Shown here: positions 1 through 64,000 of the stretch, piece after piece
How positions within the stretch are numbered: the first letter of the stretch is position 1
Layout: the number at the start of each line of letters is the position of its first letter
Assembly: GCA_934086315.1 (NCBI GenBank)
Contig: CAKOHZ010000001.1
Location: 472,737 to 536,736 of the forward strand
DNA length: 64,000 nucleotides
Direction: 5' to 3'
Source of the DNA: an uncultured Bacilli bacterium
GTDB taxonomy: Bacteria > Bacillota_I > Bacilli_A > RF39 > UBA660
Notes under the pieces: generated by a model
The model's database searches: none
Told to the model about the DNA's origin: nothing
The model's input: the letters and a program-made list of their open reading frames with translations, nothing else
Translations under genes and position numbers: made by a program

Positions 1-391
1 AAAAAAAGAAAGAGTTAAAAAGATGTTCCCAGGATATGTTCTTATCGAAATGATAATGAGCGATGAAGCTTGGTATGTTGTACGTAATACTCCAGGAGTA
101 ACAGGATTTATAGGTTCATCAGGAAAAGGTGCTAAACCAATTCCACTATCACCAGAAGAAGTTAAGAAATTTATAGGTGATGGAGTAGATACAACAACAC
201 CAATTAATACAGATGTAGAAGTTGGAGACACTGTAACTATCATAGATGGTCCATTCAAAGGAATGTATGGTAAGATCGAAAGTGAAGATAAAGAAAATGA
301 AAAACTAACAGTTCTTATCGATCTATTCGGACAAGAAACACCAGTAGAAGTAGACTTAATTCAAGTATCTAAAAGAGTAGATGAAATATAA
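1..391 (+). CDS. nusG: Transcription termination/antitermination factor NusG, C-terminal part (5' end outside window; reading frame runs from nt 2)
   Basis: Translation FPGYVLIEM...RNTPGVTGF...GDTVTIIDGPFKGMYGKIE matches the NusG NGN/KOW regions. The ORF is open back to the window edge. Confidence 0.85.
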   Translation, partial: KKERVKKMFPGYVLIEMIMSDEAWYVVRNTPGVTGFIGSSGKGAKPIPLSPEEVKKFIGDGVDTTTPINTDVEVGDTVTIIDGPFKGMYGKIESEDKENEKLTVLIDLFGQETPVEVDLIQVSKRVDEI

Positions 392-419
392 TTTTCAGAT
401 ATAGATTATCGGAGGAATT

Positions 420-881
420 ATGAAAAAGTTAAAGGTTTTAAGTGTAATACTACTTATGTTAATCTTGATAACTGGATGTAAACAAACTGAACAAAAAGGC
501 AATATGATGAAGTTAGAACTAAATTGTGATGCTGAAAATGGTTATTTATGGCAAACAACAATATTAAATTCTAATGTAATTAAATCAGTAGGCGATGAAT
601 TTCTTTACAAAGATCAAGACAATGTACTAGAAACTGTCCAAAAGATAACTTTCAAAGCTCTAGAAGCTGGAAGTGCCGAAATAGAAATTAAATATATAAA
701 TACTTCAAAAGAAGATGCGGAAAAAGATTATAGTATAAAATATATAGTAGAAGTTGATAGTGATTTAAATATAAAAATACTTAGTAAAACTGGTAAATTT
801 TATGAAGATGAAATTATAACACCGGAACTTTATACTGAAGTAGAAGACAAAAAAGAAGAAAGTCAATCTAGTGAAAACTAA
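420..881 (+). CDS. Lipoprotein of unknown function; weak resemblance to chagasin/I42-type peptidase inhibitors (ENGYLWQ motif)
   Basis: N-terminal signal peptide with lipobox LITGC. SD ggagg sits 6 nt upstream. The I42 assignment is only motif-level. Confidence 0.55.
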   Translation: MKKLKVLSVILLMLILITGCKQTEQKGNMMKLELNCDAENGYLWQTTILNSNVIKSVGDEFLYKDQDNVLETVQKITFKALEAGSAEIEIKYINTSKEDAEKDYSIKYIVEVDSDLNIKILSKTGKFYEDEIITPELYTEVEDKKEESQSSEN

Positions 882-946
882 ATTGACTTTTTATATTAAA
901 ATGATATACTTAATAAGTAAGAAAAACTTACATAGGAGGTAATAAA

Positions 947-1486
947 ATGGAATTAAAAGGAAGTAAAACAGAAGCGAATCTTTTAGCAGCATTCGCTGGT
1001 GAGAGTCAAGCAAGAAATAAATATACTTATTATGCTAGTCAAGCTAAGAAAGATGGTTATGAACAAATAGCTGCTATATTTGAAGAAACAGCTAATAATG
1101 AGAAAGAACATGCTAAAATGTGGTTCAAAGAATTACATGGTGGAAGCATTCCAAGTACAATTGAAAACTTAAAAGATGCAGCAGCTGGAGAAAATTATGA
1201 ATGGACAGATATGTACAAAGAATTTGCCAAAACTGCTAAAGAAGAAGGATTTGACAATATTGCTAAATTGTTTGAACAAGTAGGTGAAATTGAAAAACAT
1301 CACGAAGAAAGATATATGAAATTAGTTGGTAATATTGAAAACAATTTAGTATTTGAACGTAATGAAGAAAAAATTTGGATTTGCAGAAATTGTGGACACG
1401 TATATAAAGGAAAAACTGCATTAAAAGTTTGCCCAGTATGTAAACATCCAGAAAGCTACATGGAATTAAAAGCTGAAAATTATTAA
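947..1486 (+). CDS. rbr: Rubrerythrin (ferritin-like diiron domain plus C-terminal rubredoxin-like CxxC...CxxC)
   Basis: [16 protein letters not shown], EExEH motifs, and C-terminal CRNCGH...CPVCKH. SD aggagg lies upstream. Confidence 0.85.
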
Positions 1487-1488
1487 TA

Positions 1489-1522
1489 AAATGCATTAAA
1501 AAATAATGCATTTTTTATTTTG
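1489..1522 (+). terminator. Rho-independent terminator (two copies of the self-complementary aatgcatt, then a T-tract)
   Basis: aatgcatt-aaaaaat-aatgcatt followed by ttttttatttt, immediately after the rbr stop. Confidence 0.6.
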
Positions 1523-1559
1523 TTATGGTAAAATATTTAAAGAATAGGGTGTGATATTA

Positions 1560-2606
1560 ATGAGAAGTGCTGTATTAAAAGGTGCTAGAAAAATAGAAGT
1601 AGAGAAGAAAGAAAATATGGTTGGCAAAGAAGGATACATTTTAATAGACGTATTAAAAGTTGGTATCTGCGGTTCTGATATTCATTATTGGGTGGAAGGA
1701 AATCCTAAGAATCTAGTAATGGGTCATGAATTTAGTGGTATTGTTATTGATGCTGCTAATAGTAAAAAGTTTAAAGAAGGAGATAGAGTTACAGCTCTTC
1801 CAATTAGTCCATGTTTAAAATGTAAAAATTGTAAAGAAGGAAATGTACAATTATGTAGTGAAACTTGGACACATGCAGTTGGACTTAGCTTAGACTTTCC
1901 AGGTGGATTTGGTGGTAGAGTTTTAGTACGTGAAGACATGTTAAGACTTCTTCCAAATACAGTAAGCTTTGAAGTAGGAGCTATGATTGAGCCAGCGGCA
2001 GTAGGTTTAAGAGCAGCAAATGTATCAAACGTTAAAAAAGGAGATAAATGCTTAGTTATAGGTGGTGGAATCATAGGACTTTTAACAGCTGAATTTCTAA
2101 AACTAAAAGGTGCATCTTACGTTGCATTAACAGAAACTAATGAAGCAAGAGGAACTAAATCAGTAAAATTAGGTGCTGCAGACGAATGGTTTAATGCACT
2201 TGATCCAAAATTAACTGAAAAATTAATGACACGTACAAACGCTGAAGGATTCGATGTAGTATGTGATTGCTGTGGAAATAGCCCAGCATTATCTAGTGGA
2301 CTTATGTTTACTAAACCAAATGGTAACTTAACTTTAGTTGGCATATCACTTGGAATGGTACAAATACCATTAGTTATGGGAGTAATGAAAGAAGTTAATA
2401 TCAAAGGTTCTATCGCATACAAAAGAGAAGAATTTGATGAAGTTATTGAACTAGCTTCTAAAGGAAAAATTAACTTAGCAAAATACATAGATGATATTGT
2501 AACTTTAGATGACGTACAAAAAGCATTTGAAAGATTAACAAGCGGTATGGATGACGCAGTTAAAATACTAGTAGATCCAAACAAACATAAAATCATTGAA
2601 CTTTAA
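1560..2606 (+). CDS. Zn-dependent medium-chain alcohol/polyol dehydrogenase (sorbitol/threonine dehydrogenase-like)
   Basis: GICGSDIHYW and GHEFSGIV motifs, structural-zinc CxxCxxC (CLKCKNCKEG), GxGxxG (VIGGGIIG). ATG at 1560 follows SD agggtg. The track start at 1551 is a GTG without good SD spacing. Confidence 0.8.
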   Translation: MRSAVLKGARKIEVEKKENMVGKEGYILIDVLKVGICGSDIHYWVEGNPKNLVMGHEFSGIVIDAANSKKFKEGDRVTALPISPCLKCKNCKEGNVQLCSETWTHAVGLSLDFPGGFGGRVLVREDMLRLLPNTVSFEVGAMIEPAAVGLRAANVSNVKKGDKCLVIGGGIIGLLTAEFLKLKGASYVALTETNEARGTKSVKLGAADEWFNALDPKLTEKLMTRTNAEGFDVVCDCCGNSPALSSGLMFTKPNGNLTLVGISLGMVQIPLVMGVMKEVNIKGSIAYKREEFDEVIELASKGKINLAKYIDDIVTLDDVQKAFERLTSGMDDAVKILVDPNKHKIIEL

Positions 2607-2629
2607 AAGAGGAATTAATCCTCTTTTTT
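2606..2629. terminator. Bidirectional hairpin terminator between convergent genes
   Basis: aaagagga-attaa-tcctcttt with T-runs on both strands. The stop of the minus-strand gene lies inside it. Confidence 0.55.
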
Positions 2630-3151
2630 GATGCCATATACTTTATCTTTAGTATCATAAAATAAGTAAGAATGTACTGGATAATACGTTAGATAATAAA
2701 ATATAAAGTATGTAAATATAATTAATAAAGTTCCAATCATCTTAGAATACTTAATTTCTTTAGTATTAAGAATACAATAACTAATATAAGATATAAGAAT
2801 ATAATCAAGAAATAATAGTACTATAGATACAATCATATTATGTCCTAAGTAATAATCAATAGGTAAGTAAACAATAAGATATGAAATAATACCAACTATT
2901 ATAGAAATACCATATGATAAAGAAAAATTATTAAATTTTATATTTTTCTTTCTATAAATAAAATACTCAATTAATGCATAAAAGAGTACTGGAGTAATAA
3001 GCAATTTCATATGTTCCCATATACTTTCATTAACAGGGAAAAGTATACTAAATATAAAATTATTAAACCATTCATACATAAAATGAGATAAAACAGATAA
3101 ACCCATAATAACAAAAACACCAATAATTTTAATTTTTTTCATAATAATCAT
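2615..3151 (-). CDS. Integral membrane protein, Tyr/Ile-rich, unknown function
   Basis: 178 aa with about five hydrophobic segments. No recognisable family. It sits convergent to the ADH gene. Confidence 0.5.
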   Translation of the reverse strand: MIIMKKIKIIGVFVIMGLSVLSHFMYEWFNNFIFSILFPVNESIWEHMKLLITPVLFYALIEYFIYRKKNIKFNNFSLSYGISIIVGIISYLIVYLPIDYYLGHNMIVSIVLLFLDYILISYISYCILNTKEIKYSKMIGTLLIIFTYFIFYYLTYYPVHSYLFYDTKDKVYGIKKED

Positions 3152-3159
3152 TAATATTA

Positions 3160-3296
3160 TGCTTATTTTCCTTGATTTTATACAACTTTTATGCTATTAT
3201 CAAGTAGTCGATTTATATCGGTGGATATAAATTAGAAGTGGGAGATTTAAGGATTATCGCGGAACCACTCGCGAAAAAAAATAACTAAAATATATA
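3160..3296 (+). promoter_or_regulatory. Structured leader upstream of rplK-rplA (possible L1/L11 autoregulatory leader)
   Basis: Hairpins gatttatatc-ggtg-gatataaatt and cgcg-gaaccact-cgcg plus gggag...aagg elements, directly upstream of the rplK SD. The functional assignment is inferred. Confidence 0.3.
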
Positions 3297-3309
3297 GGAG
3301 GTGTTTTTC

Positions 3310-3918
3310 GTGGCAAAGAATGTTGTAAAGAAAATCAAATTACAAATTCCAGCAGGTAAAGCTACACCAGCTCCACCAATCGGTACTGGATTAGGACCTA
3401 CAGGAATTAATCTACAAGAATTCTGTACAAAATACAATGAAGCAACAAGAGAAAAAATGGGAGATATCATACCAGTTGAAGTATCTATTTATGATGATAG
3501 AACATTTGACTTCGTATTAAAGACTCCACCAACTGCATCATTAATTAAGAAAGCAGCTGGAATTGAAAAAGGTAGTACAAAAGGTGCTAATAACATTGTT
3601 GCAACTATTTCAAAAGACGATATCGTTAAAATAGCTGAAATCAAAATGCCTGATTTAAATGCATATGATCAAGAAGCTGCTATTAATACAGTTGCTGGAA
3701 CAGCTAGAAATATGGGTGTTGCTATTAAGGGACTTAATGATTCAGAATTAGCTGAACATGCTAAAGAAGCTGCTGAAGCAGAAGCTCAAGCTGCTAAATT
3801 AGAAGAAGCTCTTGAAGAAATGGAAGAAAGTGCTAAAGCTATGGCTGAAGGTGCTAATGTTGAAGTTGAATCAACAGAACAATCTAAAGAAGACGAAGAT
3901 AAAGCAAGCGAAGAATAA
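3310..3918 (+). CDS. rplK: 50S ribosomal protein L11 with an unusual ~60-aa acidic/Ala-rich C-terminal extension
   Basis: VAKNVVKKIKLQIPAGKATPAPPIG... matches L11. GTG start at 3310 lies 8 nt after GGAGG. The canonical L11 ends near residue 141 but the ORF continues to residue 202. Confidence 0.85.
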   Translation: MAKNVVKKIKLQIPAGKATPAPPIGTGLGPTGINLQEFCTKYNEATREKMGDIIPVEVSIYDDRTFDFVLKTPPTASLIKKAAGIEKGSTKGANNIVATISKDDIVKIAEIKMPDLNAYDQEAAINTVAGTARNMGVAIKGLNDSELAEHAKEAAEAEAQAAKLEEALEEMEESAKAMAEGANVEVESTEQSKEDEDKASEE

Positions 3919-3987
3919 TTAAATAAAAATAAAATTATTCGTGAGAAAATATAGATAATCCAAATACCACATAAGGAGGTTAAGTTT

Positions 3988-4677
3988 ATGAAAAAACATA
4001 GTAAGATGTATGTGGAAGCATTAGGTAACGTTGACAAAAATAAAAGTTATGATGTTACTGAAGCGATAAAAGTACTTAAAAGTCTTAAACCTAGAAAATT
4101 TGATGAATCTGTAGACTTAGCATTAAAATTAAATATTGATGCTAAAAAGACTGATCAAAATATCAGAGGAAGTTTTGTTCTTCCAAATGGAACTGGTAAG
4201 ACTAAAAGAATATTAGTTGTTACTAAAACTAAAGCTGCTGAAGCTGGTGAAGCTGATTATTGTGGAGCAGAAGATATGATCGAAAAAATCGAAAAAGAAA
4301 ATTGGTTCGAATTCGATACAATCGTAGCTACTCCAGAAATGATGCCATTATTAGGTAAACTTGGTAAAGTTTTAGGTCCTAAAGGATTAATGCCAAACCC
4401 AAAACTTGGAACAGTTACTACTAATGTTAAAGATGCAATCACTAATATTAAAAAAGGTATGGTTGAATATAAGAATGATTCTTATGGAAACGTTCATATG
4501 TCAATCGGAAAACTATCATTTAGCGAAGAAAAACTTGAAGAAAATTTAAGAGCTATCGTTAATGAAATAGTTAAAAACAAACCAACAGCTGTTAAAGGTA
4601 CTTTTGTTAAAAACATTAGTGTTTCAACAACTATGGGTCCTGGTGTAAAAGTAGATAAAGCATCTCTAGGATTATAA
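3988..4677 (+). CDS. rplA: 50S ribosomal protein L1
   Basis: 229 aa with L1 motifs (VDLALKLNID, PKGLMPNPKLGTVT). GGAGG sits 9 nt upstream. Confidence 0.9.
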   Translation: MKKHSKMYVEALGNVDKNKSYDVTEAIKVLKSLKPRKFDESVDLALKLNIDAKKTDQNIRGSFVLPNGTGKTKRILVVTKTKAAEAGEADYCGAEDMIEKIEKENWFEFDTIVATPEMMPLLGKLGKVLGPKGLMPNPKLGTVTTNVKDAITNIKKGMVEYKNDSYGNVHMSIGKLSFSEEKLEENLRAIVNEIVKNKPTAVKGTFVKNISVSTTMGPGVKVDKASLGL

Positions 4678-4687
4678 TAAAAAAATA

Positions 4688-4711
4688 AAGCAGTAGAAAT
4701 ACTGCTTTTTA
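4688..4711 (+). terminator. Rho-independent terminator after rplA
   Basis: aagcagta-gaaa-tactgctt + ttt. Confidence 0.65.
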
Positions 4712-4726
4712 AATGTAAAAAAACCA

Positions 4727-4933
4727 CTATTTGATTTTTTCATCTAGTGGTTTTAATAATATACCAGTTGATATAATGCCACATATACCAACAATAGCAT
4801 ATACAAGATTAGTTAACATAGAATCAACTCCAAAGAGCAAAGATACTAAGTTAACATTAAACACTCCAACCATACCCCAGTTAATAGCACCTATTATAGT
4901 AAATGTAAGTGCAACTTTATAAAGCGTATTCAT
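4727..4933 (-). CDS. DUF378 family small membrane protein
   Basis: 68 aa. ALTFTIIGAINWGMVGVFNVNLVSLLFG matches the DUF378 signature (IGGLNWGLVG). Confidence 0.7.
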   Translation of the reverse strand: MNTLYKVALTFTIIGAINWGMVGVFNVNLVSLLFGVDSMLTNLVYAIVGICGIISTGILLKPLDEKIK

Positions 4934-5088
4934 CTTTCCTCCTTACACACTATTATTATTTACTCATTTTAAATTTTCTATTCATATAAAGTACAAACTA
5001 AAATATAATTTAGTGTGAAGGGGGAATTAATATAAAAAAAGTAATATTATTACTAGTATCATGTTTTCTTTTAGTAGGCTGTAACAAA

Positions 5089-6012
5089 ATGGATTCTAAA
5101 AAAGCAATAAATGAATATAAAAAACTTTTAGATGATAACTCAAAATATACTCTAACAGGTCAAATGGATATAGTTAGTAATGAAGAACTTTATCATTACG
5201 ATGTTAAAGTAGATTATATGGAAGGAGACTATTATAAAGCATCGTTAACTAACAAAGATAATAGCCATGAACAAATAATATTAAAGAATAAAGACGGAGT
5301 TTATGTCGTAACACCATCACTTAATAAAAGTTTTAAATTTCAAAGTGAATGGCCATATAACAGTAGTCAAGCATATATCTTAACATCTTTATTAAAAGAC
5401 CTAGAAAATGATTCAAATGTTATTTTAGAAGAAAATGAAGACAAATATATCTTATCTTCATCAGTAAATTATCCAAATAATAGTGCACTTATAAGTCAAA
5501 AAATAGTATTCAACAAAGACATGAATCCAGAAGAAGTAAATGTATTTAATAAAGATGGAGTTGCTAATATAACATTTAAAATATCTAAAATAGATTTTAA
5601 ACCTGACTTCAAAGAAGATTATTTCAATGTAGAAAGTAATGCAGATGAAGAATGTTGTAAAGACGTAAGCAAGATTGACGAAATAGTTTATCCAATGTAC
5701 TTGCCAACTGGTACAAAATTCAAAAGTGAAGAAACTGTTAAGTCAAAAGATTCAGAAAGAGTAATACTAACATTCACTGGTGATAAATCGTTTATCTTAA
5801 TAGAAGAAGCATCAAAAGCACCAAAAGATTTTGAAGTAACAAGTGTGTCCGGAGAACTAGTATTTTATGAAAATGTCTTAGGTACACTAACTGGCTCATC
5901 TCTAAATTGGAATATGAATGGAAAAGATTACTACATCATAGGTGAAAACCTAACGAACGAAGAGCTTCTTAAAGTGGCATCTTCAACATCAGTAGTATCT
6001 CTAACAAAATAG
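5089..6012 (+). CDS. Secreted lipoprotein, LolA-like/DUF4367-like fold, unknown function (true start probably upstream at a non-canonical codon, see findings)
   Basis: 307 aa ORF. The in-frame upstream stretch encodes KKVILLLVSCFLLVGC (lipobox) preceded by a strong SD GGGGG. Confidence 0.6.
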   Translation: MDSKKAINEYKKLLDDNSKYTLTGQMDIVSNEELYHYDVKVDYMEGDYYKASLTNKDNSHEQIILKNKDGVYVVTPSLNKSFKFQSEWPYNSSQAYILTSLLKDLENDSNVILEENEDKYILSSSVNYPNNSALISQKIVFNKDMNPEEVNVFNKDGVANITFKISKIDFKPDFKEDYFNVESNADEECCKDVSKIDEIVYPMYLPTGTKFKSEETVKSKDSERVILTFTGDKSFILIEEASKAPKDFEVTSVSGELVFYENVLGTLTGSSLNWNMNGKDYYIIGENLTNEELLKVASSTSVVSLTK

Positions 6013-6035
6013 TATTAGGAAACTAATACTTTTTA
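6009..6035 (+). terminator. Terminator hairpin, copy 1 of a 25-bp direct repeat
   Basis: agtattag-gaaa-ctaatact + ttttt. It recurs at 7000-7027. Confidence 0.6.
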
Positions 6036-6095
6036 AATGCAATTTGAAGTATTTTATAAAGTTTTATCTAACTATAATATTAGGAGGATAAAATA

Positions 6096-6314
6096 ATGAA
6101 AAATGAAATAGTATTATTTGAAAATCAAAAGGTAAAATTAGAAGTTAATATGAAGGATGAAACAGTATGGTTAAATCGTGAACAACTAGCCAAACTGTTT
6201 GATAGAGATATTAAAACAATAGGAAAACATATTAATAATGTTTTAAAAGAAGAACTAGATAGTTCAGCTGTCACAAAATTTGCGACAGTTCAAAAAGAAG
6301 GAAATAGAAAATAA
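6096..6314 (+). pseudogene. N-terminal fragment (72 aa) of a RhuM-family virulence/Fic-associated protein; remainder deleted
   Basis: IVLFENQKVKLEVNMKDETVWLNREQLAKLFDRDIKTIGKHINNV...VQKEGNRK aligns to the first ~70 residues of RhuM-family proteins (~330 aa). A stop follows immediately and no continuation is found in any frame. Confidence 0.55.
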
Positions 6315-6496
6315 TACATTAGTAGCAATAACCCTTTTAGTAGCAGAGTCTAATCCAAAAGAAAAAAGAAATATTAATTGATTTAATTATTAACTTCCTA
6401 ACAAAATAAAAATATAAGAATATATATGTTTAATTTTTAAGTATACTAGTGCACACGACTTAAACTATGGTATAATCAGCGTAGAGGTGAAGATAA

Positions 6497-6922
6497 ATGA
6501 AACCAGGTTTAGGTGTAGGAGTAATGGTATTAAAAGAAAGTAAAATATTGCTAGGATTAAGAAATCCAAACAAAGAAAAAGCAAGTAGTGAACTACAAGG
6601 TCAAGGAACATGGACTATGCCTGGTGGAAAAGTAGAATTCATGGAAAAATTAGTTGAAGCAGCAAAAAGAGAACTAGAAGAAGAAACAAGTTTAAAAGCA
6701 ACAAAACTAGATTTATTATGTATATCAGATGACATGACAGATACTGCACATTATGTTACTGTTGGATTTATAGCAAGAGAATACACTGGAGAAGCAAAAG
6801 CAATGGAGCCAGAAACAATATTAGAATGGAAATGGTTTGATTTAAATGATTTACCAACTAATTTATATAATCCAAGTAAGAAATGCATCGAAAAATATAA
6901 AGAAGGCATAATTTATGAATAA
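6497..6922 (+). CDS. NUDIX hydrolase
   Basis: Nudix box GGKVEFMEKLVEAAKRELEEETSL. Own extended -10 promoter (tgGTATAAT) and SD. Confidence 0.8.
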   Translation: MKPGLGVGVMVLKESKILLGLRNPNKEKASSELQGQGTWTMPGGKVEFMEKLVEAAKRELEEETSLKATKLDLLCISDDMTDTAHYVTVGFIAREYTGEAKAMEPETILEWKWFDLNDLPTNLYNPSKKCIEKYKEGIIYE

Positions 6923-6999
6923 TCATAAATATTAATGTACATAGCACAAAAAAACATAAATTCAATTTAGTAATAAAATAATTTTATAATAGAATAACA

Positions 7000-7027
7000 A
7001 TAGTATTAGGAAACTAATGCTTTTTTT
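7000..7027 (+). terminator. Terminator hairpin, copy 2 of the 25-bp direct repeat
   Basis: agtattag-gaaa-ctaatgct + ttttttt, one mismatch relative to copy 1. Confidence 0.55.
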
Positions 7028-7068
7028 CTATATTTATGTTATTATATCTATAGAATAGGAAGGGTACT

Positions 7069-7569
7069 ATGAAAGAAAAGATAAAGTATACGTTGATTGT
7101 ATTATTATTTATTTTTGTAGTTTTAACTTGTTCATTATATTATCTTTTTAATAATTTCACAGTTAGAGGAAATGCTGATATTAAAAAGAAATACTATGAT
7201 ATCAAGTTTAGTAATGTAACAATAGATTATGAAACTGATATGACAGTAAAACTAGATAGTGATAATAACACAATAACAGTCAAAGTACCTGACTTAAATA
7301 AGTTTAGAAAAACAAATTCATTTAGTATAGATGTAACAAACATAGGAAATATAAATGCTAAAATAACAAACTTATACATAGAAAATATATTCGCAAATAT
7401 TGATACCAAGAATGTAAATTTAGACATATCTTTAGATAAAAATGACATCATTGAAGGTGGCAAAACAGAAAAGTTAAATATAAGAATAACGTATAATGGT
7501 AAAGATGTAATAGAACAACCATACTATGAATTTAGTATAAAATACATTTTTGATGAAGTAATTCTTTAA
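7069..7569 (+). CDS. Membrane-anchored protein of unknown function upstream of ftsA
   Basis: 166 aa with one N-terminal TM helix and an Asn/Ile-rich extracytoplasmic part. It occupies the position usually held by ftsQ/divIB-like genes but has no detectable similarity. Confidence 0.45.
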   Translation: MKEKIKYTLIVLLFIFVVLTCSLYYLFNNFTVRGNADIKKKYYDIKFSNVTIDYETDMTVKLDSDNNTITVKVPDLNKFRKTNSFSIDVTNIGNINAKITNLYIENIFANIDTKNVNLDISLDKNDIIEGGKTEKLNIRITYNGKDVIEQPYYEFSIKYIFDEVIL

Positions 7570-7616
7570 AAAAAGAATTTTTTTTGATATAATGATAATT
7601 GATTATAGGAGGATAC

Positions 7617-8852
7617 ATGAAAGAAATAATATCAAGTTTAGATATTGGTAGTTCTACAGTTAAGTTAGTAGTAGGCGAAGTGTACGAAAACGATGTACAC
7701 GTTCTTGCTGTATCTGAAGTAAAATCAAAAGGAGTTAAAAAAGGTATTATAGTAAACCCAGAAGAAACATTAATATCATTAAAAGAAGTATTCAATAGAT
7801 GCGAAGAAATGTTAAATATAAGAATAAATAAAGTAGTATTAACAATTCCATCATACTATGCAGAATTCACTATGGTAGAAGGAAAAATAAATATTAAAAG
7901 TGAAGACTCTATAGTAACAGGAAATGATATAGTAAAAGTACTTCAATCTTGTGTTTACAATAAAGTACCAAATAATAAAGAATTTGTTTCAATTATGCCT
8001 ATAGAATTTATGCTTGATGATGAAGAGAAAACAAAAGATCCAAAAGGAAAACAAGCAAAAGTATTAAGATGTAAAGCAGTAATGAGTTTAGCTCCTAAAA
8101 AGAATGTATATGCTGCAGTATCCCTACTTGATAGTATAGGAGTAGGAATCGTAGATATAAACTTTGGAAGTGTAGCTGATTACTACGAATTCAAAAATAA
8201 AACATTAGATTCAAAAAATGTAGCAGTAGTAAACATAGGAGAAGAAAAAACAGAAGTAAGCATTTTCAAAAAAGGAATATTAATAGACACAGAAAATATT
8301 GAAGTAGGCGGCAAAAATATCGATAGAGACATTTGTTACATATATGATATAAGTAGAAAGCAAGCAAAAGAATTGAAAGAGAAATTTGCACTTGCTAGTA
8401 AGAGAAATGCATCAACTAGTTGGAGTGAAGATGTGTTGACAAACTCTAAAGAAAATATTAAAATAAATCAATATGAGATTAGTGAGATAATATGTTCTAG
8501 AATTAAAGAGCTATTAGACCTTACTAAAAAGCAAATAAACCTCTTAACAAAGTTGGAAATTAGTTATATAATATTTACAGGGGGAACAACTGAAGTTAAT
8601 GATTTTAACTTAGTAGTTGATGAAGTATTTGGAAGAGAAATGGAAAGATACCATGTTAATGAGATTGGATGTAGAAGCAATAAATATTCAAGTTCATTAG
8701 GGCTTATCAAATATTATCATGATAAATTAGCTTTTAGAAATAAACTTGCATATACAGTTGATGAGGATTTGCAAGAAGAATTAATTAATATAAAGAAAAC
8801 TAACAATAATACAGTACTCGGAAAAATATATGGATATTTTTTCAACGATTAA
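7617..8852 (+). CDS. ftsA: Cell division protein FtsA
   Basis: MKEIISSLDIGSSTVKLVVGE..., actin-like ATPase motifs. ATG at 7617 lies 5 nt after AGGAGG. The track start at 7599 is a TTG overlapping the SD. Confidence 0.9.
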   Translation: MKEIISSLDIGSSTVKLVVGEVYENDVHVLAVSEVKSKGVKKGIIVNPEETLISLKEVFNRCEEMLNIRINKVVLTIPSYYAEFTMVEGKINIKSEDSIVTGNDIVKVLQSCVYNKVPNNKEFVSIMPIEFMLDDEEKTKDPKGKQAKVLRCKAVMSLAPKKNVYAAVSLLDSIGVGIVDINFGSVADYYEFKNKTLDSKNVAVVNIGEEKTEVSIFKKGILIDTENIEVGGKNIDRDICYIYDISRKQAKELKEKFALASKRNASTSWSEDVLTNSKENIKINQYEISEIICSRIKELLDLTKKQINLLTKLEISYIIFTGGTTEVNDFNLVVDEVFGREMERYHVNEIGCRSNKYSSSLGLIKYYHDKLAFRNKLAYTVDEDLQEELINIKKTNNNTVLGKIYGYFFND

Positions 8853-8862
8853 GGAGTGAAAT

Positions 8863-9921
8863 ATGAATAATAAACTAGAGATGGATCAAATAGCTGACAT
8901 TAAAGTTATCGGTGTCGGTGGCGGTGGATGTAATGCTGTAAACAGAATGATAGATTCAGGACTTCGTGGAGTTGAATTTATCGTAGCAAATACTGATCAA
9001 CAAGTATTAAATGTTTCTCATGCAGAACACAAAATACAATTAGGTAAAACTATTACTAAAGGAAGAGGAGCTGGAACAAGACCAGAAGTAGGAAGAGAAG
9101 CTGCACTTGAAGCTAAAGAAGAAATTGAAGATTCTTTACGCGGAGCAGATATGGTATTCGTAACTTGTGGACTTGGTGGTGGTACTGGTACAGGTGCTGC
9201 TCCAGTAGTTGCTGAAATAGCTCAAAACTTAGGATGCTTAACAGTAGCTATAGTTACAAAACCATTCAAATTTGAAGGTAAGAAAAGAATGGATTATGCT
9301 TTAGTAGGTTTAGATGAACTTAGAAAACATGTAGACACTATCGTAGTAATTCCAAACGATAAATTAAGAGACTTAATAGATAGAAGTACACCATTAAATG
9401 CTGCATTTAAAGAAGTAGATAATGTACTTAGATTAGGTGTTCAATCTATATCTGACCTAATTAGTGTTCCAGGACTTGTAAACTTAGACTTTGCAGATGT
9501 TAGAACTATAATGGAAGATAGAGGAGACGCACTTATTGGTATAGGTGTTGGATTTGGTGATAATAGAGCAGTAGAAGCTGCAAAACAAGCTGTAAATAGC
9601 CCATTACTTGAACAAACTATTAATGGAGCAACAGATTGTATCGTAAATATCACTGGTGGTAACTCAATGACATTATTTGAAGCAGAAGATGCTGTGGAGG
9701 TAGTAAGAGCAGTTGCTAACACAGATGTTAACATTATATTCGGTGCAGTTATCAATGAAGCACTTACTGATGAAATAGTAGTAACAGTAATCGCAACAGG
9801 ATTTGAAGATTCAACTGAACCACTATATAGATCAATTGAAGGAGAAAAGAAAGCAATTCAAGAAATAGATGATGATGAAGAACTTGAAATGCCAGCATTC
9901 CTAAGAAATAGAGATTTCTAA
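8863..9921 (+). CDS. ftsZ: Cell division GTPase FtsZ
   Basis: [17 protein letters not shown] tubulin signature, 352 aa. Confidence 0.95.
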
Positions 9922-9946
9922 GAGCGTAAAGCTCTTTTTATTTACA
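9921..9946 (+). terminator. Terminator after ftsZ
   Basis: agagc-gtaa-gctct + ttttattt. Confidence 0.55.
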
Positions 9947-9964
9947 AAAAATTTACGTTTTATG

Positions 9965-9993
9965 TTGATTTACACTTGAACAATTTATATAAT
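9965..9993 (+). promoter_or_regulatory. Sigma-A type promoter TTGATT-17-TATAAT
   Basis: ttgatt at 9965, tataat at 9988, 17-nt spacer. It lies upstream of the 10040 gene. Confidence 0.4.
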
Positions 9994-10039
9994 GATTATG
10001 AGAGTAGATAGCGTAAGGCTAATACTATAGGAGGGTTAA

Positions 10040-11581
10040 ATGAAAGATAGTAAGAAAGTTACTAAGAAAAGCCCTGCTGTAAAAGTAGTAAAGGTTGAAG
10101 AAAATTTTCTTGATGATGATAACGACAACAGAGTTATTATTTTTGTAGCAATAGCAATCTTAGTAATTATCGGTACTATTATTGGACTTCTTGTTGGTTG
10201 TGAGAAAAAAGAAGATGATAAAGATCCATCAAAACCAAAAGATGACATAGTAGTTCCAGTCGATGACGACAAAACAAATGAAGATGACAAGAAGGAGGAA
10301 ACAGAGACTACTAAAACAGTAATTAGAAAAGTAACTACTAAATCAAATGATGCAACTACTAAAGAAGATGAAGAGAAAACTTATGTAGTATCATTTAATT
10401 TATTAGATGATGATAGTATCTACACTGTAGAAGCAAAAGATGGAAAAGTAAGTCCATATTTACCATACGGATATGATTCTTGTAAATATTATAGTGATGA
10501 AAAGTTAACTAGTGAATTCGATTTTACTAAGACTATAACTGAAAACACTAATATTTATACTAGTTGTAGTTTCACTACTTATAAGATTATTTATGATAGA
10601 GAAACAACTTCTCCAAAAGAATATACTATTAAGAGTGGTAAAGTTGCATTAAGTGACGCAGAACTTGAAACTGGATTATTTGAAGGATGGTATACTACAC
10701 CTGACTTTAGTGGTGACAAAGTAGAATATTTAGGAAGAAACTTAGCAAAAATAGCAAACTCAGATAATGAAATTTATCTATATGCTAAGATAGCTGAGAA
10801 GTATGAATTAAGATACCATGATCGTAATGGCGGAGTGGGACTAATCATTACAATTAGAACACAAAAAAATAGTTCAATAACATTAATGAAATATGGTACA
10901 TCAGAAGAACTACTAGGTTATAGTACAAGCAAAGATAGTAAAGTAATTGAATATAATGTTGGTGAAAAAGTAACATTAACTGGAGACCTTGATTTATACC
11001 AAGTAATTGGAACAGCAAAAGTAATTTACGAAAGTGAAGGAGAACTTGTGACTGTAGGTATGACTACTGAAGAGTTAGGAGATTATAATTTACCAACACC
11101 TGATGAAGTAGGACTTGAAGCTCCAACATATTTTGTAAAAGTTGATAAGAGCAATCCAAATGCTAAAGAAGTAGTTCCTGATGAAGTTAAAGAAGCACTT
11201 GAAGGTCAAATAAGATTATCAGATGCTAAAGCTAAAGCAGGAGAAAACGAAACTATTGAAGTTGGTGACTCAGTAGAAGAACTAGAAAAAGTATTTGATG
11301 GATGGCAAACAAAAGAAACTGATGAAGAAGGAAATGAAACATTTGTTGACGTAGATGAAAATTATAAACCAGAAGATAATACTGATAATGAACTAGTTGC
11401 TAAATGGAAAGAACAAGATAAAACAAATGAAAATGAAAATACAACAGTTCTAGAAGATAATAATACTGAAAGTGTAGAAGAAACAACTGAATTAACTGTT
11501 GAAACGGAAGAACCGGTTGAAGAAGTTGAATTAACACCACCAGCAGTAGAAACACCAATAGAAGTTGAAACAAACTTATAA
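10040..11581 (+). CDS. Membrane-anchored surface protein with Listeria-Bacteroides (Flg_new/InlB B-type) repeats and acidic low-complexity tails
   Basis: N-terminal TM (IIFVAIAILVIIGTIIGLLVGC), two repeats with the GW[YF]T...D......LYAK pattern, and a Glu/Thr/Val-rich C-terminus. Confidence 0.55.
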   Translation: MKDSKKVTKKSPAVKVVKVEENFLDDDNDNRVIIFVAIAILVIIGTIIGLLVGCEKKEDDKDPSKPKDDIVVPVDDDKTNEDDKKEETETTKTVIRKVTTKSNDATTKEDEEKTYVVSFNLLDDDSIYTVEAKDGKVSPYLPYGYDSCKYYSDEKLTSEFDFTKTITENTNIYTSCSFTTYKIIYDRETTSPKEYTIKSGKVALSDAELETGLFEGWYTTPDFSGDKVEYLGRNLAKIANSDNEIYLYAKIAEKYELRYHDRNGGVGLIITIRTQKNSSITLMKYGTSEELLGYSTSKDSKVIEYNVGEKVTLTGDLDLYQVIGTAKVIYESEGELVTVGMTTEELGDYNLPTPDEVGLEAPTYFVKVDKSNPNAKEVVPDEVKEALEGQIRLSDAKAKAGENETIEVGDSVEELEKVFDGWQTKETDEEGNETFVDVDENYKPEDNTDNELVAKWKEQDKTNENENTTVLEDNNTESVEETTELTVETEEPVEEVELTPPAVETPIEVETNL

Positions 11582-11586
11582 AGATT

Positions 11587-11612
11587 AAGCATTCACTTAC
11601 GAATGCTTTTTA
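11587..11612 (+). terminator. Rho-independent terminator
   Basis: aagcattc-actta-cgaatgctt + ttt. Confidence 0.65.
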
Positions 11613-11652
11613 AATGTCCTAAAAAATGATATAATACTCCTGAGGAAACATT

Positions 11653-12288
11653 ATGACAATAACACTAAATAATCAAACATTTAACGTATTTATAACAAGA
11701 AAAAATAACAAGAATATGTATTTAAGAGTTAAAAAAGATGGTATATATATTTCTTGTAATTACTTTGTAACTAACTCTATGATTAAGTCATTCATAATAA
11801 AGAATGAAGATGACATAATTAGAATGTATGAAACAGTACAAAGAAAAGAAAAAAAGAATGAAGAATTCTACTACCTAGGAAATAGTTACGATGTAGTAGT
11901 TCTAAACACTGTATCTAAAATAGAATTCGTAGGAAACCAAGTATTTGTTAAAAATAAGACATACTTGAATACTTTTCTAAAGAATGAATGCGAAAGAATA
12001 TTTAATGAAAGAGTAAAAATATGTTATAATTTATTTGAGGAAGATATTCCTTATCCTAAAGTAATGATAGGCAAAATGAAAAGAAAATGGGGTTATTGTA
12101 ATAAAAGACAAGAACTTATAAAACTAAACTCTGAATTAATTAAATATAGTATAGATGAAATAGATTATGTTATTATTCATGAATTATGTCATTTCTTAGA
12201 ATTTAACCATTCAAAAAACTTCTGGAAATATGTAAAAAAATATAAACCAAATTATAAAGAAAATACTAAAGTATTAAAGGAGGAATAA
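11653..12288 (+). CDS. DUF45/YgjP-like M48-family zinc metallohydrolase
   Basis: C-terminal HELCHFLEFNHSKNFW (HExxH...NH) motif typical of YgjP/DUF45. Confidence 0.7.
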   Translation: MTITLNNQTFNVFITRKNNKNMYLRVKKDGIYISCNYFVTNSMIKSFIIKNEDDIIRMYETVQRKEKKNEEFYYLGNSYDVVVLNTVSKIEFVGNQVFVKNKTYLNTFLKNECERIFNERVKICYNLFEEDIPYPKVMIGKMKRKWGYCNKRQELIKLNSELIKYSIDEIDYVIIHELCHFLEFNHSKNFWKYVKKYKPNYKENTKVLKEE

Positions 12289-12289
12289 T

Positions 12290-13015
12290 ATGCTTATAAC
12301 ATCTAAAGATAATAATAGAATAAAAGAAATAAGAAAACTTCTAACTAAAAAATATTCTTTAGAAAAAGGATTATTCGTAATAGAAGGTGAAAACTTAATA
12401 GAAGAAGCTATTAAAAATCATATGTTAAAAGAGTTATATGTTTTAGATGGAGCTACTTGCAATTATGACTTTAACTATGACTATGTAACAGAAGATGTTA
12501 TGAAAAGCATAAGTGATTTAAAAAGTACTCCAAGACTTTTAGGAGTTTCAAAGATACATAATACGAGTGAGATTGGAAATAAAATAGTAATACTTGATAA
12601 CATACAAGATCCAGGCAATGCAGGAACTATAATAAGATCAAGTGTAGCATTTGATGCAGATACTGTTATATTTTCAAAAGACTCAGTTAGTCCATACAAC
12701 GAAAAAGTATTAAGAAGTACCGGTGGTATGATATATAATATAAATATCATAATTGGAGACTTAGAAGAAATAATAGATAAAATAAAAGAAAAGAATATAA
12801 AAGTAGTAGGAACTTCATTAAAAAAGTCAAAATCACTTGAAGAACTTGAAAAAATGAAGGAATTTGCTATAATATTTGGAAACGAAGGTAATGGTGTAAG
12901 AGAAAATATTCTAAGTAAGTGTGATGAAATTATTAGAATAGATATGAATCCTTCATGTGAAAGCTTAAATGTTGGAGTTTCAGCATCTATAGTCTTATAT
13001 CATTTATATAAATAA
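12290..13015 (+). CDS. TrmH/SpoU-family RNA 2'-O-methyltransferase
   Basis: SPOUT motifs (ILDNIQDPGNAGTIIRS, FGNEGNGV, NVGVSASIVLY). Confidence 0.75.
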   Translation: MLITSKDNNRIKEIRKLLTKKYSLEKGLFVIEGENLIEEAIKNHMLKELYVLDGATCNYDFNYDYVTEDVMKSISDLKSTPRLLGVSKIHNTSEIGNKIVILDNIQDPGNAGTIIRSSVAFDADTVIFSKDSVSPYNEKVLRSTGGMIYNINIIIGDLEEIIDKIKEKNIKVVGTSLKKSKSLEELEKMKEFAIIFGNEGNGVRENILSKCDEIIRIDMNPSCESLNVGVSASIVLYHLYK

Positions 13016-13027
13016 AGGGGAATTATT

Positions 13028-13507
13028 ATGAGATTTATTTACATAGGAAAGGTGACTAATACACATGCCCTTAAGGGCGAAATAAGAATATTAAGTAATT
13101 TTGAATTTAAAAATAAAGTATTCACTAAAGGATTCAAACTATATGTAGGACATTTAAAAACTGAAGAAGTAATTGAAACATATAGACGACATAAACAATA
13201 TGATATGGTTAAATTCGTTGGTATAGATAATATTAATGATGTTATTAAATATAAAGGTGCAAGTGTATTCATAAATGAAGATGATTTACATATTAATGAT
13301 GATGAAATATTAACTGAAGAATTAATTGGTATGAAAGCATATAATGATAACACTTTAGTAGGTAACATTACTGAATATAGAGAAGACAATGGTAATAAGA
13401 ATGTAAGAGTTAATGATAAACTTGTTCCATATAACAAAGACTTTATAACTAAAATAGATAAACAAAATAAAGAGATACATTTTCATGATATAGGAGTATT
13501 TTTATGA
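13028..13507 (+). CDS. rimM: 16S rRNA processing protein RimM
   Basis: IGKVTNTHALKGEIRI N-terminus and PRC-barrel C-terminus, 159 aa. It overlaps trmD by 4 nt. Confidence 0.8.
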   Translation: MRFIYIGKVTNTHALKGEIRILSNFEFKNKVFTKGFKLYVGHLKTEEVIETYRRHKQYDMVKFVGIDNINDVIKYKGASVFINEDDLHINDDEILTEELIGMKAYNDNTLVGNITEYREDNGNKNVRVNDKLVPYNKDFITKIDKQNKEIHFHDIGVFL

Positions 13508-14163
13508 AAATAGATATACTAACACTATTTCCTCATATGTTTGATGGATTCTTAACAGAAAGTATAATGAAAAGAGCCATTGAAAAAGGAAAAGTAGAAA
13601 TAAATATAATAGATATAAGAAACTATACACCATATAAAAATAATCAAGTTGATGACTATCAATTTGGTGGTGGTGGTGGAATGATTATGATGTGTGAACC
13701 AGTATTTAATGCTGTAGAAAGTATTAGAACAGAAGATTCTCACGTAATACTTTTAACACCTAGAGGAAAAACATATAATGAAAAGAAAGCATATGAATTA
13801 AAAGATAAAAAACATTTAATAATTATATGCGGACACTACGAAGGATTTGATGAAAGAATATACACTTTAGCAGATGAATTAATATCAATAGGTGATTTCA
13901 TTTTAACAGGTGGAGAACTTCCGTCAATGATGATAACAGATTCAGTAGTAAGACTAATAGATGGAGTTATAACAAGTACAAGTTTAGAGTTCGAAAGTTT
14001 CAATGATAATTTACTTGATTATCCAGTCTATACTAAGCCAAGAAACTTTAGAGGTATGGAAGTACCAGAAGTACTAGTGAATGGTAACCATAAACTTATT
14101 AATGAATATAGAGAAAGTGAAAGAAGAAGAATAACAAAGGAATACAGAGACGATTTATTATAG
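13504..14163 (+). CDS. trmD: tRNA (guanine37-N1)-methyltransferase TrmD
   Basis: MKIDILTLFPHMFDGFL... and the GGGGGMIMM motif. Confidence 0.85.
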   Translation: MKIDILTLFPHMFDGFLTESIMKRAIEKGKVEINIIDIRNYTPYKNNQVDDYQFGGGGGMIMMCEPVFNAVESIRTEDSHVILLTPRGKTYNEKKAYELKDKKHLIIICGHYEGFDERIYTLADELISIGDFILTGGELPSMMITDSVVRLIDGVITSTSLEFESFNDNLLDYPVYTKPRNFRGMEVPEVLVNGNHKLINEYRESERRRITKEYRDDLL

Positions 14164-14172
14164 GGTGGTAAA

Positions 14173-14631
14173 ATGAAATACGTAATAGAAAAAAATGGCA
14201 AAGATATGAAACTAGTATATTACAGTGTTAATATGGTAGGTCTTAATGTCGAACCAAAAAATGGAGTTCCAGGTCTTACTATCAAAGCTAAAAAAGTAAT
14301 ACTAGTTGATCCAGAACTTAGAGATGCTTATATAAAACAAAGAATAAATAAAAAGATAGATAAAGTTATTAAATTTATGTTACGTATTTTAAATGATGAA
14401 GATACCACTGAAGGCGATGTAGGTATGGTACTGGATGAAATAAATAAATTAAAAGGAATAGTTATTAAGAAATATAGAGAATATATGAAAGTAAGTGAAT
14501 ACAAAGCACTACTTACTAAATTAATAATTATTGAAGAAGAATTTAAAAAGAATTATAATCAAAAATTATATATGAACTATATGAATGGTTCAATTTATGA
14601 AGAAAAAATAAGCGAGGGAAGAAGTAGATAA
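14173..14631 (+). CDS. Hypothetical protein (charged, predicted helical) between trmD and hisS
   Basis: 152 aa with no recognisable domain. It occupies the slot normally held by rplS. Confidence 0.45.
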   Translation: MKYVIEKNGKDMKLVYYSVNMVGLNVEPKNGVPGLTIKAKKVILVDPELRDAYIKQRINKKIDKVIKFMLRILNDEDTTEGDVGMVLDEINKLKGIVIKKYREYMKVSEYKALLTKLIIIEEEFKKNYNQKLYMNYMNGSIYEEKISEGRSR

Positions 14632-15920
14632 TGAAAGAAGATTTTAAATTAATGAATCTTAAAGGTACTAGTGACTTCCTACCAGAAGAACAAATTATTA
14701 GAAATAAAATCACTGATATCTTAAAGAGTACATTTGAAAAATATGGTTTCTTACCACTTGAGACACCAATATTATGTTATTATGATTTACTAGCAAGTAA
14801 ATATGCAGGTGGAGCAGAAATATTAAAAGAAGTATATAAATTTAAGGATCAAGGACTTAGAGATATAGGTTTACGTTATGATTTAACTGTACCATTCTCA
14901 AAAGTAATTGGTATGAATAAAGGATTGATCTTACCATTTAAAAGATATGAAATAGGTAAAGTATTTAGAGATGGACCTGTTAAACTAGGAAGAGCACGTG
15001 AATTCTATCAATGTGATGTAGATGCATGTGGAACAGAATCACCTTACGCAGAAATAGAATACTTTATGATGGTAAAAGAAGCATTCCAAAAGTTTGATAT
15101 TGATATTGAAATAAGATACAACAATAGAAAATTCTTAAGTGGACTTTTAGAATATTGTAATGTACCAAAAGAAAGAGTTGGAGAATTCATTACATTAGTA
15201 GATAAATTAGATAAATTAGAAAGAAAAGACATTGAAGAAGAATTAGAAGCTTGTACTTCAAAAGAAAATGTCGATAAGATATTTGAGTATTTTAAATTAG
15301 ATTTAGATGAATTAACTAATGAACTTAAAGACACAAACGTAGAGTTACTTAGTGAAGGATTAAAAGAATTAAATGATTTAAATAAACTAATTAAAGATTT
15401 AAATTTAGATATATGTGTATTCAAACCTTTCTTAGCAAGAGGACTTGAAATCTATACTGGATGTGTATGGGAAGTATTCGATAGAACTGGAGAATTTAAG
15501 TCAGCTCTAGGTGGCGGAGGAAGATATGATAATATCATAACTAAATTCTTACACAATGGAGAAGAATATCCAGCAATAGGTATGTCGTTTGGTTTAGAAC
15601 CTATTTATGCTTTATTAAAAGAAAAATGGTCAGAAACATTAAAAAAATATGATGTTTATGTATATGCATTCACAAATGATAAAAACTTATTTGAAATATC
15701 AAGTATGCTAAGAGAAAATGGATATAGAGTACTTACAGAACTTAATAATATAAAACTTAAAAAAGCAATGAATACTGCTAATAGAGAAAATATTAATAAA
15801 GTTATTATTATCGGAGAAGATGAATTAAAGCAAAACTCAGTAACTCTTAAAGATATGGTAACTGGTAATCAAGAACTAGTTAAAATAGATGATTTAGTTA
15901 AAACATTAAAAGAAATGTAA
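14631..15920 (+). CDS. hisS: Histidyl-tRNA synthetase
   Basis: Class II aaRS motifs: GTSDFLPEE, LRYDLTVPF, FKRYEIGKVFRDGP...GRAREFYQCDVD, GGGRYD. 429 aa. Confidence 0.8.
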   Translation: MKEDFKLMNLKGTSDFLPEEQIIRNKITDILKSTFEKYGFLPLETPILCYYDLLASKYAGGAEILKEVYKFKDQGLRDIGLRYDLTVPFSKVIGMNKGLILPFKRYEIGKVFRDGPVKLGRAREFYQCDVDACGTESPYAEIEYFMMVKEAFQKFDIDIEIRYNNRKFLSGLLEYCNVPKERVGEFITLVDKLDKLERKDIEEELEACTSKENVDKIFEYFKLDLDELTNELKDTNVELLSEGLKELNDLNKLIKDLNLDICVFKPFLARGLEIYTGCVWEVFDRTGEFKSALGGGGRYDNIITKFLHNGEEYPAIGMSFGLEPIYALLKEKWSETLKKYDVYVYAFTNDKNLFEISSMLRENGYRVLTELNNIKLKKAMNTANRENINKVIIIGEDELKQNSVTLKDMVTGNQELVKIDDLVKTLKEM

Positions 15921-15940
15921 TTAAACATTTCTTTTTATTT
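15912..15940 (+). terminator. Terminator after hisS
   Basis: gaaatgt-aattaa-acatttc + tttttattt. Confidence 0.6.
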
Positions 15941-15978
15941 ATATAAAAAATATAACATTAATAAATGGCTTTAACACA

Positions 15979-16004
15979 CAAAAAAAGTTCTCAATAGAGA
16001 ACTT
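15979..16004 (-). terminator. Terminator for the minus-strand tRNA pair
   Basis: Minus-strand reading aagttctc-tatt-gagaactt + ttttt. Confidence 0.5.
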
Positions 16005-16014
16005 AATATTCAAA

Positions 16015-16090
16015 TGGTGACCCGTACGGGATTTGAACCCATAAATGCACGCGTGAAAGGCGTGTGTGTTAACCGTTTCACCAACGGGCC
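16015..16090 (-). tRNA. tRNA-Glu (anticodon UUC)
   Basis: Reverse complement GGCCCGTTGGTGAAACGG...CACGC-CTTTCAC-GCGTG...GGGTTCAAATCCC...CCA folds as a cloverleaf with TTC in the anticodon loop. Confidence 0.8.
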
Positions 16091-16099
16091 ATTTATTAA

Positions 16100-16175
16100 T
16101 GGTGGGCCTGAATGGACTTGAACCATCGACCTTTCGCTTATCAGACGAACGCTCTAACCAGCTGAGCTACAGGCC
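16100..16175 (-). tRNA. tRNA-Ile (anticodon GAU)
   Basis: Reverse complement GGGCCTGTAGCTCAGCTGGTTAGAGCG-TTCGT-CTGATAA-GCGAA...GGTTCAAGTCC...CCA. Confidence 0.8.
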
Positions 16176-16336
16176 CATATCGCCACTTAATCGGCTGACT
16201 ACTTAATAATACAGTATTTTTTGCAATAATGCAACACTTTTTTTACAAAAATATCAATATTTTTAATAAATTTTATAAAATATTGCAAAAATAGTGCATT
16301 TATTGTATCATTATATATGAAAATAGGAGGAAAATT

Positions 16337-17065
16337 ATGAGGATAGAGGTATCAACAGTTAATACTATTGTAACAATAGCTTTAATAATGCTTACTATGA
16401 CATTTACAAGATCTATACTAGTAATGATAGGTGGTAAGAACTTATTTAAAAAAGCTTCTAAAAAAGAATCGACAGCTTTTTATCCTGTGGTAAATTTATT
16501 TACACTCCTAGATATAACAGAAACATCAACATTTTTAGGAATATTATTTTTTGTGCCAATCGTTAATGTTATTGTACTTTCAATATTGTTTTATAGATTA
16601 GGTTCATCATTTAATACATCTTTATCTTATAAAATTGGCTTAGTTGTATTACCAATAATTTTCTATCCAATGTTAGCATTTGGAGATAAAGCATATAAAT
16701 TAAATGATGAAGAATATTTTAAAGCACTTGATAATGCAAAGGGTGAAAGTATAAACCTAATGACCCAAGAAGAAATAAAAGCAGAAAACAATGCACCTGT
16801 CGAAGAAAAACCTCAAGTTGATTCAATATTTAAATCAAATATAGAAATGATGGAAGAGGTTGCTCCATATAAAGCTGCTAAAGTAGATTTACTTGGAATG
16901 GAAAAATTAAAACAATCAACTCCACAAGAAGATATGTTTAAACCAATAGAGCAAGTAGAGCCACCAAAACCAGTTAGAGAACAAAGTGAAGAAGAAAAGA
17001 AACCTAAAAGTAAATTTACAACTGAGCTAGATAAAAAAGATGAAGTAGAATTCATTGATTTATAA
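16337..17065 (+). CDS. Polytopic membrane protein with charged, Pro/Glu-rich C-terminal tail; unknown function
   Basis: 242 aa with about four TM segments, then the KPIEQVEPPKPVREQSEEEKKPK tail. Confidence 0.5.
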   Translation: MRIEVSTVNTIVTIALIMLTMTFTRSILVMIGGKNLFKKASKKESTAFYPVVNLFTLLDITETSTFLGILFFVPIVNVIVLSILFYRLGSSFNTSLSYKIGLVVLPIIFYPMLAFGDKAYKLNDEEYFKALDNAKGESINLMTQEEIKAENNAPVEEKPQVDSIFKSNIEMMEEVAPYKAAKVDLLGMEKLKQSTPQEDMFKPIEQVEPPKPVREQSEEEKKPKSKFTTELDKKDEVEFIDL

Positions 17066-17146
17066 AGTTAAATGATAGTAAATAAAAGTGTAAAGTAAAC
17101 GTTTACACTTTTTAATTTTTTTTGTATAATATGAAATGGAGATTAG

Positions 17147-19066
17147 ATGATTATGGCAGAACATGAATATAATGAAAAATCAATTAAGATATTAGAAGGT
17201 CTTGAAGCTGTACGTAAAAGACCTGGTATGTATATAGGAAGCACTGATAAAAGAGGACTTCATCATTTAGTATGGGAAATTGTTGATAACTCAATAGATG
17301 AGGCTATAAATGGTTATGGTAAAAAAATAACTGTAACACTTACTAAAAGTGGAAGTGTAAGAGTTAGTGATGAAGGACGTGGAGTACCTATTGGAAAACA
17401 TTCATCAGGTAAATCAACACCAGAAGTTATCTATACTGTATTACACGCAGGTGGTAAATTCGAAACAGATGGATACAAAGTATCTGGTGGTCTACATGGT
17501 GTAGGTTCTTCAGTAGTAAACGCATTATCTAAATGGATGAAAGTAACTATATGTAGAGAAGGAAAAATATGTGAAATATCATTTAAAAATGGTGGACACG
17601 TAGATAAAGAACTAAAACAAATAGGTACAACTAAACAAACTGGTACAACAGTTGAATTTTATCCAGACGAAGAAATATTTGGTAATGCTAGATTCAGCTA
17701 CACTACCATATGTGAAAGAATGCAAGAAAGCGCATTTCTTATAAATGGACTAACTATGGAAGTTATCGATGAAGAAGATGACAAACATAGTGTATTTAGT
17801 TATGACAACGGACTTGTATCATTCGTAGAATACGTAAATGAAGGAAAAGAACCACTACATAAAACAATAAGTTTCAGTGGGGAAAAGAATGGTATTGAAG
17901 TAGATATCGCTATGCAATACACAAACACATATAATGAAAACATAATGTCATTTGTTAATAACGTTAAAACTGTAGATGGTGGTAGTCACGAAGTAGGATA
18001 TAAAACAGCACTTACTAAAGTATTTAATGAATATATTAAAAGCAATAACTTATTAAAGAGTAAAGATGGTTTAGATGGAACAGATACTCGTGAAGGTCTA
18101 ACAGCAATAATAAGTTTAAAAATACCAGAAAATCTATTACAATTCGAAGGACAAACTAAAGGTAAACTAGGAACTCCTCAAGCAAGAACAGTAGTAGAAA
18201 GTATAGTATATGAAAAACTATCTTATTATTTAGAAGAAAACAAAGAAGCAGCTACTGCTATAATGGATAAAGCTTTAAAAAGTAAACTTGCCCGTGAAGC
18301 AGCACGAAAAGCAAGAGCAGAAGCAAGAGCTGGAAAAGGTAAGAGTGGCCGTGAAAAAGTACTTCTTGGCAAACTTACACCTGCTCAAAGTAAAGAATAT
18401 AATAAAAACGAATTATTCATAGTCGAAGGAAACAGTGCTGGTGGTACAGCAAAAAGTGGCCGTGATAAACGTCATCAAGCAATACTACCACTAAGAGGTA
18501 AAATAATTAACTGTGAAAAATCAACAGTAGCAGACCTTTTCAAAAATGAAGAAATAAATACAATAGTTCATGCAATAGGAGCAGGAGTAGGAGCAGAATT
18601 TGACTACACCGAATCAAACTATGGAAAAGTCATAATAATGACCGATGCCGATGATGATGGAGCTCATATTCAAACGTTACTTCTAACATTCTTCTATAGA
18701 TGGATGAGAGACTTAATAGAACATGGAATGCTTTATATAGCAGTACCGCCTCTATACTTAGTTAAATATGGAAAAGATAAAAAATATATAAATACAAACG
18801 AAGAATTAAATGAATTCAAAGATACATTCAAAGGAAAATATACTATTCAAAGATACAAAGGACTTGGTGAAATGAATGCAGACCAATTGTGGGAAACAAC
18901 AATGGATCCAGCTACTCGTACACTGGTTAAAATCAAAATAGATGATAAAGCACTAGCCGAAAAAAGAGTAGGAGTCCTAATGGGAGATGACTCAGAAGTA
19001 CGTAAAGAATGGATAGAAGAAAATGTAGAATTCACACTTGAAGATGATTATAAAGGGGGTAAATAA
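17147..19066 (+). CDS. gyrB: DNA gyrase subunit B
   Basis: GHKL ATPase N-box, TOPRIM (EGNSAGG), 639 aa. Two ATGs (17147/17153) follow the SD. Confidence 0.9.
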   Translation: MIMAEHEYNEKSIKILEGLEAVRKRPGMYIGSTDKRGLHHLVWEIVDNSIDEAINGYGKKITVTLTKSGSVRVSDEGRGVPIGKHSSGKSTPEVIYTVLHAGGKFETDGYKVSGGLHGVGSSVVNALSKWMKVTICREGKICEISFKNGGHVDKELKQIGTTKQTGTTVEFYPDEEIFGNARFSYTTICERMQESAFLINGLTMEVIDEEDDKHSVFSYDNGLVSFVEYVNEGKEPLHKTISFSGEKNGIEVDIAMQYTNTYNENIMSFVNNVKTVDGGSHEVGYKTALTKVFNEYIKSNNLLKSKDGLDGTDTREGLTAIISLKIPENLLQFEGQTKGKLGTPQARTVVESIVYEKLSYYLEENKEAATAIMDKALKSKLAREAARKARAEARAGKGKSGREKVLLGKLTPAQSKEYNKNELFIVEGNSAGGTAKSGRDKRHQAILPLRGKIINCEKSTVADLFKNEEINTIVHAIGAGVGAEFDYTESNYGKVIIMTDADDDGAHIQTLLLTFFYRWMRDLIEHGMLYIAVPPLYLVKYGKDKKYINTNEELNEFKDTFKGKYTIQRYKGLGEMNADQLWETTMDPATRTLVKIKIDDKALAEKRVGVLMGDDSEVRKEWIEENVEFTLEDDYKGGK

Positions 19067-21633
19067 TGGCTAAAGAAAAAGAAACAACAATTATAGAAAA
19101 GATAAATGACTTTGCCCTTGAAGAAATAATGGGAGAACGTTTTGGTAGATATGCTAAATACATAATTCAAGATAGAGCTCTTCCAGATGTTCGTGATGGA
19201 CTAAAACCAGTACAAAGAAGAATACTTTATTCAATGTACAAAGACAAAAATACATATGATAAAGAAACAAGAAAATCAGCAAAGACTGTGGGTAACGTTA
19301 TAGGTAACTACCATCCACATGGAGACACATCAGTATATGATGCGATGGTAAGACTTAGTCAAAAATGGAAACAAAGAGTAATACTTGTAGATATGCAAGG
19401 AAACAATGGTTCAATAGATGGTGATGGACCAGCCGCAATGCGTTATACTGAAGCAAGACTAGCTAAAATAAGTAATATACTTTTAGAAGATATAGAAAAA
19501 GATTCAGTAGAAATGGCTCTAACATTTGATGATTATAGTTATGAACCAACAGTACTTCCTGCATACTTTCCAAACCTTTTAGTAAATGGTTCAACTGGTA
19601 TAAGCGCAGGATATGCAACTAACATTCCACCACATAACTTAGGTGAAGTAATAGATGCCACTATTAAAAGAATAGATAGTCCAAACTGTAGATTAGATAC
19701 TATTATGGATATCGTAAAAGGTCCAGACTTCCCAACTGGAGGTATAGTCGAAGGAAAAGACGCTCTTATAAAAGCATACACTACAGGAAAAGGAAAAGTA
19801 GTAGTAAAAGCTAGATACAAATTTGAATCAGTAAAAGGTAAAGATCAAATCATAATAACAGAAATACCTTATGACACATTAAAATGTAATATAATTCGTA
19901 AGATTGAAGAAATAAGACTTGACAAAAAAATAGATGGTATCGTTGAAGTACGTGATGAATCTGATAAAAATGATGAACTTAGAATAGTAATAGACTTAAA
20001 AAAGGATGCTAATAAAGATTTAATAATAAATTACTTACTTAAAAACACAGACTTACAAACTAACTATGCATTTAATATGGTAGCTATAGTTAATAGAACA
20101 CCAAAAACACTAGGTATACTAGAAATGTTAGATGCATTTATAGTTCATAATAAAGAAGTAGTAACTAAAAGAACTAAATTTGATTTAGACGTTGACTTAA
20201 AGAAAATACATATTATTGAAGGTTTCATAAAAGCACTAGACATACTAGATGAAGTAATCAAAACTATTCGTAAAAGTAAAAATAAAAGTGACGCGATAGA
20301 AAATTTAATGCATGAATATGAATTTACTAAAGCACAAGCAGAAGCTATCGTAATGATGCAACTATATAAATTAACTAACACAGACGTAACAGAACTTAAA
20401 AATGAATTTGATGCTCTTACAAAAGAAATAGCTTACTTTAGAGAAATACTTGCTAGTGAAGAAAAACTAATGGGTGTTATTAAAGATAAACTAAGAAGTA
20501 TCAAGAAAGAATTTGCTGATCCTAGACGTACCACTATTAAAGATGAAGTAAGTGAAATCAAAATAGATACACTAGATATGATTAGTAAAGAAGACTTCAT
20601 AGTATGTATTTCTAATAATGGATATGTTAAGAAAGTATCATTAAAATCATATAATATGACTAATAATGAATATCCAGGCGTAAGAGAAAATGATTATATT
20701 GAAGGCTTCTATAAAATTAATAATGTTGATACAATATTGTTATTCACAAATTTAGGTAATTATTTATACTTACCAGTAAGAGAAATACAGGAAGCTAAAT
20801 ACAAAGATATAGGTAGCCATATATCAAATTATATTAAGGTTAGTGATGGAGAAAAAATAGTTAAATCTATTGGAGTGGCTAAATTCGATGACACAATAAT
20901 AACTGCATTTACTAAACTTGGTATGGTAAAACGAATGATACTTAAAGATTTTGAAGTATCAAGATATACTAAACCTATCGCAATGTTTAAACTAAAAGAT
21001 GGAGACGAACTAATATCTATAAATAAAAATGATGGAGAAGAAACATTAGTTTTAACAAAAGAAGGTAACGCTTTAAAATATAACACAAGTGAAATCCCAG
21101 TAGTGGGTCTTAGAACAAGCGGAGTTAAATCAATTAACTTAAGTGACAAAGACGAAGTAATTAGTGCATTTGTAGTAAGTCCATCAAAAGAATATGTAAC
21201 TTTATTCACTGATAGAAATACAGCCAAAAGAGTAAAAATAGATGAGATAGTAAAAACAACTAGAGCTAAAAAAGGTTCATCTATCATAAAGAGTCCAAAA
21301 TCAAAAGCATATAACTTATTTAGAGGATATAATACTAATTCAAAAACAATATTTGGAATACTTGATGGAGATATAGGTTATATGAAATCAAGCGATATAA
21401 ATATAATGGACAAACAAAGTGTTGGAAGTACAATAACTAAAAAGAATATAGAAGATATATTCGTAGTTACAAAACTTAAAGAAATAAAAATAAATAACGA
21501 AGAATCAAAAGAAATAAAAGAAGAAAAACAAGAAGTAAAAGAAGAAACAAAACCTAGTGAAGTAAAAAAAGAAAAGAAAGAAACTAAAAGTCAATTAACA
21601 ATGAGTGATTTCTTCGAAGAATTTAAAATATAG
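19066..21633 (+). CDS. gyrA: DNA gyrase subunit A
   Basis: Active-site region AAMRYTEARL, C-terminal beta-pinwheel repeats, 855 aa. Translationally coupled to gyrB. Confidence 0.9.
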   Translation: MAKEKETTIIEKINDFALEEIMGERFGRYAKYIIQDRALPDVRDGLKPVQRRILYSMYKDKNTYDKETRKSAKTVGNVIGNYHPHGDTSVYDAMVRLSQKWKQRVILVDMQGNNGSIDGDGPAAMRYTEARLAKISNILLEDIEKDSVEMALTFDDYSYEPTVLPAYFPNLLVNGSTGISAGYATNIPPHNLGEVIDATIKRIDSPNCRLDTIMDIVKGPDFPTGGIVEGKDALIKAYTTGKGKVVVKARYKFESVKGKDQIIITEIPYDTLKCNIIRKIEEIRLDKKIDGIVEVRDESDKNDELRIVIDLKKDANKDLIINYLLKNTDLQTNYAFNMVAIVNRTPKTLGILEMLDAFIVHNKEVVTKRTKFDLDVDLKKIHIIEGFIKALDILDEVIKTIRKSKNKSDAIENLMHEYEFTKAQAEAIVMMQLYKLTNTDVTELKNEFDALTKEIAYFREILASEEKLMGVIKDKLRSIKKEFADPRRTTIKDEVSEIKIDTLDMISKEDFIVCISNNGYVKKVSLKSYNMTNNEYPGVRENDYIEGFYKINNVDTILLFTNLGNYLYLPVREIQEAKYKDIGSHISNYIKVSDGEKIVKSIGVAKFDDTIITAFTKLGMVKRMILKDFEVSRYTKPIAMFKLKDGDELISINKNDGEETLVLTKEGNALKYNTSEIPVVGLRTSGVKSINLSDKDEVISAFVVSPSKEYVTLFTDRNTAKRVKIDEIVKTTRAKKGSSIIKSPKSKAYNLFRGYNTNSKTIFGILDGDIGYMKSSDINIMDKQSVGSTITKKNIEDIFVVTKLKEIKINNEESKEIKEEKQEVKEETKPSEVKKEKKETKSQLTMSDFFEEFKI

Positions 21634-21693
21634 AATTCCTTTATGGAATTCTTTTTTTATACATGTTATAATTATATAGAATAGAGGTCTTAT

Positions 21694-23472
21694 ATGAATA
21701 CAATATATATTTTTACTGGTATTATGTTTACACTACTTTTAATATTAGTTTTCAAAGTTAAAAAAAGAAATAATTTATTATCGAATAACACATTTTTTAT
21801 ACTATCACTTAGTTTGCTTATAGGTTTTATTTTAGAATTAATTATTAATTTTCTAAGTACAGCTGCATTAAATCAGGTGATATTAGAAATATATACTAAA
21901 CTATATTTAATATTTATAGTATGTTGGTTTTCAATATTTAGTGTTTATACATTTCTTATTAGTAAAAAAGACGATTCACTTAATAAAACAATTATGATTA
22001 TGTATGCACTTCTTACATTCATATCATCAGTATCAATCATACTGTTACCACTAAACATAGATACAAATAATTTTATATATTTAAGTGGTAATGCTGTAAA
22101 TATCTTTAAAGTATTACTTCCATCTATGCTATGTATTTTATATTTAAGAACTATTCTTAATAGAAAAGTAATATCAATCAAAAAATCTAACTATATTTAT
22201 ATAGCTCTTATACTCTTATCAATAAGTACATTTTTAGAAATAAAATATGAATTAAATATAATAACAACTATACTTTTATTCATAACATATTTACTCTTTT
22301 TAACAATAGAAAATCCAGCATTAAAAGAATATGAATTAATGGATAATATAAGAATAAAAGCATTAAAAGCTAACTTAAATAAAACAGACTTCTTAAGTAA
22401 TATAAGTCATGAACTAAGAACACCACTTACTTCAATAATTTCATCAATTGATGAAATTAAAACATATGATTTACCTAATGAATTAAAAGAAAACTTAAAT
22501 GATATTATAGATTCATCATCATCACTTTTAGATATAATAGGTAATGTAATAGATATAAATAAAATTGAAAATAAAGTTTATGATCTTAAAGAAAAGAATT
22601 ATAGCATTAAAGATCTAATAGAAAAAATAATTAAAGTAAATACTAAAAAATATAATAAAGAAAATGTGATATTCAGGTATTCAATATCAGAAAGTACTCC
22701 ACAAAATTTATATGGAGATAAAACAAAGATAAAAGAAATTATAAATAACATATTAGATAATTCATTTAAATATACAGAAAAAGGAAATATATCTTTAACC
22801 ATAGATAGTCAAATGGCAAATGATATTTGTAATTTAGTTATAGAAATAAAAGACACAGGTATAGGTATAAAGTCAGAAGATTTAAATAAGATATTTAATG
22901 GTGAAGATATAGATAACGATATTAATAATGAAATTGATAGAGATGGTTTAGGGTTGTTAGTATCTAAAAACTTAATAGAACTTTTAGGTGGAACTATAAA
23001 TGTAAATAGTTATTATGGAAGCGGAAGTGTATTTACTATTAAAATACCTCAAAAATTAGAAAATGAACTCAAAGTTATAGAAGAAAATAACACAATAAAA
23101 TTCAATAATAAAAAAATATTATTAGTCGATGACGATAGATTCAATAATAGAATTTTAAAAAGATTATTAAATATTTATAACATAGAGTTAGATGTATGTG
23201 AAAGAGGTATAGAATGTATTGATAAAATTAATTCTGGCAAACACTATGATTTAATACTTATGGATATAATGATGCCTGATATAAACGGAGTAGACACATT
23301 TAAAAAATTAAAATCAAATAAAAACTTCGATACAAAAGTAGTAGCTTTAACAGCAGATGCTCTTTCAACATCAAAAAATAAATACTTAAAATTAGGATTT
23401 ACTGATTATATTGCAAAACCATTTAAAAAAGAGGAACTTGATCAAAAACTAAAAAAATTATTAGGAGATTAA
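21694..23472 (+). CDS. Hybrid sensor histidine kinase (multi-TM sensor, HisKA, HATPase_c, C-terminal receiver)
   Basis: H-box FLSNISHELRTPL, DTGIGI, GLGL G-boxes, and a receiver domain (LLVDDD...MDIMMPDINGVD...K). Confidence 0.8.
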   Translation: MNTIYIFTGIMFTLLLILVFKVKKRNNLLSNNTFFILSLSLLIGFILELIINFLSTAALNQVILEIYTKLYLIFIVCWFSIFSVYTFLISKKDDSLNKTIMIMYALLTFISSVSIILLPLNIDTNNFIYLSGNAVNIFKVLLPSMLCILYLRTILNRKVISIKKSNYIYIALILLSISTFLEIKYELNIITTILLFITYLLFLTIENPALKEYELMDNIRIKALKANLNKTDFLSNISHELRTPLTSIISSIDEIKTYDLPNELKENLNDIIDSSSSLLDIIGNVIDINKIENKVYDLKEKNYSIKDLIEKIIKVNTKKYNKENVIFRYSISESTPQNLYGDKTKIKEIINNILDNSFKYTEKGNISLTIDSQMANDICNLVIEIKDTGIGIKSEDLNKIFNGEDIDNDINNEIDRDGLGLLVSKNLIELLGGTINVNSYYGSGSVFTIKIPQKLENELKVIEENNTIKFNNKKILLVDDDRFNNRILKRLLNIYNIELDVCERGIECIDKINSGKHYDLILMDIMMPDINGVDTFKKLKSNKNFDTKVVALTADALSTSKNKYLKLGFTDYIAKPFKKEELDQKLKKLLGD

Positions 23473-23473
23473 C

Positions 23474-24169
23474 ATGAAAGTAACAATTATTATTCCATCG
23501 TATAATCCAACTGAAAAGATAATAAAATTAGTTAATGAACTTAAAAAGAATTTTAGTGATATTTTAATAGTCGATGATGGAAGTACTAATGAAGCAAAAA
23601 AGATTTATGAAAATTTATCTAATGTAAAAATTATATATCATGATGTAAATAAAGGAAAAGGAGAAGCATTAAAAACTGCTATAAAAAGTTTAAAAAATAC
23701 TGATGCTTTTATAACAGTAGATGCAGACCTTCAACATAGTCCAAAAGATGTTTTAAGGATTCAAGAAGAGTTATTAAATAATGATATCATACTTGGTACA
23801 AGAAATTTCAATAAAAATAATATACCATTTACTAGTAAGTTTGGTAATAAGTTTTCATCACTTGTATTTAAAATTAAAACTGGTATAACTCTAAAAGATA
23901 CACAAACAGGTCTTAGAGGAATAAACATGAAATATAAAGATTTATGTTTGAGTACAAATGGTAGTAGATATGAATATGAAATGAACTTTCTTTATAACTT
24001 AGCCAAGAATAAAATAAATTTCAAATGTATAGATATAGACACTATATATGAAAACAATAATAAAGGTTCACACTTTCATGCGATTAGAGATTCATTACTA
24101 ATTCATAAATGGTTACTACCTTTGTTAATAATGCTGGTAATACTAATTATAATAATTATATTACATTAA
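23474..24169 (+). CDS. Family-2 glycosyltransferase (polyprenyl-phosphate sugar transferase-like) with C-terminal TM helix
   Basis: TIIIPSYNPTEK, the DDGSTN motif, DxD-like DADLQH. Start lies 2 nt after the kinase stop. Confidence 0.7.
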   Translation: MKVTIIIPSYNPTEKIIKLVNELKKNFSDILIVDDGSTNEAKKIYENLSNVKIIYHDVNKGKGEALKTAIKSLKNTDAFITVDADLQHSPKDVLRIQEELLNNDIILGTRNFNKNNIPFTSKFGNKFSSLVFKIKTGITLKDTQTGLRGINMKYKDLCLSTNGSRYEYEMNFLYNLAKNKINFKCIDIDTIYENNNKGSHFHAIRDSLLIHKWLLPLLIMLVILIIIIILH

Positions 24170-24183
24170 CTATAAGGAATTAA

Positions 24184-24204
24184 GAAGTACTAGTTACTTC
24201 TTTT
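24184..24204 (+). terminator. Terminator after the GT2 gene
   Basis: gaagta-ctagt-tacttc + tttt. Confidence 0.55.
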
Positions 24205-24211
24205 CAAATGT

Positions 24212-24240
24212 TTGACAAACAAAAAAATGAGTAGTATAAT
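24212..24240 (+). promoter_or_regulatory. Sigma-A promoter TTGACA-17-TATAAT for the asnS leader
   Basis: Consensus hexamers with a 17-nt spacer. Confidence 0.6.
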
Positions 24241-24254
24241 TGACGCATAAATCT

Positions 24255-24460
24255 TTGAAGTGGAGAAGTAATATATAGATGTTTTAAAGAGAGTTAGTGG
24301 CTGGTGAAAACTAATAAAACTATATATATGAATAACACCACTGAGTGGAACATTGAAATTCTAGTAAATGTTCTCGGTTAATCCGTTATAAAAATAAAGT
24401 TAATAAGAGGGATGGTACCGTCTATTTTTAGACTCCTTGTACTATCTCTCTTTTTTTGAA
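24255..24460 (+). ncRNA. T-box riboswitch leader (probable Asn specifier AAC)
   Basis: Stem I AGAGAG...GGTGAAAA elements, specifier-loop AUAACA, conserved T-box sequence agagGGATGGTACCGtc, and terminator gatggtac...gtactatc + T-tract directly upstream of asnS. Confidence 0.75.
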
Positions 24461-24479
24461 GAAAGGAAAGTGAAAATAT

Positions 24480-25859
24480 ATGGACGTTAAAGATTTATTT
24501 AAAGATATTTTAAAGTACGAAAATAAAGACGTTACTTTAGAAGGCTGGGTTCGTAATAATAGAAATCAATCAAATTTCGGATTCATTGATTTTAATGATG
24601 GAACTTATTTTCAAAGCTTACAATTAGTATATGAAAAAGAATTAAAAGGCTTTGATAGTATTAGTAAAATTAGAGTAGGAAGCGCTATAAGAGTAAATGG
24701 TACTATTGTTAAATCTGAAGGTAGTGGTCAAAGCCATGAAATGAAAGTTAAAAGTGTTGAAGTATTAGGAGATTCACCTGAAGATTATCCAATTCAACCA
24801 AAAAGACATACAAGAGAATTCTTAAGAGAAGTAGCATACTTAAGACCAAGAACTAATTTATTTAATGCAGTATTTAGAGTAAGAAGTGTAGCTGCTCAAG
24901 CAATACATGAATACTTCCAAAGTCATAACTATGTATATTTTCATAGTCCAATCATAACAGGAGCAGATTGTGAAGGATCAGGACAAATGTTCAAAATAAC
25001 TACTCTTGATATGAATAATCTTCCTTTAGGGGAAGATAAAAAAGTTGATTTTAAGAAAGATTTGTTTGGTAAACAAACATATATAACAGGTTCTGGTCAA
25101 CTTCATGGAGAAACTTTCGCTTTAGCGTACAAAAAGATATATACATTTGGTCCAACTATGAGAACAGAAAACTCAAATACTAAAACACATGCTAATGAAT
25201 TCTGGATGATTGAACCAGAAGTAGCATTCTGTGACCTAAATGGAATAATGGACATCGAAGAAGAAATGTTAAAATTCATAGTTAAATATGTTATGGACAA
25301 ATGTCCTTTAGAAATAGACTTCTTCGACAAATTCGTAGAGAAAGGATTAAAAGAAAAACTTACTAAAGTATTAAATACTAAGTTTGTACGTATTACTCAT
25401 AAAGAAGCAATTACTTTATTAAAAGAAGCTAAAGTTGACTTTGAATTCAAACCAGAATATGGCGAAGACATCGCTAAAGAACATGAAAAGTATATAACAG
25501 AACACTTTAATGGACCAGTATTTATTACTAATTGGCCAAAAGACATTAAAGCATTCTATATGAAATTAAATGAGGATAATGAAACAGTAGCAGCAGTTGA
25601 CTTAGAAGTACCAGGTTCTGGTGAACTAATGGGTGGAAGTCAAAGAGAAGATGACTACGATAAATTAATTAATAGAATGAAAGAAATGAATATACCAAGA
25701 GAAAACTTAGAATGGTATACTAACTTAAGAAGATTTGGAGGATGTTATCACTCAGGATTTGGTCTTGGATTTGAAAGACTTATTATGTACCTAACAGGTA
25801 TTGAAAACATAAGAGATGTAATTCCATATCCAAGAACACCTAATAACTGCGACTACTAA
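24480..25859 (+). CDS. asnS: Asparaginyl-tRNA synthetase
   Basis: Class IIb aaRS, 459 aa. N-terminal OB fold and QPKRHTREFLREVAYLRPRTN are typical of AsnRS. Confidence 0.8.
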   Translation: MDVKDLFKDILKYENKDVTLEGWVRNNRNQSNFGFIDFNDGTYFQSLQLVYEKELKGFDSISKIRVGSAIRVNGTIVKSEGSGQSHEMKVKSVEVLGDSPEDYPIQPKRHTREFLREVAYLRPRTNLFNAVFRVRSVAAQAIHEYFQSHNYVYFHSPIITGADCEGSGQMFKITTLDMNNLPLGEDKKVDFKKDLFGKQTYITGSGQLHGETFALAYKKIYTFGPTMRTENSNTKTHANEFWMIEPEVAFCDLNGIMDIEEEMLKFIVKYVMDKCPLEIDFFDKFVEKGLKEKLTKVLNTKFVRITHKEAITLLKEAKVDFEFKPEYGEDIAKEHEKYITEHFNGPVFITNWPKDIKAFYMKLNEDNETVAAVDLEVPGSGELMGGSQREDDYDKLINRMKEMNIPRENLEWYTNLRRFGGCYHSGFGLGFERLIMYLTGIENIRDVIPYPRTPNNCDY

Positions 25860-25870
25860 AAGGAGGAAAA

Positions 25871-27622
25871 ATGAAAACAAATAAATATCGTTCAATCATG
25901 ATTAGTGATATAACAAACGATATGGTAGGAAAAACTATAGTAGTTAGTGGCTGGGTTCAAAATATAAGAGATCACGGAGGAGTATTATTTTTAGACCTAA
26001 GAGATACAAGTGGAGTATTACAAACTGTATCAAACGATGACAATATGTTCAAAGGATTAGCTAAAGAATCAGTTATAAGATTAGAAGGAACACTTAGAAA
26101 AAGAAGTGTTGATACAATAAATGAAAAATTAAAAAGTGGAGAAGTAGAATTATTAGTAAGTATGTTAGATGTACTTGGTACTTCACTTCATGAACTACCA
26201 TTTGAAATAAGAGAAAGTAAAAGTGTAAGTGAAGACATAAGACTTAAATATAGATACTTAGATATGAGAAATGAAAAAGTAAAAGATAATATTTTACTTA
26301 GAAGTGAAATACTTCATTATTTAAGAAATAAAATGTATGATTTAAGTTTTACTGAAGTACAAACACCAATCTTAACAGCATCTAGTCCAGAGGGAGCAAG
26401 AGACTTTGTAGTACCAAGTAGAAACTTCAAAGGTAAATTCTATGCTCTTCCTCAAGCTCCACAAATATATAAAGAATTATTAATGGTTGGTGGCTTAGAT
26501 AAATATTTTCAAGTAGCTCCTTGCTTTAGAGATGAAGATGCAAGAAGCGACAGGACACTTGAATTCTACCAATTAGATTTAGAAATGAGTTACATAGAGG
26601 AAGAAGAAGTACTAGAACTAGGAGAAACACTATTCTATGATGTATTTAAAAAATATAGTAAAAAAGTTGTTTCACCAAAACCATTTAGAAGAATCAGCTA
26701 CAGAGACTCAATGGAAATGTATGGAATAGATAAACCAGACTTAAGAAACCCACTTATCATTAAAGATATAAGTGATATTCTAAAAAATACTACATTTGGA
26801 CCATTCAAAGGATCTATTATAAAATCAATAGTAGTAAAGGATATTGGGGATAAATCAAACTCATGGTTTAACGAAGTGGTTGATTATGCTAATAGTATAG
26901 GTATGCCAGGAATAGGTTATTTAACACTAACAAAAGAGCATACATTTAAAGGTCCAATAGATAAATTCTTAACAGACGTTGAAAGAGAAGATTTAATAAA
27001 ATACTTAGATATGAAAGAAAATGATGTAGTATTCTTTATAGCTAATAAAGTACTAAAAGTAGCTCAAAAGTTCGCAGGACTTATAAGAATAGAACTAGGA
27101 AGAAAACTAGAGTTAATAGATAAAAATAAAATAGAATTATGTATTATTAATGACTTCCCAATGTTTGAATATGATGATAAAACTAGAAAATATGAGTTCT
27201 GTCATAATCCATTTAGTCTTCCTCATGAAACAGATATAGAGTATAATAAAGATAATGTTGATAAAGTGTTAGCTTATCAATACGACTTCGTTTGTAATGG
27301 TAATGAAATGGCTAGTGGAGCTATTAGAAACAGTAACTTAGATTCATTGGTAAAAGGATTTGAAGTAGTAGGATACACTAAAGAAGAAGTTGAAAAACGT
27401 TTTAGTAGTTTATTCACTGCATTTAAATATGGTTGTCCACCTCATGGAGGAATGGCCCTTGGAATAGATAGAATACTAATGATTATTAAAGATGAAACAA
27501 ACCTAAGAGAAGTACAAGCATTCCCAGCAAGCACAAGTGGTCAAGACTTAATGATGGGAAGTCCTAGTACTTTAGAACCAAAACAATTAGAAGAATTGGG
27601 TATTAAAATAAAGGAGGAATAA
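25871..27622 (+). CDS. aspS: Aspartyl-tRNA synthetase
   Basis: 583 aa. FLDLRD, QSPQ-like QAPQIYKELLMVGG, FRDED, GGMALGIDR motifs. Confidence 0.9.
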   Translation: MKTNKYRSIMISDITNDMVGKTIVVSGWVQNIRDHGGVLFLDLRDTSGVLQTVSNDDNMFKGLAKESVIRLEGTLRKRSVDTINEKLKSGEVELLVSMLDVLGTSLHELPFEIRESKSVSEDIRLKYRYLDMRNEKVKDNILLRSEILHYLRNKMYDLSFTEVQTPILTASSPEGARDFVVPSRNFKGKFYALPQAPQIYKELLMVGGLDKYFQVAPCFRDEDARSDRTLEFYQLDLEMSYIEEEEVLELGETLFYDVFKKYSKKVVSPKPFRRISYRDSMEMYGIDKPDLRNPLIIKDISDILKNTTFGPFKGSIIKSIVVKDIGDKSNSWFNEVVDYANSIGMPGIGYLTLTKEHTFKGPIDKFLTDVEREDLIKYLDMKENDVVFFIANKVLKVAQKFAGLIRIELGRKLELIDKNKIELCIINDFPMFEYDDKTRKYEFCHNPFSLPHETDIEYNKDNVDKVLAYQYDFVCNGNEMASGAIRNSNLDSLVKGFEVVGYTKEEVEKRFSSLFTAFKYGCPPHGGMALGIDRILMIIKDETNLREVQAFPASTSGQDLMMGSPSTLEPKQLEELGIKIKEE

Positions 27623-27624
27623 TA

Positions 27625-27924
27625 ATGAGTAATTTCACAAAAGAAATGATAGATGACTATGCAGATAAATTACTTATTGGTTTAACTGAAGAAGAGAGAA
27701 CTAATATACAAGAAGAATTTGATGAAATAGAAAAAAACATGGATTTAATAAATAAAATACCAAATATCAAAGATACTGAACCACTTAGTTATTCATTTGA
27801 AATGATTCTAGAAGATTTAAGAGATGATGACGAAGTAGGAGAAGAAATTCCAATCGAAGAACTTCTAAGAAACTGTGATCAATATGAAGGCAGAGAAGTA
27901 GAAGTACCAAAGGTGGTGGGATAA
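27625..27924 (+). CDS. gatC: Glu/Asp-tRNA amidotransferase subunit C
   Basis: 99 aa, position and size match, coupled to gatA. Confidence 0.75.
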   Translation: MSNFTKEMIDDYADKLLIGLTEEERTNIQEEFDEIEKNMDLINKIPNIKDTEPLSYSFEMILEDLRDDDEVGEEIPIEELLRNCDQYEGREVEVPKVVG

Positions 27925-29375
27925 TGATAACTAAAAGTATAAAAGAATTACATGAAGATTTATTAAATAAGAAAGTTACTTCAAGAGAACTTATAGATGA
28001 ATCTTTAAAGAAATGTCATAGTATACAAGATAAAACTAATGCTTTTGTAACTATTATAGATGATGCTAAAGAGACTGAAGTAACAGATGAACTAGTAAGT
28101 GGTATCCCATATGGTATTAAAGATAATTTTTCTACTAAAGATATCTTATCAACTGGAAGTTCTAATACTCTAAGAGATTATGTTCCATTCTTTGATGCAA
28201 CTGCTGTAGCTAACTTAAAGAAAAAAGGAGCAGTTGGAGTAACTAAAACAGTTATGGATGAACTTGGTATGGGTGGAACTGGTACAACAGGACACACAGG
28301 AGTAGTTCATAATCCATGGAGTTTAGAGAGAATGACAGCGGGTTCTTCAGCAGGTAGCGCAGCATCAGTTGCAAGTGGTTGCTATCCATTCGCATTAGGT
28401 AGTGATACTGGAGATTCAATTCGTAAACCAGCTGCTTACTGTGGAATTGTAGGATACAAACCAACATATGGAATGATATCAAGATATGGACTTTTCCCAT
28501 TTGCATGTTCACTTGATACAATTGGAGTTTTATCAAGAAGTGTAGAAGATGCTGCAATCGCAGTAGATGCCATGAAAGGAAAAGATCCTAAAGATATGAC
28601 ATCTTGGGATTCAAGTAGTATTGAACTTTATAAAAGTTTAAATAAAGAAGTTAAAGGTAAAAAATTGTTCTATATAAAAGAAATCTTAGATTTAAATAAT
28701 TACGAAAATCCAAGTGAAGAATTAATACGTCACTTTGAAAACTTTAATAAAACAGTTGAACTTTGTAAGTCTCTAGGTATGACAGTTGATGAAGTATCAA
28801 TAGATAAAGCTCTATTAGATGCAGTACCAAGCGTATACGTAGTTATATCTTGTGCAGAAGCAACAAGTAACATGTCAAACTTAACAGGTATTAGCTTCGG
28901 ACCAAGAGGTGAAGGAGATAGTCCTGCTGCTATAATGAAAGATCATAGAACTAAAGGATTCTCACCACTTATTAAAAGAAGATTCGTAATTGGTTCATAC
29001 GTACTACAAAAAGAAAATCAAGAAAAATATTTCATAAATGCTAAAAGAGTAAGAAGATTAATAGTAGACAAAATGAATGAATTATTTGAGACTTATGATG
29101 GACTTATCCTTCCAGTTGGAAGTGGACCTGCTAAATTTATAGAAGGTAGTAAAAATGCATTATCAAGTTCAAATAATGTTTTAGAAGATCACTTACAAAT
29201 AGGTAACTTTGGTGGCTTCCCATCAATTACTATTCCAAATGGATTTGTAAGTAATTTACCAGTGGGAGTAAACATAACTGGAAAAGTAAAAGACGATATA
29301 AATGTTTTAAATATTGCATACGCTCTAGAAAGCAAAATGGAATATAAAAATCAAATAGCAAAGGAGGTACTATAA
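27924..29375 (+). CDS. gatA: Glu/Asp-tRNA amidotransferase subunit A (amidase signature)
   Basis: GIPYGIKDNF and the GGSSAGSAASVA amidase signature, 483 aa. Confidence 0.9.
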   Translation: MITKSIKELHEDLLNKKVTSRELIDESLKKCHSIQDKTNAFVTIIDDAKETEVTDELVSGIPYGIKDNFSTKDILSTGSSNTLRDYVPFFDATAVANLKKKGAVGVTKTVMDELGMGGTGTTGHTGVVHNPWSLERMTAGSSAGSAASVASGCYPFALGSDTGDSIRKPAAYCGIVGYKPTYGMISRYGLFPFACSLDTIGVLSRSVEDAAIAVDAMKGKDPKDMTSWDSSSIELYKSLNKEVKGKKLFYIKEILDLNNYENPSEELIRHFENFNKTVELCKSLGMTVDEVSIDKALLDAVPSVYVVISCAEATSNMSNLTGISFGPRGEGDSPAAIMKDHRTKGFSPLIKRRFVIGSYVLQKENQEKYFINAKRVRRLIVDKMNELFETYDGLILPVGSGPAKFIEGSKNALSSSNNVLEDHLQIGNFGGFPSITIPNGFVSNLPVGVNITGKVKDDINVLNIAYALESKMEYKNQIAKEVL

Positions 29376-30805
29376 TGGCATATAAAGCAGTAATAGGTTT
29401 AGAATTCCACTGTGAAATGAAATCTAATACAAAAGTATTCTCTAATGCAAGAAATAGTTTTTCAAAAGTAGCTAATGAAAATGTAGTACCACTAGATATG
29501 GCTTTTCCAGGAACACTACCAGTAGTAAACAAAACATGTGTTAAAAAAGCACTAATGATGTCAATGATACTTAATTGTAAACAACCAGAATTTATGGAAT
29601 TTGATAGAAAAAATTATTACTATCCAGATCTACCTAAAGGATATCAATTAACACAATTTTTTAATCCAGTAGGCGTAGATGGAAAAATAGAAATAGATGT
29701 AAATGGTACTAAAAAAGAAGTACTAATTCATGATATACACTTAGAAGAAGATGCTGCTTCACTTGATCACTACTATAATACTTCAACAATAGATTATAAT
29801 AGAGCAGGTGTACCTCTTTTAGAATTAGTAACAGAGCCATGTCTACATTCAGCAGATGAAGCTCTAGCATTCTTAGAACACATTAAAAGTATTTATGAAT
29901 ACACTGATATTTCAGAATGTGATACTAAAAAAGGACAAATAAGAGCTGATGTTAACGTATCAATTATGGATGAAGACGCTACAGAATTTGGTACTAAAGT
30001 AGAAGTTAAAAATGTAAATAGTTTCGATGCCATTAGAAAAACTATTAACTATGAAATAAAAAGACAAAGTGAATTAAAAGATGCTGGTCGTTATGATGAA
30101 GTAGTACAAGAAACTAGAAGATGGGATGATGAATCAGGTACTACAATTCACATGAGAAGTAAAGCAGATGCTATAGACTATAAATACTTCACAGAACCAA
30201 ACATTCCAAAATTTAGAATTACTAAAGAATTATTAGATGAAATAAGAAGTAAAATTCCAGTACTTGCATACGAAAGAAAAGAAAAATATATAAATGAATA
30301 TGGACTTTCTGAATATGATGCTGGAGTACTTACTAAGGATAAAAAAATATCAGATTATTTTGAAGAATGCGTTAGTCTTAAATGTGATCCCAAAAGTGCT
30401 TGTAACTGGATTACAACTAGAGTTTTAGGAGAATTAAATAAGAGTGAAGAAAACACAATAGATGACTTATTCATAAGACCAAACATGATAGTTGAACTAG
30501 TATCACTAGTTAATAATAAGAAAATATCATCAGACCAAGCTAAGAAAGTATTTACTAAAATGCTAGAAGAAAAACTTACTCCAAAAGAAATAGTAAAGAA
30601 ATATGATATGGAAGTTATAGAAGACTCAGGTCTTATTGAATCACTAGTTAATGAAGTAATAAACGAAAATCCAAAAGCTATAGAAGACTACCACAATGGT
30701 AGAACTAATATGTTAGATTATCTAGTTGGACAAGTAATGAAAAAATCAAAAGATAAAGCTAACCCAGTAGAAGCAAAATCTAAAATGTTAGAACGTATCA
30801 GCTAA
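29375..30805 (+). CDS. gatB: Glu/Asp-tRNA amidotransferase subunit B
   Basis: MAYKAVIGLEFHCE..., 476 aa. GatB/YqeY C-terminus. Confidence 0.9.
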   Translation: MAYKAVIGLEFHCEMKSNTKVFSNARNSFSKVANENVVPLDMAFPGTLPVVNKTCVKKALMMSMILNCKQPEFMEFDRKNYYYPDLPKGYQLTQFFNPVGVDGKIEIDVNGTKKEVLIHDIHLEEDAASLDHYYNTSTIDYNRAGVPLLELVTEPCLHSADEALAFLEHIKSIYEYTDISECDTKKGQIRADVNVSIMDEDATEFGTKVEVKNVNSFDAIRKTINYEIKRQSELKDAGRYDEVVQETRRWDDESGTTIHMRSKADAIDYKYFTEPNIPKFRITKELLDEIRSKIPVLAYERKEKYINEYGLSEYDAGVLTKDKKISDYFEECVSLKCDPKSACNWITTRVLGELNKSEENTIDDLFIRPNMIVELVSLVNNKKISSDQAKKVFTKMLEEKLTPKEIVKKYDMEVIEDSGLIESLVNEVINENPKAIEDYHNGRTNMLDYLVGQVMKKSKDKANPVEAKSKMLERIS

Positions 30806-30810
30806 TATAA

Positions 30811-30839
30811 AAATGTCTATTCGTAGACATTTTTATTTT
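30811..30839 (+). terminator. Terminator after gatB
   Basis: aatgtcta-ttcg-tagacatt + tttatttt. Confidence 0.65.
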
Positions 30840-30916
30840 GTTTAATAAAAAATAATTGTAAATGCAACTAAAAAATATAATAATTAAAAATTTACGTGAT
30901 ATAATTAGATTGGAGA

Positions 30917-31960
30917 ATGAGTATGAAAAGATTTTTAAGAAGTTTTATTATTTTTATTGTATTAACTTTAATAGTTGGAGGACTTGCATACTATTTTAAT
31001 TTAAATGAAAGAATTGAAAAAATGATTTCAAAGATTAGTATTAATATTGGAACAATATATGTAGAAAAGCCTAAAGTAAAGATTATTGATGAAACGAGTA
31101 AATCTAGACCAATTGCAGTATCTATAAATAACAATCATGCTGCTTGGCCACATGCAGGGCTTCAAGATGCATATTTAGGATATGAACTTATCGCAGAAGG
31201 TGGTATCACAAGATTGGTTGCATTATTTAAAGATCAAAACACTGATAAGATTGGTTCTGTAAGAAGTGCTAGACACTATTTCTTAGATTATGTTATGGAA
31301 AATGATGCTATATTTGTTCACTATGGGCAATCACCTCAAGCAAAGTCAGATTTAGCATCCTTAGGCATAAATAATGTTAATGGAATGTATGACGCAAAAG
31401 GATTCTTTAGAGATAAAACATTAAATAAAGCTTGGGAACATACTGCATTTACATCAATGAGTAGAATAAATGATGTAGTTAAATCAAAGAAATATAGAAC
31501 AACAACAGAAACTCAATTATTAAAATATAGTCCTATTAAAGTAGATCATTCTAAAGACGAAACATTAAAAACTGCCAATAAAGTATCTATTAAATACTCA
31601 AACTACCAAACAACTTCATATGAATATGATCCTGAAAACATGAATTATAAAATGTTTATGGGAGGACAAGCACATACTGATTTAGTTACAAAAAAACAAT
31701 ATACTGTTAAAAATATAATAACTTATCAAGTAAAAAATACTTCTTTGGGAGATAGTAAAGGAAGACAAGATTTGGATAACATAGGTACTGGTGAAGGATA
31801 TTATATTTCGAATGGAGAAGCAATCAAAATTAAATGGAGTAAATCAAGTAGAGATGCTAAAACAAAATATACATTAATGGATGGAACTGAACTTGTTGTT
31901 AATGATGGAAATACATGGATACACATTCAACCAAAAGGTGAAACATTAAAAATAGAATAA
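30917..31960 (+). CDS. DUF3048 (YerB-like) membrane-anchored/lipoprotein
   Basis: N-terminal TM, then a DUF3048-like body (VSINNNHAAWPHAGLQDAY...RLVALF, RSARHYF). Alternative ATG at 30923. Confidence 0.65.
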   Translation: MSMKRFLRSFIIFIVLTLIVGGLAYYFNLNERIEKMISKISINIGTIYVEKPKVKIIDETSKSRPIAVSINNNHAAWPHAGLQDAYLGYELIAEGGITRLVALFKDQNTDKIGSVRSARHYFLDYVMENDAIFVHYGQSPQAKSDLASLGINNVNGMYDAKGFFRDKTLNKAWEHTAFTSMSRINDVVKSKKYRTTTETQLLKYSPIKVDHSKDETLKTANKVSIKYSNYQTTSYEYDPENMNYKMFMGGQAHTDLVTKKQYTVKNIITYQVKNTSLGDSKGRQDLDNIGTGEGYYISNGEAIKIKWSKSSRDAKTKYTLMDGTELVVNDGNTWIHIQPKGETLKIE

Positions 31961-32050
31961 AATTTATACACTAGAATATAATTTAATAAAAAATATTGAA
32001 ATATTATTTTAATAATGTTAGAATAATATTGATAAGAATAAGGAGGACCC

Positions 32051-32794
32051 ATGGATAATATACTTAGTTTTTTAGCAGATAATTATAAATGGTTTATGTT
32101 AGCAGCAGTAATTTTACTGTTTGCATTAATCGGTTTTATTGTAGACGGAAAGAAGAAAAAGAAAAGTGGTGAGGTTGTGCCTGTACCAAATGCAGATGCT
32201 CAAGCTCAAGCAGCAGCAGGTGTAGCACCAACAAGCGTTGCAAATCCTGAACCTGTAGCTCCAGCACCAGCTCCAACTAATGAAGAACAAAAATTGGTTA
32301 TTGAAGAACCTTCATTAAATAATGTTGAAGCAACTAGTAACGAAGTTAATATTGGTGGTACTGAGGAAGGAAGCATTTTTGGAACTCCAGAATTACAAGC
32401 TCCAGCATCAGTTGAAACAACAACTGAAGATCCAACAGTTACAGATACACCAACTTTAGTTATAGAAGATAAAGAAGAAACAGCTCCTGAAATGAATGCT
32501 CTAGTTCAAAGTGAGCCAACACCAGTTGCATCACCAAAAGTAGCACCAGTTACACCAGAAGTTGTTGTTAGTGAAGCAGCTCCAACAATGGCTCCAGCAG
32601 AAGTAACACCAGCAGTTGTAGAACCAGCTCCTGAAATGTCACCAGCTGCACCAGAGACACCAGTAAATGTTGCTCCAGAAGTACCAAGCGTACCTGAAAC
32701 TCCAGTTGTTGCTGCACCAGAAGCTCCAAGCACTGCTGCAACTCCAGTTGCACCAGAGACACCTAGTACACCAACAACACCAGTTCAACAATAA
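32051..32794 (+). CDS. Membrane-anchored Pro/Ala/Thr/Val-rich low-complexity protein
   Basis: N-terminal TM (FMLAAVILLFALIGFIV), then PA/PE/TP repeats. Local GC is elevated by Pro/Ala codons. Confidence 0.55.
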   Translation: MDNILSFLADNYKWFMLAAVILLFALIGFIVDGKKKKKSGEVVPVPNADAQAQAAAGVAPTSVANPEPVAPAPAPTNEEQKLVIEEPSLNNVEATSNEVNIGGTEEGSIFGTPELQAPASVETTTEDPTVTDTPTLVIEDKEETAPEMNALVQSEPTPVASPKVAPVTPEVVVSEAAPTMAPAEVTPAVVEPAPEMSPAAPETPVNVAPEVPSVPETPVVAAPEAPSTAATPVAPETPSTPTTPVQQ

Positions 32795-32843
32795 AAAATA
32801 TAACTGAGAATTAAAGTTTTCAGTTTTTATTTTCTATAATACT

Positions 32844-32871
32844 TGAAATTTATCAATTATTTTGATAGAAT
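32844..32871 (+). promoter_or_regulatory. Promoter TTGAAA-16-TAGAAT for the alaS leader
   Basis: Hexamers 16 nt apart, upstream of the T-box. Confidence 0.45.
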
Positions 32872-32879
32872 CTAATACA

Positions 32880-33064
32880 TTGAAAGACGAGTAGAATAAA
32901 AATACTTTAAAGAGAGTTAGTGTATGGTGTAAACTAATAAGTACTATATTTGAAGCTACTTTCACTTATGAGTTAATAGCTCACGTGGAAATACGTTACA
33001 TTAATTAAGTTAATTAAAGGATGGTACCGTCTATATGACTCCTTGTGTACCATTCTTTTTATTT
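32880..33064 (+). ncRNA. T-box riboswitch leader (Ala specifier GCU)
   Basis: AGAGAG...GGTGTAAA stem I, specifier gaaGCUa, T-box sequence aaaGGATGGTACCGtc, and terminator aatggtac...gtaccatt + T-tract. Confidence 0.75.
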
Positions 33065-33078
33065 TAGGGAGGAAAAAT

Positions 33079-34824
33079 ATGAATATTAAAGATTTGTACA
33101 TTGATTTTTTTGTAAGTAAAGGACACAAACAAATACCTAGCGCTCCAGTGGTACCAGAAAATGATCCAAGTGTTTTATTTAATACAGCTGGTATGCAACC
33201 TCTAATACCATATCTTATGGGACAAACTCATCCATATGGTACTAGACTTTGCGATTATCAAAAATGTATTAGAACTAACGACTTAGATAATATTGGAGAT
33301 ACTTACCACCACACATTTTTTGAAATGTTAGGTAACTGGTCACTAGGAGATTATTTTAAGGACGAAGCCATCGAATGGAGTTTTGAATTCCTAACAAAAG
33401 TATTAAATATTCCAGTTGAAAGATTGGCTGTAACTGTATATGCAGGAAGTGATAACATTCCATTTGATGAAACTTCTTATAATAAATGGTTAAGCTTAGG
33501 GATAAAAAAAGAAAGAATAGCTAAAACTGTAGATGATAACTTCTGGATAGCAGGAGAAGCAGGTCCATGTGGACCAGACTCAGAAATGTTCTATTGGAGA
33601 AGTAATGAACCAATTCCTGAAGTATTTGACACTGAAGATGAAAGATGGGTAGAAATTTGGAATGATGTATTTATGCAATACAATAAAGCAGTTGATGGAA
33701 CTATAACAGAATTACCTAAAAAGAACGTAGATACTGGTATGGGAGTAGAAAGAGTAACAGCAATCCTAGAAGGAGTCAACGATAATTACCTATCAAGTAT
33801 ATTTAAAGATGTAATAGAACTTATATCTAAAATAAGCAATTTACCATATGAAGGTAATGAACAAAGTATGAGAATAATTGCTGATCACTTAAGAACAAGT
33901 GTATTTATAAGTGCAGACTACGCAGGAGTAAAACCAAGTAATGTAGGTCAAGGATACATCTTAAGACGATTAATTAGACGTGCTATTAGACATGCTAAAA
34001 AATTAGGAATAGATATTTCAAGTGATTGGGAACAAGAAATAGCAAAACTAATTATATCTAAATATGAAAAATATTATTCTGAATTAAAAGATAATAAAAA
34101 TATTGTTTTAGAAGTATTAAAAAACGAAAAAGAAAAATTTAATAGAACTTTAGAAAAAGGTTTAAGAGAATTTGAAAAAGTAACTAAAGATAATAAAGAT
34201 ATAGATGCAACTACTGCATTTAGATTATATGATACTTATGGATTCCCAATCGAGTTAACAGTTGAACTTGCTCATGAAAGAAATATTAATGTTGATGAAG
34301 AAGGGTTCAAAGATAAATTTAAAGCACATCAAGAACTATCAAGAACAGCATCTGCCGGACAATTTAAAGGTGGACTTAGCGGTAACAATGAAATAGAAAC
34401 TAAATATCATACAGCAACACACTTACTAAATGCAGCATTAAAAGTAGTTGTTAATAAAGATGTTCATCAAAAAGGTAGTAATATCACTGATGAAAGAATG
34501 AGATTTGACTTTAGTTGTGATCATAAACTAACTGATGAAGAAAAACAAAAAACTGAAGATTTAGTTAATGAATGGATTAAAGAAGGCCTACCTGTAACAG
34601 TAGAAGAAATGAGTAAAGAAGATGCTGTTAAATCAGGAGCAGAGTGTATGTTCATTGAAAAATATCCTGATATCGTTACAGTATATACAATTGGAGATAA
34701 TATTTCTAAAGAACTTTGTGGAGGCCCACATGTTAAAAACACAAACGAACTTGGACATTTCAAAATAGTAAAAGAAGAAGCATCTTCTTCTGGAGTAAGA
34801 AGAATAAAAGCAATATTAGAATAA
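33079..34824 (+). CDS. alaS: Alanyl-tRNA synthetase, short form (catalytic + tRNA-recognition + editing domains; no C-Ala domain)
   Basis: NDPSVLFNTAGM, QKCIRTNDLDNIGDTYHHTFFEMLGNWSLGDYFK, and editing-domain HTATHLLNAAL...CGGPHV. ATG at 33079 follows GGGAGG. Product is 582 aa against the usual ~870. Confidence 0.75.
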   Translation: MNIKDLYIDFFVSKGHKQIPSAPVVPENDPSVLFNTAGMQPLIPYLMGQTHPYGTRLCDYQKCIRTNDLDNIGDTYHHTFFEMLGNWSLGDYFKDEAIEWSFEFLTKVLNIPVERLAVTVYAGSDNIPFDETSYNKWLSLGIKKERIAKTVDDNFWIAGEAGPCGPDSEMFYWRSNEPIPEVFDTEDERWVEIWNDVFMQYNKAVDGTITELPKKNVDTGMGVERVTAILEGVNDNYLSSIFKDVIELISKISNLPYEGNEQSMRIIADHLRTSVFISADYAGVKPSNVGQGYILRRLIRRAIRHAKKLGIDISSDWEQEIAKLIISKYEKYYSELKDNKNIVLEVLKNEKEKFNRTLEKGLREFEKVTKDNKDIDATTAFRLYDTYGFPIELTVELAHERNINVDEEGFKDKFKAHQELSRTASAGQFKGGLSGNNEIETKYHTATHLLNAALKVVVNKDVHQKGSNITDERMRFDFSCDHKLTDEEKQKTEDLVNEWIKEGLPVTVEEMSKEDAVKSGAECMFIEKYPDIVTVYTIGDNISKELCGGPHVKNTNELGHFKIVKEEASSSGVRRIKAILE

Positions 34825-34850
34825 GTACTTAGGTACTTTTTCTTTTTTAT
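34823..34850 (+). terminator. Terminator after alaS
   Basis: aagtac-ttag-gtactt + ttttctttttt. Confidence 0.6.
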
Positions 34851-34883
34851 AAAAATTGTTATAATACAGCCAAGGAGCAATAG

Positions 34884-35924
34884 ATGATTAAAGATTTATG
34901 TTTTGAAATAATTCAAAAATGCCCTAACGAATGTATATTTTGTTCATCACTAGCAAGTATAAATAAAGTAACAATTATAAAATTTGATACATTTAAAAAA
35001 ACTTTGGATTATATATTATCAAAAAGTGGAGTGGAAGAATTATCATTTTCAGGTGGAGAACCATTTTTAAACCCTGATTTATTCAAAATGATAGAATACG
35101 CAAAAAGCAAGGGCATTAGAGTTGTTTTATTTACTAGCGGAGTCAAATGTGCACATAAATTAACTGAAGAAGAATTAAATTTAATGATGGAAAGCGATAT
35201 AAAAAGATTTGATCCAAGTGAAGAAGATAAAGAAAATATTAAAAGAAAATTACAAAAAATATATGAAATGATATACAAAAGGGAATATACAAGTATATCA
35301 AAGAGCGAATTAGAAGCATTGAAAAACTTAGGTTTAGATAAAATAGTATTTGATTATCAAGGCTCAAATAGAGAAGAATATAATTTATTGATGGGTAAAG
35401 ATAATTTTTGTGAAGTATCAACATCAATAATAAGGGCTTGCGAAGTAGGTATAGAAACAGATATACACTTTGTACCCATGAAATGCAACTATAAATCTTT
35501 ACTCGATATAGTGGAATTATTAAATATAGCAGGGGTTAAAAACCTAAGTTTATTAAACTTTGTACCTCAAGGAAGAGGAAAAGTTAATGAATCTAAACTT
35601 AAAATGAGCAAAGAGGACTATGAAGAATTTAAAAAGATAGTTAAGAAAGCTAATGAAAGATTTAATGGTAAAATCAGAATAGGAATACCTCTTGATAGCA
35701 ACAATTCTCATAAATGTACAGCAGGTTTAAGCAAACTAGTTATTAAATATGATGGAACTATACTGCCATGCCCAGCCTTCAAAGAGTATGATAGTGAAAT
35801 ACTAAGAAAAAATGGGTTTAGAGTATTAAATATTTATGAAAATTTAGAAGAGCTTGAAATTCATGAGGGAACGAGAAACTATCCTTTATGTAAAAAACTA
35901 TATAATTTTATTGGCAATATATAA
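34884..35924 (+). CDS. Radical SAM enzyme of unknown specificity (N-terminal CX3CX2C, additional C-terminal Cys cluster)
   Basis: CPNECIFC at residues 13-20, FSGGEPFLNP glycine-rich SAM motif, extra cysteines C279/C297/C299. Own TATAAT promoter and SD aaggag. Confidence 0.65.
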   Translation: MIKDLCFEIIQKCPNECIFCSSLASINKVTIIKFDTFKKTLDYILSKSGVEELSFSGGEPFLNPDLFKMIEYAKSKGIRVVLFTSGVKCAHKLTEEELNLMMESDIKRFDPSEEDKENIKRKLQKIYEMIYKREYTSISKSELEALKNLGLDKIVFDYQGSNREEYNLLMGKDNFCEVSTSIIRACEVGIETDIHFVPMKCNYKSLLDIVELLNIAGVKNLSLLNFVPQGRGKVNESKLKMSKEDYEEFKKIVKKANERFNGKIRIGIPLDSNNSHKCTAGLSKLVIKYDGTILPCPAFKEYDSEILRKNGFRVLNIYENLEELEIHEGTRNYPLCKKLYNFIGNI

Positions 35925-35960
35925 AAATGATGATACAATTTTTTAAGAATAGGAGAATTT

Positions 35961-36422
35961 ATGAAAAAGAAAATATTTTTAGTAATTGTACTGATGACTT
36001 CACTTTTGTTGCTAACAGGTTGTGGTAAGAAAGCGTTAACTATAGAAGAATTTACTTCATCATTCGATACAAATAAATACACAGTAGGTAAGTATGAAAA
36101 TGGTCAAATAGATACAATTATAGATGGCTTAGAAAGAGGAGCATACATAACAAATGGTTCATATAGTATTGATTTCTATATTCTAGAAAATACCACTAAA
36201 GCAGAAGAATTATTTAAAGATGAAAAAGAAACATTCAAGGCGAATAAAGATGGAAAAACATTAGAAAACTCAATAAAATCAGGTAACTTCGAAACATATG
36301 AACTAACTACTAACCTTATGTATATGTATACTTGTAGAGTAGATAACACACTTTTATATATCAGTGCTAACGTAGAAGATAAAGAAGAAATAAAAAGTTT
36401 AATAAAAAATCTTGGATATTAA
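35961..36422 (+). CDS. Lipoprotein, unknown function
   Basis: Signal peptide with lipobox LLTGCG, 153 aa. Confidence 0.55.
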   Translation: MKKKIFLVIVLMTSLLLLTGCGKKALTIEEFTSSFDTNKYTVGKYENGQIDTIIDGLERGAYITNGSYSIDFYILENTTKAEELFKDEKETFKANKDGKTLENSIKSGNFETYELTTNLMYMYTCRVDNTLLYISANVEDKEEIKSLIKNLGY

Positions 36423-36490
36423 AAAATAACCATATTCATAAGAATATGGTTTTAATATGAAAATATGTTATAATTTAAGAGGTGAAGAAA

Positions 36491-37510
36491 ATGAATATAT
36501 ATGATTTTACTTTAGAAGAACTTGAAAACTTTTTGGTAGAAAATGGTTTTAAAAAATATAATGCTACGCAAGTTTTTGAAGGAATATATAAAAAAAGAGT
36601 AACTTCTTTTGATGAAATAACTAATATAAGCAAAGAACTTAAAATCTTTTTAAATAATAACTTTAAAATAGAATATTTGAAAGTTCTAGAAGAATTAAAA
36701 AGCGAAGACACAAATAAATATTTACTTGAAGTAAAAGATTCTAGTATTGAAGTAGTACTAATGAAACATAATTATGGAAATAGTATATGTATTAGTACAC
36801 AAATAGGATGCAATATGGCATGCGCATTTTGTGAAAGTGGTAAACTAAAAAAATTCAGAAATTTAACTACAGCTGAGATTATATTAGAAGTTTTAACTAT
36901 AGAAAAACTAGAAAATATCAAAGTAGATAATATAGTCGTAATGGGAATAGGTGAACCATTTGATAACTTTGCAAACTTAGTAAAAGCTATTAAGATATTA
37001 AATTGTCCAAAAGGTATTGATTTAGGTTCTAGAAGAATTACTGTAAGTACTTGTGGAATAGTACCAAAAATAAAAGAATTTGCTGACTTAGACACGCAAG
37101 TAAATTTAGCAATAAGTTTGCATGCTCCAAACCAGGAAATCAGAGAAACTCTAATGCCAATTAGTAAAGCCTATAAGATGGACGAATTAATGTCTGCAGT
37201 AGATTACTATATTTCTAAGACTAATAGAAAAGTAACAATGGAATATATTTTATTAGAAGAAATTAACGACAGTATAGAAAATGCTAAAGAATTAGCTAAT
37301 CTCTTAAAAGGTAAACTTGTTTATGTAAATCTAATACCATATAACAGTACAAGTAGTAATTTTAAAAGAAGCTCAAAAGAAAGAATAAATGCATTCTATG
37401 ATGAACTAGTAAAACATAAAATTAATGTTCAAATGAGAAGAGAAATGGGAAAAGGTATTAAAGGAGCTTGTGGCCAATTAAAAGCAAGCCATGAAAGCAA
37501 TAATATATAA
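36491..37510 (+). CDS. rlmN: 23S rRNA/tRNA (adenine-C2)-methyltransferase RlmN (radical SAM)
   Basis: ISTQIGCNMACAFCESG radical-SAM motif, conserved second Cys region. ATG at 36491 lies 6 nt after aagaggtg. Confidence 0.85.
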   Translation: MNIYDFTLEELENFLVENGFKKYNATQVFEGIYKKRVTSFDEITNISKELKIFLNNNFKIEYLKVLEELKSEDTNKYLLEVKDSSIEVVLMKHNYGNSICISTQIGCNMACAFCESGKLKKFRNLTTAEIILEVLTIEKLENIKVDNIVVMGIGEPFDNFANLVKAIKILNCPKGIDLGSRRITVSTCGIVPKIKEFADLDTQVNLAISLHAPNQEIRETLMPISKAYKMDELMSAVDYYISKTNRKVTMEYILLEEINDSIENAKELANLLKGKLVYVNLIPYNSTSSNFKRSSKERINAFYDELVKHKINVQMRREMGKGIKGACGQLKASHESNNI

Positions 37511-37937
37511 GAGAGAAATATAAAGTGTTTAAAGAAATTAAAAAAATTAGTGTTGATTCAAATAAAACAAAAACTCATAGAAGAATTAGAAAAATATAAT
37601 TTTGAAATAGTAAAATTGATAGATCAGAAACATGCTTTGCTGGAAGCAGTAGACAAACAGTCGAAGAATATTTAAAAGGTAAAGAAAGAGCAAAAGTACT
37701 TTCAAAAAAATGGTTTTAAAGTAAAATTTTGACATAAAATAAAATATCTAATTTTACAATGAAAAGTAGTAATGACTTTAAAATAAAAAAAAATTATGAT
37801 ATACTTAAATCAAATAATGTAAATATAGCGATAAGTGAGGTAAAACTATCAATTTATCAGCTACTTATAACAATCAATGACAAATATTTTTTGTCTAAAA
37901 AGTAATAAATAATTTACATTAAAAAAGAAGGTGAAAA

Positions 37938-38675
37938 ATGAAGACTTGTTATCAAACAGACCCAGGAAAAGTAAGAAGTCATAATGAAGACTCAGTAACA
38001 ATAATTAAGAATATGAGTGATGAGTATTTGTTAGTAGTAGCTGATGGAATGGGTGGACATAAAGCTGGAGAAGTTGCAAGCTCTTTAGTGGTAACTGAAC
38101 TTGGTAAAAGATTCGCTGAACTATCAAGTATAGGCACTAAAGAAGAAGCAGTAATCTGGCTAAAAGAAATAATAGATGAAGTAAATGTTAAAATACTTAA
38201 ATATTCTGAAGAACATATAGATGCCAGTGGTCTTGGAACAACTTGTGTTTGTTCAATACTAACTAAAGAATTCTTACTTTTTGGAAATGTAGGAGATTCA
38301 AGTGGTTTTGTATATAAAAAAGGTAAACTTTACAAGGTCACTAAGGACCATACTCTAGTAAACATCTTACTAGAAAATGGAGAACTTACTGAAAGTGCAG
38401 CAAAAAATCATCCACAAAAGAATGTACTTATGAAAGCATTAGGCGCAGCAGAAACTATAGAAATGGATATTTTTGATGTAGAACGTACAGTAGATGGTAT
38501 TTTCTTATGTAGTGATGGACTTACTAATATGTTAACAGTAGAACAAATGGAAAAAGTATTAAATGATAAAGAATTAGATATAGAGGAGCAAGTAGATAAA
38601 TTGATTATGAAAGCTAATACTCGTGGGGGAAATGATAATATTACAATTGCTTATGCAAGAATGAGTGGTGAATAG
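37938..38675 (+). CDS. PP2C-family Ser/Thr protein phosphatase (Stp/PrpC)
   Basis: VADGMGGH, the DGxTN-like CSDGLTN, RGGNDNIT motifs, 245 aa. Confidence 0.85.
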   Translation: MKTCYQTDPGKVRSHNEDSVTIIKNMSDEYLLVVADGMGGHKAGEVASSLVVTELGKRFAELSSIGTKEEAVIWLKEIIDEVNVKILKYSEEHIDASGLGTTCVCSILTKEFLLFGNVGDSSGFVYKKGKLYKVTKDHTLVNILLENGELTESAAKNHPQKNVLMKALGAAETIEMDIFDVERTVDGIFLCSDGLTNMLTVEQMEKVLNDKELDIEEQVDKLIMKANTRGGNDNITIAYARMSGE

Positions 38676-40425
38676 TGTGATAGTCAAAGGTTCAAAAATT
38701 AACGATAGATATCAAATTATCAAAACACTTGGTGAAGGTGGGATGGCTAACGTATATTTAGCTCATGACACTATACTTGATAGAAATGTTGCTGTCAAAG
38801 TACTAAGAGGAGATCTAGCAAACGATGAAAAATTCGTTCGTAGATTTCAAAGAGAAGCACTTTCTGCATCAAGTTTAAGTCATCCAAATATTGTAGAAAT
38901 GTATGATGTTGGAGAAGATGATGGCCAATATTATATAGTAATGGAATATGTAGATGGAATGACTTTAAAACAAGTTTTAAAGAAAAGAGGACATCTCTCT
39001 GTTACAGAGGTTATAGATATAATGTTACAAGTAACAGATGGTATGGCACATGCACATGATGCTTATATTATTCATAGAGATATAAAACCTCAAAATATAA
39101 TGATACTTTCAAATGGTATGATAAAAATAACTGACTTCGGAGTAGCAACAGCCCTAAACTCAACACAGTTAACTCAAACAAACTCAGTTATGGGAACAGT
39201 ACATTATCTACCACCAGAACAAGCTAATGGAAAAGGTTCAACTATAAGAAGTGATATCTACTCAATGGGAATAATGATGTATGAGCTTCTAACTGGGTTA
39301 GTTCCATATAAAGGAGATAATGCTGTAGAAATAGCTCTAAAGCATCTAAAAGAACCATTACCTAGTGTAAGAAAGTTTAATAGTAACATACCACAATCAA
39401 TAGAAAATGTTATTATTAAAGCAACAGCTAAAAATCCAAAAAATAGATATACTGATGCAAGAGCTATGCATGAAGACTTAAAAACAGCATTAGATGAATC
39501 AAGGCAAAATGAAAAAAGATATGTTTATCCATATCCGGAAAATGATTTAGAAGAAACAAAAGTATTAGATAAAGAACTAGAACCATTAAAGAAAGAAACA
39601 CCTAAAAAGAAAAAAACAGCAAAAATAGAAGATGACGAAGACTTCTTAGATGAAAAGAAAAAAGGCAATAAAACTTTAATAGTAATAGCTAGTATCTTTA
39701 CAGCACTAGTTCTAACAGTTACAATAGGTATGACTTTTTACTTTGAAAAAACAAAAGTTAAAAATGTTACTATACCAGATGTATCTAACAAAGAACCAGT
39801 AGATGCAGCAAATGAACTTACTGACTTAGGATTTGATGTAGATACTGAATATAAATATGAACCAAGTGATACAATAGAAAAAGGAAAAGTTGTTAAAACT
39901 AGTCCGGAGATAGGCTCTAAAAGAAAAACTGGTACAAAGATAATAATCTATATTTCTTCTGGATCAGCAGTTTACATAGTAGAAGATTTTACTGGTAAAA
40001 ATTATTTAGAAGCAAAAGGTAAAATTGAAGCACAATGTGAATGTAATGTAACAGTAGAAGAAGAAATAGTAAGTGAAGACAAAAAAGTAAAAGAAGAAAC
40101 AGTTTTAAGAACTGAACCAGCAGCAGGAGAATCAAGTAAACTTGGAAGTCAAATTAAGATTTATATACCAAAAGTAGAATATAAATATCCAGATTTTACA
40201 AATGGTTACACAATCGAACAAATAGAAGAATTCGCAAGTAAACATGAATTAAAATTAGAATATAAATATCAAGAAAGTACTACAGTAGCAGAAGGTACAA
40301 TAATAAGACAAAGTAGGGCAGCTTCATCAGTAGTAACTCCAGGGGCAACACTAGTTATAACAGTAGCAAAAGCACCAGAAGTTATAGAACCAGAACCTGA
40401 CCCAGGCACTGAAACAGGGGAATAA
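38665..40425 (+). CDS. prkC: Ser/Thr protein kinase with TM and PASTA repeats (PrkC-like)
   Basis: GEGGMANVYLA, HRDIKPQN, DFGVA, TM helix, three PASTA-like repeats. Start ambiguous (GTG 38665/38668/38677). Overlaps the phosphatase stop. Confidence 0.85.
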   Translation: MVNSVIVKGSKINDRYQIIKTLGEGGMANVYLAHDTILDRNVAVKVLRGDLANDEKFVRRFQREALSASSLSHPNIVEMYDVGEDDGQYYIVMEYVDGMTLKQVLKKRGHLSVTEVIDIMLQVTDGMAHAHDAYIIHRDIKPQNIMILSNGMIKITDFGVATALNSTQLTQTNSVMGTVHYLPPEQANGKGSTIRSDIYSMGIMMYELLTGLVPYKGDNAVEIALKHLKEPLPSVRKFNSNIPQSIENVIIKATAKNPKNRYTDARAMHEDLKTALDESRQNEKRYVYPYPENDLEETKVLDKELEPLKKETPKKKKTAKIEDDEDFLDEKKKGNKTLIVIASIFTALVLTVTIGMTFYFEKTKVKNVTIPDVSNKEPVDAANELTDLGFDVDTEYKYEPSDTIEKGKVVKTSPEIGSKRKTGTKIIIYISSGSAVYIVEDFTGKNYLEAKGKIEAQCECNVTVEEEIVSEDKKVKEETVLRTEPAAGESSKLGSQIKIYIPKVEYKYPDFTNGYTIEQIEEFASKHELKLEYKYQESTTVAEGTIIRQSRAASSVVTPGATLVITVAKAPEVIEPEPDPGTETGE

Positions 40426-40426
40426 T

Positions 40427-41284
40427 ATGAGAGGTAAAATAATATGTATTAATAAATTTATACATAGAGTATTATTAGAAAACAATACAATAATAGATAC
40501 TAGAACTAGAGGGAAACTACGTAATCAAAAAGTTTCCCCAGTTGTAGGTGATAATGTAATTGTAGATGTAACTAATAAAACAATAGAAAAAGTCGAACCT
40601 AGAAAAAATTATCTGGAAAGACCACTTATTGCAAATATAGATAAACTTCTAATTGTAATGAGTACATCTATTCCAGTTTTTTCTGATTATTTAATAGATA
40701 AATTTCTACTTATTGCAAACTATAATAATATAGAACCTATAATCATAATAACAAAAACAGATATGATTACTTTAAAGGAAAAAGCAGAAGTAAGAAAATA
40801 TATGAATTACTATAGAAAACTAGGTATAAAAGTATATATTAATACAAGCATATCTAAAATAAAGAAAGAATTTAAAAACTCAACTGTTGCACTTTGCGGA
40901 CAAACAGGAAGCGGTAAATCATCTTTATTGAATAGAATAGATGCATCATTAAAATTAAAAACTGGAGAAGTATCTCTTTCTTTAGGTAGAGGTAAACATA
41001 CTACAAGATTGGTAGAGCTTTTAGAAGTAAATGATGGACTAATCGCAGATACTCCCGGATTTAGTTCACTTGAAATAAATATCCCATCAAAAGATATAAA
41101 GAAGTATTATAGTGATTTTAATAAACCATGTAAATATAGAACATGTACGCATGTAAAAGAAGATGGTTGTGAAATAATAAAATTAGTTGAAAATGGGAAG
41201 ATTCCAAAATGGAGATACGATAATTATTTAAAATTTATGGAGGAAACAAAATATGAAAGTAAGCGTTTCAATACTATCAAGTAG
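40427..41284 (+). CDS. rsgA: Ribosome small-subunit-dependent GTPase RsgA
   Basis: OB fold, the TKTD-like ITKTD, GQTGSGKSSLLN, and C-terminal zinc knuckle C..C.H..C. Confidence 0.8.
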   Translation: MRGKIICINKFIHRVLLENNTIIDTRTRGKLRNQKVSPVVGDNVIVDVTNKTIEKVEPRKNYLERPLIANIDKLLIVMSTSIPVFSDYLIDKFLLIANYNNIEPIIIITKTDMITLKEKAEVRKYMNYYRKLGIKVYINTSISKIKKEFKNSTVALCGQTGSGKSSLLNRIDASLKLKTGEVSLSLGRGKHTTRLVELLEVNDGLIADTPGFSSLEINIPSKDIKKYYSDFNKPCKYRTCTHVKEDGCEIIKLVENGKIPKWRYDNYLKFMEETKYESKRFNTIK

Positions 41285-41888
41285 TATAAAACCACAAGAT
41301 ATTGTAAAAAAACTAGATGATACAAAAGCAGACTTTATACATGTAGATATAATGGATGGGAAATTTGTAGAAAATAAAACATGGACTATAAGTGAAGTAA
41401 AAAAAATAGTGAGTTATTCTCATCTTCCACTAGACGTCCATTTAATGGTGGAAAATCCTTCTAAATATATAGAAGATTATGCTCTATTGAATACAGGCTA
41501 TATAACGTTTCATTATGAAGCTGTTAAAGACATAGATAAAATGATTAATGAAATTAAAAATTATGGATTAAAAGTCGGTATAGCGATAAACCCAGAAACT
41601 GATGAAAAAGTTCTTTATCCGTATTTATCAAAAGTAGATCAAATATTAGTTATGAGTGTTCATCCAGGCAAAAGTGGTCAATCTTTTATAGATAATACTC
41701 CTAATAAAATAGAAAATTTAAAACAAGAAATAATTAATCAAAATGCCAAAACTATTATTTCAGTAGATGGTGGTATAAATGATGAAACTGGTAAACTTTG
41801 CGTAGATAAAGGCGTAAATATGCTTGTATCAGCTTCATATATACATAAAAATATACAAAATAACATAAATATATTAAAAAACTTATAA
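41253..41888 (+). CDS. rpe: Ribulose-phosphate 3-epimerase
   Basis: SILSSS...HVDIMDGKFV...DVHLMV...VDGGI TIM-barrel motifs. GGAGG lies 8 nt upstream. Confidence 0.85.
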   Translation: MKVSVSILSSSIKPQDIVKKLDDTKADFIHVDIMDGKFVENKTWTISEVKKIVSYSHLPLDVHLMVENPSKYIEDYALLNTGYITFHYEAVKDIDKMINEIKNYGLKVGIAINPETDEKVLYPYLSKVDQILVMSVHPGKSGQSFIDNTPNKIENLKQEIINQNAKTIISVDGGINDETGKLCVDKGVNMLVSASYIHKNIQNNINILKNL

Positions 41889-41890
41889 TA

Positions 41891-41937
41891 AACGCTTCAT
41901 ATGTCTAATTGACTATGAAACGTTTTTATTATATAAT
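41891..41937 (+). promoter_or_regulatory. Terminator hairpin after rpe overlapping a TTGACT-17-TATAAT promoter for the downstream island gene
   Basis: aacgcttcata...tatgaaacgtt + ttttt. ttgact at 41909 and tataat at 41932. Confidence 0.5.
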
Positions 41938-41961
41938 TTTTAAAGAGAATAGGTGACGAAC

Positions 41962-43509
41962 ATGTACATAGATAAGATGATAAAAAAAGAGGTTGCTACA
42001 TTAATTACATCAGTAGGACTTTTATTAATTATTTTTATTGGTGTATCATTTGCATCATTTTTTAAAATCGCCGAAGGAAAAGATAATGTTGTTGAGACAG
42101 GCGACTTAGCTATATCATTTTGTAGTGATTCAACATGTGATACAACTTATAATAATATAGGACAAGTAATAGGTACTACTAAGAAAAATGGAACATCAAC
42201 ACCAATTTCTATATATCCTTACCCAAATGATGGAACATATTCTAATGCTACCCCATATATATTTAATGTAGAAAACACTGGTAGTATGTCAGCAACAATT
42301 ACCATAAAATTAAAAGAAGATTCTGATTTTTTACCAAGTGGAAATTACTCTGAATATAAAAGACTTACTGAATTATACTCAAGCCATTTGAAAGTTGCAA
42401 TAAGAAAGAGAGTATTAGCTAACAATTCAAAATATCAAATGGGCGATGTTAATATGGATGGTATTGTTAATCAAAATGATGTAACATTGCTATATTCATA
42501 CATAGTAAATGGTTCAAATACTTTTACAGATGAACAAGAAAAGTTAGCTGATATAAATAATGATGGAGCTATAGATACAAACGATGTTGCTAATCTAATG
42601 AATATTATTAGAGGTGGAACCACAGAATATGAAAAGGTCTATATATATTCATTTAATGAATTAGTTGATAATGTTATATATTCTGGAGATAGAATAGAAG
42701 CCGGAGAAAGTGCAACATACTTTTTATGGATATATTTAGATGAAACAACACCTAATCAAGCGCAAAAAACATATTTTGTTGGAAATTTAGATATAGAAGG
42801 TGAATTTATTCCTGATGATTTACCATTTAGTTCAGCACCATGGAAAACAATTATAGAAAATGTAAAATCTGGTAATACTGATATGTATGAAGTTGGGGAT
42901 ACTAAAGAAGTAGATTTAGGTTCATTAGGTAAACATACTCTTAGAATTGCTAATAATTCAACACCAAGTCAATGTGGTACAGATGGTTACTCACAAACAG
43001 CTTGTGGATTTGTAGTCGAATTTGCAGATGTTGTTGCGATGAGAGTTATAAATAGTAAAGCAACTAATGTAGGTGGATGGCCATCAAGCGAGGTTAGAGC
43101 ATATATAAATAATACTGTATACAATAGTCTTCCATCTGATTTGAGAGCGGGAATTATTGATACAACAGTAATATCTGGTCATGGAAGTAATGAAACAAGT
43201 AATCTAAAATCAACTGATAAATTATATTTACTAGCACCTAAAGAAATATATTCTAATTATTCTAACAGTACTTATGATAGTGCAATATCAACAACTAGAC
43301 AGTTAGATTATTATGCATCATTAAAAATATCAATGAGTAGTTATAAAGGAGCAGGCAAAAAATACAATGGAAATAATACTTGGACTTGGTTAAGAACTGC
43401 TGTAGCCAATGGAACAACTTCATTCTGTAGTATAGGAGCAAGTGGAGATGGAGGCACAGGAGAAGCAAGTTCAGGTAGAGGTATTAGTCCAGCATTTAGA
43501 ATAGGTTAA
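41962..43509 (+). CDS. Membrane-anchored protein with dockerin-type calcium-binding repeat pair and C-terminal DUF6273-like domain
   Basis: N-terminal TM (ATLITSVGLLLIIFIGVSFASFF). Repeats GDVNMDGIVNQNDVTLL / ADINNDGAIDTNDVANL. C-terminal GGWPSSEVRAYINNTVYNSL...TDKLYLLAPKEIY pattern. ATG at 41962 lies 5 nt after aggtga. Confidence 0.6.
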   Translation: MYIDKMIKKEVATLITSVGLLLIIFIGVSFASFFKIAEGKDNVVETGDLAISFCSDSTCDTTYNNIGQVIGTTKKNGTSTPISIYPYPNDGTYSNATPYIFNVENTGSMSATITIKLKEDSDFLPSGNYSEYKRLTELYSSHLKVAIRKRVLANNSKYQMGDVNMDGIVNQNDVTLLYSYIVNGSNTFTDEQEKLADINNDGAIDTNDVANLMNIIRGGTTEYEKVYIYSFNELVDNVIYSGDRIEAGESATYFLWIYLDETTPNQAQKTYFVGNLDIEGEFIPDDLPFSSAPWKTIIENVKSGNTDMYEVGDTKEVDLGSLGKHTLRIANNSTPSQCGTDGYSQTACGFVVEFADVVAMRVINSKATNVGGWPSSEVRAYINNTVYNSLPSDLRAGIIDTTVISGHGSNETSNLKSTDKLYLLAPKEIYSNYSNSTYDSAISTTRQLDYYASLKISMSSYKGAGKKYNGNNTWTWLRTAVANGTTSFCSIGASGDGGTGEASSGRGISPAFRIG

Positions 43510-43512
43510 AAT

Positions 43513-43539
43513 AATTAGTGAATAACTAATTATTTTTTT
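43513..43539 (+). terminator. Terminator after the dockerin-like gene
   Basis: aattagt-gaata-actaatt + tttttttt. Confidence 0.6.
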
Positions 43540-43605
43540 ATATATTTTTAGAAAAAAGAAGTGTTTTCATGTTTTATGCCTAACTATAATAATAGGAGGG
43601 TTAAA

Positions 43606-45666
43606 ATGTTAAATAAGAAATTAATAGTTAGGCAAAATGGATTAAAAGATTGTGGACCTTCTTGTTTACTTTCGATAATGAAATATTATGGATGTGAAGC
43701 ATCTCACGAAGAAGTCACATTTACTTTAAAAACAGATATAGATGGATCCAATGCATACAACATACTTAATGGAAGTAAAAACTATGGATTTGATGGATAT
43801 GGAGTACATTATACATATGAAGAAATTATCAATAATGAAATATCTTTCCCTATAATTTGTCATATAATAAAAAACAATATGTATCATTTTATAGTAGTTT
43901 ACAAAGTAAATAAAAATACGCTTACAATAATGGATCCATCTACAAATATAACTAAAATCTCATTTGAAGAATTTAAGAGTATGTATCAAAGTACATCATT
44001 AGTAATATACCCAATCAAGAAAGTAAATAATATAAGAAATAAAAACAAATTATTAGAAATCATTTATTCATACCTCAAACTAGAAAAAATTACTATACAC
44101 AAATTAATAATTACATCAATTCTTTTAATAATTGTAAGTATACTTCTTAATTATTATTCACTTATCTTAATAGATTATATATTACCGAATTATAATACAA
44201 ATATTTTGATAAAACTAACTATAATGTTTCTAGTAACAGCGATATTTAAAAGTACAATTAATTTTATAAGGGGTAAATTAATAATAGATATAAATTCTAA
44301 AATATCTATAAACTTAAACAATGATGTTACAAGAAAACTATTTAACCTTCCATATCAATTCTTCAAAAACAAATCTACTCCAGAAGTGATATCTAGAATT
44401 AACGATTTAAAAGACTTTAAAGACTCTTTAACCGAAATAATAATAAATGTATCTACTAATATATTATTAGTCTTTATAAGCATTATTTTACTATTAAAAA
44501 TAAATATAAAATTATTTATGATTTATTTATTAGAAATAATAATTTATATATTAATATTAATGATATATAAAAGAAACAATAATAAACATATAGATAATAT
44601 ATTAATAAATGAATCTAATTATAATAAAACACTAAATGAAAGTATATATAGTTATGAAATAAATAGAAACTTAAATTTAAAATCTCAAATTCTTAAAAAA
44701 TTGGAAATGTCAAATATAAAAAATAACTTTAGTAATAAAATATATGAAACCTCACTAAATACACAAATCTTTTTAAAAGAATTAACATCCAACATAACAT
44801 ATATATTTTCTATATTTATAGGTGTAATATTCATCCATAAAAATATAATATCTATTGGTAACTTTCTACTATTTAATTCATTAATTTATTATTTTACCGA
44901 TCCTTTAAAAAGTATATTAAATTTAGAACCAAATATTAATTATATAAAGAATGTATATAGGAGAATTAATGATTTATTACTAGTAACCACTAAAGAAGAA
45001 TTAGCTACAAATAAATTTATTGATGGTGATATTGTTATTAATAATTTAAGTTATAATAACTCTCTAATTCCATTATTTGAAAATGTATCATTTAAAATAA
45101 AATATGGTAGTAAATTCTTAATATATGGTGATAGCGGTAGTGGAAAAAGTACAATTATTAAAATATTATTAAAATATATAGAAGACTATAGTGGTGAAAT
45201 ATTAATTGATAATATAAATATTAAAGATATCAATTCAAATGTTATTTCTAATAGTATTACATATGTATCACAAAATAATTTTTTATTAAATGATACTTTA
45301 AAAAATAATATTATTTACGATAGAAGAATAAAGGAAGAAGACTATGAAAATGTTATTAAGTTGTGTAATTTAGAAGTATTAAGAAATAGTAGTAAATTAA
45401 GAAATAATATGATTATTGAAGAAGATGGATTTAATGTATCAGGTGGAGAAAGACAAAAAATTATATTAGCAAGAAGTATCTTAAAAGATAGCGAATTTAT
45501 AATTTTAGATGAAGCTTTAAGTGAAGTAGGTGTAGAAGAAGAAAAAGAAATACTTAAAAAGATATTTAAGTATTTTAAAGGCAAAACTATAATTTATATT
45601 AGTCATAAAGAAGAAATAATTTCTATGTTTAAAGACAAATATAAATTGGAAAGGAGTAAGGCTTGA
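43606..45666 (+). CDS. Peptidase C39-domain ABC transporter (double-glycine leader peptide cleavage/export; LagD/SunT/ComA family)
   Basis: N-terminal C39 with the catalytic Cys in LKDCGPSCLLS plus the His/Asp region (HFIVVY...MDPS). Six-TM ABC domain, Walker A GDSGSGKST, signature LSGGERQK, Walker B ILDEA, H-loop. ATG at 43606 follows aggaggg. Confidence 0.85.
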   Translation: MLNKKLIVRQNGLKDCGPSCLLSIMKYYGCEASHEEVTFTLKTDIDGSNAYNILNGSKNYGFDGYGVHYTYEEIINNEISFPIICHIIKNNMYHFIVVYKVNKNTLTIMDPSTNITKISFEEFKSMYQSTSLVIYPIKKVNNIRNKNKLLEIIYSYLKLEKITIHKLIITSILLIIVSILLNYYSLILIDYILPNYNTNILIKLTIMFLVTAIFKSTINFIRGKLIIDINSKISINLNNDVTRKLFNLPYQFFKNKSTPEVISRINDLKDFKDSLTEIIINVSTNILLVFISIILLLKINIKLFMIYLLEIIIYILILMIYKRNNNKHIDNILINESNYNKTLNESIYSYEINRNLNLKSQILKKLEMSNIKNNFSNKIYETSLNTQIFLKELTSNITYIFSIFIGVIFIHKNIISIGNFLLFNSLIYYFTDPLKSILNLEPNINYIKNVYRRINDLLLVTTKEELATNKFIDGDIVINNLSYNNSLIPLFENVSFKIKYGSKFLIYGDSGSGKSTIIKILLKYIEDYSGEILIDNINIKDINSNVISNSITYVSQNNFLLNDTLKNNIIYDRRIKEEDYENVIKLCNLEVLRNSSKLRNNMIIEEDGFNVSGGERQKIILARSILKDSEFIILDEALSEVGVEEEKEILKKIFKYFKGKTIIYISHKEEIISMFKDKYKLERSKA

Positions 45667-45803
45667 TGAATCAAGAAGAATTAATAAATATTAAAGGAGG
45701 AGCAAATTGGGCAGCAATAGGAGTTGGATCAACATTAGTCTCATTTCTGATAGGATTATTAGATGGTTATTTAAGACCTTTAAAATGCAATAAATGGAAG
45801 TAG
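45666..45803 (+). CDS. Double-glycine leader peptide precursor A (45 aa): leader MNQEELINIKGG + 33-aa core ANWAAIGVGSTLVSFLIGLLDGYLRPLKCNKWK
   Basis: Not in the ORF track (<60 aa). The ATG overlaps the TGA of the transporter (TGATG) and SD aaggag sits 9 nt upstream. The leader fits the GG-leader consensus (hydrophobic at -4, -7, -12; Glu at -8/-9). The core is amphipathic and cationic with a GxxxG (GLLDG). Confidence 0.7.
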   Translation: MNQEELINIKGGANWAAIGVGSTLVSFLIGLLDGYLRPLKCNKWK

Positions 45804-45952
45804 AAGAACTAGTAATGATTAAAGCAGGATCTGTTTCTGGTACTATTATTAATGCCGTGGTAAGAAGTGTTAAACTTGCATTAGAATTAGGAAGAAGCCT
45901 CGGTTCTGCAATCAGAAGAGCAAAAGAAAAGAAGAAATGTGAATATAGTTAG
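45794..45952 (+). CDS. Double-glycine-type leader peptide precursor B (52 aa): leader MEVEELVMIKAG + 40-aa core SVSGTIINAVVRSVKLALELGRSLGSAIRRAKEKKKCEYS
   Basis: Not in the ORF track. The ATG lies inside the last codons of peptide A (10-nt overlap). The leader is paralogous to peptide A (EEL..IK.G), with Ala-Gly at -2/-1. The core is cationic with a GxxxG (GRSLG). A terminator follows. Confidence 0.6.
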   Translation: MEVEELVMIKAGSVSGTIINAVVRSVKLALELGRSLGSAIRRAKEKKKCEYS

Positions 45953-45971
45953 CAAAAGCTAACTATATTTT
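45946..45971 (+). terminator. Terminator closing the transporter-peptide operon
   Basis: tagttagc-aaaa-gctaacta + tatttt, overlapping the peptide B stop. Confidence 0.6.
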
Positions 45972-46050
45972 AATTTAAAACTAAATTAATAAGAAAAAAA
46001 TAAAAAGTTTTTATCAATGTGAAAAATTTGTAAAAATACAAAAACTATTA

Positions 46051-46101
46051 TTGACATATAATATTAAATGGGTATAATTATTTTGTTAGTTACCTAACTA
46101 A
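46051..46101 (+). promoter_or_regulatory. Promoter TTGACA-16-TATAAT followed by a perfect palindrome TTAGTTA-cc-TAACTAA (probable MarR operator)
   Basis: ttgaca at 46051, tataat at 46073, 16-bp inverted repeat at 46086-46101 between the -10 and the marR SD. Confidence 0.55.
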
Positions 46102-46113
46102 AGGAATGATATT

Positions 46114-46557
46114 ATGAATGAAAAAAGTATTAGTTTGGAAATCAAAAAAATAGATAGTTTAATAGTAAGAAAAATAATATCTTATAATAAAAATTCTATT
46201 TATCAATTATCACCAGCTCAAATAGTAATAATAAAATATTTAATTAAGAACAAGAATAATATTGTATATCAAAAAGACATAGAAAAAAAATTAGGACTTA
46301 GAAAATCTACCATTTCTGGGATATTGAGTACAATGATTAAAAATGATATTATTACAAGAACTGAAGCGACAAGTGATTTAAGAAGTAAAGAAATAAAACT
46401 TACTGAAAAAGGACTAAAACTTGATAAGATAATGAAAAAGAAAGCACTTGAGTTTGAAAATTTATTGCAAAATAATATTGAACCTAAAGATTTAGAAATA
46501 TTTTATAAAGTGACTAATCAAATACAAAAGAATTTAGAAGGAGAGGAAAAATGTTAA
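46114..46557 (+). CDS. MarR-family transcriptional regulator
   Basis: 147 aa. Winged-helix region LSPAQIVIIKYL...QKDIEKKLGLRKSTISGILSTMIKNDII. Confidence 0.75.
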   Translation: MNEKSISLEIKKIDSLIVRKIISYNKNSIYQLSPAQIVIIKYLIKNKNNIVYQKDIEKKLGLRKSTISGILSTMIKNDIITRTEATSDLRSKEIKLTEKGLKLDKIMKKKALEFENLLQNNIEPKDLEIFYKVTNQIQKNLEGEEKC

Positions 46558-48305
46558 AGTTATTTAAAAACTTAGAAAAAAAAGACTGGCTATTTATATT
46601 TATAAGCTGTATATTTATAGTTTTACAAGTATGGTTAGAACTTAAAATACCTGATTATATGAGCAAGATAACAGAACTTGTACAGTTAAATGGAACAATT
46701 AAAGAAATACTAACTGAGGGAGCTTACATGTTAGCATGTGCATTTTTAAGTTTAGCATCTTCAGTAGTTGTAGGTTATATTATTGCAAATCTAGCATCAA
46801 ATTTTTCAAAGAATTTACGCGAAAAATTATTTAACAAAGTTCAAAGCTTTGGAATGGAAGAAATAAAAAAATTCCAAACCAGTAGTCTTATTACAAGAAC
46901 AACAAATGATATAGGTAATGTAGAAATGATGCTTACATTTGGTCTTCAAATGATTATAAAAGCACCAATTACTGCAATTTGGGCAGTTGGAAAAATACTT
47001 GGTAAAAGTTTTGAATGGACTGCAATCACTGGTGGAGCAGTACTAGTACTACTTATAATGGTAATAACGCTTATGACAATAGTATTACCAAGATTCAAAA
47101 TTGTACAAAAATTAATAGATAACATAAATGGACTAACAAGAGAAAACTTAAAAGGTATAAGAGTAGTAAGAGCATTTAATGCAGAAGGATACCAAGAAGA
47201 AAAGTTTGAAAAAGTAAATAAGAAACTTACTAACACACAATTATTTAATCAAAAGATTATGAGTTTAATGTCACCAATGATGTATTTAATAATGAATGGT
47301 GTTTCACTAGGAATATACTTTATGGGAGCATTTCTTATAAGAGATGCATTACTTGCTGATAAAATAACATTATTTAGTAATATGGTTGTATTCAGTAGTT
47401 ACGCAATGCAAGTAATAATGTCTTTCTTAATGTTAGCAATGATATTCATAATGTATCCAAGAGCATCTATTTCAGCAGATAGAATTAATGAGGTATTAAA
47501 CACAAAAGCAAAAATAAAAAGTGGTAAAGAAACTAGAGCATCAGAAGTTGGTACAATAGAATTTAAAAATGTATCGTTTAAATATCCTGATTCAGAAGAA
47601 TATGTACTTAAAGATATATCATTTAAGGCTGGTAAAGGAGAAACAATTGCTATTATTGGTTCGACTGGTAGTGGAAAAAGTACTCTAATAAATTTAATAC
47701 CCAGATTTTATGATGTAACTGAAGGAAAAGTATTAGTTGATGGAATAGATGTTAGAAACTACACACTTGATTCGTTACATGATCGTCTTGGTTACGTACC
47801 ACAAAGAGCAGTAATGTTTAGTGGTTCAGTTAATTATAATGTAGAATATGGTAAGAAAACAAACTATGAAGTTTCAGATAAAAAAATCAAAGAAGCCGTA
47901 AAGGTAGCACAAGCAGAAGAATTCGTAGAAAAGATGCCTAAAAAATATGAAGCTAATATCGCACAAGGCGGAACAAACGTATCAGGTGGTCAAAAACAAA
48001 GATTAAGTATCGCAAGAGCTATCGCAAGAGATCCAGAAATATATATATTTGATGACTCATTTAGTGCACTTGATTATAAAACAGATTATGTTTTAAGAAA
48101 AGAATTGAAGGAATATACAAAAGATGCAACAAGCATAATAGTGGCTCAAAGAATAGGTACTATCAAAAATGCAGATAAAATTATAGTTCTTGATAAAGGT
48201 AAATGTGTAGGAATTGGTACGCATAAAGAATTATTAAAAAATTGTGAAGTATATAAAGAAATAGCTTATTCACAATTATCAAAGGAGGAACTTGAAAATG
48301 AATAA
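46551..48305 (+). CDS. ABC exporter subunit (TMD-NBD fusion; heterodimeric multidrug/peptide exporter type)
   Basis: Six-TM domain, Walker A GSTGSGKST, signature VSGGQKQR, Walker B IFDDS. Overlaps marR and the next ABC gene. Confidence 0.85.
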   Translation: MLKLFKNLEKKDWLFIFISCIFIVLQVWLELKIPDYMSKITELVQLNGTIKEILTEGAYMLACAFLSLASSVVVGYIIANLASNFSKNLREKLFNKVQSFGMEEIKKFQTSSLITRTTNDIGNVEMMLTFGLQMIIKAPITAIWAVGKILGKSFEWTAITGGAVLVLLIMVITLMTIVLPRFKIVQKLIDNINGLTRENLKGIRVVRAFNAEGYQEEKFEKVNKKLTNTQLFNQKIMSLMSPMMYLIMNGVSLGIYFMGAFLIRDALLADKITLFSNMVVFSSYAMQVIMSFLMLAMIFIMYPRASISADRINEVLNTKAKIKSGKETRASEVGTIEFKNVSFKYPDSEEYVLKDISFKAGKGETIAIIGSTGSGKSTLINLIPRFYDVTEGKVLVDGIDVRNYTLDSLHDRLGYVPQRAVMFSGSVNYNVEYGKKTNYEVSDKKIKEAVKVAQAEEFVEKMPKKYEANIAQGGTNVSGGQKQRLSIARAIARDPEIYIFDDSFSALDYKTDYVLRKELKEYTKDATSIIVAQRIGTIKNADKIIVLDKGKCVGIGTHKELLKNCEVYKEIAYSQLSKEELENE

Positions 48306-50469
48306 CGAAAAAGAAAATAAAACTCCAAGAAGAATGCATGGACCAGGAGGAAGAGGCCCAGGTGAAAAACCAAAAGATTTTAAAAAAGCATTATCAAAAT
48401 TAAATAAATATTTAAACCCTTACAAACATTTAATAGTTATCGCAATAGTTTTATCAGCACTAAGTAGTATTTTATCAATAATAGGCCCAAACAAAATAAA
48501 AGATTTAACTAATGAAATACAAGAAGGATTAATAATTAATAAATCAAATATGGAACTACTTGTAAAAGACATACAATCAGATATACAAAATAATATTATG
48601 TTAGATGACAAATCATTAGAAACATTAAATGATGAAGATAAACAAAAATATTATGAAGTACTTAGCGAAATGTATACAAGTGATAACAAAGAAGAATTAA
48701 TTAATGAACTTCCTGAAAGTGCAAAGCTTTTAATATTTAAAGATACGACAATAGATGGGGTAATAATTACTAACAAAGATAAAGTAGAATTTGTAAACAC
48801 TATGTCTAAAGTTGATTTAAATGAACCAACTAAAATATATGGAGAATTAGATAAATTATCAAAAAATATTAATGAATTAATCAAACCAAAAATGGATATA
48901 GACAAAATAAAAAGTATTGCTTTCTTCTTAGTTTGTGTTTATTTGATAAGTGCAATATTTAGTTATTTCGAAAGTGTTCTAATGGTAGATGCATCTAATA
49001 ACTTTGCTAAAAGTTTAAGAACAAAAATATCTAAAAAGATTAATAAGTTACCACTTAAATACTTTGATAAAAATAGTTATGGTGATATATTATCAAGAGT
49101 AACTAACGATGTAGATACTATTAATATGTCTCTTCAAAATAGTTTAAGTACTTTAGTAGGTGCAGTAGCATTATTCATAGGTTCAATTATTATGATGTTT
49201 GTTACTAACTATATAATGGCAATTACTTGTATATTATCATCTTTATTTGGTTTTGCATTCATGGGAATAATACTTGGAAAATCACAAAAATATTTTAATC
49301 AAAGACAAGTAGAACTTGGTAAATTAAATGGTCACATCGAAGAAATATATAGTTCTCATAACGTTGTTAAAGCATATAATGGTGAAAAAGAATCATTAGA
49401 AAAATTCAATGTTCTAAATAAAAAAGTATATGATTGTAATCGAAAGAGTCAATTCTTATCTGGACTTATGCCACCTATGATGGGATTTATTGGTAACTTT
49501 AGTTATGTAGCAGTCTGCATAGTAGGTGCAATTCTTACATTAAAAGGAAATATTACATTTGGTACTATCGTAGCATTTATGATTTATGTAAGATTATTTA
49601 CAAGTCCATTATCTCAAATAGCTCAAAGTATGACACAACTTCAAACAGCAAGTGCAGCATCAGAAAGAGTATTTGAATTCATTGAAGAACCTGAAATGAC
49701 TGACGAATCTAATCTAAATGGAATTCTAGATCCTAAAAAAGTAGAAGGAAATATAGAATTTGAACATGTTAAATTCGGTTATGACAAAGATAAAATAATC
49801 ATAAAAGACTTTAATTGTAATGTTACAAAAGGACAAAAAGTAGCAATAGTAGGTCCAACAGGTGCAGGAAAAACAACTATAGTAAACCTACTTATGAAAT
49901 TCTACGAAATAAATAGTGGAAACATTAAAATAGATGGAATAAGTACTAAAAATTTAACAAGAGAAAACATTCACGATTTATTTATAATGGTTTTACAAGA
50001 TACTTGGCTATTTGATGGAACTATTAGAGATAATATTAAGTTTAATAAAAGTGATGTAAGTGATAAAGAAATATGGAAAGCTCTAGAAGTAGTTGGAGTA
50101 GATCACTTTGTAAAATCTCTTCCTAAAACACTAGACTATAAAATGGAAGATAATGAATCCATTTCAGCAGGGCAAAAACAATTACTTACTATAGCTCGTG
50201 GTATGATAAAAGATGCTCCATTCTTAATACTAGATGAAGCAACATCTTCAGTAGATACCAGAACAGAAGAACTAGTTCAAAAAGCAATGGACAAACTAAC
50301 TGAAGGAAGAACATCATTCATAATCGCGCACAGACTTTCAACAATTAAAAATGCTGATATTATACTTGTTATGAAAGATGGTAATATTATAGAAACTGGT
50401 TCACATGATGAATTAATGAAGAAAAATGGTTTCTATGCTGAACTTTACAATTCACAATTTCAAAACTAA
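48292..50469 (+). CDS. ABC exporter subunit (partner of the preceding; ~130-aa insertion in the first extracytoplasmic loop)
   Basis: Walker A GPTGAGKTT, signature ISAGQKQL, Walker B ILDEA. 725 aa against the usual ~590, with the extra segment between TM1 and TM2. Confidence 0.85.
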   Translation: MKMNNEKENKTPRRMHGPGGRGPGEKPKDFKKALSKLNKYLNPYKHLIVIAIVLSALSSILSIIGPNKIKDLTNEIQEGLIINKSNMELLVKDIQSDIQNNIMLDDKSLETLNDEDKQKYYEVLSEMYTSDNKEELINELPESAKLLIFKDTTIDGVIITNKDKVEFVNTMSKVDLNEPTKIYGELDKLSKNINELIKPKMDIDKIKSIAFFLVCVYLISAIFSYFESVLMVDASNNFAKSLRTKISKKINKLPLKYFDKNSYGDILSRVTNDVDTINMSLQNSLSTLVGAVALFIGSIIMMFVTNYIMAITCILSSLFGFAFMGIILGKSQKYFNQRQVELGKLNGHIEEIYSSHNVVKAYNGEKESLEKFNVLNKKVYDCNRKSQFLSGLMPPMMGFIGNFSYVAVCIVGAILTLKGNITFGTIVAFMIYVRLFTSPLSQIAQSMTQLQTASAASERVFEFIEEPEMTDESNLNGILDPKKVEGNIEFEHVKFGYDKDKIIIKDFNCNVTKGQKVAIVGPTGAGKTTIVNLLMKFYEINSGNIKIDGISTKNLTRENIHDLFIMVLQDTWLFDGTIRDNIKFNKSDVSDKEIWKALEVVGVDHFVKSLPKTLDYKMEDNESISAGQKQLLTIARGMIKDAPFLILDEATSSVDTRTEELVQKAMDKLTEGRTSFIIAHRLSTIKNADIILVMKDGNIIETGSHDELMKKNGFYAELYNSQFQN

Positions 50470-50482
50470 TCAAGGCTAGTCC

Positions 50483-50761
50483 TTGATTTTTACTTATAAA
50501 AAATTACTTCATATCATAAAATTAACTATGATAAAAGAATTTATAAAAGATAATAAATATAAAATATTAATAGAAGAAAATACTATATGTATAAGAAACT
50601 ATATAAGAATAGATGATATAACATCAATAAATATAAAAATTAAATTTAATAATATGAAACTACTAATAAAAGGAAAAAATTTAATAATAAATAAACTAGA
50701 TAGCTGTGATTTAAGAATAATTGGAGACATCAAAGGAATAGAATTTATTAATGAACAATAA
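50483..50761 (+). CDS. yqfC: Sporulation protein YqfC (YabP family)
   Basis: ILIEENTICIRNY...LLIKGKNLIINKL...IIGDIKGIEFI matches the YabP/YqfC pattern. Conserved position before yqfD. Confidence 0.6.
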   Translation: MIFTYKKLLHIIKLTMIKEFIKDNKYKILIEENTICIRNYIRIDDITSINIKIKFNNMKLLIKGKNLIINKLDSCDLRIIGDIKGIEFINEQ

Positions 50762-51911
50762 TAAAGTTAAAATAATTGTATATGAAAATAGTAATAAATT
50801 TATAAGTTATTTAGTTTATCATTCTATATATTATGAAGATTTAACTTTAAATGATAATTACACTCTAATAGTAGACTACGAAGATTATAAAACAATAAGT
50901 AGAAGATACAAAACTAAGATAATAAAATATTATGGTAAAAGATTTATTACTAATTATATAAAGTCTAATAAATATATGTTGATATCATTATTTATTTCTT
51001 TTTTAGTGTTAAAATTACTTACTAGTACTATATTTGATATAACTATAAATACTAATGATGAAAAACTTTATAATTTAATTAATGAAAGTTTAAAAGAAAA
51101 TGATATAGCTCTATATAAGAAGAAAAAGTCATTTAATGAATTAAATAAAATAAAGAATAAAATTTTAAAAGATAACGAAGAAGATTTAGAATGGATAGAA
51201 ATTAATGAAAAGGGTTGTTCTTATAATATTGAAGTTACTAAAAGAGTAAAGAATAAAGACAATAAGAGTGATAATACTCCTAAAGATATTATTGCATCTA
51301 AAGATGGACTTATTAAATATATTGCATCTACTTCAGGCGTTAAATTAAAAGATGTAAATGATTATGTTAAAAAAGGAGAAGTATTAATAACAGGTAACAT
51401 AATTAAAGGAGAAGATACTCTTATAACACAAGTAGAAGCAAAAGGAGAGGTGTATGCTGAAGTATGGTATACAGTAAATATAACAATACCATTTAATTAT
51501 GTAGAATACGTTGAAACTGGTAAAACAATAAATCACTATTATTTAGATATATTTAATAAGAAATTTACACTAACTGGAAAATATGACAGTAATAATACAA
51601 TGAATACCAAAGAATTAGTTTTAGATAAACCATATCTGTTCTTTAAATTATATAAAGAAACAAAGAAAGAATATAAGTATAAAGAATTCAAAATCGATGA
51701 AAATATTGCATATGAAGAAGCACTTAAAAGAAGCGAAAATAAAATAAAAAATAAACTTAAAGATAATGAGTATATTATTTCTAAAAAAGTTTTGAAAAAA
51801 GAGGTATTTCGTAGTAAAATGAATATGGAAGTATTTTTCAAGGTTTATGAGAATATAGGGGTTACTTCTAATATTGTAGAAAAGGATGATTTAAATGGAG
51901 TCAGCAGTTAG
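50751..51911 (+). CDS. yqfD: Sporulation protein YqfD (stage IV-type)
   Basis: 386 aa with a single internal TM helix near residue 80, overlapping yqfC. Position is conserved upstream of the ybeY-era-recO cluster. Confidence 0.55.
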   Translation: MNNNKVKIIVYENSNKFISYLVYHSIYYEDLTLNDNYTLIVDYEDYKTISRRYKTKIIKYYGKRFITNYIKSNKYMLISLFISFLVLKLLTSTIFDITINTNDEKLYNLINESLKENDIALYKKKKSFNELNKIKNKILKDNEEDLEWIEINEKGCSYNIEVTKRVKNKDNKSDNTPKDIIASKDGLIKYIASTSGVKLKDVNDYVKKGEVLITGNIIKGEDTLITQVEAKGEVYAEVWYTVNITIPFNYVEYVETGKTINHYYLDIFNKKFTLTGKYDSNNTMNTKELVLDKPYLFFKLYKETKKEYKYKEFKIDENIAYEEALKRSENKIKNKLKDNEYIISKKVLKKEVFRSKMNMEVFFKVYENIGVTSNIVEKDDLNGVSS

Positions 51912-52494
51912 AAGTGTAATTAAAATGTCTTGGCCAACACTAGTAATAGTAATGACTATTGTTGTGATATTAAGAGTAACTTATATAATGACTAGTGATA
52001 AAAGAAAATTTTGTCTATATGAAGAAATATTTGAATTATTATTTCTTGCATATTTGGTTTTATTGTTCCAATTAGTTACAAGTCAAGATTTACCTGGAGG
52101 TGGCGTAAACTTAATGCCATTTAGAGAAATACTTAGGTATGAGGTAGGTAGTAGAGCTTTTTATAAACAAGTATTTGGTAATATATTATTATTTATACCA
52201 CTTGGATACTTTGCGACAAGCTACTGTAAAATAAAAGGTCTTGGAACAATTACATTAGTTTCACTATTATCAAGTTTAACAATTGAAGTAACACAACATT
52301 ATATAGGAAGAGTATTTGACATAGATGATATAATATTAAATGTTGTAGGTGGAATTGTAGGTTTCTTACTTTATACAGCACTTAATGCTATTAGAAATCA
52401 CATGCCAAAATTCTTACAAAGAGATTGGTTCTATAATTTACTAAGTATACTAGTATTAGTTGCTTTAGGATTTTATGTATATAAAATTATTTAG
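51895..52494 (+). CDS. VanZ-family membrane protein
   Basis: NILLFIPLGYF and ILNVVGGIVGF motifs typical of VanZ-like proteins. Confidence 0.65.
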   Translation: MESAVRSVIKMSWPTLVIVMTIVVILRVTYIMTSDKRKFCLYEEIFELLFLAYLVLLFQLVTSQDLPGGGVNLMPFREILRYEVGSRAFYKQVFGNILLFIPLGYFATSYCKIKGLGTITLVSLLSSLTIEVTQHYIGRVFDIDDIILNVVGGIVGFLLYTALNAIRNHMPKFLQRDWFYNLLSILVLVALGFYVYKII

Positions 52495-52503
52495 GAGGTT
52501 TAT

Positions 52504-52947
52504 GTGGAAGATTATATAATAAATACAACAGATCATGAAGACATTGATTTTAATGAATTAGATAGAGTAATTAAATTTGCTTGCAAACATCTAAAAGTTA
52601 ATAATCCAATGTTAAATATAGTAATAGTAGACAAAGAAAGAATACAAGAAATAAATAGAGAGTATAGAAATAAGGATGCAGTTACGGATGTTATATCATT
52701 CGCATTTGAAGAAGTAGATGATGTAGAATATGATAATATTAGATTCTTAGGTGAAATATATATTTGCTATGATAGATGTGTAGAACAAGCTAGTGAATAT
52801 GGACATAGTATAAAAAGAGAATTTTGTTATTTAGCAGTACATGGATTATTACATCTACTTGGATACGATCACATGACAGAAGAAGATAAAAAAGTTATGA
52901 GAGCTGAAGAGGAGAATATATTAAATGAATATGATATCACGAGATGA
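52504..52947 (+). CDS. ybeY: Endoribonuclease YbeY (rRNA maturation)
   Basis: HGLLHLLGYDH zinc motif. GTG start 7 nt after AGGAGG. Confidence 0.85.
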   Translation: MEDYIINTTDHEDIDFNELDRVIKFACKHLKVNNPMLNIVIVDKERIQEINREYRNKDAVTDVISFAFEEVDDVEYDNIRFLGEIYICYDRCVEQASEYGHSIKREFCYLAVHGLLHLLGYDHMTEEDKKVMRAEEENILNEYDITR

Positions 52948-53323
52948 GAGAAAGCGTCAAAAAGGAATTAAAAAATTTCTTTTAAGCTTTACTTATCCAA
53001 TTAAAGGACTTAGATATGCCTATAGAAATGAACAAAATCTAGCGGTAGATGTAGGAGTAGCACTTCTAGTAACAGCAGCTGGATTTATATTTAAACTTAA
53101 TTTAGTAGAGTGGGCAATATTAGCATTAACAATAGGTTTAGTTATATCATGTGAACTAATTAATACTGCGATAGAAGCAGTAGTAGATCTAGTTACAGAA
53201 GACTACCATCCATTAGCAAAAGTAGCAAAAGATACTGCAGCAGCAGCTGTATTCGTATTTGCAATCGTAGCTGTTATAGTAGGATTAATAATATTCTTAC
53301 CAAAAGTAATAGCCTTATTTTAA
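52925..53323 (+). CDS. dgkA: Diacylglycerol/undecaprenol kinase
   Basis: 132 aa, three TM helices, the NTA-like CELINTAIEAV motif. Confidence 0.75.
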   Translation: MNMISRDERKRQKGIKKFLLSFTYPIKGLRYAYRNEQNLAVDVGVALLVTAAGFIFKLNLVEWAILALTIGLVISCELINTAIEAVVDLVTEDYHPLAKVAKDTAAAAVFVFAIVAVIVGLIIFLPKVIALF

Positions 53324-53335
53324 TAAAGGAGTAAT

Positions 53336-53716
53336 ATGAGAGAAAAATTAGAAAAATTATTAGAAAATAGTTATGCGCCATATTCAAATATGCACTTTGC
53401 ATGCATAGTAGAAACAAAAGAAGGAAACTTCTATGAAGGCGTTAATATAGAAAATGCATCATACGGAGGAACAATATGTGCAGAGAGAAATGCAATAAAT
53501 AATGCAGTAACTCACGGAGAAAGAAACTTTAAAGCACTATACTTAATGACAAGCAGTGATGAGATTTGCTATCCATGTAATATATGTAAACAAACATTTT
53601 TAGAATTCTTTGATAAAGACGTTATATTTAATATAATGACTAAGAGTGGAAAAATGGAAGTAATGACATTCGAAAAAGTAATGAATACTACATTTACTAA
53701 GGAGGACTTAGTATGA
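53336..53716 (+). CDS. cdd: Cytidine deaminase
   Basis: CAERNAI and PCNICKQ zinc-binding motifs, 126 aa. Confidence 0.8.
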   Translation: MREKLEKLLENSYAPYSNMHFACIVETKEGNFYEGVNIENASYGGTICAERNAINNAVTHGERNFKALYLMTSSDEICYPCNICKQTFLEFFDKDVIFNIMTKSGKMEVMTFEKVMNTTFTKEDLV

Positions 53717-54600
53717 AAAGTGGTTTTGTAAGCATAATAGGTAGACCAAACACTGGAAAAAGTACATTACTAAATCAAATCATAAAAGAAAAAGTTGCTA
53801 TTATTTCACCAAAACCACAAACAACTAGAAACTTAATCGAAGGAATTTATAATGAACCAGATACACAAATAGTATTTGTAGATACACCTGGAATTCATAA
53901 ACCAATAGATAAACTTGGTAATGCATTAAATAGCCAAGCATATTACTCAATAAATGATGTTGATATTCTTTTATTAGTAGTTGATGCTAGTACAAATAAG
54001 GGAAAAGGCGATGAATTTATAATAAGTAAACTTCAAAATGTTAATAAACCAGTGTTCCTTATTTTAAACAAAATAGATAAATTAAGTGATAATGATATAT
54101 TATTAAAAATAAATGAATATAAAGATTTATATGAGTTTGCAGAAATAATACCAGTATCAGCACTTAACAATGATAATGTTGATAGATTAATAAAAGTATT
54201 AAAAGAGTACTTACCAGATAATGTTAAATACTTTCCAGGAAATGAAACGACAACAGCAGAAATGGATTTTAGATTATCAGAAATAGTACGTGAAAAAATA
54301 TTTATTCATACTAATGAAGAAGTACCACATTCAATATCTTGTAAGTTATCAGGATATGAAGAAAAAAATAATATAGCGTACATCTACATAGATATAATTG
54401 TTGATAGAGATTCACTTCGTAAAATAATCGTAGGTGCTAATGGTAATATGATTAAAACAATAGGCCATGAAGCAAGACTTGATATGGAAAAAATATTAGG
54501 TAAAAAAGTGTACTTAGAATTATATTGTAAAACAATTAAAAAATGGAGAGAAAAAGATAAATATATAAAAGATTTAGGATATTTATTAAAAGATGAATAA
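53713..54600 (+). CDS. era: GTPase Era
   Basis: GRPNTGKSTLLN, DTPG, NKID, and KH domain C-terminus. Confidence 0.9.
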   Translation: MKSGFVSIIGRPNTGKSTLLNQIIKEKVAIISPKPQTTRNLIEGIYNEPDTQIVFVDTPGIHKPIDKLGNALNSQAYYSINDVDILLLVVDASTNKGKGDEFIISKLQNVNKPVFLILNKIDKLSDNDILLKINEYKDLYEFAEIIPVSALNNDNVDRLIKVLKEYLPDNVKYFPGNETTTAEMDFRLSEIVREKIFIHTNEEVPHSISCKLSGYEEKNNIAYIYIDIIVDRDSLRKIIVGANGNMIKTIGHEARLDMEKILGKKVYLELYCKTIKKWREKDKYIKDLGYLLKDE

Positions 54601-54646
54601 ATAATTTGTTTTTCCTGCAATATAATATTGTAAGGAGAGAAAACAA

Positions 54647-54727
54647 ATGACAAAAAAAGAAGCTTGGAAAAAATTTAAAGAAACAGGTAAGATAGAATAT
54701 TATTTAGAATATAAGAAAGGAAATTAG
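54647..54727 (+). CDS. yqzL: YqzL-like small protein (26 aa)
   Basis: Not in the ORF track. Strong SD aaggagag 7 nt upstream. MTKKEAWKKFKETGKIEYYLEYKKGN resembles the YqzL family (W.F..TG.IE.YL) at its conserved era-recO position. Confidence 0.55.
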   Translation: MTKKEAWKKFKETGKIEYYLEYKKGN

Positions 54728-54761
54728 CATAAAGGTATAATCTTTATGCTTTTATGAAGGT

Positions 54762-55487
54762 ATGAAGATTATAAGCGTAAAAGGAATCGTAGTAAGCACT
54801 ACACCATTCAAAGAAACAAGTAAGATCATAAACATTTTCACAGAAAATATGGGCATAATCGGATGTGTTTCAAAAGGGTGTAAAAGTCTAAAAAGTAAGT
54901 TAAGACTACCAAGTGAAAAATTTGCTTATGGAACTTTTCATCTTTATTATAATGAAAAAGGCCTTTCTACACTTATAGAAGGAGATATAGAAAACTACTT
55001 TCTAAATATTAAAAGTGATATTTTAAAAATAAGCTATTTATCTTATATTTGTGAACTTGCAGTACACGTTTATAAAGAATCTGAAAACAATGAAGTATAT
55101 AAATTAATGGAAGATGCAATTCTTAAAATAGAAGAAAATCATAATCCTATGATAATAACAAATATACTTGAACTACAATATTTAAACTATATTGGTATTA
55201 ACTTAAATCTTGATGAATGTGTTAAATGTGGCAACTCTAAAGTTGTGACTTTGTCTATGGCAAGAGGTGGATATGTATGTTCAAAATGTAGAGAAAACGA
55301 GCCTATCGTAGATGAAAAAGTATTAAAACTTTTAAGACTTTATTACTACGTAGATATTTCTAAAATAACAAATCTTGATATAGATGAAACAACTTCTAAA
55401 ACAATAAATCATATACTTTGCGAATATTATGATGAGTATTCAGGAGTAAGACTAAAGAGTAAAAAATTCTTACGTGAATTAGAATAG
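54762..55487 (+). CDS. recO: DNA repair protein RecO
   Basis: N-terminal OB fold and C-terminal zinc motif CVKCGN...CSKC. Confidence 0.8.
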   Translation: MKIISVKGIVVSTTPFKETSKIINIFTENMGIIGCVSKGCKSLKSKLRLPSEKFAYGTFHLYYNEKGLSTLIEGDIENYFLNIKSDILKISYLSYICELAVHVYKESENNEVYKLMEDAILKIEENHNPMIITNILELQYLNYIGINLNLDECVKCGNSKVVTLSMARGGYVCSKCRENEPIVDEKVLKLLRLYYYVDISKITNLDIDETTSKTINHILCEYYDEYSGVRLKSKKFLRELE

Positions 55488-55556
55488 CAAATGCTATTCT
55501 TTTTAATTTACATAAATATAAAAATAATATATAATTAAAACATAGTAGAGGTAATT

Positions 55557-56147
55557 ATGAATGAGTTTGAAAGAAAAGTAGAAGAGTTAAAAGAAGTCTA
55601 TGCTAAAAAACCAGATGAAACAATAAATGGTATTAATGATCTAGTTTTTAATTTAAAATTTAAAAGTGATAGCCCATTTGTCAAAGAAATACCAAAATCA
55701 CTTATAACTGGAGTTTATATACTAATTGTATTATTATTAGGCCTAGCAAATTTAAAAGATGGAGCAGAAAATATGGGAGCTTACTATGGAGGGGCAGCAT
55801 TCTTTTTAGCAGGGTTATTCGTCGAATTAAATGCTGGAGGAATGGGTATTATATTTTTATTTTCTCATGGATGCACAGGCTTGGCTTTGATGACTGTGCC
55901 AAAAGTGATCAGCATATTAAATAGCCCAATTTTAACTGATGGCGCAAACAATATAAAAATATTGTTGATATTATCACTGGCACTTATCGTAGTAGGACTT
56001 ATTCTTGCAATGCTATATGGTTCTAGTGGACAATTTAAAAGAAAAAAATATAGTTTAATCATAACTTTATCATTTTTTTTAATAGCTATAGCTATTATTC
56101 AATTTCTTCCAATTATATATAATATACCAATTGATTCAGTATTCTAA
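55557..56147 (+). CDS. Polytopic membrane protein, unknown function
   Basis: 196 aa, 5-6 TM segments, Gly-rich. Confidence 0.5.
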   Translation: MNEFERKVEELKEVYAKKPDETINGINDLVFNLKFKSDSPFVKEIPKSLITGVYILIVLLLGLANLKDGAENMGAYYGGAAFFLAGLFVELNAGGMGIIFLFSHGCTGLALMTVPKVISILNSPILTDGANNIKILLILSLALIVVGLILAMLYGSSGQFKRKKYSLIITLSFFLIAIAIIQFLPIIYNIPIDSVF

Positions 56148-56170
56148 AAGAGTTAAAAACTCTTTTTTAT
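56148..56170 (+). terminator. Terminator
   Basis: aagagtt-aaa-aactctt + ttttatt. Confidence 0.6.
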
Positions 56171-56210
56171 TATTACACAAAAATTTCAAAAAAATATTAG
56201 CACTTTGGTA

Positions 56211-56269
56211 TTGACTTTGCTAAAAATGCATACTATAATATTACTAGCACTAAAAGGAAAAGAGTGCTA
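56211..56269 (+). promoter_or_regulatory. hrcA-grpE-dnaK promoter TTGACT-17-TATAAT with a CIRCE operator (TAGCACT-N9/10-GAGTGCTA)
   Basis: ttgact at 56211, tataat at 56234, then tagcactaaaaggaaaagagtgcta at 56245-56269. An extra half-site ttagcact sits at 56197. Confidence 0.8.
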
Positions 56270-56282
56270 AAGGAGGTATAAT

Positions 56283-57290
56283 GTGATAGGGAGTAGACAA
56301 AGAGAACTATTAAGAGCAATAGTTGAAGAATATGTAAAAACTGCAAGACCTGTTGGAAGCAAATCATTATGTAAAAAGTTTAAATGTTCTAGTGCTACTA
56401 TCAGAAATGATATGGCTGCTCTTGAAGATTTAGGCTACTTAGAAAAAACACATATATCTTCAGGAAGAGTTCCATCTGAAAGTGGATATAGATATTATGT
56501 TGATAATTTGATGGAGCCAAGAAAAATAAGTGGAGAAGATATGCTTAAACTTCAAACTATATTTAACAACAACGAACTTGCTTTAAGTGATGCAATAAGT
56601 AAAAGTTTGGAAATTATAAGTGATATGACAAACTACACTTCAGTAATTCTTGGTAAAGAATCAAGTGATAACAAATTGCAAAGAGTAGAAGTTGTTCCAA
56701 TAACAAGTAGACAACTAATCGCTATTGTAATTACTGATAAAGGTCATGTTGAAAACAAGAATATAAATCTTGAAGAAAACATACCTGTAGAAGAAATATC
56801 TAAAACAACAGAATTGTTAAACAAAATGTTAATTGGGACGCCTATAGATGAAGTTCCTAGTAGATTAGAGTTTGAAATAAAACCTATAATTGGTAATTAT
56901 GTTCAAAACTATGAAGTTGTATATAATGCATTTTATAATGCACTTACAAACTTCACTAATGAAAGGGACGTTAGATTTACAGGTAAAGCTAATATATTAA
57001 AACAACCGGAATTCGGAACAGTTGATGATGTTAAAAACATTATAAGTAAATTTGAAAGCAAAGATATGGTGAGTAAAATTGAAGAAAGTGACGATGAGGT
57101 TAAGGTATATATTGGTAGCGAATCTGAAATAGATGACAATGTAACAGTTGTTAAAACGAAATATAATGCTGGTGGTAGAGAAGGTACTATCGCAGTAATA
57201 GGTCCAAAAAGAATGGAATATGAAAGAGTAGTAAATATGCTTGAGTATCTAAAAGAAAATATAGAGAAAAAGTATAATAACGATAAATGA
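56283..57290 (+). CDS. hrcA: Heat-inducible transcription repressor HrcA
   Basis: GSRQRELLRAIVEEYVKTARPVGSK winged helix. GTG start 6 nt after AAGGAGG. 335 aa. Confidence 0.85.
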   Translation: MIGSRQRELLRAIVEEYVKTARPVGSKSLCKKFKCSSATIRNDMAALEDLGYLEKTHISSGRVPSESGYRYYVDNLMEPRKISGEDMLKLQTIFNNNELALSDAISKSLEIISDMTNYTSVILGKESSDNKLQRVEVVPITSRQLIAIVITDKGHVENKNINLEENIPVEEISKTTELLNKMLIGTPIDEVPSRLEFEIKPIIGNYVQNYEVVYNAFYNALTNFTNERDVRFTGKANILKQPEFGTVDDVKNIISKFESKDMVSKIEESDDEVKVYIGSESEIDDNVTVVKTKYNAGGREGTIAVIGPKRMEYERVVNMLEYLKENIEKKYNNDK

Positions 57291-57307
57291 TTTAAAGGAG
57301 AAAGTAA

Positions 57308-57943
57308 ATGGCTAAAAGATCAAAAGACGAAGAAATAAAGAAAACAAATTGTGACGAAAGTTGCGATTGTGGATGTAATGAAGGAAACGAATGTAACTGC
57401 GAAGATGTACATGAAGAAGTAAAACAAGAAGAAAGCGGATGCGCAGGTTCATGCGATGGATGTTCAGGTTGTGGAACAATAGATCCAGAAATGGTAATTC
57501 AAATCCTTGAAAATAGAAATAAAGAATTAGAAGAAAAATATATGCGTTTACAAGCTGAATATTTAAACTTCAAAACAAGAACTCAAAGTGAAATAAGTAA
57601 AATGCTTCAATACGAAGGTGAATCATTCATCAAAGAAATCTTAGTAGTTAAAGATAACCTAGAAAGAGCTATTATGATGGATGACAATGATTTATCTGAT
57701 GAAGTAAGTAAATTCTTAAGCGGATTTAAAATGATACTTGGAAATCTTACTGCTTTACTAGACAAATTCGAAGTTCGTGAAGTAGAGTGCTTAGGACTAG
57801 AATTTGATCCTCATGTAGCTGAAGCTGTACTTACTGAACACGATGAAAATAAACCTGAAAATGTAGTACTTGAAGTACTAACTAAAGGTTATAAATATAA
57901 AGATAAAGTTATTAGACATGCTATGGTAAAAGTAAATAAATAA
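57308..57943 (+). CDS. grpE: Nucleotide exchange factor GrpE with a Cys-rich N-terminal extension
   Basis: GrpE core (LQAEYLNFKTR...FDPHVAEAV...) preceded by 12 Cys in ~45 residues (CDESCDCGCNEGNECNC...GCAGSCDGCSGCG). Confidence 0.85.
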   Translation: MAKRSKDEEIKKTNCDESCDCGCNEGNECNCEDVHEEVKQEESGCAGSCDGCSGCGTIDPEMVIQILENRNKELEEKYMRLQAEYLNFKTRTQSEISKMLQYEGESFIKEILVVKDNLERAIMMDDNDLSDEVSKFLSGFKMILGNLTALLDKFEVREVECLGLEFDPHVAEAVLTEHDENKPENVVLEVLTKGYKYKDKVIRHAMVKVNK

Positions 57944-59800
<1,857 letters not shown>

Positions 59801-59821
59801 TTAGATAATTAACTGAGTTAT

Positions 59822-59848
59822 GGGCTCAAACACTTGAGCCCTTAATTT
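59822..59848 (+). terminator. Terminator after dnaK
   Basis: gggctcaa-acac-ttgagccc + ttaattt. Confidence 0.65.
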
Positions 59849-59865
59849 ATATAAAAGGAGAAACA

Positions 59866-61632
59866 ATGGATAAATACAAATGGGACTTAACTAAATTATT
59901 TAAAAGTGATGAAGACTTTAATGAAACAATAAATAGAGTAACAAAACTATTAGATGAAATAGTTAAATACAAAGGAAGAATATTTGAAAGTGAAGAGACT
60001 TTATTAGAATTCTTAAAACTTGATACCGAGATAGATATATTAATAGAAAGAATATATATTTATGCATATCTTGGATACTATGACAACATGAGTGATGAAG
60101 AATTCTTAGTAAAGAAAGAAAAAGCTAATAATATAATGAATACTTCTTCAAGTGTAAGAACATTTGTAACTCCAGAAATTCTAAGTAAAGATTATAAAGA
60201 AGTACAAGAATTATTATCTAAAAATAAAGAACTAGAAAAATATAAATTTGCATTTGAAAAAATATTTAGAAGAAAAGAACATATACTTAGTGAACCTGAA
60301 GAATTATTGTTATCAAATGTAAGTGAAACATTTACAACTGCAAGAGATGCATTCAATGCATTAGATAATGTAGATATAGATTTAGGTTATATCAAAGATG
60401 AAGAAGGAAAGAAAGTAGAATTAACTTCTTCAAACTATGTAAGATATATTACATCAAAGAATAGAAATGTAAGAAAAAATGCATTTAAAAAAGATAATAA
60501 ATATTATGAAAAACATATAAATACTTTAAGTGCTTTGTATGCAGGAAAAGTTAAAACAAATGCATTTATTTCAAAGACGAGAAAATATAATAGTATCTTA
60601 GAAATGTATTTATTCAGTGATAAAATAAGTAGAAAATTGTATGAAAATTTAATAAAAATCACAAATAAAAATACTAAATACTTAAAAGAATATTACAAAT
60701 TAAAAGGAAAAGAACTTGGATATAAACTACATTTATATGATACATATGTAAATACATCTTCTATGCCTAAAAAAGATATTCCATATGAAGAAGGAATTAA
60801 AATAATTAATAAAGCATTATCTCCACTTGGAGAAGATTATTTAAAAGAATTTAATAGACTATTAAATAGTAATGTAGTAGATGTATATCCAAAAAAAGCT
60901 AAAAGAAGCGGTGCATTCGAATGGTGTACATATGGAGTAGATCCTTACGTATCATTAAACTATGAAAATGATATTGATTCAGTAAGTACACTTGCTCATG
61001 AAATGGGACATGCTATGCATAGTTATTATAGTAATACAAATCAAGATTACATAAATGCAGACTATCCAATCTTTTTAGCAGAAATCGCATCAACAGTAAA
61101 TGAAGCATTACTTTCTAATTATTTAATTAAAAATAGTAGTGATAAAGATGAAAAAATATATTATCTAGTAGAATTTTTAGATAAATTCAAAGGAACTGTT
61201 TATAGACAAATGATGTTCGCTGAATTTGAATATATAATACATAAAATGTATGAAAAAGGTGAAGCAATTACTAAAGACTTATTATGTAAGACTTACTATG
61301 ATTTAAACAAAAAAGAATTTGGCGGTGCTGTAGTAGTAGACAAAGATATTCAATATGAATGGTCAAAAATTCCACATTTTTATTCATCATTCTATGTTTA
61401 TAAATATGCTACTGGATTCATAAGTGCACTTTTAATCGCAGATAAATTAGAAAAAGACAAAAACTTTAAAGATAAATATATAGAATTTTTAAGTAGTGGT
61501 TGTAGTGATTATCCACTAGAATTATTAAATAAACTTGGAATAGATTTAGCAGATGAGAATACACTAGATAACGCATTCCAACTATTTAATGAAAAAGTAA
61601 AATTACTAAATGAATATATGAATGGAGAGTAG
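59866..61632 (+). CDS. pepF: Oligoendopeptidase F (M3B family)
   Basis: HEMGHAMH zinc motif, 588 aa, M3-type architecture. Confidence 0.8.
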
Positions 61633-61634
61633 TT

Positions 61635-62777
61635 ATGGCAAAAAGAGATTATTATGAAGTTTTAGGTGTATCAAAAGATGCAACTGAAGCAGAAATAAAA
61701 AGTGCTTTTAGAAAAAAAGCTAAAGAATTTCACCCAGATCTAAATAAGAGTCCAGACGCACCAGAAAAATTCAAAGAAGCACAAGAAGCATATGCATGCC
61801 TTTCAGATAAAGATAATCGTGCTAAATATGATAAATATGGTCACGCAGCATTTGAAAATCCTTATGGAAATGCAGGCGGTGGAGCTAGCTATGGAGGCGG
61901 AGCTAATCCATTCGGAAACTTCGATTTCAGTGATATCTTTGATGATTTATTTGGCGGTTCAGGTTTCAGTTCATTTAGTGGATTTGGTGGTGGAAATAGA
62001 TCATCATCAAGAGCTCGTAAAGGAAGCGATTCACTTTATGGAATGAAAATAGACTTTATGGAAGCTGTTTATGGTTGCAAAAAAGATATAGATTTAGAAT
62101 ACTATGAAAATTGTGAAGATTGCGATGGCTTAGGTGGTCATGGAGAAACAACTTGTTCAGAATGTAATGGTTCAGGATATGTTGTAAGACAAACAAATAC
62201 AATCTTTGGAGCAATGCAAAGTAGAACAGTATGTCCAGAATGCAACGGAAAAGGAAAAACTTATAAAACAAGATGTAACACATGCAAAGGCAATGGAAAA
62301 ATCAAAGTACAAAAAACAATCACAATTGATATTCCAGCTGGTATAGATAATGGAGAACAACTAAGATTAAGTGGAAAAGGTGAACCAGGAGTAAATGGTG
62401 GACCAAATGGAGACTTATATATTGAAATTAGAATTAAACCAGATGACAATTATAAAAGAGAAGGAAACGATATATATTTAGAAGTACCAGTTACTATAAC
62501 AGATCTATGTTTAGGTGCAACTAAAACAATAAAAACAATTGATGGATACGTAGATTTAAAAATTAAAGATGGAAGTCAACCAGGAGATATCCTTAGAATA
62601 AAAGGAAAGGGTATCAATAATCCAGATTCTTGGAAAAAAGGAGACTTCTATTGTGTACTTAAACTAATAATTCCAACAAGTCTATCAAGAAAACAAAAAC
62701 AAATCCTAGAAGAACTTGAAGACACAGATCTAGAAGATTCAAGCGAATTCAAGAAATTTGCAAAATTAAATAAATAG
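61635..62777 (+). CDS. dnaJ: Chaperone DnaJ
   Basis: J domain (DYYEVLGV...HPD), G/F region, four CxxCxGxG zinc repeats. Confidence 0.9.
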
Positions 62778-62799
62778 TCAGTTAATACTGACTTTTTTA
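62776..62799 (+). terminator. Terminator after dnaJ
   Basis: agtcagt-taat-actgact + ttttt. Confidence 0.65.
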
Positions 62800-62927
62800 A
62801 TAGAAAAATCTAATATAAATTGAATTTTATGCCAAAAAATGATATAATATGAACGTTTTTTAAATAAATTGCAAAAAAAAGAAGTGTTTTGAAACTTTTC
62901 TTCGTATATATATTATTAGGAGGGAAA

Positions 62928-64000
62928 ATGGCACATATTAGTCCTAAAATCATTGCTGAAGTAAAATCTAGAAATAGACTAGAAGATGTTTTAAGAAGTT
63001 ATGGCGTAGAACTTGATAGTAGAAATAAAGCATTATGTCCATTTCATAAAGAAAAAACTCCTTCATTTAGTGTAAAACCAGATGAACAAATATTTACTTG
63101 TTTTGGTAAATGTAACTTCACTGGAGATGTATTCACATTTGTTGAAAGAAAAGAAGGAGTAACAAGACTTGAAGCAATAAAGATTTTAGCTGATAGAGTG
63201 GGAATAAAAATAGACAATACTGAAGTTAAAAAAGTAAACACAAAGTTTCAAACATACTACGAAATTAATGACACAGTAAATAAATATTTCAAGAACACAC
63301 TTTTATCTAAAGAAGGAACTGAAGCATTAAAATACTTAACTGAAAGAAATATGTCTAAAGAATTAATTAGTGAATTTAATATTGGCCTTTCTAGTTCAAA
63401 CAAACTGTATAACATCTTATCCAAAAAATATAAAAAAGAAGATTTATATGACATAGGATTAATTAAACAAATAAATGGTAATTTCTACGACACATTTCAA
63501 AATAGAATAATATTTCCAATCATAGATGAGAATAATAACATAGTAGCTTTTTCAGGAAGAAAATATTTAAGTGAAGACTTAAAAGACGATCACTTACCAA
63601 AATATCTTCATTCAAAAGAAAGTGAAATATTTAAAAAAAGTGGTATTTTATATAATATCAATAACGCAGATGCATTTATTAGACAAAGTAAAGAAATAGT
63701 ACTTACTGAAGGATTTATGGATACTATAAGAATGTCATCTATAGGTTATAAAAATGTAGTAGCTCTAATGGGAACAGCATTTACAAAAGAACATCTAGAT
63801 AAAATACTAAAATATAAATGCAAAGTAATACTAAACCTAGATCAAGATGAAGCAGGAGTTACAAATACAATTAAAATCGGAGATGAACTTCTAAAACACA
63901 ATATAGATTCAACAGTAATAGTATTTGAAGATTATAAAGATAGTGATGAATTCATAAGTAAAAAAGGAAAAGAAGCATTTGATATAGCTTACAATAATAG
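62928..64000 (+). CDS. dnaG: DNA primase DnaG (3' end beyond window)
   Basis: Zinc finger CPFHKEKTPSFSV...CFGKC, TOPRIM region (LTEGFMDT). ATG at 62928 follows GGAGGG. Not in the ORF track because no stop falls inside the window. Confidence 0.8.
   Translation, partial: MAHISPKIIAEVKSRNRLEDVLRSYGVELDSRNKALCPFHKEKTPSFSVKPDEQIFTCFGKCNFTGDVFTFVERKEGVTRLEAIKILADRVGIKIDNTEVKKVNTKFQTYYEINDTVNKYFKNTLLSKEGTEALKYLTERNMSKELISEFNIGLSSSNKLYNILSKKYKKEDLYDIGLIKQINGNFYDTFQNRIIFPIIDENNNIVAFSGRKYLSEDLKDDHLPKYLHSKESEIFKKSGILYNINNADAFIRQSKEIVLTEGFMDTIRMSSIGYKNVVALMGTAFTKEHLDKILKYKCKVILNLDQDEAGVTNTIKIGDELLKHNIDSTVIVFEDYKDSDEFISKKGKEAFDIAYNN

Follow-up and report, generated by a model that had tools for sequence, protein, structure and literature searches.

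The segment at positions 6035 to 6998 of the 64,000-nucleotide stretch of DNA analyzed here (the window), which comes from an uncultured gut bacterium of low GC content within the Bacilli, is best explained as an old, decaying accessory islet that lies in a hotspot behind the terminator of a lipoprotein gene and that entered as a hairpin-bearing circle by Campbell-type integration; we put the probability of this reading at somewhat better than even (roughly 0.55). The hairpin is the host's own, the ends of the islet being marked by two copies of the lipoprotein gene's terminator, and the ancestral cargo is a RhuM/Fic-DOC gene (a candidate defense gene) together with a Nudix gene and, at its right end, what is left of a second, older RhuM copy. 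Overall, the locus is a real and fairly ordinary insertion hotspot beside the cell division genes.

The ends of the islet are defined by the direct repeat AATAGTATTAGGAAACTAAT[A/G]CTTTTT, found on the forward strand at 6008 to 6034 and again at 6999 to 7025, with 96% identity over 27 nt and a sole mismatch, A at 6028 versus G at 7019. A sequence-only reading of the same DNA had reported a 25-bp repeat at 6009 to 6035 and 7000 to 7027, identical except for one base; the repeat is real and one base does differ, but the length is 26 to 27 nt and the end coordinates were off by 1 to 2 nt. With up to three mismatches allowed, the repeat is matched twice in the 64-kb window and never in 100 dinucleotide-preserving shuffles, and the pair is the window's only high-identity direct repeat outside low-complexity sequence with a length of at least 22 nt and a spacing below 8 kb. 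A search across the 64-kb window for other pairs of duplicated terminators found none. Folding confirmed the 8-bp stem, GAAA loop, and T tract that had been proposed for each copy. The left, attL-like copy has its stem at 6011 to 6018 and 6023 to 6030, its loop at 6019 to 6022, and five T residues at 6030 to 6034; the right, attR-like copy has its stem at 7002 to 7009 and 7014 to 7021, including one G-U pair formed by the G at 7019, its loop at 7010 to 7013, and seven T residues at 7021 to 7027.

The left copy is predicted to be the intrinsic terminator of the lipoprotein gene, and the right copy is predicted to terminate the Nudix transcript. Both have the layout of an intrinsic terminator (8-bp stem, GAAA loop, and T5 or T7), with the left copy overlapping the stop codon, and the two gave folding z-scores of -3.0 and -3.9, the bare hairpin having a folding energy of about -7.9 kcal/mol. 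A consensus terminator scan flagged neither hairpin, because it needs at least three G-C pairs and these stems have two. In every orthologue of the lipoprotein gene a hairpin and T tract lie directly 3' of the stop codon, with differing stems. Among variants of the 8+4+8 hairpin, 98.8% of cells were paired and two pairs carried compensatory double changes; because 31 of 500 shuffles equaled this value, the support from structure conservation is modest.

The conserved target is a LolA/GerS-like lipoprotein gene (5089 to 6012, forward strand; weak matches to LolA, E = 0.004, and GerS, E = 1.5e-5), with orthologues in about 60 loci. The left repeat takes in the stop codon of this gene, TAG at 6010 to 6012. 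The gene probably begins some 50 nt upstream of 5089, since the in-frame upstream translation, KKVILLLVSCFLLVGC, reads as a signal peptide with a lipobox. On the right the islet is followed by p166 (7069 to 7569, forward strand), which encodes a membrane-anchored protein with no assigned family and is missing from some related species, and then by ftsA (7599 to 8852) and ftsZ (8863 to 9921). Downstream of the right copy, the sequence aligns colinearly with the spacer that separates hairpin and p166 in relatives whose site is empty. An Rfam search of the window found only a T-box and two tRNAs.

Comparison of about 70 related loci showed both empty and filled sites. The site is empty in 11 loci (LolA-like protein 70 to 82% identical), each with one hairpin and with p166 77 to 110 nt farther on. 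In the window's clade (at least 95% identity), the RhuM/Nudix cargo lies between two repeat copies, and in a tree built from LolA and FtsA the filled loci form one clade nested within empty-site lineages. The sequence-only reading had taken the terminator duplication as the footprint of a small-island insertion and had suggested looking among relatives for loci that lack 6036 to 6999 and have a single terminator. Such loci exist, the 11 empty ones being more distant and the close clade being filled, and this indel polymorphism supports the insertion. In the window the T tract of the left copy is shortened to five T residues; empty-site relatives have about nine.

Full-length RhuM/Fic-DOC and Nudix genes lie between the same repeats in L010 to L012, L031, L035, L070, and L071. 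In L057, L058, and L060, an independent, larger deletion has removed nearly the whole RhuM gene, and the Nudix gene and both hairpins remain. Neither hairpin copy has changed in the B and C lineages; the more diverged E loci (L057 to L060) keep the left copy and show one T-tract change in the right. An insertion sequence lies inside the islet in L059; it is a genuine IS, unlike the islet itself. All 10 sampled loci of the window's own species are filled, with neither an empty site nor a different occupant, and thus nothing points to mobility today. Because the islet has also diverged as much as its flanks (dS of 0.30 to 0.42, versus 0.40 to 0.45 for LolA and 0.29 to 0.30 for FtsA), it is old rather than the product of a recent mobile event. 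The islet shows no GC anomaly. These loci provide a natural series that begins with the empty site, passes through the islet with both genes intact, and ends in two decay stages reached independently, alongside unrelated cargo and a permuted junction.

The content of the islet is as earlier described, namely a RhuM piece, an AT-rich spacer, and a Nudix gene. The RhuM piece had been taken for a truncated fragment; it is a remnant, but one derived by internal deletion and not by simple truncation. The left end of the islet (6035 to 6095, forward strand), which begins AAATGCAATTTGAAG and runs to the ribosome binding site AGGAGG, is the RhuM upstream region. It is followed on the same strand by a 72-amino-acid open reading frame (ORF) (6096 to 6314) that corresponds to the N-terminal part of RhuM/Fic-DOC and is 79 to 90% identical to residues 1 to 72 of the 311- to 314-amino-acid alleles of L010 to L012. 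In the full-length allele of L070, the 8-mer AATAGAAA is found at gene positions 208 and 840; in the window the intervening 632 bp are gone, and the 8-mer marks the deletion junction at 6303 to 6310. The loss is a microhomology deletion between the two AATAGAAA repeats that inactivated RhuM in the window's lineage. Because 632 is not a multiple of 3, the 72-amino-acid ORF is frameshifted, and the 3' segment of the gene (6311 to 6409, forward strand; about codons 280 to 314, ending ...LIDLIINFLTK, identified by tblastn with RhuM residues 279 to 314) follows out of frame, with the original stop at 6407 to 6409.

The 72-amino-acid ORF gave no significant Pfam or NCBIfam match, and the Fic part is missing. 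RhuM/Fic-DOC proteins combine a RhuM domain (PF13310) with a C-terminal Fic motif, HxFxDGNKR; the full-length alleles have this combination (PF13310, E = 4e-26; Fic, E = 3e-10; motif HIYIDGNKR) and match PADLOC PDC-S23 (E = 2e-120), and the window ORF does not have it. The window's RhuM ORF should be annotated as a pseudogene remnant and the Nudix gene as functional. A literature search on RhuM as a defense gene found nothing specific. About 20 nt abutting the right repeat (6979 to 6998, forward strand) are the 3'-end remnant of a second, older RhuM copy, RhuM_b; this stretch is weak alone, and it is 91 to 95% identical to a stretch in L011 and L057 that there runs into a clear RhuM pseudogene. 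A 30-amino-acid ORF after Nudix in L057 was considered as a remnant of a 170-amino-acid gene that follows Nudix elsewhere; this was rejected, the ORF being the remnant of the second RhuM copy. In L011 and L071 the intact RhuM gene adjoins the target gene and the decayed copy is distal. RhuM alleles are mosaic, and those at this site end ...NFITK* (CTAACAAAATAA), resembling the ...SLTK* of the lipoprotein (CTAACAAAATAG); RhuM genes in other places end ...NFLN*. No repeats flank the RhuM genes of other contexts (L065 to L069 and L073), so RhuM does not as a rule form a cassette bounded by hairpins.

The Nudix upstream region (6410 to 6496, forward strand) contains an extended -10-like element, TGGTATAAT, at 6468 to 6476 and the ribosome binding site GAGGTG, both read by eye from the letters; a promoter scan made no call for the -10-like box. 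The gene itself (6497 to 6922, forward strand) is intact and encodes a 141-amino-acid Nudix hydrolase (PF00293, E = 3.9e-19, above the cutoff), with all NCBIfam equivalog scores below their cutoffs. Its Nudix box as read from the translation, GKVEFMEKLVEAAKRELEEETSL, keeps REx2EE and has S in place of the penultimate G of the consensus GX5EX7REUXEEXGU. The gene is intact in all islet-bearing loci and is kept by purifying selection (dN/dS of 0.03 to 0.09). We rejected the idea that RhuM and Nudix form an obligate functional pair: Nudix homologues in other places have no RhuM neighbor, RhuM in other places pairs with flavodoxin, and Nudix outlasts the loss of RhuM. At this locus a candidate defense gene was quickly lost, and a hitchhiking Nudix enzyme turned into a conserved resident.

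One locus carries the islet ends in permuted order. Positions 4830 to 5010 of L073, 5' of a RhuM gene that sits in a different genomic context, consist of the islet's right end, the hairpin, and the islet's left end, in the order RhuM remnant, ATAGAATAATAATAG, degenerate hairpin (22/26), T5, AAATGCTATTTGAAG..., and RhuM start. This junction is 87% identical over 172 nt to the modeled circle junction (...AATTTTATAATAGAATAACAATAGTATTAGGAAACTAATACTTTTTAAATGCAATTTGAAG; the expected empty-site junction would read CTCTAACAAAATAGTATTAGGAAACTAATGCTTTTTTTCTATATTTATG), and its homology to the islet begins at window position 6008, precisely where the left repeat starts. Such an arrangement would imply a circular or tandem intermediate with a crossover at the hairpin; it could stem from a tandem duplication instead of a circle. 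Among the assembled loci, neither a free circle nor a present-day empty site in the window's own species was observed.

Recombination hotspot had been offered earlier as an alternative to island insertion; this description holds as well, since the site has at least five different kinds of content. In L043, which is sister to a locus with an empty site and has a LolA of 71% identity, a 37-nt repeat (92% identity) that includes the terminator lies on both sides of a Bro-N gene; the copies have three differences, clustered in the 3' arm, and the cargo ORF runs into duplicated host sequence. This insertion is an independent second case of terminator duplication. A sister clade has pilin-Hint cassettes at the site, with left and right hairpins that have nothing but the base of the stem in common, and L040 has a gene for a 1,069-amino-acid repeat protein with unlike hairpins on its two sides. 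The site's cargoes (RhuM/Nudix, pilin-Hint, Bro-N, and the 1,069-amino-acid repeat protein) are mutually unrelated. The repeat lengths of the two independent cases differ (27 versus 37 nt), and the L040 gene and the pilin-Hint cassettes are without clean duplication; both observations count against the explanation that we favor. Neither p166 nor the 513-amino-acid protein encoded after ftsZ was accepted as a relative of the pilin-Hint cargo.

About 50 loci that include this site were examined, all on assembled contigs, which are often broken at mobile elements; none showed an integrase, transposase, or relaxase in or beside the islet. Likewise, these loci and scans of viral contigs yielded no integrase-bearing relative and no remnants of recombination or conjugation modules. 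Exact-pattern scans of IMG/VR viral contigs gave no match for the hairpin, the left end of the islet, or an unusual terminal sequence of contig L016. The only viral relative of RhuM is 50% identical, and relatives on phages and plasmids are distant for both genes: at most 51% amino acid identity for RhuM, with 65 to 73% nucleotide identity over short stretches on Bacteroides plasmids, and at most 41% amino acid identity for Nudix. A recent phage or plasmid origin of the cargo is thus unsupported, no close relative having been found on known phages or plasmids.

In the reading that we favor, the cargo would enter as circular DNA bearing one hairpin copy, and a crossover with the chromosomal terminator would integrate it in Campbell fashion, as for integrative elements at gene 3' ends, to give attL/attR-like repeats. 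The recombinase may be supplied in trans or may have been lost, as in a cis-mobilizable element; alternatively, host homologous recombination could act on the 27 to 37 bp of identity. The left copy, its T tract down to five T residues, would then terminate the lipoprotein transcript, and the right copy would terminate the Nudix transcript and restore the terminator-promoter context of the division cluster. Insertions may be tolerated at this site because the right copy restores that original context. Because insertion duplicates the upstream terminator, accessory and candidate defense genes could be gained beside essential division genes without disturbing them, and terminator hairpins can serve as the place where such exchanges physically occur. 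A further possibility, which we consider improbable, is that the lipoprotein-gene hairpin is a dedicated attachment site for tiny recombinase-less cassettes of one or two defense-type genes (RhuM/Fic-DOC, Bro-N, and perhaps pilin-Hint). These would circularize and integrate by crossover within the hairpin, handing the incoming gene a terminator, as a minimal integron-like or CIME-like system of uncultured gut Bacilli with its recombinase encoded elsewhere in the genome. If a trans-acting recombinase does use the hairpin, the locus would represent a new and very small cassette platform.

We give limited but real credence to an origin without any recombinase, in which one illegitimate event, by microhomology-mediated template switching at a replication-stalling hairpin or by repair of a staggered break, inserted foreign DNA and copied 27 to 37 nt around the hairpin, the repeats being a scar like a target site duplication; tandem and permuted arrangements would have come later, through unequal crossing-over and homologous exchanges among RhuM paralogues. 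None of the loci yielded a recombinase, the 632-bp deletion between 8-nt repeats demonstrates that microhomology rearrangement is active here, and the RhuM alleles are mosaic. The likeness of NFITK* to SLTK* suggests that the original right junction involved a fusion or microhomology, the L043 cargo ORF likewise enters duplicated host sequence, and the duplication length is unequal in the two cases. Nevertheless, two independent insertions with different cargo both copied the whole hairpin and have their left junction just after the fifth T, which is more site specific than random illegitimate joining predicts. The clustered differences in L043 look like those of two nonidentical partner sites and not like a fresh duplication, and the permuted junction of L073 is most simply a circle product.

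The remaining alternatives fare worse. It is very unlikely that the two-hairpin cargo was ancestral to the whole group and that the empty sites arose by repeated precise deletions between the repeats. Recombination between the copies would indeed leave one hairpin, as in the empty sites, but these occur in at least five successive outgroup lineages and are without RhuM or Nudix scars, and the cargoes are unrelated to each other, each type being limited to one clade. We think it highly improbable that the 26-mer belongs to a dispersed set of terminators or REP-like elements, or that the hairpins are independent look-alike terminators, either of which would make the pair uninformative about insertion. 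AT-rich genomes hold many similar small terminators; against this, the shuffles gave no match, the identity of the copies runs past the stem into AATAG and the T tract, and the other terminators in the window differ. Moreover, 665 kb of sequence (the window and related loci) contains the 26-mer at this site only, plus one degenerate copy at the L073 RhuM junction, so that a search for further copies, as the sequence-only reading had recommended, uncovered no dispersed element, and two copies per 64 kb in the window do not amount to REP- or BIME-like dispersal. The chance that the segment was duplicated in assembling the contig is practically negligible: the source is evidently metagenomic, but more than 20 contigs, assembled independently in different studies and with different assemblers, show the same arrangement down to the A/G difference.

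Among known systems, the islet resembles streptococcal cis-mobilizable elements (CIMEs), decayed integrative elements at gene 3' ends that measured 1.2 to 13 kb in a survey (PMC5704250, PMC7563491). Like these, it is a small, cargo-only segment without integration or transfer genes, it is flanked by attL/attR-type repeats, and it sits at the 3' end of a conserved gene, with that end restored. In composite integrated elements, decay is greatest in the unit most distant from the target gene (PMC7563491), and the order in L011 and L071, with intact RhuM proximal and decayed RhuM distal, fits this accretion rule. Unlike in CIMEs, the repeat is the terminator hairpin of the target gene itself. With no integrase-bearing relative found at this site in the loci compared, and no recombination or conjugation remnants, descent from an ICE or IME is unsupported. 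As in Campbell-type integration of prophages and genomic islands, attB-like (empty relatives), attL/attR-like (window), and attP-like (L073) states are all represented; however, what resembles attP is a degenerate relic in the chromosome at another locus and not a free element, and the islet is merely 1.0 to 1.8 kb long. The locus also resembles defense and accessory hotspots in that one core-gene interval holds lineage-specific cargo (RhuM/Fic-DOC PDC-S23, Bro-N, and pilin-Hint) with rapid gene decay and allele mosaicism. It differs from them in being tiny (one to two genes), in lying beside the division cluster, and in the precise duplication of the upstream terminator by two occupants.

Group IIC introns insert right after the stem-loop and T tract of intrinsic terminators (PMC1702495). 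The islet is likewise inserted directly 3' of a terminator stem-loop and T tract, but it has neither intron RNA structure nor a reverse transcriptase. IIC introns are not known to duplicate the terminator. The islet differs from transposons and IS elements in having no transposase or terminal inverted repeats and in that its duplication length is not fixed (27 versus 37 nt). With integron cassettes it shares units of one to two genes, hairpin-forming bounds, and stacking at one position with newer units proximal; in contrast, the bounds are short, perfect terminator stems and not attC, and no IntI or attI was seen. The islet genes also differ from integron cassettes in having their own upstream regions, RhuM with a ribosome binding site and Nudix with a -10-like box. 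About 110 nt of the Nudix upstream sequence, as seen in L057, is homologous to Nudix loci in other contexts, and this upstream region travels with its gene into those contexts.

The islet (6035-6998) is bounded by the two copies of a direct repeat, AATAGTATTAGGAAACTAAT[A/G]CTTTTT, at 6008-6034 and 6999-7025, which differ at one position (6028 versus 7019). Matches with up to three mismatches occur exactly twice in the 64 kb and never in 100 shuffles, bearing out the sequence-only reading of two near-identical terminator hairpins in direct repeat, and a search of the window for another comparable pair found none. Each copy folds into the proposed 8-bp stem and GAAA loop followed by a T-tract, with five Ts on the left and seven on the right and a single G-U pair, in the right-hand stem. 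The left copy overlaps the TAG stop codon of a gene for a LolA/GerS-like lipoprotein (5089-6012; the sequence immediately 5' of the listed ATG encodes a signal peptide and lipobox), and a hairpin with a T-tract lies directly 3' of the stop codon in every orthologue, several with different stems. Among variants of the 8+4+8 hairpin, 98.8% of positions are paired, with compensatory double changes at two pairs. The repeats derive from the terminator of this host gene, and the boundaries of the islet coincide with them. A search for further copies of the repeat had been suggested as a check; in 665 kb (window and related loci) the 26-mer occurs only at this site, apart from one degenerate copy in locus L073, and it is not a dispersed element. 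Assignment of the hairpins to REP-like repeats was rejected on membership criteria. A 23-nt, 96% direct repeat, AGAAA[A/T]GTTAAATATAAGAATAA, with one copy late in p166 (7467-7489) and the other early in ftsA (7805-7827), is A/T-rich and probably a chance match.

The two terminator hairpins enclose a 72-aa ORF (6096-6314) and a gene for a 141-aa Nudix protein (6497-6922; PF00293, E=4e-19), and downstream of the right copy follow p166 (7069-7569), encoding a 166-aa membrane protein, ftsA, and ftsZ, in that order. At the Rfam gathering threshold the window yielded only a T-box leader (117 bits) and two tRNA genes (24246-24440; 16018-16176, minus strand), and a group IIC intron was rejected on this search. 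The ribosomal protein L11 gene at 3301-3918 has an acidic C-terminal extension of about 60 aa; its ORF is 205 aa (called as 202 aa in related loci), and the Pfam domains stop at residue 142.

The comparative set comprised 73 loci, about 60 of which carry the lipoprotein gene. The related genomes are metagenome-assembled genomes titled uncultured Bacilli, Mollicutes, or Clostridium sp. CAG:1000, and an identical lipoprotein is encoded on contigs from human gut metagenomes. Eleven loci, with lipoproteins 70-82% identical to that of the window, have an empty site, in which a single hairpin is followed by p166 after 77-110 nt of spacer colinear with the sequence 3' of the window's right copy. These are relatives of the kind that the sequence-only reading had proposed to look for, and they support its view that insertion of a small island duplicated a host terminator. 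In state B (L010, L012, L031, L035, and L070; lipoprotein about 98% identical), a 311- to 314-aa RhuM/Fic-DOC protein gene and the Nudix gene lie between the same two hairpin copies. State B' (L011, L062-L064, and L071; 96.7% in L011 and L062-L064) has in addition a second RhuM gene in degenerate form (RhuM_b), 3' of Nudix and ahead of the right hairpin; state C (the window, L001-L007, L009, and L030; 99.7-100%) has the B content with an internal RhuM deletion; and in state E (L057, L058, and L060; 95%) RhuM is almost all deleted and the Nudix gene and two hairpins are kept. Each of the 10 loci sampled from the window's own species carries cargo. Other cargo occupies the site in state D (L013-L017 and L032-L034; 93%), which has one or two genes encoding a type IV pilin N terminus and a PT-HINT domain, and in L043 and L041 (71%), where a Bro-N protein gene lies between the copies of a 37-nt direct repeat (92% identical) that include the species' own version of the hairpin. 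In a neighbor-joining tree of LolA and FtsA proteins, states B, B', C, and E fall into a single clade with D as its sister, the empty-site lineages are successive outgroups, and L043 is sister to an empty-site locus. By parsimony, this topology points to gain of cargo, which occurred independently at least twice with duplication of the terminator. The site has received insertions more than once, in separate events.

The cargo is decaying. The full-length RhuM of state B matches PF13310 (E=4e-26), Fic (E=3e-10), and the PADLOC candidate PDC-S23 (E=2e-120), and in the L070 allele AATAGAAA occurs at gene positions 208 and 840. In the window the two copies of AATAGAAA are joined, a 632-bp frameshifting deletion; what remains is the 72-aa ORF followed by a 3' segment, out of frame, that runs to the original stop codon at 6407-6409. 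A rhuM remnant and a Nudix gene are both present, as had been claimed, the remnant being the product of this internal deletion. The deletion in state E is larger and different, and RhuM alleles at the site are mosaic, differing by up to about 16-24% in protein sequence. The Nudix gene is intact at every locus carrying it (dN/dS of 0.03-0.09). Its dS between the window and L010/L011 (0.30-0.42) resembles that of the flanking lipoprotein gene (0.40-0.45) and ftsA (0.29-0.30); the islet is therefore an old one, whose divergence has kept pace with that of its flanks. Neither hairpin copy varies across the B and C lineages while neighboring synonymous sites diverged by 0.3-0.45, which fits selection on both copies; in the more diverged E loci the left copy is kept and the right has one T-tract change. 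Both copies are predicted to act as terminators, and we infer that the right copy restores the original context of p166-ftsA-ftsZ.

Elsewhere, RhuM (L065-L069 and L073) is followed by flavodoxin, not Nudix, and Nudix homology covers the gene and at most about 110 nt of its upstream sequence; RhuM and Nudix are therefore independent cargo. The flavodoxin-like gene is internally deleted in L067-L069, another rapid decay beside RhuM. Other low-GC genomes contain Nudix homologues (L048-L056; 86-90% aa and 84-87% nt identity) in a variety of contexts, where a 170-aa ORF usually comes next, and at most of the sampled loci (L049 and L051-L055) the neighbors are large serine recombinases or genes associated with transposases.

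All filled loci of the clade have a RhuM 3' end ahead of the right hairpin. At L011/L071 the right end matches the RhuM 3' end (E=7e-19) and includes a stretch across the same AATAGAAA junction; at L057, 52 nt match RhuM codons 53-70 at 92% and 24 nt match the last codons at 92%; and in the window only about 20 nt remain (6979-6998). Thus, the intact RhuM adjoins the target gene and the decayed copy is distal. RhuM alleles at the site end ...NFITK* (CTAACAAAATAA), much like the lipoprotein, ...SLTK* (CTAACAAAATAG), and RhuM proteins elsewhere end ...NFLN*; this likeness may reflect recombination at the original right junction.

The RhuM gene of L073, paired with a flavodoxin gene, has an unrelated genomic context, and upstream of it (4830-5010) a permuted junction exists: a RhuM remnant, a right-end tail (ATAGAATAATAATAG, corresponding to ATAGAATAACAATAG ahead of the window's right copy), a degenerate hairpin (ATAGAATTAAAAAACTGATACTTTTT; 22/26), and then the left-end promoter and RhuM start (AAATGCTATTTGAAG..., corresponding to window 6035 onward). 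This stretch aligns with a modeled islet circle junction over 172 nt at 87% identity, and BLAST homology between L073 and the islet starts precisely where the left repeat does, at window position 6008. Such an order would be expected from an islet circle or tandem array, formed by crossover between the two hairpin copies, that later recombined with a resident RhuM. Together with the attB-like empty sites and the attL- and attR-like window copies, the L073 junction means that all four Campbell-type junction types are represented. A circular DNA carrying a hairpin copy would have integrated by crossing over with the chromosomal terminator.

Across about 50 loci, neither the islet nor its immediate surroundings contain a recombinase gene, and the hairpin has no exact match in IMG/VR. 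The main alternative is that a recombinase-free, illegitimate insertion copied the hairpin region, with homologous exchanges afterwards. Microhomology traces and the variable repeat length speak for illegitimate insertion, but it sits poorly with the repeated and precise use of the same hairpin and with the clustering of differences between the L043 copies. We regard the feature as a genuine but old, decaying islet in a small insertion hotspot. Its closest described analogues are CIMEs, decayed integrative elements that keep attL and attR at a gene 3' end and have lost recombination and transfer genes, the unit farthest from the target gene being the most decayed in CIME arrays (PMC5704250; PMC7563491). 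The islet works like a CIME; however, derivation from an integrase-bearing element, part of the CIME definition, was tested and not found, and for this reason we do not file it as one. Membership criteria also led to rejection of an IS/transposon and of an integron cassette. The less ordinary aspect is the repeated insertion of different, recombinase-less cargo with terminator duplication, along with a trace of a past circular or tandem state.

Several loci have features of their own. The 284-aa Bro-N protein of L043 (977-2006; also L041, 5913-6127) occupies the same site as the islet, its stop codon lying inside the 37-nt repeat, whose copies show three differences, clustered in the 3' arm. 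The D-clade proteins (L013, 6999-8192; L014, L032, and L034) combine a prepilin-type N-terminal methylation motif with a C-terminal PT-HINT/intein-like domain; their alleles are highly divergent (55-96%), and L033 (6001-8436) has two such genes in tandem, 96% identical over the first 300 nt, with a hairpin after each. L059, an E-type locus with an IS, carries a 387-aa HTH_38-containing transposase-like gene (1572-2735, minus strand) between the RhuM scar and the Nudix promoter, with a duplication of about 15 nt (CAATTTTAAACTATA) on both sides. In L040 (1443-4652; lipoprotein 74%), from another species, the gene at this site encodes 1069 aa with a metallo-beta-lactamase domain and seven Listeria-Bacteroides (Flg_new) repeats; it lies between differing hairpins, with no direct repeat. 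The L016 contig stops 84 nt past the lipoprotein stop codon in unrelated sequence (6940-7005) with two small hairpins (GTTTGACC..GGTCAAAC and CTACCTGC..GCAGGTAAG) and no match among the other loci or viral contigs; the assembly may have broken there at the edge of a larger mobile element. Finally, p166 is missing altogether from a sub-clade of five loci (L023-L025, L038, and L046; lipoprotein 74-76%), where ftsA directly follows the lipoprotein gene, and it diverges much faster than its neighbors (88-92% aa identity where ftsA has 97-98%); p166 may itself be an older accessory insertion.

Follow-up and report, generated by a model that had tools for sequence, protein, structure and literature searches.

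The window, a stretch of 64,000 nucleotides of DNA from an uncultured Bacilli bacterium, carries on its forward strand a gene for a peptidase-containing ABC exporter (PCAT), followed by two small unannotated genes, termed A and B here, and a hairpin terminator. The exporter (43606-45666) leads into A (45666-45803), A into B (45794-45952), and B into the terminator. The features of the locus are as follows:

43551..43596, plus strand: conserved 46-nt promoter-region element 5' of the exporter gene, with TATAAT at 43585-43590
43594-43599, plus strand: exporter Shine-Dalgarno sequence AGGAGG, after the 46-nt element
43606..45666, plus strand: peptidase-containing ABC exporter, 686 aa, ATG at 43606
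45650..45656, plus strand: peptide A Shine-Dalgarno sequence AAAGGAG, 9 nt 5' of the A ATG and within the 3' end of the exporter gene, read from the sequence
45666..45803, plus strand: peptide A precursor, 45 aa, leader MNQEELINIKGG and core ANWAAIGVGSTLVSFLIGLLDGYLRPLKCNKWK
45794..45952, plus strand: peptide B precursor, 52 aa, leader MEVEELVMIKAG and core SVSGTIINAVVRSVKLALELGRSLGSAIRRAKEKKKCEYS
45941..45978, plus strand: intrinsic terminator, a perfect 13-bp hairpin spanning the B stop codon, then a U-rich tract; also returned by the terminator scan

The original prediction had placed the two peptides, with these lengths, directly behind a C39-ABC exporter, with the A start overlapping the exporter stop (TGATG) behind a good Shine-Dalgarno sequence and the B start lying within the end of A, and all of these positions were confirmed. 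The 46-nt element is almost invariant among relatives despite their differing upstream genes and occurs as a single copy in the window, the chance expectation being 0 matches; two relatives (L007 and L003) have an extra copy 3' of the B terminator. We infer that it acts as a promoter. The AAAGGAG of A is invariant across five aligned relatives, the overlap geometry of A and B is conserved, and the terminator retains its stem with a variable loop. In the window, this hairpin has a folding energy of -16.7 kcal/mol (z -6.2), and 0 of 200 shuffled sequences fold equally well. The next unit, marR, has a perfect TTGACA-16-TATAAT promoter at 46051-46078. The exporter, A and B thus appear to constitute one transcription unit, running from the conserved promoter region to the terminator.

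The exporter has the architecture of a PCAT, with an N-terminal C39 peptidase, a six-helix ABC membrane domain and an ATPase domain, all of which match Pfam above cutoff (Peptidase_C39, 4e-28, 98 bits; ABC_membrane, 6e-26; ABC_tran, 2e-25). The mechanical ORF begins at a GTG at 43561; related proteins begin at MLNKK, which favors the ATG at 43606. The proteins of solved structure most like it are PCAT1 (4RY2; E 7e-75 over the full length) and ComA (E 4e-73). One concern voiced along with the original prediction was that the C39 domain might be a catalytically inactive C39-like variant; by alignment with PCAT1, the catalytic triad is intact, its Cys, His and Asp matching C21, H99 and D115, and the upstream Gln is aligned as well. 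The ATPase motifs are also readable (Walker A GDSGSGKST, signature VSGGERQ, Walker B ILDEA). The score of 339 bits against TIGR01193, under the NCBIfam cutoff of 523.85, is on sequence grounds that of a divergent PCAT branch with an intact architecture.

The peptide A precursor combines a 12-aa leader of the double-glycine type with a 33-aa core that is hydrophobic, cationic (+3) and predicted to be helical, with a GxxxG motif at G30-G34 and a single cysteine, Cys41. An alternative start, a TTG at 45663 one codon upstream, would give a 13-aa leader; two relatives (L007 and L012) have an ATG there. Peptide B overlaps A by 10 nt and lacks its own Shine-Dalgarno sequence. Its leader, which ends in Ala-Gly, is limited to 12 aa by an in-frame TAA immediately 5' of its ATG. 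The 40-aa B core is amphipathic (helical moment 0.69), has a charge of +6, and is predicted to form a helix across residues 16-44 with a pLDDT of about 90 mid-helix; its GxxxG motif is LELGRSLGSAIRR (G33-G37) and its single cysteine is Cys49. The leader residues at -4, -7, -8 and -12 fit the double-glycine consensus, as had been described. The description of both cores as cationic and amphipathic holds on both counts for B and in its first part for A, whose core is mainly hydrophobic.

Both peptides belong to wider families. The B profile recovered 461 clusters (50% identity) at E<=1e-3 among 1.84 billion protein representatives, and 577 B clusters were counted at 90% identity; for A, 13 close homologues were found. 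G12, G33, G37 and C49 are invariant in a 31-sequence alignment of the B family, as are the GG, F27, G30, G34 and C41 in nine diverse members of the A family, so that the sampled alignments of both share a double-glycine leader, an invariant GxxxG and one C-terminal-proximal cysteine, with a fixed spacing between the last two. Among 120 B clusters, GxxxG is present in all 120, exactly one cysteine in 115, and a cysteine 0-4 residues from the end likewise in 115. The leader cleavage site is GG in 108 of these clusters and AG in the other 12; as the latter come from several sublineages, Ala-Gly is apparently a tolerated variant of the site. The commonest leader lengths in the family are 12 and 15 aa, that of 12 being frequent. 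Family members were found solely in uncultured bacteria of the gut, the rumen and digesters. Gene callers skipped B in most related contigs, and a natural fusion of the two peptides (P0112) has a frameshifted A part. A phage origin was considered and rejected, a scan of viral contigs having given no relative.

The order exporter-A-B is shared by some 100 related loci, found in uncultured Bacilli/“Mollicutes” MAGs. Essentially every B has A directly 5' of it and a C39-ABC gene before A wherever flanking sequence exists. This holds both for the 25 loci reached via the exporter, A or a distant relative of B and for the 58 that a B motif retrieved. The co-occurrence called for in the original prediction is therefore seen in almost all related loci whose flanks are long enough, and the loss of ORFs in relatives, which would have spoken against it, was not encountered: both reading frames are intact in all full-length related loci, even where exporter identity is about 32%. 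One related locus, L093, has an exporter and an A that are 100% identical to those of the window. Comparison with seven related loci gives dN/dS ratios of 0.10-0.15 (A) and 0.13-0.29 (B). One might regard A and B as chance ORFs or decaying remnants without a product, given their small size, the lack of a separate Shine-Dalgarno sequence for B and its frequent omission by gene callers; such a reading is barely credible in the face of these ratios, the intactness of both frames, the invariant motifs common to hundreds of family members, and the conserved overlap geometry and terminator. The low dN/dS, the recurrence of the pair behind a C39-ABC exporter and the 461 B clusters together exceed chance; A and B are real genes under purifying selection.

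The pair falls largely outside curated families. Window B reaches the cutoff of no Pfam or NCBIfam family and has no hit to NF038034 or PF10439. All matches of window A are sub-threshold: 15.7 versus 27.1 bits for Bacteriocin_IIc (PF10439), 18.6 bits versus a cutoff of 37 for the lactococcin G-beta/enterocin 1071B model (NF038034), and 13.8 bits for TIGR03949 (cutoff, 21.5 bits), against which close relatives reach 16.4. TIGR03949 is passed by 5 of 10 diverse A relatives (23.2-35.8 bits), the match comprising the leader and the Gly-rich hydrophobic core; the conserved C-terminal motif of the A family, IGxxDGYxRPLxC, sits at or past the end of the model. Sub-threshold matches to Bacteriocin_IIc and lactococcin G-beta recur in both the A and B families. 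The profiles of both, when compared with all PDB sequences, returned nothing meaningful, with a faint match to the CtA leader peptide, and literature searches on gut, RF39 and Mollicutes bacteriocins, on the peptide motifs and on the Mbov_0121 and MAG1140 names found no description of an A-B family. These results agree with the earlier suggestion of a divergent or undescribed family. They sit alongside its assignment of class IIb-type hallmarks, for every computable hallmark of a PCAT-processed pair is present, including the GxxxG and the single cysteine in each peptide, and is kept in the sampled A and B families.

The absence of an immunity or HlyD-like gene, likewise part of the original prediction, was borne out: the operon has no immunity-like, HlyD-like or accessory ORF, with none between the B stop and the terminator, and no accessory protein adjoins the exporter, whose stop overlaps the A start. 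A search of the whole window for anything like the extra genes of relatives, including a profile of their small membrane proteins, gave no match, and a search of it for further GG peptides (profiles of A, B and the small membrane proteins, and a leader regular expression) returned A and B only. Close relatives of the window locus and several other lineages also have no immunity gene, and the close relatives lack an accessory protein as well. In many distant relatives, a membrane protein of 45-59 aa overlaps the B stop by 12 nt; in L086 it is encoded at 3487-3633. It shares with B a G-x3-G-x3-R motif and often has a single cysteine near its C terminus too; this B-mimicking protein is a candidate immunity protein, and class IIb immunity genes sit at the same position (PMC2850506). 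Distant relatives alone have, between the exporter and A, a further membrane protein of about 140 aa, which matches NF045999 (MAG1140-family) over its full length with 27.8 bits (cutoff, 35). The neighbors within about 8 kb of the window locus are rlmN, a PP2C phosphatase, a PknB kinase, rsgA, rpe, a gene for a DUF6273 protein, marR, two ABC exporters, yqfC, yqfD, a VanZ-like gene, ybeY and dgkA. Called genes and Pfam labels show no sensor kinase, response regulator or peptide-sensing regulator beside this locus or in the related loci inspected. In the earlier proposal of a bacteriocin or pheromone pair, the bacteriocin part finds support in the class IIb hallmarks and the pheromone part lacks a nearby sensor or regulator.

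Across deep divergence, the locus keeps a fixed chromosomal position next to rpsU-yqeY or yqfC-yqfD. Exporter identity correlates with that of YqfD (rho 0.79) and of Rpe (rho 0.94), and where it has fallen to about 32%, the A and B peptides are still 41-56% identical. By this pattern, the exporter-A-B locus looks like a vertically inherited, core-like operon. Bacteriocins usually diversify fast, and a vertical core operon without an immunity gene is unusual for one. Horizontal transfer, suggested by a GC content of 21% for the locus versus 28% for the window, was rejected: the dip is limited to the exporter membrane domain, which is rich in Ile, Asn and Leu, and the divergence of the exporter tracks that of the flanking housekeeping genes.

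Taking these findings together, we propose, with somewhat better than even confidence, that A and B form an exported, leader-cleaved two-peptide bacteriocin of the class IIb type, possibly with the two chains linked by a disulfide. A would be translated from its own Shine-Dalgarno sequence and B by translational coupling to A. The C39 cysteine-protease domain of the exporter is expected to recognize the 12-residue leaders, cutting A after Gly-Gly and B after Ala-Gly. With the cores exported by the ABC part, the released products would be a hydrophobic A of 33 aa (monoisotopic mass, 3602.98 Da) and an amphipathic, cationic B of 40 aa (4316.45 Da). Outside the cell, the two helices could pair via their invariant GxxxG motifs and would probably be locked by a disulfide between the single C-terminal cysteines, as a heterodimer of 7917.41 Da, which we infer would insert into and permeabilize competitor membranes, killing the cells. 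The reducing, anaerobic habitats of the hosts weaken the disulfide idea, and our literature search found no two-peptide bacteriocin with an inter-chain disulfide. That a cysteine is invariant in both chains, and present also in the candidate immunity protein of distant relatives, suggests a disulfide-linked two-chain design with immunity by mimicry, a mode of immunity of which we found no description for two-peptide bacteriocins in the literature searched.

Several points count against a bacteriocin, namely the missing immunity gene, the vertical fixed-site locus, the slow divergence of the peptides, the Ala at -2, the 12-aa leaders, and the failure of window A to reach the cutoff of any curated bacteriocin model, with B matching none. 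The lack of immunity and accessory genes, the fixed-site vertical inheritance and peptides that are more conserved than their exporter leave room for a non-killing role, in which the pair is likewise exported and cleaved but acts as a lineage-wide secreted or membrane-reinserting heterodimer, serving as a signal, envelope or development factor for the producer. The core-like inheritance beside rpsU-yqeY or yqfC-yqfD, the absence of an immunity gene from the window clade and several lineages, and a dN/dS far under 1 are consistent with such a role. We nonetheless consider it rather unlikely, as no sensor kinase, response regulator or peptide-sensing regulator adjoins the window locus or the inspected loci; the design, with a hydrophobic helix and a +6 amphipathic helix each bearing a GxxxG, is that of a membrane-active two-peptide bacteriocin; some A relatives pass the class IIb model TIGR03949; and many relatives have the immunity-like B mimic where class IIb operons have their immunity gene. 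Another possibility is that A and B are RiPP precursors, their invariant cysteines being modified by glycosylation, lipidation or a thioether through enzymes encoded elsewhere, as might be read from the single, regularly spaced cysteine that both families, and often a third small protein, carry near the C terminus. This we judge quite improbable, given a single cysteine per peptide, the absence of the Ser/Thr-Cys pattern typical of lanthipeptides, and no recognizable modification-enzyme gene in the loci inspected by gene calls or ORFs, the survey of about 100 loci having covered fixed marker proteins. More speculatively, and in our view doubtfully, the trio could be an ancient vertical core operon of a large group of uncultured reduced-genome Bacilli with a disulfide-linked two-chain product, whose guard, where present, is a membrane-anchored B decoy capturing A, and whose primary role lies beyond strain-level warfare, be it envelope, developmental or host-directed.

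With the two-peptide bacteriocin as the favored reading, two unannotated genes and hundreds of peptide variants gain a concrete, testable function. Should the peptides prove active, they would be new membrane-active antimicrobials of narrow spectrum and would offer a way to study competition among tiny-genome bacteria. Leaders of only 12 residues, and an Ala-Gly site that recurs, also help to delimit the minimal signal of C39 exporters, which is of use in the engineering of peptide secretion.

Several parallels are offered by known systems. PCAT1-CtA of Clostridium thermocellum and ComA-ComC of Streptococcus resemble the window locus in having an exporter that is similar over its full length with the triad aligned and, in the case of PCAT1, likewise without an accessory protein. 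The cargo differs: CtA is one larger polypeptide, for which we know of no function, and ComC a pheromone paired with its own two-component system, as against two short peptides in the window. The Mycoplasma Mbov_0121-family peptidase ABC transporter (NF045998) matches the window exporter over its full length with 288 bits (cutoff, 500), and the MAG1140 family (NF045999) is like the ~140-aa protein of distant relatives, a gene absent from the window; the two papers mentioning Mbov_0121 are a secretome and a comparative-genomics study, neither apparently devoted to the transporter. CibAB of Streptococcus pneumoniae is a chromosomal, species-wide two-peptide bacteriocin with GG leaders, whose exporter gene lies elsewhere and which is under competence control, and a very small membrane immunity protein, CibC, is encoded directly 3' of it. 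The small membrane protein 3' of B in distant relatives recalls this arrangement; the window differs in having no immunity gene, and sequence similarity to CibAB-CibC was not detected. In the case of lactobin A/cerein 7B (TIGR03949), some diverse A relatives pass the model, and for the partner B no curated family offers an equivalent.

A further comparison is with the class IIb bacteriocins lactococcin G and enterocin 1071, the class being recognized by adjacent peptide genes, a C39-ABC exporter, an accessory protein and a GxxxG (or AxxxA/SxxxS) in both peptides (PMC2850506). The window locus resembles them in its two different, adjacent small genes within one operon, double-glycine-type leaders, a dedicated C39-ABC exporter, and cationic helical peptides with a GxxxG in each. 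It differs in lacking an accessory gene and an immunity gene, the latter always being included in a class IIb operon according to the same review (PMC2850506). Its leaders, noted from the outset as unusually short, have 12 residues, below the 15-30 of class IIb leaders (PMC2850506), and that of B ends in Ala-Gly. Further, each of its peptides carries one invariant C-terminal cysteine, and the locus is slow-evolving, apparently vertical and confined to uncultured reduced-genome Bacilli.

The conserved core of this locus consists of a C39-peptidase ABC exporter followed by the small precursor peptides A and B, which lie in the window with their neighbors as follows:

41953-43509, plus strand: 518-aa protein immediately 5' of the exporter
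43551-43596, plus strand: 46-nt promoter-region element, single copy (TAAAAAAAGAAGTGTTTTAGTATTTTATGCCTAACTATAATAATAG)
43561-45666, plus strand: mechanical ORF of the C39-peptidase ABC exporter (true start ATG 43606, 686 aa)
45666-45803, plus strand: peptide A, 45 aa
45794-45952, plus strand: peptide B, 52 aa
46051-46078, plus strand: perfect sigma-70 consensus promoter (TTGACA-16-TATAAT) driving the next gene, marR
46114-50469: marR and two fused ABC exporter genes (584 and 725 aa)

The original description of the locus held on reinspection. The exporter start is placed at 43606 because of the starts in relatives and an AGGAGG at 43594-43599. The ATG of A overlaps the exporter TGA, with AAAGGAG 9 nt 5' of it, and B starts 10 nt before the stop of A; since an in-frame TAA directly precedes this start, the B leader is exactly 12 residues long. 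A perfect 13-bp hairpin (dG −16.7 kcal/mol, z −6.2) encloses the B stop codon and leads into a U-rich tract. At the other end, an AT-rich hairpin with a T-run can be read 3' of the gene preceding the exporter, and the 46-nt stretch, which includes a TATAAT, is near-invariant in relatives with differing upstream genes. Taken together with the separate marR promoter, these features make the exporter, A, and B look like a single self-contained transcription unit. In two related loci, the 46-nt element forms a direct repeat flanking the trio (L007, 4945-4990 and 7370-7415; L003, 3885-3930 and 6310-6355), with a spacing of exactly 2425 nt in both and identities between the copies of 96% and 80%; downstream of the second copy is a PDDEXK_2 (transposase-like) gene, absent from the window. 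The repeat may represent a duplicated promoter or a cassette boundary. Elsewhere, the window carries a T-box leader (117 bits; 24246-24440, plus strand) upstream of an ORF at 24480-25859 and two tRNA genes at 16018-16176 (minus strand), being otherwise almost entirely plus-strand.

The exporter matches Peptidase_C39, ABC_membrane, and ABC_tran above the Pfam cutoffs, and its closest solved structures are PCAT1 (4RY2; E 7e-75, full length) and ComA. The concern that the peptidase might be an inactive C39-like variant is countered by the alignment of its DCG cysteine, HFIVVY histidine, and IMDP aspartate with PCAT1 index positions 24, 102, and 118 (C21, H99, and D115 in native numbering), predicting a catalytic C39 domain; the Walker A, signature, and Walker B motifs are likewise intact. 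With 339 bits against a TIGR01193 cutoff of 524, the exporter is best regarded as a divergent branch of that type of transporter.

A and B are real genes. In a collection of 5.8 billion proteins, we recovered 13 close homologues of A and five of B, the latter being mostly overlooked by gene callers. The homologue contigs share a gene order of pknB-rsgA-rpe, a variable surface-protein slot, exporter, A, B, sometimes the PDDEXK_2 gene, marR, two ABC exporter genes, yqfC, and yqfD. The B ORF is intact in every related locus, and comparison with seven of these gave dN/dS values of 0.10-0.15 for A and 0.13-0.29 for B (dS 0.3-0.8). In a scan of one genome per species, the pair was found 3' of exporters ranging from 89% down to about 32% identity to that of the window; every host genome was a MAG carrying the label uncultured Bacilli, Mollicutes, Tenericutes, or Clostridium sp. 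Searching metagenomes with a B motif contributed a further 58 loci. Profile searches of all loci showed that, given enough flank, essentially every B is immediately preceded by A, and A in turn by a C39-ABC gene. The one clear exception is L115, where a 560-aa large serine recombinase (2770-4452) with phage-like genes upstream is inserted immediately 5' of B (4483-4647) in place of A and the exporter, and the A/B junction may there be an integration site for a mobile element. Among 1.84 billion representatives, a 31-sequence B profile retrieved 461 clusters (50% identity) at E ≤ 1e-3, nearly all of 49-60 aa, with no match on viral contigs.

The trio keeps to one chromosomal neighborhood over the whole range of relatives: its downstream neighbors are rpsU-yqeY, yqfC-yqfD, or the arrangement seen in the window, where marR and the two ABC exporter genes come first and yqfC-yqfD next. 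Exporter identity to the window rises and falls with that of the flanking YqfD (Spearman 0.79, n = 13) and Rpe (0.94, n = 9), and next to exporters only about 32% identical, A still retains 41-56% and B 51-54% identity. Locus GC is 21% versus 28% for the window, a dip limited to the exporter membrane domain. These observations point to strongly constrained vertical inheritance and not to a mobile bacteriocin island. The slot upstream of the exporter is variable: close relatives have pilin-like N_methyl and LRR_5 proteins there in place of the 518-aa protein of the window. The latter has a single membrane helix at its N-terminus and a DUF6273 domain at its C-terminus, together with a dockerin type I repeat pair; its N-terminus (SFASFFKIAEGKDNVVETGDL) is presumably loosely similar to TasA/camelysin-type signal regions. 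An ABC exporter pair similar to that beside marR also lies 3' of the trio in the distant loci L013 and L144, and a link to peptide tolerance is possible.

The A family shows an invariant GG site, F27, G30, G34, and C41, with the C-terminal motif (F)xIGxxDG(Y/F)xRPLxC; in the B family, G12, G33, G37, and C49 are invariant, and the core motif is LELGRSLGSAIRR. GxxxG occurs in all 120 B clusters surveyed, and 115 of the 120 have exactly one core Cys; a position 0-4 residues from the end likewise holds for the Cys of 115 clusters. The interval from GxxxG to Cys (A, 7 residues; B, 12 residues) is gap-free in both alignments except in one divergent A relative (L021). Leaders are most commonly 12 or 15 aa, and Ala-Gly replaces Gly-Gly in 12 of the 120 B clusters across several sublineages, the window's included, and so appears to be a tolerated variant, not damage. 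Mature A (charge +3) has a hydrophobic stretch, and AlphaFold2 models it as a single long helix with moderate confidence; mature B (charge +6, helical hydrophobic moment 0.69) is modeled as a helix over residues 16-44 (pLDDT ~90 mid-helix). In two metagenome variants of B (P0016 and P0017), the ORF runs on beyond its stop codon (…KKCTYSQRKL…) and into the terminator region, reaching 78-86 aa; either the stop codon has been lost or these are sequencing variants.

Relatives carry additional genes around the trio:

e.g., L020 7024-7437, L021 2224-2637, L086 2731-3183: 137-150-aa single-pass membrane protein between exporter and A
e.g., L086 3487-3633, L115 4635-4799, L022 7306-7458, also L108, L111, L119, L144, and L146: 45-59-aa small membrane protein

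The former, found in many distant loci, has one N-terminal membrane helix and no Pfam match, and aligns full length but below threshold (27.8 bits, cutoff 35) with the mycoplasma MAG1140 family (NF045999). The accession number of that model comes immediately after the one assigned to the Mbov_0121 peptidase-ABC model, itself sub-threshold against the window exporter (288 bits versus 500), which suggests that true mycoplasmas carry a related exporter-plus-partner pair. The latter, seen in at least 15 distinct sequence variants and without a Pfam or NCBIfam match, overlaps the end of B, starting 12 nt before its stop (6, 15, or 31 nt in a few loci). Its N-terminus is basic; one membrane helix and a B-like G-x3-G-x3-R motif (e.g., IIFKFGNIVGTFIR) come next, and in most cases a Cys lies among the last four residues. 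Position and design make it a good immunity candidate, one that looks like a membrane-anchored mimic of B. In L131-L139, a third GG-leader peptide lies about 10 nt 3' of B (e.g., L134 4666-4803; 45 aa; MSNEELMSVHGG|RLNITISYSYNSVMGYLYTLGRRIGTYFNRLFH); it is B-like and devoid of Cys, and with it the locus of this lineage would comprise three peptides. All three additions are absent from the window clade, and a small-membrane-protein profile found no match across the whole 64 kb.

We propose that the C39 domain cleaves the leaders after GG in A and AG in B, that the ABC part moves the cores out, and that the hydrophobic A helix and amphipathic B helix pack via GxxxG in the target membrane in the manner suggested for class IIb bacteriocins (PMC2850506), killing the target cell. 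The single invariant Cys of each peptide, the fixed GxxxG spacing, and the basic flanking residues further suggest an interchain disulfide. In a parallel arrangement, the seven post-GxxxG residues of A, Pro-broken and partly extended, would by rough geometry span a similar distance to the twelve helical ones of B. We favor, with some reservation, this reading of an exported, leader-cleaved, killing two-peptide bacteriocin; a pair that is likewise exported and secreted but has no killing role we hold to be rather unlikely.

The bacteriocin reading, and with it the original interpretation, is supported by four sequence features of class IIb, namely, adjacent genes, a GG-type leader, a C39 exporter, and GxxxG in both peptides, and by analogy the locus would work like such a system. 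It differs in three respects, i.e., leader length, immunity gene, and accessory gene, the last two of which, as originally noted, the window does not have. A and B of the window fall below every curated cutoff, whereas five of the ten diverse A relatives exceed that of TIGR03949, the model for lactobin A/cerein 7B class IIb bacteriocins. This places A, as we read it, on a divergent branch neighboring the TIGR03949 family, and B is best treated as an unnamed family. We found no literature on the A/B motifs or on a two-peptide bacteriocin with an interchain disulfide. The exporter-A-B trio belongs to a known kind of system, within which it forms a large, new, uncharacterised family made unusual by its invariant Cys pair, minimal leaders, core-like inheritance, and an immunity gene that is missing in the window clade and has a decoy-like candidate in other relatives.

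Follow-up and report, generated by a model that had tools for sequence, protein, structure and literature searches.

A cysteine-rich N-terminal tail with a candidate metallothionein-like module on GrpE of an uncultured gut bacterium

We analyzed a stretch of 64,000 nucleotides (the window) from an uncultured gut bacterium of low GC content (28%). It contains an operon that begins with the gene of the heat-shock repressor HrcA and includes the following features.

56244..56270, + strand: CIRCE-like inverted repeat CTAGCACTA-N9-GAGTGCTAA, upstream of hrcA
56283..57290, + strand: hrcA, heat-shock repressor, first gene of the operon (Pfam HrcA, E 8e-52, and HrcA_DNA-bdg)
57295..57300, + strand: Shine-Dalgarno sequence AAGGAG, 7 nt 5' of the grpE ATG (57308)
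57308..57943, + strand: grpE, 211 aa including the Cys-rich tail (PF01025)
57962..59800, + strand: dnaK, partner Hsp70, the ORF downstream of grpE
59866..61632, + strand: M3 oligoendopeptidase F-like gene between dnaK and dnaJ (Peptidase_M3, E 4e-71, and Peptidase_M3_N)
61635..62777, + strand: dnaJ, with a normal CxxCxGxG zinc-finger domain (DnaJ, DnaJ_CXXCXGXG, DnaJ_C)

The gene order is hrcA-grpE-dnaK-dnaJ with a CIRCE element, and the M3 peptidase gene is interposed between dnaK and dnaJ. The CIRCE-like repeat was a single match, with 2 mismatches to TTAGCACTC-N9-GAGTGCTAA, where 0.01 would be expected by chance. Both the repeat and the hrcA-grpE-dnaK context bear out a preliminary description of this DNA, which had placed grpE in the CIRCE/HrcA regulon. 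Neither metal accessory genes nor metal target genes were found among the genes of the operon.

The GrpE domain was recognized by PF01025 on aa 63-211 (E 5e-43; 147.1 bits for a cut-off of 25.8) and by NCBIfam model NF010738 (137.7 bits for a threshold of 137). The core was aligned to the structures 4ANI (aa 64-210, E 4e-26) and 1DKG (aa 60-210, E 7e-15), with aa 60 of the window protein falling on residue 45 of E. coli GrpE. AF2 modeling from a 71-sequence alignment placed helices at aa 60-90, 93-123, and 131-153 and strands in aa 156-210, with low overall confidence (pLDDT 59). The structure alignment and this low-confidence model together describe a disordered N-terminus, a long stalk helix, a helical bundle, and a C-terminal beta domain. 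The Cys tail gave no usable model in the context of the full GrpE (pLDDT < 55). The preliminary description took an unstructured N-terminus as the norm for GrpE, in agreement with a 2025 review (PMC12987570). The protein was divided as follows.

57308..57343, + strand: aa 1-12, Lys/Glu-rich leader MAKRSKDEEIKK (from sequence and alignment)
57344..57400, + strand: aa 13-31, distal module TNCDESCDCGCNEGNECNC, a diverged copy, with 6 of 7 Cys, of CxCx3CxCGCx[ED]GxxCxC
57401..57439, + strand: aa 32-44, acidic linker EDVHEEVKQEESG, variable in length and sequence
57440..57475, + strand: aa 45-56, proximal motif C-AGS-C-DG-C-SG-C-G (C-x3-C-x2-C-x2-C-G), from alignment
57476..57490, + strand: aa 57-61, TIDPE, conserved stalk-helix cap (D59 at least 90% conserved; AF2 helix from aa 60)
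57494..57940, + strand: aa 63-211, canonical GrpE domain with stalk helix, four-helix bundle, and beta domain (PF01025, 4ANI, 1DKG)

The cysteines lie in codons 13 to 57 of grpE (57344-57478), where the strings CDESCDCGCNEGNECNC and GCAGSCDGCSGCG quoted in the earlier account were indeed found. We counted 10 cysteines in this segment (C15, 19, 21, 23, 29, 31, 45, 49, 52, and 55) and not the 12 first reported. At the background Cys content of 1.03%, determined on 18,773 residues from the 54 remaining + strand ORFs, the binomial probability of at least 10 Cys in 45 aa is ~3e-11, and the enrichment is far beyond chance. The second-richest 45-aa stretch of the window, in the DnaJ zinc-finger domain, has 6 Cys, and neither the window nor a set of 63 related loci contained any further genuine Cys-rich ORF. 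Between aa 15 and 55, Cys makes up 10 of 41 residues (24%); aa 13-57 include no aromatic residues, and the tail has a single His. Across 228 GrpE tails, the Cys spans consist of 32.6% Cys with F and W at 0% and Y at 0.1%, the spacings CxC, CxxC, and CxxxC occurring 756, 414, and 337 times, respectively.

With its abundance of Cys (metallothioneins have about 15-30% or more), its CxC and CxxC pairs, and its lack of aromatic residues, the tail resembles a metallothionein. Metallothioneins are also small stand-alone proteins, which holds for the stand-alone relatives of the distal module but not for a 57-aa tail on a 211-aa GrpE. No metallothionein family of Pfam or NCBIfam matched the window tail, its long variants, or the stand-alone proteins at E <= 10. 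The term "metallothionein-like" used in the preliminary description is therefore apt for composition and motif (24% Cys, CxC/CxxC, and the relatives of the distal module) but does not extend to membership in any catalogued metallothionein family. A phmmer search of 1.84e9 representative proteins with the 62-aa tail retrieved two GrpE N-termini only, single-sequence searches being insensitive for such a composition. We found nothing relevant in the literature on GrpE with a cysteine-rich or metallothionein-like tail, or on the motif strings.

The preliminary description had named a true start at an internal Met, or an assembly artefact absent from relatives, as grounds on which the Cys-rich segment could be dismissed, and neither held. 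The first ATG, 17 nt past the hrcA stop, is preceded by the Shine-Dalgarno site, and an AAAGGAG-type site likewise precedes the grpE start in the relatives L001-L008. The internal Met62 has no such site and is a Met in just 30 of 82 relatives. The N-terminus was Cys-rich in all 120 closest homologues, which come from many independent gut assemblies. In 9 near-identical genomes, 5 of the 10 Cys codon columns showed TGT<->TGC changes and none an amino-acid change, whereas the amino acid was altered in 14 of the 50 non-Cys columns of the tail and in 11 of the 151 columns of the core. By these comparisons, the Cys-rich tail is translated, conserved, and under purifying selection. A tail peptide predicted from the sequence is, for example, TNCDESCDCGCNEGNECNCEDVHEEVK.

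Tail length varies widely among GrpE relatives, total tail Cys ranging from 4 to 29, and the module has been multiplied by in-frame duplication. Expansion by a 60-bp tandem duplication was seen in the relative L035; this was the only DNA-level tandem repeat, and the window tail has none. Additional CxC units have been inserted in the region of the linker (aa 32-44). Among relatives, the consensus of the leader is MKKxxKxxEExxK, which is similar to the M-E-E-K-K with which the stand-alone module proteins begin. Further GrpE clades, at 45-70% identity, have CxC arrays without the proximal motif, with the Cys at another distance (16 aa), and tails are retained as the core diverges to about 45-50% identity. 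No small Cys-rich ORFs, such as fission or fusion of the tail would predict, were found near the dnaK operon of Cys-less relatives. The hosts of Cys-tailed GrpE are common uncultured gut bacteria of humans, rabbits, and ruminants.

Judged by its sequence, the segment aa 13-31 appears to have diverged from a portable 7-Cys module, CxCx3CxCGCx[ED]GxxCxC, of which it is a copy. The window copy reads N-C-x3-C-x-C-G-C-x-E-G-x-E-C-x-C, the first Cys of the module being replaced. A 23-position HMM built from stand-alone proteins was aligned end-to-end with window aa 10-31 at 20.7 bits (E 110 at whole-database scale), the maximum among 1145 shuffles being 8.6 bits. With the same HMM, 43 GrpE tails scored at least 30 bits and the best reached 53 bits (E 7.6e-9 scaled to 5.8e9 sequences). 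The module occurs as stand-alone proteins of 29-76 aa and as a terminal tail on unrelated proteins, the carriers confirmed with Pfam being SlyD/FKBP, HisRS, NrdD + glutaredoxin, RR-GGDEF, flavodoxin-like, PMI, and SIMPL proteins. A protein search with the stand-alone module yielded 86 candidates and no GrpE despite shared 5-mers, so that the carrier counts are lower bounds. Among the carriers, the L086 protein was aligned over its full length with E. coli SlyD (2KFW, E 2e-30) and has its Cys/His tail at the same place; the 12-mer CDESCDCGCNEG is common to the C-terminal tail of this SlyD homologue and the distal module of the window GrpE.

Neither Pfam nor NCBIfam has a model of the module, and its motif is printed in no paper of the literature that we searched. 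The surroundings of five stand-alone module genes were not consistently those of metal homeostasis, a CDF cation-efflux gene lying near one of the five, two genes upstream. AF2 modeling of a stand-alone protein (54 sequences) gave no secondary structure, at pLDDT 65. We propose the portable 7-Cys module as a candidate for a new family of metallothionein-like units in bacteria.

The proximal motif behaves differently from the variable distal array. In 71 sequences C45, C49, and C55 were invariant and C52 and G54 at least 90% conserved, and the Gly residues flanking the cysteines were conserved as well. In 140 of 146 sequences its last Cys lies 25-26 aa ahead of RLQAE, at the beginning of the stalk helix. 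According to the structure alignment, the motif is located where the disordered tail meets the paired helices. The carriers form one clade, whose neighbors at 59-69% identity have 0-1 tail Cys. The motif was not found outside GrpE in the 1.25 Mb of sequence searched.

We considered several known identities for the tail. C49-D-G-C52-S-G-C55-G56 fits one CxxCxGxG repeat of the DnaJ-type zinc finger (PF00684) by eye, but the HMM did not match the tail. The FeoB-associated Cys-rich family (PF12669) scored 13.7 bits on aa 38-55 for a cut-off of 27, without a transmembrane helix, and matched 2 of 71 relatives (E >= 0.48). The CxxxCxxC spacing of radical-SAM or ferredoxin-type sites is present (C45, C49, C52), with no such Pfam domain. 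There was no match to the HSP33 family, and the likeness to Hsp33 is one of functional analogy. In Pfam and NCBIfam no zinc-finger or Fe-S family matched the tail.

The reading that we favor, with about even confidence, is that the tail comprises two thiolate units for soft metals, the distal one a buffer for metals and oxidants and the proximal one a metal or disulfide center. Both units would bind soft metal ions through their thiolates, with Zn(II), Cu(I), or Cd(II) as the likeliest candidates. In the distal part, the variable array would serve as a metallothionein-like buffer, and control by HrcA/CIRCE would supply more of it under proteotoxic stress, adjoining DnaK, where metal-damaged proteins are handled. 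The presence of the distal module on many unrelated proteins argues against a GrpE-specific regulatory role for this part. At the fixed proximal site, a parallel GrpE dimer would bring 2 x 4 Cys into proximity at the N-terminus of its stalk. Such a center could order the disordered tail and possibly stabilize the dimer or the thermosensor helix. An effect on nucleotide exchange or substrate release would be the last step, and it is the least supported one. Translation and selection of the tail, its conservation and composition, the identity of the distal module, the precedents of HspA, SlyD, and GRPEL2, and the CIRCE-like repeat with hrcA speak for this reading. Against it speak the missing match to catalogued metallothionein, zinc-finger, or Fe-S families, the low-confidence AF2 models of the tail and of a stand-alone protein, the inconsistent neighborhoods of the stand-alone genes, the DnaK without co-evolved Cys, and the loss of the first module Cys from the window copy. 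In general terms, these observations suggest that metal or redox chemistry may have been attached to the Hsp70 chaperone machine.

A redox/zinc switch is the alternative that fares best, although we regard it as unlikely overall. The C4 motif, alone or with the distal Cys, would hold Zn(II) when reduced; oxidants or electrophiles would release the metal and form disulfides within or between subunits at the N-terminus of the stalk. When oxygen reaches this strict anaerobe, the altered dimer stability, thermosensor transition, or tail-mediated substrate release would then gate the DnaK cycle, much as the zinc center of Hsp33 or Cys87 of GRPEL2 acts as a switch. An invariant, Gly-flanked, GrpE-specific motif in a fixed stalk register at the tail/helix junction is consistent with this switch, and so are the disulfides that GRPEL2 Cys87 forms between N-terminal helices under H2O2 (PMC6089081) and the role of Mge1 as an oxidative sensor (PMC3596242). 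Against it, many GrpE clades have CxC arrays only, at 16 aa, without C4, and the distal module is portable and also found on unrelated proteins. DnaK shows no matching change either: no gain of Cys was found in 30 DnaK sequences of the C4-motif clade compared with 11 from Cys-less sister clades, and DnaK without co-evolved Cys gives no pointer to a common GrpE-DnaK metal site. The two groups of DnaK differ by few fixed residues, such as ENAH at 162-165 in place of D-K-x-Q.

It may be, as was first proposed, that metal or redox state is coupled to nucleotide exchange by DnaK. The invariant, GrpE-only C4 at a fixed register and the analogy with GRPEL2 Cys87 speak for such coupling. In its boldest form, which we hold to be doubtful, the tail would be a sensor in which metal occupancy or thiol oxidation of C4, amplified by the distal array, switches stalk and tail and so gates DnaK exchange or substrate release; in parallel, CxCGCxEGKxCxC would represent an unrecognized, widespread, pluggable family of bacterial metallothionein modules.

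The tail might instead act as a metallochaperone that stores Zn, or Ni or Co, and passes it to partners or clients of the chaperone, the DnaJ zinc fingers or new metalloproteins for instance, in parallel with SlyD and HspA in nickel enzyme maturation. The module replaces the metal-binding tail of SlyD, and some of its other carriers are zinc proteins; among the carrier types, NrdD has a C-terminal Zn site and type I PMI is a zinc protein. HspA and SlyD offer precedents (PMC3856676). However, the HisRS, GGDEF, and flavodoxin-like carriers have no obvious metal dependence, the operon has no accessory or target genes, and the window tail has one His where Ni-storage tails are His-rich. We consider this role improbable.

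An Fe-S site seems still harder to sustain. It would have C-x3-C-x2-C(-x2-C) ligate a [4Fe-4S] or [2Fe-2S] cluster, perhaps bridging the subunits, and sense O2 or NO in the manner of FNR-type regulators. Cluster motifs of the radical-SAM type have the same spacing as C45-x3-C49-x2-C52, and a C-x3-C-x2-C-x5-C occurs at the N-terminus of E. coli FNR. The organism is an anaerobe of the gut, and Pfam gave a single signal for the tail, that of the FeoB-associated Cys-rich family, which falls far short of the threshold. Nevertheless, this PF12669 signal is negligible, no Fe-S family HMM matched, and the tails of other GrpE clades consist of CxC doublets and are acidic and expandable. Such tails are typical of d10 metal-thiolate proteins and not of Fe-S ligands.

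That the Cys stretch is a functionless low-complexity expansion, or is never made owing to a mis-called start, is highly improbable and largely refuted: AT-rich genomes do readily gain K/E/N/D-rich low-complexity tails, TGT is an AT-rich codon, tail length is widely variable, and one relative has a duplication of the replication-slippage type, but Cys codons change only synonymously beside changing neighbors, C45, C49, and C55 do not vary among 71 sequences, tails are kept at about 45-50% core identity, a strong Shine-Dalgarno site precedes the first ATG with no conserved internal start, and there is significant similarity between the tail and an independent family of proteins.

The role of the disordered GrpE N-terminus is still debated, and the 2025 review mentions neither zinc nor metals (PMC12987570). 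In a large radiation of gut bacteria this N-terminal tail has been replaced by a Cys array, and one clade has gained, in addition, a four-Cys site at the stalk that is strictly conserved. Should the tail bind metal, as in the two-unit reading that we favor, this would be the third chaperone system, after GroES/HspA and SlyD, to have recruited a metal-binding tail. It would then also provide a natural test of the communication between the GrpE N-terminus and DnaK and a pointer to how reduced-genome anaerobes handle metal and oxidant stress. Were the sensor reading true, the bacterial Hsp70 machine would have a direct metal or redox input.

Among known systems, several resemble the tailed GrpE in part. 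Hsp33 is a conceptual model for a zinc/thiol switch, but it is a holdase and not an exchange factor, and its Cys spacing is unlike that of the GrpE tail. What the two have in common is a cluster of four Cys, spaced CxC-x27-32-CxxC in Hsp33, in a protein of a chaperone system, and such a cluster would be expected to hold Zn when reduced. The bacterial metallothioneins SmtA/BmtA, MymT, and Pseudomonas PmtA share with the tail a high Cys content, the absence of aromatic residues, CxC/CxxC pairs, and small stand-alone relatives; they show no sequence match, and the module is here fused to a functional protein of 150 aa. SmtA has a His-containing zinc-finger-like fold, where the GrpE tail has acidic flanks instead.

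Within the GrpE family itself, dimer state or activity responds to oxidation in human GRPEL2, where Cys87 in the N-terminal stalk helices is a thiol switch (PMC6089081), and in yeast Mge1, with Met155 (PMC3596242). Each has a single Cys or Met in the canonical fold and no added domain or metal, whereas the tail appended to the proteins described here holds 10 Cys, and as many as 29 in relatives. An extra domain is found in Anabaena All4144, a GrpE in which the addition is a DNA-binding HTH domain and not a Cys-rich tail (bioRxiv 10.1101/2025.04.14.648684).

The closest parallels are other chaperones. SlyD is an FKBP-type PPIase chaperone with an unstructured, Cys/His-rich, C-terminal metal-binding tail, and the module occupies this place in the metagenomic SlyD homologues L086, L134, and L158. 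Host protein and terminus differ from those of GrpE, the tail of E. coli SlyD does not have the module pattern, and the role of SlyD in Ni insertion has no known GrpE counterpart. Like the tailed GrpE, H. pylori HspA is an essential heat-shock co-chaperone with a lineage-specific, low-complexity terminal extension; metal binding is a property of HspA. Its extension has 8 His and 4 Cys. The two differ in that HspA belongs to the Hsp60/10 system and GrpE to the Hsp70 system, the HspA extension being C-terminal and His-rich and the GrpE tail N-terminal, near-pure in Cys, and acidic, without sequence relationship. HspA, a GroES, uses its His/Cys-rich tail to bind and store nickel, and SlyD likewise binds this metal (PMC3856676). 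The HspA extension is dispensable for viability and serves in metal storage, sequestration, and delivery (PMC3856676). With its putative metal binding, the GrpE tail would belong to this known kind, the chaperones that bear metal-binding tails.

The grpE gene encodes a 211-aa protein, residues 63-211 of which make up the GrpE domain (Pfam PF01025, 147 bits, E 5e-43); the NCBIfam GrpE equivalog NF010738 was matched with 137.7 bits, the cut-off being 137. The CIRCE/HrcA chaperone context proposed for grpE in the preliminary description was confirmed, and we annotated the region and the GrpE tail as follows.

56244-56270, CIRCE-like inverted repeat
56283-57290, hrcA, first gene of the operon
57308..57943, + strand, grpE
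aa 1-12 of GrpE, Lys/Glu-rich leader ahead of the distal module
57344-57400, distal module (aa 13-31), N-C-DES-C-D-C-G-C-N-E-G-N-E-C-N-C
aa 32-44 of GrpE, acidic variable linker between the distal module and the proximal motif
57440-57475, proximal motif (aa 45-56)
57962-59800, dnaK
59866-61632, + strand, M3 oligoendopeptidase F-like gene between dnaK and dnaJ (Peptidase_M3, E 4e-71)
61635-62777, dnaJ

The M3 peptidase may share the regulation of the chaperone operon. In several related loci (L001, L010, L014, L026 and L045), dnaK is followed by an ORF of M3-like size (587-606 aa), and a dnaJ-sized ORF comes directly after dnaK in L009, L054 and L055. Just upstream of CIRCE/hrcA, a 196-aa ORF (55557-56147, +) contains several hydrophobic stretches and matched nothing in Pfam. 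The long ORFs of the window lie almost exclusively on the + strand; a T-box leader (24246-24440, +; 117 bits) precedes ORF 24480-25859, and two tRNA genes lie on the minus strand at 16018-16176.

Codons 13-57 (57344-57478, TNCDESCDCGCNEGNECNCEDVHEEVKQEESGCAGSCDGCSGCGT) form the Cys-rich N-terminal segment noted previously, with 10 Cys residues (C15, 19, 21, 23, 29, 31, 45, 49, 52 and 55) rather than the 12 first counted. Against a Cys content of 1.03% in the window's 54 other + strand ORFs, finding 10 or more Cys in 45 residues has a binomial probability of ~3e-11. The second-richest stretch in the window, the DnaJ zinc-finger domain, has 6. GrpE with a Cys-rich tail is real, and more general than could be seen from this sequence initially.

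It had been considered that the tail might be untranslated, with an internal start, or be an assembly artefact absent from relatives. Neither was borne out. The grpE ATG at 57308 is preceded by the Shine-Dalgarno sequence AAGGAG (57295-57300, 7 nt 5' of it), with the hrcA stop only 17 nt upstream, and M62, the sole internal Met, has no such sequence and is Met in 30 of 82 aligned relatives. N-terminal Cys residues were found in all of the 120 best homologues (61-99% identity; ENA, Logan, NCBI and JGI assemblies), and the closest protein cluster (99% identity) has 220 member sequences on contigs of up to 1.4 Mb. We then compared codons among nine near-identical genomes (the window and L001-L008). 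Among the 10 codon columns for tail Cys, five showed TGT<->TGC exchanges and none an amino-acid change, whereas amino-acid changes affected 14 of 50 non-Cys tail columns; the core had 11 in 151 columns. Thus, the tail cysteines are under purifying selection at the protein level, and the intervening residues drift.

In many relatives (L011, L019-L021, L030, L031, L034 and L035), grpE apparently starts at a TTG (translated LKKK...) after a AAAGGAAAGG-type Shine-Dalgarno sequence, and ATG-only gene calling would shorten their tails. In L053 (CP091739.1, a 1.53-Mb closed MAG chromosome; ~4001-4466), the grpE frame breaks after ...VLKDNFEK and in-frame stops follow; the N-terminal part still encodes the Cys motifs, and the break is either an assembly frameshift error or a pseudogene.

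The proximal motif has the consensus [ED]-S-G-C-x-G-S-C-x-G-C-x-G-C-G, after which come x-I-D-P-E and the stalk helix. Across 71 diverse sequences, C45, C49 and C55 never vary, and conservation is at least 90% for C52 and G54; variants have C-x4-C ('CSPDGC') or an additional Cys ('CGGCC'). The last Cys lies 25-26 residues N-terminal to RLQAE, at the start of the stalk helix, in 140 of 146 sequences. Structure alignments (4ANI over q64-210; 1DKG, q60 corresponding to E. coli residue 45) place the motif where the disordered tail meets the paired stalk helices at their N-terminal end; the AF2 helix begins at residue 60. The motif was not found outside GrpE in 1.25 Mb of sequence scanned.

The distal module has 6 of 7 Cys in the window. 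The fuller form in relatives is K-C-N-C-x3-C-x-C-G-C-Q-E-G-K-E-C-T-C, then additional CxC units, and the array grows by in-frame duplication. In L035 (29 Cys), a 60-bp tandem duplication corresponds to one 20-aa module, along with an 18-bp period; no DNA-level repeat was seen in the window's copy. In the Cys spans of 228 GrpE tails, Cys accounts for 32.6% of residues, Glu for 16%, Gly for 12.5% and Asp for 10%, against 0% for F and W and 0.1% for Y, and CxC spacings (756) outnumber CxxC (414) and CxxxC (337). Both composition and spacing match those of metallothioneins. The label 'metallothionein-like' fits in these respects, but no catalogued metallothionein, zinc-finger or Fe-S family model (Pfam, NCBIfam) matched the tail. 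AF2 gave low-confidence models for both the tail and a stand-alone module protein.

Related GrpE proteins occur in GTDB species representatives that are uncultured gut MAGs; the hosts are humans (Hadza among them), rabbit, goat and other ruminants, and the MAGs were deposited as Bacilli, Mollicutes, Tenericutes, Mycoplasmatota bacterium or 'Clostridium sp. CAG:524'; window G+C is 28%. In a low-resolution neighbour-joining tree of the 148-aa GrpE core, all proximal-motif carriers fell in one clade, in which tails have 4 to 29 Cys and 4-Cys and many-Cys lineages are interleaved. In neighbour lineages at 59-69% identity (L037, L038, L040-L043, L045-L052 and L055/L056; 'Clostridium sp. CAG:628' is one of them), the Lys/Glu tail is short and holds 0-1 Cys. 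Starting a second search from the more distant Cys-rich GrpE of L039 (55% identity) revealed many more clades at 45-70% identity with N-terminal CxC arrays, e.g., MEKTKNKKCKCEDNSKKECECKECHCDE, from which the proximal motif is absent; 119 of the 120 matches listed have tail Cys. Named members are labelled just 'nucleotide exchange factor GrpE' (e.g., MCI7083142.1, MDD3187734.1). Comparison of the proximal-motif clade with 11 Cys-less sister lineages revealed no co-evolved Cys in DnaK. At DnaK residues 162-165, E-N-A-H is fixed in the clade and D-K-x-Q is found in the sister lineages, one of 19 clade-specific positions.

A degenerate DNA pattern encoding C-x-C-G-C-x-[DE]-G-x-x-C-x-C was run over metagenome contigs, yielding at least 120 loci (L064-L183; examples with the module are L101, L086, L161, L138 and L075). 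Among the matches listed, only about a dozen lay in GrpE ORFs; many others were true Cys-rich ORFs that share the extended motif, and others again were chance or simple-repeat matches. A protein search gave at least 72 clusters of stand-alone module proteins of 29-76 aa (P0233-P0304; consensus MEEKKCNCxPDCTCGCQEGKECTC...), which sit on low-GC contigs. They have no Pfam domain and no NCBIfam match at E <= 10, and are 'hypothetical protein' where labelled. One such gene (P0289, GCA_016648615.1) has a CDF cation-efflux gene (Cation_efflux + ZT_dimer) two genes upstream of it and an MgtC gene nearby; metal genes were found in this one of five neighbourhoods and in none of the other four. The module is also a terminal tail or insertion on unrelated, Pfam-confirmed proteins:

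L086, L134, L158: SlyD-type FKBP PPIase
L161, L179: histidyl-tRNA synthetase (HisRS)
L138: NrdD (anaerobic ribonucleotide reductase), then a glutaredoxin domain
L069: response-regulator diguanylate cyclase (RR-GGDEF)
L073: flavodoxin-like protein
L143: type I phosphomannose isomerase (PMI)
L075: SIMPL membrane protein

Further carriers are TM proteins and secreted repeat proteins. Alignment of the L086 protein with E. coli SlyD (2KFW, E 2e-30) spans its whole length, its Cys/His tail occupying the position of SlyD's metal-binding tail; the L086 protein ends in ...GGCGCDESCDCGCNEGKDCGCN and has the 12-mer CDESCDCGCNEG in common with the window GrpE. With a 23-position HMM made solely from stand-alone proteins, 43 GrpE tails scored at least 30 bits (best, 53 bits, E 7.6e-9 when scaled to 5.8e9 sequences), and aa 10-31 of the window GrpE matched end to end (20.7 bits); the maximum among 1145 composition-matched GrpE-tail shuffles was 8.6 bits. 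The distal unit is therefore best read as a fused copy of a portable module, itself a candidate new metallothionein-like family. Its 7-Cys motif, CxCx3CxCGCx[ED]GxxCxC, has neither a Pfam nor an NCBIfam model and is printed in no paper of the literature searched.

Because of this metallothionein-type composition and spacing, and of precedents for metal-binding tails on chaperones, we think that the GrpE tail binds soft metal ions via thiolates. The distal array, with its variable copy number and its presence on unrelated proteins, would fit a metal and oxidant buffer that works autonomously; GrpE, stress-induced and under HrcA/CIRCE control, would hold it beside DnaK. The invariance, conserved Gly, GrpE restriction and fixed register of the proximal C4 site would suit a defined metal (or disulfide) centre. 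At its position, where the parallel stalk has its N-terminal end, two GrpE subunits would bring 8 Cys together. Such a centre may tune the stability of the dimer or thermosensor, or substrate release through the tail. The proximal motif also favours a dedicated zinc or redox switch, which we regard as unlikely given the GrpE clades with CxC arrays only and the portability of the module. A metallochaperone role, suggested by analogy with SlyD and HspA, appears improbable. An Fe-S site, permitted by the CxxxCxxC spacing and supported by nothing else, is very improbable; in other members of the family the tails are acidic, expandable and rich in CxC, and resemble d10-thiolate chemistry. That the tail is neutral low-complexity sequence or a wrong start is hardly credible, given its ribosome-binding site, invariant and selected cysteines and HMM scores above shuffles.

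The protein is a GrpE and so belongs to an established kind of protein, and metal-binding tails on chaperones are themselves a familiar theme. Nevertheless, a GrpE tail rich in Cys appears to be undescribed, as do the C4 motif specific to GrpE and the portable module with its 7 Cys; a 2025 review presents the role of the GrpE N-terminus as unresolved and mentions neither zinc nor metals (PMC12987570). Thiol control at the stalk of a GrpE-type factor is represented by GRPEL2 Cys87 (PMC6089081). The nearest functional precedents are chaperones with metal-binding tails, like that proposed for GrpE: the H. pylori GroES (HspA), whose His/Cys-rich extension binds nickel for storage and sequestration, and the nickel-binding protein SlyD (PMC3856676).
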